A stretch of DNA of 12,605 nt from Histomonas meleagridis 2922-C6/04-290x (GCA_020184695.1 JAANOX010000110.1:1-12605); one strand, 5' to 3'; positions 1 to 12,605 are shown, counted from the stretch's first letter. A program made the numbers and translations. Notes: generated by a model not told the origin, from the sequence alone.

Positions 1-41
1 GCTCAATAAAATCAAGCAAGAAACATAAAATATATTTTCAA

Positions 42-44
<3 letters not shown>

Positions 45-79
<35 letters not shown>
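45..79. repeat. (TA)17 microsatellite
   Basis: Uninterrupted TA dinucleotide run read directly from the sequence. Confidence 0.97.
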
Positions 80-81
<2 letters not shown>

Positions 82-138
82 CATTGTATAATGATTTTCC
101 AAGTGAATTTGAATCTGAATAAGTAAAATCACCAGGCT

Positions 139-327
139 TAAAGAACAGATATCAATCCGAAATTCATTATTAATAAAATGTGTTCAATTGTGATATGTTT
201 TGACATATCCGTATTTTTGTATTGGAAATATTTCATTTTATTTTTCAGCAAAAGCACGACAATCACATCCTTCTATTGCAATATCAATATCATTATTTTA
301 TTTACCCAAATTTTTTCTCAATAAATC
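139..327 (-). pseudogene. Degraded fragment resembling the head domain of a CCA-adding enzyme / poly(A) polymerase-type nucleotidyltransferase
   Basis: Manual minus-strand translation gives DLLRKNLGK*NNDIDIAIEGCDCRAFAEK*NEIFPIQKYGYVKTYHN*THFINNEFRIDICSL. This resembles the (V)RDxLLGKxxxDIDIA...FA...IDxxxL pattern of class II nucleotidyltransferases. It has three in-frame stops and no GG motif or start codon. Confidence 0.45.
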
Positions 328-693
328 AATAATATTTTCAGTATCTATTAATATTAATACTATATATTAAACTCAACTTGCGATAATTATTAATATACTC
401 ATTTAATTTATGTCACTATTATCTTGGATAAAGATATTTCAAATAATATTTCAAAATAATTGATAAAGTACTTGAAATTTAATTATTCATAATTTATGAA
501 TTTAATGAATATATAGATGATATCATGATTTTCGGAAAGCATTATGATGTACCTATGTAACCTTATAAATAATTTTCTAAATATTTTTAGTAGAATTAAA
601 TATGTTTTATATATCTTAAGACAAACGATACAACTAACTTCTGAAATCTAATACTTATGATAATTTCTATTATCTATCATCACAATTCATTGC

Positions 694-1354
694 TCACATG
701 TTTTTTGTATCTGATTCGAATTTATTGATACTTTTCATTAATATGAAAGAAGTTTTCAAAAAATTATTTGTTATTCTGTGTAATGGTATTAATTCTTGTA
801 TAGTTTTAGGTTTCCCATTTTTAAAATCATTTTCTACTTCTTTTGCAAATATTTTATGAAGTAATATTCTTAAAGGTGTATATTTTAGAATAATAGATTT
901 ATAATAGTTATAATATTCATTTAATGTATATAAACCTATATGTCCATCAATATAATCTATATTATATTTTTTAATAATATCATTAATTAATTTTTTAAAT
1001 TCATCAAAATCTAATTTTGTATTAATTTGAGTTTTTTTAAAAGAAATTTATAATAAAACTATTAATAATGATTTGATAATATTCTATCATAGACTTAAAT
1101 TGAATTTTATATGTTGGTGATATTGGAACCCCATTTCTAACAGATTTTGTTGCACCATTCATTAGTTTTAAAAAATTATTTAATGATAAATCAAATTTCA
1201 GATTACGAAAAATCACTCTTAAATTTTGCATTAAAAATTCGTAAAAAGAAGGCCCTTTCTCAGGTCCTTTATCATTAAGTAGAGCTAATCGTCGTACTTC
1301 ATCTAATGGAGATTTATTGATGATAGGTTCTTTTTTTGGTTCACGTTCTTCCAT
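694..1354 (-). pseudogene. Hypothetical ~220-aa protein split by a 1-nt frameshift near the T7 run at 1032-1038
   Basis: The 105-aa ORF (1037-1354) is followed in a shifted frame by a stop-free stretch KKTQINTKLDFDEFKKLINDIIKKYNIDYIDGHIG...FESDTKNM* ending at TGA 696-694. No recognisable family. Confidence 0.55.
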
Positions 1355-1389
1355 TCTAAAAAAAATAAAAATGAAATAAAATATTTTTT

Positions 1390-3038
1390 TTATTCTTTAA
1401 ATATACTTAATAAATGTTCATCTATTTTACCTGTTATTTTACCAACTATTGAATTTAATATTTTAGTAGTTATTACTAAATCATCTGATAATTTATTACC
1501 ATCAAATAATACTACATCACCTATTTCATAGTCAGCAGTATTATTTACTCTAAAATAAAAATCTCCATGTGTAGCAAAATCAATAGTATCTTGTAAAATT
1601 TCTACTTCTCTTTTAATAACATCACCTATTGAAGCTTTATATCCAGTTTCATGTTTAGATACACAAATACCTAAATATTCTTTATAAGTACCTGTAGTTT
1701 TAACTGATGGAATACAATCAGTTGATGAAGTATTTGTAACATATTTACCTTCATTGGTTAAAGCATAAACATTACCTGTTAAAAATACTGGTGAACCAAT
1801 TTGAAATTGTGCTAAATCTTCTGAAACAGGAGCATTGTGAATAATAGTTGTATTTATTTGTGCAATACCTCCAGTTCCTTCGAATGTATTAAATGTAGTT
1901 GCGATATAATATATTGTACTAAATATATCAAGAAAAGTACCATCATTTTGTTTCTGCTGTGTTACAGATTCAAAATATAATCTTCCATATATTTTATCTG
2001 CAGTAGGTGTACATCCATAAATTCTTCATAATAATTGATATGTATTACCTGATTCTTCAATTATACTGTGAAATAAAGTTAATTTAGTAGATTCTAAACT
2101 AGTGAATTGACCAGTAGCAGATTTTATATTTCCAGTATTTACAATACCATTAGTATTTACAGAGTACATAATTTTAGAGCAATTTAAGTTATTACAACCT
2201 AATGAATCAAAAGCTGCTGAGTAATAAAAACCATCGCAACCTTTTAGTGTTGGTTTAAATTTCATAACATTCCCTTTACATTGTATTCTAAAACTATAAT
2301 CATTTTCATATCCATCACTAGTATGCATATCTATATAAGGACCTGTTTCTAAAACACCATCGTTTTTAATAACTGCAATTGAAGGAACACTAATATTTAA
2401 ATTTGAATCTGAAGGAGATGAATTTAAAGCAAAACCATTAATTGTTGAACAATGAATATCTTCTGTATTTGAACCTGTAGGAATATCTGTTAAATCATTA
2501 TAACTATGTGTATGATTTGTTGCAGCATATTTTGTATCATGATTATGATCTTTTGAAGCATACTCTTCATGTGTATGTTCTGAGGGTGGAAATTTTTCAG
2601 GTTTATTAGTTAGATCATTATAACTATGTGTATGTTCTGAAAGTGGAAATGTTTCAGGTTTATCAGTTAAATCATTATAACTATGAGTATGATCTGATGA
2701 AGAATAGTTTGTATGTTCATGATATTTTTTAGCATAAATCTCATCATGATTATGATCATTTAAAGATATTTCAGATGTATCTACATTATTAATAGTTGCA
2801 TATTGAATATTGCCATTACTTCCAAAACTTAATAATGATCCAGTTTTCGATTTAAAATCTAATGAATTAGTATTAGCAGTTATTCTCCATGTATTATCTT
2901 TATCATAATCTGCATTATTATGCATATCAATATATTGACCAACTTCTACAACACCATCTTCTTTTAATGTGATAATAGATGGAACATATAATTTTGTATC
3001 GTTTTTATACCTTTCGTAGCATTCTCAATACTAAACAT
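1390..3038 (-). pseudogene. Phage tail-fibre-like protein, copy 1 (~550 aa); frameshift near 3002 and in-frame TGA at 2026-2028
   Basis: ATG at 3038 (MFSIENATKGIK) joins by a 1-nt shift to DTKLYVPSIITLKEDGVVEVGQYIDMH, which runs into the 299-aa ORF. After the TGA the same frame stays open (RIYGCTPTAD...TIIHNAPV...DTIDFATHGDFYFRV...HLLSIFKE*) to TAA 1392-1390. It contains 7 HxH motifs and HTHSYNDLTDKP repeats typical of phage tail fibres. Confidence 0.8.
2570..2694 (-). repeat. 57-bp coding tandem repeat (~2.2 units; 19-aa HTHSYNDLTxKPExFPxSE)
   Basis: Unit starts at 2570, 2627 and 2684. A further dispersed HTHSYNDLTD copy lies near 2486-2515. Confidence 0.85.
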
Positions 3039-3060
3039 TGATAAAAAATGATTTTTTTAT

Positions 3061-3402
3061 TTAATAAATTAATAATAATTCTAACATAAAATATTCTGGT
3101 TCAATTTCTTTACCATTCATTTCTTCAAACCATATTTTAAAATTTGGTTTTCTACTTTTATACTCATATTTCTTATATTTAGTTCTATTTTCATTCGTAT
3201 AAATACAAAAATAATCTTCATAATGATCACGTTCAATGAAATCAGCATGCATTGAAACATCAGAAACTAAATATTCCTTAAATTTACACTTACATTGTTG
3301 TACTACTATATATCTAGGATTTTGAGAATCCACATATTCAGGGGGAAATCTATTTTCTTTGAAAGAAGTACAAAAATATGTTTTAGTTGCTGGTTTGTTC
3401 AT
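3061..3402 (-). CDS. Small conserved element-associated hypothetical protein (113 aa), full-length copy
   Basis: Intact ORF with a near-identical inverted paralog at 7414-7728. The motifs YIVVQQCKC, MHADFIERDHYEDYFC, KYKKYEY and FMLELLLIY resemble a multicopy trichomonad repeat-protein family (recalled, not searched). Confidence 0.8.
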   Translation of the reverse strand: MNKPATKTYFCTSFKENRFPPEYVDSQNPRYIVVQQCKCKFKEYLVSDVSMHADFIERDHYEDYFCIYTNENRTKYKKYEYKSRKPNFKIWFEEMNGKEIEPEYFMLELLLIY

Positions 3403-3475
3403 TAAGAAAAATAAATCAAAATATTATGTGAATGGAGTGGTATCCTAGCGGTCGAACTTTTTCTATACTAGTATA

Positions 3476-3614
3476 TACCGTTTTCACATCATGTTGGCCA
3501 TTTTCCGTTTCAATATGGCCAACCGTTTTCTATCGTGAATTTTAAAATTCAAGATTTGAAAAACCGAATTTTTTTTTTTGAGTAAAGCATCTTTTAAATT
3601 CTATGTTGTAAAAT
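3476..3614 (+). repeat. Left terminal inverted repeat of the Tc1-like element
   Basis: ATCATGTTGGCCATT...ATGGCCAACCGTTTT...AAACCGAATTT...AAATTCTATGTTGTAAAAT matches the reverse complement of 4753-4890 at roughly 80% by manual alignment. Confidence 0.88.
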
Positions 3615-3643
3615 AACGTATTTATTCATTATTTAAAATGTGT

Positions 3644-4668
3644 ATGCCTAGATATATATTTCGTGTCAAATATTTAGAGGTTTTAACAAAAACAATTGTA
3701 AATGGTGAAGAAGAACTCACCAAATTATGGATAATAATTTTAATTGTCCACCAATTTTAAATAGAGGAGGTCCTCATCATCAAATCGTTACTCCTGATAT
3801 GGAAGAATTTATTATAAATTATGTGGAAGAAAACAGCGCATCAACACTTCTCGAAATCAAAAATGCTTTATTAGAACACTTTGAAATACCAAATGATCAA
3901 ATATCTTTATCTACGATTCACTGTCATTTGGATGGAAATTTTGTTTTTTATAAAAAGCTTCGCTATGTTTCTGCGAATGCGAATACACCAGAAATAAACC
4001 AACAGCGAGTAAATTATTTAAATCAATTGACAAATTTATCAGAGAGTATTCAACAAATTTACATTGATGGATCAAATTTTACAATTTTGACAAGAAGAAA
4101 TATGGCAAGATCTAAATTAGGAAGAAGAGCAGTTCAATCATCATTAATCGATGGATGTAGAAAAATCAATATTTTAGCAGCTGTTTATCCAAATTATGAT
4201 TGAATATACCATGAGACTGAAACGAATAATGTTGATGCAATTCGATTTGAAGAATATTTTAAAAATTTAATTAATGATTCAAAGACGAAATATTCAAATC
4301 AAAAATTTGTCTGAATTTTATATAATTATTCAATTCATCGACAATATGAACTACTTAAATTATGCCAAGAAGCTCAGTTCGTACTTTTATTCCTACCACC
4401 ATATTCCCCATATCTTATTCCAATTGAAAGATGTATTAGTCAAATTAAACCATATGTAAAAAGATATTTACAAGAAAAAAATCAAATTCTTCTAGGTACA
4501 ATTAATCTTCCTTTTGGGAAAAAAACAGTTGTTCGGTTTCAGATTCTCGAAGTAGCAATTAATGATGCAATTCAAAATGTTACAAGGGAAAATGTACAAA
4601 ATTATATGTATTATTCATACAAATTTTATCCCATGATATTTCAAATGATACCAATCATTATTGAATAA
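3644..4668 (+). pseudogene. DD34E transposase pseudogene (IS630/Tc1 type)
   Basis: N-terminus MPRYIFR... (3644) frameshifts near 3720 into the 158-aa ORF (HTH-like TLLEIKNALLEHF...ISLSTIH, then YIDGSNF). The same frame continues through TGA 4201-4203 and TGA 4312-4314 to FV*ILYNYSIH...LLFLPPYSPYLIPIE...IIIE* (TAA 4666-4668). The second catalytic D reads Y, and 34 residues separate it from the E. Confidence 0.9.
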
Positions 4669-4752
4669 ATACCCTGTTTGATTATTTATATTATTTTATA
4701 GTAAAAATTAGAATGTACATATAAGAAATATCGATATTTCTTAGAACACAAC

Positions 4753-4890
4753 ATTTTACAACATAGAATTTAATAAATGCTAAACTCAAAAAAGAAATTC
4801 GGTTTATTAATTCTTAAATTTTTAGTTTTACAATAAAAAACGGTTGGCCATCTTGAAACGAATAATGGCCAACATGATTTAGAAATGATA
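4753..4890 (-). repeat. Right terminal inverted repeat of the Tc1-like element
   Basis: Reverse-complement match to 3476-3614. Confidence 0.88.
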
Positions 4891-4946
4891 TAGAGATATT
4901 CAATTTGTGGAAATTTCGCTCTCAAATTTTTATCGTAGTGGTCACA

Positions 4947-5088
4947 CTATATGAAAAGTGACACAAAAGTATTATCGTTGCTTTCAAAAAGTTTACAGTT
5001 CATTCAATTTTCGATGCGTATTCAATTTTCCAAACGAATTGTATGTCTCACAAAGCACATTTTGATTTTTGTAGCGAACGGAGCGAGC
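4947..5088 (-). repeat. Conserved non-coding element block, copy A (inverted relative to 7111-7264)
   Basis: Reverse complement reads GCTCGCTCCGTTCGCTACAAAAATCAAAATGTGCTTTGTGAGACATACAATTCG...CACTTTTCATATAG. It aligns without gaps to 7147-7264 at about 75% over ~118 nt and shares the GCTC motif. Confidence 0.85.
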
Positions 5089-5544
5089 TGATGGTGGGGT
5101 CTGAATCTATGATTTTTTTGATTGAATCTTACGGTATTCAGAGATATGACGAAAAATCTAATAAATATAATTCTTAGCCCTTCATATCCAGTTCATCATT
5201 TTCATTAAAAATGTTTTTTGGCTGATTTTGCTTTTTTTTTTTTTATTGTGAGTAGATAAAAAGTAACAAAAATTTAATTGAGTAGTTTATGCGAATGGAT
5301 TAAGGGTCCCTTTAATCGTTTTTCATTCAAATCCAATTGTCACCTATCTCAAAAAGTTGAGAAATTTCTCAAAATATGAATTTCTTGTTAAAAAATTGAT
5401 TTTGGCCATATGCATTAATTCAAATAATCCATACTATAGTGGTGGGATATATTTCTTTATTTATATCAAAATCTGTAAGAGAACTTCTATCCGGACAAGT
5501 CCTTGGTGAAAACTGATTTTAATTCAATAAACTTAATAAACCAT

Positions 5545-5549
5545 TCATT
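5545..5549 (+). promoter_or_regulatory. Putative trichomonad initiator (Inr) element TCATT
   Basis: Matches the TCA(+1)Py(T/A) consensus 21-25 nt upstream of the ATG at 5570, the usual position in Trichomonas genes. The motif is short and could occur by chance. Confidence 0.5.
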
Positions 5550-5569
5550 TCAAAATCAAACTTTCCCAT

Positions 5570-6538
5570 ATGGGGAGCCACAAAATAAGTTCTGATGAGG
5601 AGCAACGCGAATTCAAGCGTTCTAATTCAAAGCCACTCATTTCTAGTTCACCTAGCGAACAAGTCATCCCCAAGAAAGCTACACTTTACCAAGTCAAATC
5701 ATCGTTATTATCAACTCGATCTCTATTTATTTCTGCATTCCTTACCATATCACTAATTACCACATGCTTTGCAAATGTTTACATGGGTTCAAGAGTTGTT
5801 AATATGAAATCTCTTCCTGATGTGATAGCAGATTTAGCTCCTTCATTTGCCCTTTACCGTTCCTCAGGATTTCTTACATATTTTGGAGTTCCTGGTATTA
5901 TCACCATCATATTAATATCTTCTTGTGTTTATTACACATATAATTGTTATAACATCTCAAATATTCGTCGGAGTCTAATGCTCTTTGGATTGTCTCTTCT
6001 TTTTAGGTCTTTGTGCTCAACATTTACCACCATTGCACCACCATGCACAGGATATGCCAATTGTAATTGCCTCATAAATTTTGGCAATATCATCAAAAAA
6101 CACTCAGTCCTTAAGATAGCTCTTGTGTACTTCTTTACGTTTGGTTATGGAACAAAGTCAATTCCATCATGCAATAATGCATTTATGTCTGCCATGTTCT
6201 CATTCCAAATGTGTTTGTTTTTACATGTATATTCGATCCAAAAGAAGACAATTTCCAAAGACAAACTTCGCGGTTTCACATTTTTGTTTTCGGTATTATT
6301 ATTCACATCTGCGGTCAGTAGCATTTTAATCAGAAATGAAAGCACAGTTAGCATAGTACTATCATTAGTTTTCACTTTGTTGGTAAATAAGTTGATGTGG
6401 TGTGATGAAGAAATGGTTAGTGTCGACTACGGCCCATTTGTTACAAGTTCATTTGGAAGATTTTTCACTTGGTTAAACGCAAATGAGCCCGAAATGAGTA
6501 TGAGAAAGTCACACGACAATTTTGGCGACAAAATATGA
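5570..6538 (+). CDS. Multi-pass membrane protein, sphingomyelin synthase / IPC synthase (PAP2-related) family-like, catalytic motifs degenerate
   Basis: Intact 322-aa ORF with about 6 hydrophobic segments. Motifs: SLPD (D1-like), IRRSLMLFGLSLLFRSLCSTFTTIAPP (D2-like), a Cys-containing luminal loop, SCNNAFMSAM at the CGDxxFSGH position, IRNESTVSIV at the xRxHYTxDV position, and a terminal GRFFTWL. Confidence 0.72.
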   Translation: MGSHKISSDEEQREFKRSNSKPLISSSPSEQVIPKKATLYQVKSSLLSTRSLFISAFLTISLITTCFANVYMGSRVVNMKSLPDVIADLAPSFALYRSSGFLTYFGVPGIITIILISSCVYYTYNCYNISNIRRSLMLFGLSLLFRSLCSTFTTIAPPCTGYANCNCLINFGNIIKKHSVLKIALVYFFTFGYGTKSIPSCNNAFMSAMFSFQMCLFLHVYSIQKKTISKDKLRGFTFLFSVLLFTSAVSSILIRNESTVSIVLSLVFTLLVNKLMWCDEEMVSVDYGPFVTSSFGRFFTWLNANEPEMSMRKSHDNFGDKI

Positions 6539-6963
6539 AAATAAAAATGTGAGTTCTGTCATAATTATAATTTTTTTCTTAAAATAATTTAATCAATCAA
6601 TGGAAGTTAATTAACTCGAATATCATTGATCTCCTTATCTATTTGGAGGAATCAAGTTTTTTATCAAATTTTCACCCAAATGACTTTCCAATATTATAAA
6701 TGCATATTGATTGAATTTTTTTTCTTGAAAACATGGAAAATAAAAAAATCCTGAATAATATGTAATGGAATCTAGAATGAATATTCAATAACAATATAAT
6801 CATAGAAAATAAATTTTGTCAGAAAATAGGAATAAAATTTTGAATTTGTTTTTTAATGACATGATTTCAGAGTGACGAACAGATTTAGTTTAAATTTTTT
6901 GGAAACCGCTGTTGTCACTTTATTGAAATACAAGTAAATTCCATGTATGGTAGGTATATAATG

Positions 6964-7014
6964 AGGTCGGGACAATTCCAGGGACCCTAGGGTCCTCGTG
7001 ATCATTCCCGACCT
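6964..7014. repeat. Nested palindrome: 9-bp outer arms with a central perfect 14-bp palindrome
   Basis: AGGTCGGGA (6964-6972) pairs with TCCCGACCT (7006-7014). GGACCCTAGGGTCC (6982-6995) is its own reverse complement. Confidence 0.88.
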
Positions 7015-7027
7015 TAAGTTTTCACTG

Positions 7028-7104
7028 GGGGGATTTCCGGGGTCTGAGGCATCCGGAGGGGTCCGAAGGGCACCTCCGGATGCCTCAGACCCCGGAAATC
7101 CCCC
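7028..7104. repeat. Perfect 32-bp GC-rich inverted repeat (hairpin/cruciform)
   Basis: GGGGGATTTCCGGGGTCTGAGGCATCCGGAGG (7028-7059) is the exact reverse complement of 7073-7104. The 13-nt spacer can fold further around CC-GAA-GG. Four more pairs (CACT/AGTG) follow a G-G mismatch. Confidence 0.96.
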
Positions 7105-7110
7105 GAGTGT

Positions 7111-7264
7111 GCTCGCTCCGCTCGCTGCTACAAAAATCACAAAAATCAAAATGATTTTTGTGAGCCATACAATTCGTCTGAAAATTTGAATGCGCATTCT
7201 ATTTTGAGGGAACGCGATACTTTTTAAAAGGAACGATGGCACTTTTATACCACTTTTCACATAA
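7111..7264 (+). repeat. Conserved non-coding element block, copy B, including a 12-bp stem hairpin (7137-7163)
   Basis: Begins GCTCGCTCCGCTCGC and is homologous to the reverse complement of 4947-5088. Contains TCACAAAAATCA-AAA-TGATTTTTGTGA. Confidence 0.85.
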
Positions 7265-7413
7265 ACCTATCAAAAACCTCGTATAACCAACACGAATTGT
7301 CCCCGGTTATGTTTGGTCGGACATTTATCCTATTCAATTTATCTTCGGTCGGAGGTTAGTAGTCAAAAAGCGACGGTTATTGTTTGGTCGCATGGCAAAC
7401 TTTATTTTTATAA

Positions 7414-7728
7414 ATGCTTAAACCTGTGACTAAAACGTATTTTTGTACTTCACAAAAAGAAAACCGTTTTCCGCCTGAATTTGTGGATTCTCAAAATCCT
7501 AGATATATAGTAGTACAACAATGTAAGTGTAAATTTAAGGAATATTTAGTTTCTGATGTTTCAATGCATGCTGATTTCATTGAACGTGATCATTATGAAG
7601 ATTATTTTTGTATTTATACGAATGAAAATAGAACTAAATATAAGAAATATGAATATAAAAGTAGAAAACCAAATTTTAAAATATGGTTTAAAAAAATGAA
7701 TGGTAAAGAAATTGAACGATTGACATAA
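7414..7728 (+). pseudogene. 3'-truncated paralog of the 113-aa element protein (104 aa)
   Basis: Homology to 3061-3402 stops abruptly after GAAATTGAAC (7717). The conserved C-terminus PEYFMLELLLIY is replaced by RLT*. Confidence 0.8.
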
Positions 7729-7916
7729 CAAGAATTCTTTTTTTATTCAAATAATATTCTTCAACGAACTAATTGGTATCTTCCGATTCATCAACTTCTT
7801 CTTGAATTATTTTAATTACATCTCGCAATCTTTTTTCCGCTTCTTTTCTTGTATCTTCTATATCTTCGATAATAAATATTCATATTCTTTCATCATTTTT
7901 TCGCACTTTGCACACT

Positions 7917-8593
7917 TCAGTGAGTGATATTTTGCATTAAATTTATATAAACCTCAGCCGAAAAATTCATTGAAGCTTCAATGTCTTTATCAACATCATA
8001 CATTTCAATGTTAAATTCATTAAATTCTTTACCGCGCAAATCCTTGTTATTTATTCGCCAGCAATACTTGGATAATAATTCATAGAAATTATCAATTATC
8101 TTTAATTCAGACCTTTTACGTAATTTTAAGGCGTCAGCATTATATGTCAATGCTTTACTTTCAAGTATTGAGTGATTGCTGAAAAAAATTTGAGTTTTTC
8201 TGTTGATTTTTCTGATTAACGCTTTTATTTCTGTTGAATCATTTTTTCAATCTCGATTATTGTAAAACTTTTAACTGAAACATCAAGAGTTAATTTCGGT
8301 ATATTTACAGCAGGAATTGATTTCGCAGATCTGAAAATTTGCTCTAAATATTGTTGGTTTCTTTTTAAGTTAACTTCAACCGGAAGTTGATGATTTAAAA
8401 TTTTGTTTTTGCATTTCTCAATAGTATTAGCATAATCATTAACTGAATCATCAATTTTATTGTCAATCTTTATATTATTTAATTTAGTTAAGCATAAAGC
8501 AGACGTTTGATTTTCGGAAACGAGTGTGGAGCAAGAATTTTTCATTAACATTTTTATAGAAATTAAAAAAATAAATTTTTTAAAAACTAGCAT
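7917..8593 (-). pseudogene. Hypothetical ~225-aa protein split by a 1-nt deletion in the homopolymer near 8243-8248
   Basis: The 122-aa ORF (IEIEK...) joins a stop-free frame NDSTEIKALIRKINRKTQIFFSNHSILESKALTYNADALK..., which is the 77-aa ORF, if one A is added to the A6 run. No recognisable family. Confidence 0.55.
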
Positions 8594-8644
8594 TAATTTT
8601 TTAAAGTTAATTTTTATTTTTTTTATTTTTTTATTTTATATAAA

Positions 8645-8941
8645 ATGGAAAGATTTTTTGATATAAATAAAATAAATGAAAATATTGACGAAGAAATAGA
8701 AACTGCAAAAATTCATTTAAATGAATTATATATTCATTTAATGACTACATTTATTGTAGAAAATGATTTAATAGAAAAATCACCATTAGAAATTTGTAAA
8801 CAATATTTAAAATTTATCGAACCGAAGAATAAAAGAAGTAAAAAGAATAAAAATATTATCGCAGAACAACATATAAAAATAAATGAAGTGTTAATTTATG
8901 TGAATGAATCATTAAAAAGAATTTATGAAATTATTGCCTAA
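8645..8941 (+). CDS. Hypothetical 98-aa charged, probably helical protein
   Basis: Intact ORF preceded by a T-rich tract and TAAAATG. It is divergent from 8593 and convergent with the fibre gene. No recognisable family. Confidence 0.55.
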   Translation: MERFFDINKINENIDEEIETAKIHLNELYIHLMTTFIVENDLIEKSPLEICKQYLKFIEPKNKRSKKNKNIIAEQHIKINEVLIYVNESLKRIYEIIA

Positions 8942-9901
8942 ATGGCATAAAATGCCTTGAGGCTCTAAGAGCTGAATACAGCTAACAGAGAATCAGAAGA
9001 TATAATTGCAGTAACTTTTCCAATAATCATATTATTTATTTTTGCCCTTAATGGTGTTTCATCATCTAATATTGATTAATCATATAGTACAGTATCACCA
9101 ATATTATATGCTGATGAATCATTAACTTTAGAATAATAATCTCCGTGAGTTGCAAAATCAATTGTATCTTTATTGATAGATACATCTTGTTTAATGGTAT
9201 CTCCTATTTGAAAAATTTCTCCAGCTGTATGTTTTGCGATACAAATTCCAATAAATTCTTTATAAGAACCATTGCTTTTTACTGACGGAATACAATTAGT
9301 AGAATCAGTAACTTAAGTATAATTATATTAATCATTTAATTTATATACGTTACCTGTAATAAATACAGGACAACCGATATTGAAATCATTTAATGTTAAT
9401 GTTTCGTTTATCGGCGCATAATGCACAATAGTATTATTAATCTGACCTCCACCACTACTTGATATAATAGCTTTTCTGTACGTGTCGTCTGATACATGCC
9501 AAAATCCTAATTCATTTTCATATGATGTCATACGCCAATTATACATTTATGGTGCTTCTGTTGAATTATTATGATGAACGAAATCTAAAAATCTTCCTGT
9601 TAATACAGAATTTTGATAAGGAACAATATCAGCAGGTTGATGAGTATGAGATGATGGAGTATATGTTGATGGTTTATTAGTTAAATCATTATAACTATGA
9701 GTATGTGTGTTTAAAGAAAAAATATCAACAGGTATATCATTAATAGAAATACAATTTATATTACCATCATTTCCATTTAAACTAATAACACCATCATTAT
9801 TATCAAGTTTACCGAAATACATAACATTGCCGGCAGTTCTTATTCTCCAAGAATAATCACTATTTAAATCATTATTATCATGAAAGTCAATATACTGTCC
9901 A

Positions 9902-10066
9902 ACTTCCATTACACCATCTGATTTAATAGTCGCGATTGATGGAATATTTACTGTTGAATTAGAACCTCCGCCAATACTGTTTGCAATATAATATCCGTTA
10001 ATGAAATTTGCGACAAGACTACCATTAATAGCTATATCATTATTAATAATTTCATGTGTGTGATTT
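9902..10066 (-). repeat. 165-bp intragenic direct duplication (second copy at 12399-12563)
   Basis: Both copies encode NHTHEIINNDIxINGSLVANxINxYYIxNSIGGGSNSTVNIPSIATIKSDGVMEV with few nucleotide differences. Confidence 0.9.
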
Positions 10067-10249
10067 AACGAAGAGTATTTATCATCAATATTATGTGTCG
10101 TTAATGAGTATTCATTATGTGTATGATTTGACGAAGAGTATTTATCATTATGATTATGTGTTGTTGATGAGTATTCATTATGAGTATGATTTAACGAAGA
10201 GTATTTATCATCATGATTATGTGTTGTTAATGAGTATCTTTCGTCATGA
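10061..10249 (-). repeat. 63-bp coding tandem repeat x3 (21-aa unit THNHxDKYSSxNHTHNEYSxT)
   Basis: Unit starts at 10061, 10124 and 10187. Each unit carries two HxH motifs, one degraded to HNI. Confidence 0.92.
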
Positions 10250-12398
10250 TTATGATATTTTAATAAGAATTCTTCAAGTAATTTTCCATTAATTGTTTCA
10301 CAATATAAATTACCATTAACATCATTATCAATAGTATCATGAGTATGATTTTTAAATGAAAAGTTACCAATAGATATATCATTAATAGAAATACAATTTA
10401 TATTACCAATAATATATATATCACTATTTACAATAAGTTCACCATTAATAGTAATAGCATAATTAAATTCTGTATGATTATGATCTAATAAAGAATATAT
10501 ATCATCATGATTATGTGTTGTTAAAGAAATATTATCAGTGTCAATGCCATAAATGCTATTACAACTAATATTACCGTTTCAAAATATACTCACATAATTG
10601 CCAAATACACCTATTTAAATTCTAATAGAATCACCCGGCACTGCATTAGTTCTATGAATAAACAATCCTTTATAAATATTTGTATCATTTGAATATTTAT
10701 CACAATCAATATTGATATTACATCCTGCTGTCAAAATTTCACATGAAATATCATTACCTACTAATAAATCTTGTTCAATCTTAGTCCAATCGCCATATTC
10801 ATTATATGATATTCCTGTTAAAGCCTTATTAATATCAGTTAAATTATCATTAGTTAAATACTGATCATGAGTATGATTTGTTAAAGAAAAGTTATTAGTA
10901 TCAATACCATTAATAATTGTACATTCTATATTACCATTTATTTTCACATCTTGATTAATTAACGTGTAAATTTCATAAATATCTTCTTCTTCAGTAGTTT
11001 CGACATAATCTTTATTATAACTAATACCTGTTAATTTATTGTTAATATTAAATATATCATTTTTTATCACGGATAATTCATCTAAATCAATACCATTAAT
11101 AGTAAAACATTCAATATTATCATTAACCTTCAAATCTTGATTAATTGACGTGTAGATTTCATATATTTCTTCCTCCTCTTCATTAGTTTCTAATAAATCT
11201 TTATGATAAGTTATTCCTGTATAATTATTTAAATCAGCAGCTATTAAATAATTATCATGTTTATGATTAACGAAGCGTTTATATATCTGACAATCAACTA
11301 ATAAATAACCTAATTCATTTGTTCTTTGTCCTTTATAAACATCTTTATAATAATAATACTTCAAATTTTTAAATATAATATTCATTTCTGGAAATAGATT
11401 TATTAAATAATTATATTCATTAAATTCTTGGTCTATATCTTCAGCGTCTGGAACTTCTAAATCTTCCAACATTTCACCTGTCGATATATCATATTCATCA
11501 AAAACTACTGATTTCAATGATGGTAACGGTAAATAACCTTTTGACTTCATAACATTAATACCAAAACTATTATATAAAAATCCTGCCCACCCAAAATTTT
11601 TTATTTGACTTACAATTTGAGCTATAGTATATGCTGTATCAGCAGCTGTAAAAAATGTATCTATTATATCAAATATACTATCAACAAAACTTTCTTTATA
11701 TGTAGATTCGCCGTCTTCTCCTGGAGGTCCCATTAAAATTTCTTGTATGTCTTCATCATCAATGATCATTTGTTTTGTTAAATAGTATTCTGTTTTTAAT
11801 TCTCCATCATTATTAATTATACCATAAGTATGTCCGCTATCCTCTAACATGATACTATTACCATTAGGAAAAATTTATTAATAAATTATTTTCAGTAATT
11901 CCTTCATCAGTAGTATTATCATAAGTTGATATACTGACTCCGTTTTCAAATGATATAACGTCTCCGGTAGATAAAATTCCGTCTTGAACTAATACTATTT
12001 CTTCTGTGTTAATATCATTAATTGTATTATTAACTATAATATCTTGATTTATTGAGGTATATTTTTCAGAAATATCTTTTTCTTCATTAGTAATTGTTTC
12101 TTTATTATAATATATTCCGGTTAATTTATGATTAATACTCTCTAAGTCAGTATTAGTTATATAATCACTATGAATATGATTCAACGTAGAGTATTTGTCG
12201 TCGTGATTATGTGTGTTTATAGATATATCATTTGTAGAAATATTATTAATACTATTTACTGTTATATTACCGTTATTATTAAAACTAATCGTCCTTCCAC
12301 CTTTTGCTTGAAAACTTAATGTATCGGTTATTGCTCTAATTCTCCACGTATTATCTTTATTATAATCATCTCTATAATGAAAATCAATATACTCACCG

Positions 12399-12563
12399 AC
12401 TTCCATGACTCCATCTGATTTAATAGTCGCGATTGATGGAATATTTACTGTTGAATTAGAACCTCCTCCAATACTGTTCGAAATATAATATTCGTTAATG
12501 GAATTTGCAACAAGACTACCATTAATAGATATATCATTATTAATAATTTCATGTGTGTGATTT
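12399..12563 (-). repeat. 165-bp intragenic direct duplication (partner of 9902-10066)
   Basis: Same sequence block as 9902-10066, read directly. Confidence 0.9.
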
Positions 12564-12605
12564 TTTAATGTAAAATCACTGATAGAATAACCATTAATGG
12601 TACAC

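Follow-up and report, generated by a model that had tools for sequence, protein, structure and literature searches.

Paired GC-rich palindromes behind an invariant tip: a probable terminal module of Maverick/Polinton-like endogenous viruses in Histomonas meleagridis

Current models of how the ends of Mavericks, Polintons and polinton-like viruses are replicated have been borrowed from adenoviruses and phages. In five parabasalids, a Metamonada group of Maverick/Polinton elements has been described (Bellas et al., 2023, PMC10120064). Terminal palindromes have recently been reported from another protist: endogenous virophages and one subtype of polinton-like virus (PLV) of Halocafeteria seosinensis carry palindromes within the extremities of their terminal inverted repeats (TIRs), next to the target-site duplication (TSD) (bioRxiv 10.64898/2026.07.28.741278, July 2026). 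Most of the elements with such palindromes lack a protein-primed family B DNA polymerase (pPolB), and hairpin priming is the mechanism that the authors suggest (bioRxiv 10.64898/2026.07.28.741278). For parabasalid Mavericks, the literature searched, including the survey by Bellas et al. (PMC10120064), describes no ends of the kind presented below.

The stretch of DNA analysed here (the window) is the whole contig JAANOX010000110.1 (12,605 bp) of Histomonas meleagridis, a poultry parasite; in a sister strain, a 4,433-bp contig corresponds to window positions 3344-7776 at 99.95% identity. The window has an overall GC content of 27%, and its sole island of at least 64% GC lies at 7020-7133, within a cluster of hairpins. 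In our assessment, positions 6949-7126 are the outer TIR tip of a Maverick/Polinton-like endogenous virus family of H. meleagridis, with a probability of roughly 0.85. The module occurs at element ends across the genome and at both ends of a TSD-flanked copy, and its architecture is kept in pPolB-encoding relatives. The features of the window and the copies of the module are collected in Table 1.

Table 1. Features of the window, listed from the right-hand terminal module outwards, and copies of the module in H. meleagridis.
Feature	Location	Strand	Remarks
Probable TIR, left end of a Maverick/Polinton-like element, body rightwards	6949..7717	+	Whole stretch repeated in other copies
Terminal 15 nt GGTAGGTATATAATG, GGTA-GGTA direct repeat at start	6949..6963	+	Element boundary
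Hairpin/palindrome 1	6964..7014	+	9-bp outer and 5-bp inner stem
Hairpin/palindrome 2	7023..7109	+	42-nt arms; 32-bp perfect core; C-GAA-G apex
GCTC-repeat box GCTCGCTCCGCTCGCT	7111..7126	+	Sequence-conserved; outside the stem
Hairpin 3, AT-rich	7137..7163	+	12-bp stem, AAA loop
Inner non-coding TIR	7164..7413	+	Direct repeats CGGTTATGTTTGGTCG and CGGTTATTGTTTGGTCG (about 7313-7395); block GGTCGGAGGTTAGTAGTCAAAAAGC
Penton-like 113-aa gene, copy B	7414..7728	+	3' end cut off at the end of the repeat
Tandem fibre-like genes	8968..12604	-	HxH repeats; the one nearest 8968 with four in-frame stops
Host gene, sphingomyelin-synthase-like membrane protein	5570..6538	+	Intact; the contig's only annotated gene
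Terminal remnant of a second element, body leftwards (module remnant winL in the window's left arm)	4948..5105	-	Keeps the GCTC box at 5073-5088 and 9 nt of the hairpin 2 3' arm
Tc1/mariner-like transposon, nested	3482..4885	+	Own 133-nt TIRs; three in-frame stops in the transposase frame
Penton-like 113-aa gene, copy A	3061..3402	-	Intact; then fibre gene
Fibre gene A	1393..3030	-	HxH repeats; conserved C-terminal domain; one in-frame stop
Module copy winR	window 6949 onward
Module copy L067a	L067 4059 downward
Module copy L067b	L067 12007 onward		Palindrome 1 complete, then deletion
Module copy of L068	L068 1039 downward
Module copy L069R	L069 13497 downward
Module copy L069L	L069 6455 onward		Deletion starting at the centre of palindrome 1

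Read from the boundary inwards, the module consists of the 15-nt tip, palindrome 1, an 8-nt spacer, palindrome 2, the GCTC box and hairpin 3. In the core of hairpin 2, positions 7028-7059 pair with 7073-7104, and the apex is short and imperfect, with a GAA loop; hairpins with such imperfect apices were located by self-blast. Palindrome 1 of the window is a decayed form, with asymmetric loss in its 5' arm, of a perfect GC-rich palindrome of 60-77 nt present in other copies. Folded as single-stranded DNA, 6950-7270 reaches -85.2 kcal/mol, compared with -38.6 +/- 4.0 kcal/mol in shuffled sequences (z = -11.7; 0 of 100 shuffles as stable). A preliminary description of this DNA, made from the sequence alone, had noticed three hairpins and a GCTC box; these are real features at the positions given there. 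The box, GCTCGCTCCGYTCGCT, is present once on each strand of the window, with no occurrence expected by chance. Its minus-strand copy, which the preliminary description had placed at 5074-5088, is indeed kept at 5073-5088 with one change, but it is inverted, and the hairpins 1 and 2 that should accompany it are gone save for 9 nt.

This second box belongs to a large interrupted inverted repeat inside the window, in which an inverted copy of the right TIR occupies 3099-5088. Identity between the arms is 93% for 3099-3415 and 7401-7717, and 78% for 4948-5088 and 7111-7263. The left arm is split by the Tc1/mariner-like insertion, which lies within the non-coding part of the left element's TIR. 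The terminal remnant of this arm has lost the tip and both palindromes, its hairpin 3 is degenerate, and its folding gives no signal (z = +1.0); GC-rich hairpins thus adjoin only the right arm in the window. The sphingomyelin-synthase-like gene lies between the arms, in the outside flank of the right-hand hairpin cluster. Proteins of Tritrichomonas foetus and Trichomonas vaginalis are homologous to its product over the full length, and the segment is therefore host DNA outside the element. In this reading, the window holds two ends of two decayed deletion-derivative elements that face each other across 1.9 kb of host sequence. An alternative genetic code (table 4) was also considered, as the transposase frame is interrupted three times, always by TGA, and some ORFs fuse under that code; it was dropped because the fibre genes still terminate at TAA or TAG and the host, a parabasalid, uses the standard code. 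Neither the Rfam nor the tRNA scan of the window returned anything, with no Rfam family at threshold, and a blastn search of 6900-7420 against phage records gave no match.

Further copies of the module were reached along two routes. Annotated H. meleagridis "proteins" that match a spurious ORF running through the hairpins led to two contigs, and a cluster of MCP-like fragments, which has 19 annotated members and includes contigs as long as 771 kb, led to a third. The module is multicopy: other H. meleagridis contigs hold five or more additional copies or remnants. The window TIR shares 90% identity over 782 nt with L067 4059-3290 and 87% with L068 979-563, and TIR length is about 0.3-0.8 kb. 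All six H. meleagridis ends found open with the same 15 nt GGTAGGTATATAATG, while their outer flanks all differ, and the hairpins start 15 nt inside the boundary in every H. meleagridis copy. In the one complete copy examined, an element of 7,043 bp at L069 6455-13497 on a 771-kb chromosomal contig, the module stands at both ends in inverted orientation, and the 6-bp TSD GCATAG lies directly outside both termini; this element encloses a frameshifted MCP-like gene. TIRs with a 6-bp TSD are the Maverick/Polinton integration signature. Taken together, the inverted termini, the TSD and the common tip identify the hairpin cluster as the tip of a TIR. The preliminary description had suggested that the cluster might be the terminus of an endogenous virus-like element and had counted a multicopy hairpin at a fixed distance from the element end as support; both the terminus (common tip, differing flanks, inverted ends, TSD) and the fixed distance (15 nt in all copies) are borne out. 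Its further suggestion of a departure from Mavericks is not supported, given the complete copy with inverted termini and a 6-bp TSD and the pPolB genes in three groups of relatives described below. Deletions starting inside the palindromes are seen in winR, winL, L067a, L067b and L069L.

The segments of the module are conserved to different degrees. As means among four full copies, identity is 100% for the 15-nt tip, 100% for the hairpin 3 core, 97% for the GCTC box, 88% for the inner non-coding part and 83% for hairpin 2, the last rising to 89% when apex orientation is matched. Among the 42 pairs of hairpin 2 (alignment A7), 29 are invariant, seven are changed on both sides, none on one side, and six have unpaired cells, which gather in symmetric bubbles (TC/TC, TCC/TCC) and at the apex. 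Palindrome 1 (alignment A8; 37 pairs) adds two two-sided and no one-sided changes. Over both palindromes, nine pairs are therefore altered on both sides and none on one, in line with the covarying stems that the preliminary description had named as support. One 5-bp stretch of hairpin 2 exists in three versions, each fully complementary. The covariation score of hairpin 2 is 0.151, compared with 0.091 in shuffles, and was reached by 9 of 500 shuffles, a modest statistic because only four full copies of this hairpin are available. Two-sided changes can also arise by template switching between palindrome arms, for which no selection is needed. The apex of hairpin 2 (columns 34-54) is found in two orientations, being the exact reverse complement in L067a and L068 of that in winR and L069R. 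The asymmetric TC/TC bubble (columns 24-25 / 63-64) has the same orientation in both apex classes; the inversion thus concerns the apex alone, and the hairpin as a whole has not flipped.

A homologous terminal module is also present in relatives from gut metagenomes. The closest of these, L060, whose protein of the penton-like family is 85% identical to that of the window, has a GGTAGGT tip followed by a GC-rich hairpin block, GCTCGCTTCGCTCGCT, hairpin 3 and the same non-coding blocks. Its GC-rich hairpins, unrelated in sequence to those of the window, comprise a perfect 12-bp stem that closes in a GAA loop and one of 9 bp that closes in GGA; the ORF flanking its terminus has no relative in the window. 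The box appears as GCTCGCTTCGCTCGCT in L058, L060 and L062, where the hairpin sequences are again unrelated, and the inner non-coding TIR blocks are common to these three and L004. In L004 and L060, hairpin 3 has an 8-bp stem with one change from an A-T to a G-C pair. The relative L028, which like L060 opens with GGTAGG, continues after a few bases with a 31-bp hairpin carrying a GAA loop (TTC on the other strand; z = -7.6), and its contig holds pPolB, a penton-like gene, a fibre gene and the terminal hairpin together. A pogo-like transposon is inserted right beside the terminal hairpin of L028. At the end of L035, a GC block contains mini-hairpins with GAA and GGA loops. C:G-closed GNA triloops form very stable DNA mini-hairpins. 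A C-GAA-G-closed hairpin lies beside the end in four lineages with unrelated stems, a recurrence that gives weight to the attention paid to GNA-triloop hairpins in the preliminary description. Five independent short-read metagenome contigs end within about 20 nt of the GCTC box; on account of the GC-rich palindromes, short-read assemblies of these elements break at exactly that point. Exact-pattern scans of IMG/VR with the hairpin arm, and with the GCTC box plus hairpin 3, found no match.

The gene content of the family was compared across the window and these relatives. The 113-aa protein, present in two copies in the window, is modelled by AlphaFold as a beta-sandwich (pLDDT 84), for which structure comparison gave no more than weak jelly-roll-type matches (TM 0.4-0.6, E >= 1e-3), and by its size, predicted all-beta fold class and position it is probably penton-like. 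On short gut-metagenome contigs it has 15 homologues (43-85% identity), and metagenome collections yielded another 43 loci, many from human gut; in IMG/VR the family has no match. A fibre gene always follows the metagenome homologues, and in most relatives a conserved protein of 524-579 aa precedes the 113-aa gene. A putative MCP-like neighbour protein of 539 aa has no Pfam or PDB sequence match, and a 307-aa gene upstream of the penton-like gene in relatives is unrelated to the window membrane protein. Window positions 1393-2025 share 62% identity with the C-terminal domain of a 706-aa fibre of L003; a tblastn search of the fibre against phage records gave no match, and Pfam assigned no significant family to the window ORFs. 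In three groups of relative contigs, pPolB (Pfam DNA_pol_B_2) was detected (L028, 3.8e-40; L051, 1e-31; L029, 1.5e-37). In H. meleagridis, the only trace of it is a weak 57-aa match beside L067a, with none in the window. The relative L036 carries a DUF5906 NTPase. Among about 60 ORFs scanned on partial contigs, none matched an rve integrase, and the scan of these contigs revealed neither a packaging ATPase (FtsK/A32-type) nor an adenain-like protease. The element ORFs scanned, in the window and in related elements, gave no match to Rep, HUH or Parvo_NS1 families; the sole HUH-type match is a Helitron_like_N/Rep ORF on L068, 8.8 kb away and outside the L068 terminus. Thus, of the replication, integration and packaging genes listed in the preliminary description, pPolB was recovered in relatives, and HUH Rep, rve integrase and A32 ATPase were not recognised in the ORFs scanned. 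The capsid-like, penton-like and fibre genes, together with pPolB in relatives, amount to a Maverick/Polinton-like gene content.

Several other explanations of the palindromes deserve consideration. In a parvovirus-like rolling-hairpin origin, to which the preliminary description had leaned, hairpin ends would prime their own synthesis and the GCTC repeats would be bound by an HUH Rep nickase. The terminal GC-rich palindromes with mismatched bubbles, the hairpin 2 apex known in both orientations and the tetranucleotide-repeat box beside the stem all recall such an origin, and many CRESS Rep-like EVEs are present in H. meleagridis (PMC9615429). Nevertheless, this origin is very improbable, as no HUH/Rep domain was found in the ORFs scanned from the window and related elements and three groups of relatives encode pPolB. 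Moreover, at six of six ends, 15 invariant non-palindromic bases separate the boundary or TSD from palindrome 1; with the palindromes beginning 15 nt inside an invariant end, the 3' end cannot fold back to prime. The TC/TC bubble does not invert with the apex, so that hairpin 2 does not flip as a unit, and TIRs with a 6-bp TSD indicate integrase-type insertion. The same 15-nt invariant tail, with its terminal repeat outside the palindrome, also weighs against Rep-free hairpin-primed replication, as proposed for the Halocafeteria virophages and PLVs with terminal palindromes. There, TSD-adjacent palindromes within TIRs are reported at a position similar to that seen here (bioRxiv 10.64898/2026.07.28.741278), yet they occur mostly with non-pPolB replication genes, whereas the relatives of the Histomonas family carry pPolB; we consider this explanation quite unlikely.

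The palindromes might instead have no function: end repair, or template switching from one arm to the other, would have left them behind, and a proliferating defective element would carry them along. All H. meleagridis copies of the module may stem from a few deletion derivatives, quasi-palindrome correction yields two-sided changes without selection, the palindromes are frequently deleted, and accidental annealing has been named as a possible origin of terminal palindromes (bioRxiv 10.64898/2026.07.28.741278). This remains an unlikely account, however, since the architecture is kept in L060, L028 and L035 despite unrelated stems, each with a C-GAA-G-closed hairpin beside the end, and the same architecture built from unrelated stems is hard to obtain without constraint. 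We give almost no credence to the idea that a separate transposon (a MITE, a foldback element or the end of a Helitron) was inserted beside the virus-like block, despite the Helitron_like_N/Rep ORF on L068 and the other transposons that insert at these loci (Tc1/mariner-like in the window, pogo-like in L028). In every copy the hairpins are bracketed by the common 15-nt tip on one side and the common GCTC box on the other; no duplication surrounds hairpin 1, hairpin 2 or the pair, and the hairpin pair alone was not seen away from the GGTAGGT tip and GCTC box. In L069 the TSD flanks the whole element including the hairpins and not the hairpins alone, the Helitron-like ORF lies 8.8 kb off on the outer side of the L068 terminus, and TIRs with a 6-bp TSD and palindromes of 60-87 nt do not fit a Helitron. 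The preliminary description had itself kept a single-copy hairpin or an independent MITE or Helitron in view, and neither agrees with a multicopy module enclosed, in L069, by the TSD of the whole element. Similarly negligible is the probability that nanopore fold-back reads produced the module as an artefact of assembly, or that it is a gene for a structured RNA or a terminator. The window is a short contig from a Flye assembly, five metagenome assemblies are broken by GC-rich hairpins at the same spot, and a T run follows one L060 hairpin. The module is nonetheless present in the assemblies of both strains, on a polished contig of 771 kb and on metagenome contigs assembled from Illumina reads; it lies outside all genes, at the extreme end and in both orientations, and no Rfam family reaches threshold.

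Returning to the module as the outer tip of a Maverick/Polinton-like TIR, we infer its origin, binding-site and structural roles from its position and conservation pattern. The invariant 15 nt with their terminal repeat may be the start site of a protein-primed polymerase; sliding or jumping back requires terminal reiteration, a feature that the GGTA-GGTA repeat provides. An integrase would presumably act at the same 15-nt tip. The GCTC box and hairpin 3 are putative binding sites for an element or host protein. In the GC-rich palindromes, structure rather than sequence appears to be conserved, and they may act when the end is single-stranded or cruciform. For example, strand-displacement replication could expose the end, and the palindromes might then stabilise or mark it. 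The ability to form hairpins would account for the two-sided changes (one arm being corrected from the other), for the inverted apex and for the many deletions centred on palindromes. A more specific proposal, possible but speculative, is a composite end in which a protein-primed tip is combined with two obligatory C-GAA-G-capped GC hairpins and a sequence-specific GCTC box, and in which hairpins on displaced strands take part in end replication or resolution. Such an end, if true, would stand between the protein-primed and the hairpin-based ways of replicating ends and would explain the apex inversions.

From the perspective of comparative genomics, a defined end module is a concrete object that can be followed across parabasalids. 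It also offers a precise marker for delimiting elements in Histomonas, in Dientamoeba-like gut metagenome contigs and in Trichomonas.

Among known systems, the Metamonada group of Maverick/Polinton elements likewise has TIRs, a 6-bp TSD, multicopy decayed insertions and pPolB in relatives, as well as a conserved, large capsid-like gene with a small beta-sandwich gene after it (PMC10120064). Unlike these elements, the Histomonas family has tips with two long GC palindromes, a GCTC box and a third hairpin; it also has HxH-repeat fibre genes, and no integrase was recognised in the ORFs scanned (compare PMC10120064). The inverted terminal repeats of adenovirus, tectivirus and phi29-like protein-primed origins similarly begin with a short direct repeat and have an invariant tip and inner auxiliary elements. 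To our knowledge, long GC-rich palindromes directly behind the tip are not a feature of these origins. Parvovirus hairpins, compared here by description, share the GC-rich terminal palindromes with bubbles, an asymmetric part in two orientations and a short repeat near the stem. In contrast to parvoviruses, no Rep was found in the ORFs scanned of the Histomonas family, whose relatives are dsDNA elements with pPolB; the Histomonas palindrome stops short of the very end, the box stands clear of the stem and inversion is confined to the apex. Poxvirus flip-and-flop telomeres likewise have mismatched bases in terminal hairpins and exist in two inverted-complementary forms (PMC8956199). In these telomeres the whole duplex turns around in a covalently closed end, whereas the Histomonas palindromes are local and TIR-internal, with unique sequence on both sides.

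The virophages and PLV of Halocafeteria are similar in being integrated small dsDNA viruses of a protist with palindromes at the TIR extremities by the TSD and a suspected link to replication. The arrangement differs, however: a single 52-nt palindrome is found in Halocafeteria, whereas Histomonas has two in tandem (60-77 and 87 nt), 15 nt inside an invariant tip. The Histomonas family is furthermore pPolB-linked and belongs to a different supergroup, and it adds comparative evidence in the form of two-sided changes, apex inversion and an architecture shared across lineages. This extension of terminal palindromes from Halocafeteria to a pPolB-linked lineage argues against a tie of such palindromes to one replication module. 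Terminal palindromes as such were already known from Halocafeteria; what is new here is that two palindromes in tandem are combined with a conserved box, all behind an invariant tip, that the lineage is linked to pPolB, and that there is comparative evidence for constraint.

Short-read contigs tend to stop at the tip of these elements. In five independent metagenome contigs from relatives (L004, L058, L059, L061 and L062), the sequence ends within about 20 nt of the GCTC-repeat box, and it seems to be the GC-rich palindromes that make Illumina assemblies break off here. The two AT palindromes of the window (see the table) are of a different kind from these GC-rich terminal hairpins. Further inward, TCGGTCGGAGG sits between the direct repeats CGGTTATGTTTGGTCG and CGGTTATTGTTTGGTCG, which look iteron-like; both are retained, slightly altered, at the left end of the element on the H. 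meleagridis contig L069.

The TIRs seem to be repeated landing sites for transposons, which lie inside or adjoin them. The Tc1/mariner-like transposase frame of the window spans 338 codons, and all three of its in-frame stops are TGA; an alternative genetic code, an idea first prompted by this TGA-only pattern, was rejected. The same pogo-like transposon was found on two contigs, L028 and L049. The copy with its terminus at 4059 on the H. meleagridis contig L067 is inserted into an older copy of its own family, because the flank immediately outside that terminus (L067 4060-4253) is a fibre-gene fragment with an HxH repeat. Outside the terminus on L068, another H. meleagridis contig, three genes or gene fragments were located, and the DUF3839 region there matches window 7712-8576 at 87% identity.

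Coordinates of features in the window and in related contigs
Feature	Location	Details	Context
KilA-N gene	L068 4931-5629		Outside L068 terminus
DUF3839 gene	L068 7076-7627		Outside L068 terminus
Helitron_like_N/Rep fragment	L068 9814-10413		Outside L068 terminus
Tc1/mariner-like transposon, nested	Window 3482-4885	Own 133-nt TIRs	Within non-coding part of left element's TIR
Pogo-like transposon (Pfam DDE_1)	L028 618-2331	TIRs 30-43 nt	Directly adjoins terminal hairpin of L028 element
Pogo-like transposon (Pfam DDE_1)	L049 3380-5093	TIRs 30-43 nt	
Direct repeats CGGTTATGTTTGGTCG and CGGTTATTGTTTGGTCG	Window 7313-7395	Spacing ~60 nt	Inner TIR
Imperfect palindrome, AT-only	Window 8552-8645	94 nt	Between convergent ORFs
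(TA)n palindrome	Window 45-78		Near contig start
Deoxynucleotide monophosphate kinase gene (Pfam DNMK)	L008 2748-3374; L015 3838-4464		Just downstream of penton-like gene

The two copies of the penton-like 113-aa gene are almost identical over ~245 nt (window 7470-7715 against 3101-3346), whereas the non-coding sequence next to them within this repeat shares only ~78% identity; this difference points to recent conversion or to selection on the ORF.

In a subgroup of human-gut contigs carrying the MCP-like and penton-like pair, the neighbours are unusual (L047 200-2000; L041 3-1649), comprising either an IS transposase of bacterial type (DDE_Tnp_1/DUF772), accompanied by hairpins that resemble terminators, or a gene for phosphoglucomutase; this subgroup may have either a bacterial or a protist host. 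Some human-gut relatives carry a DNMK gene beside the penton-like gene, an unusual cargo for an element of the Maverick-like kind.
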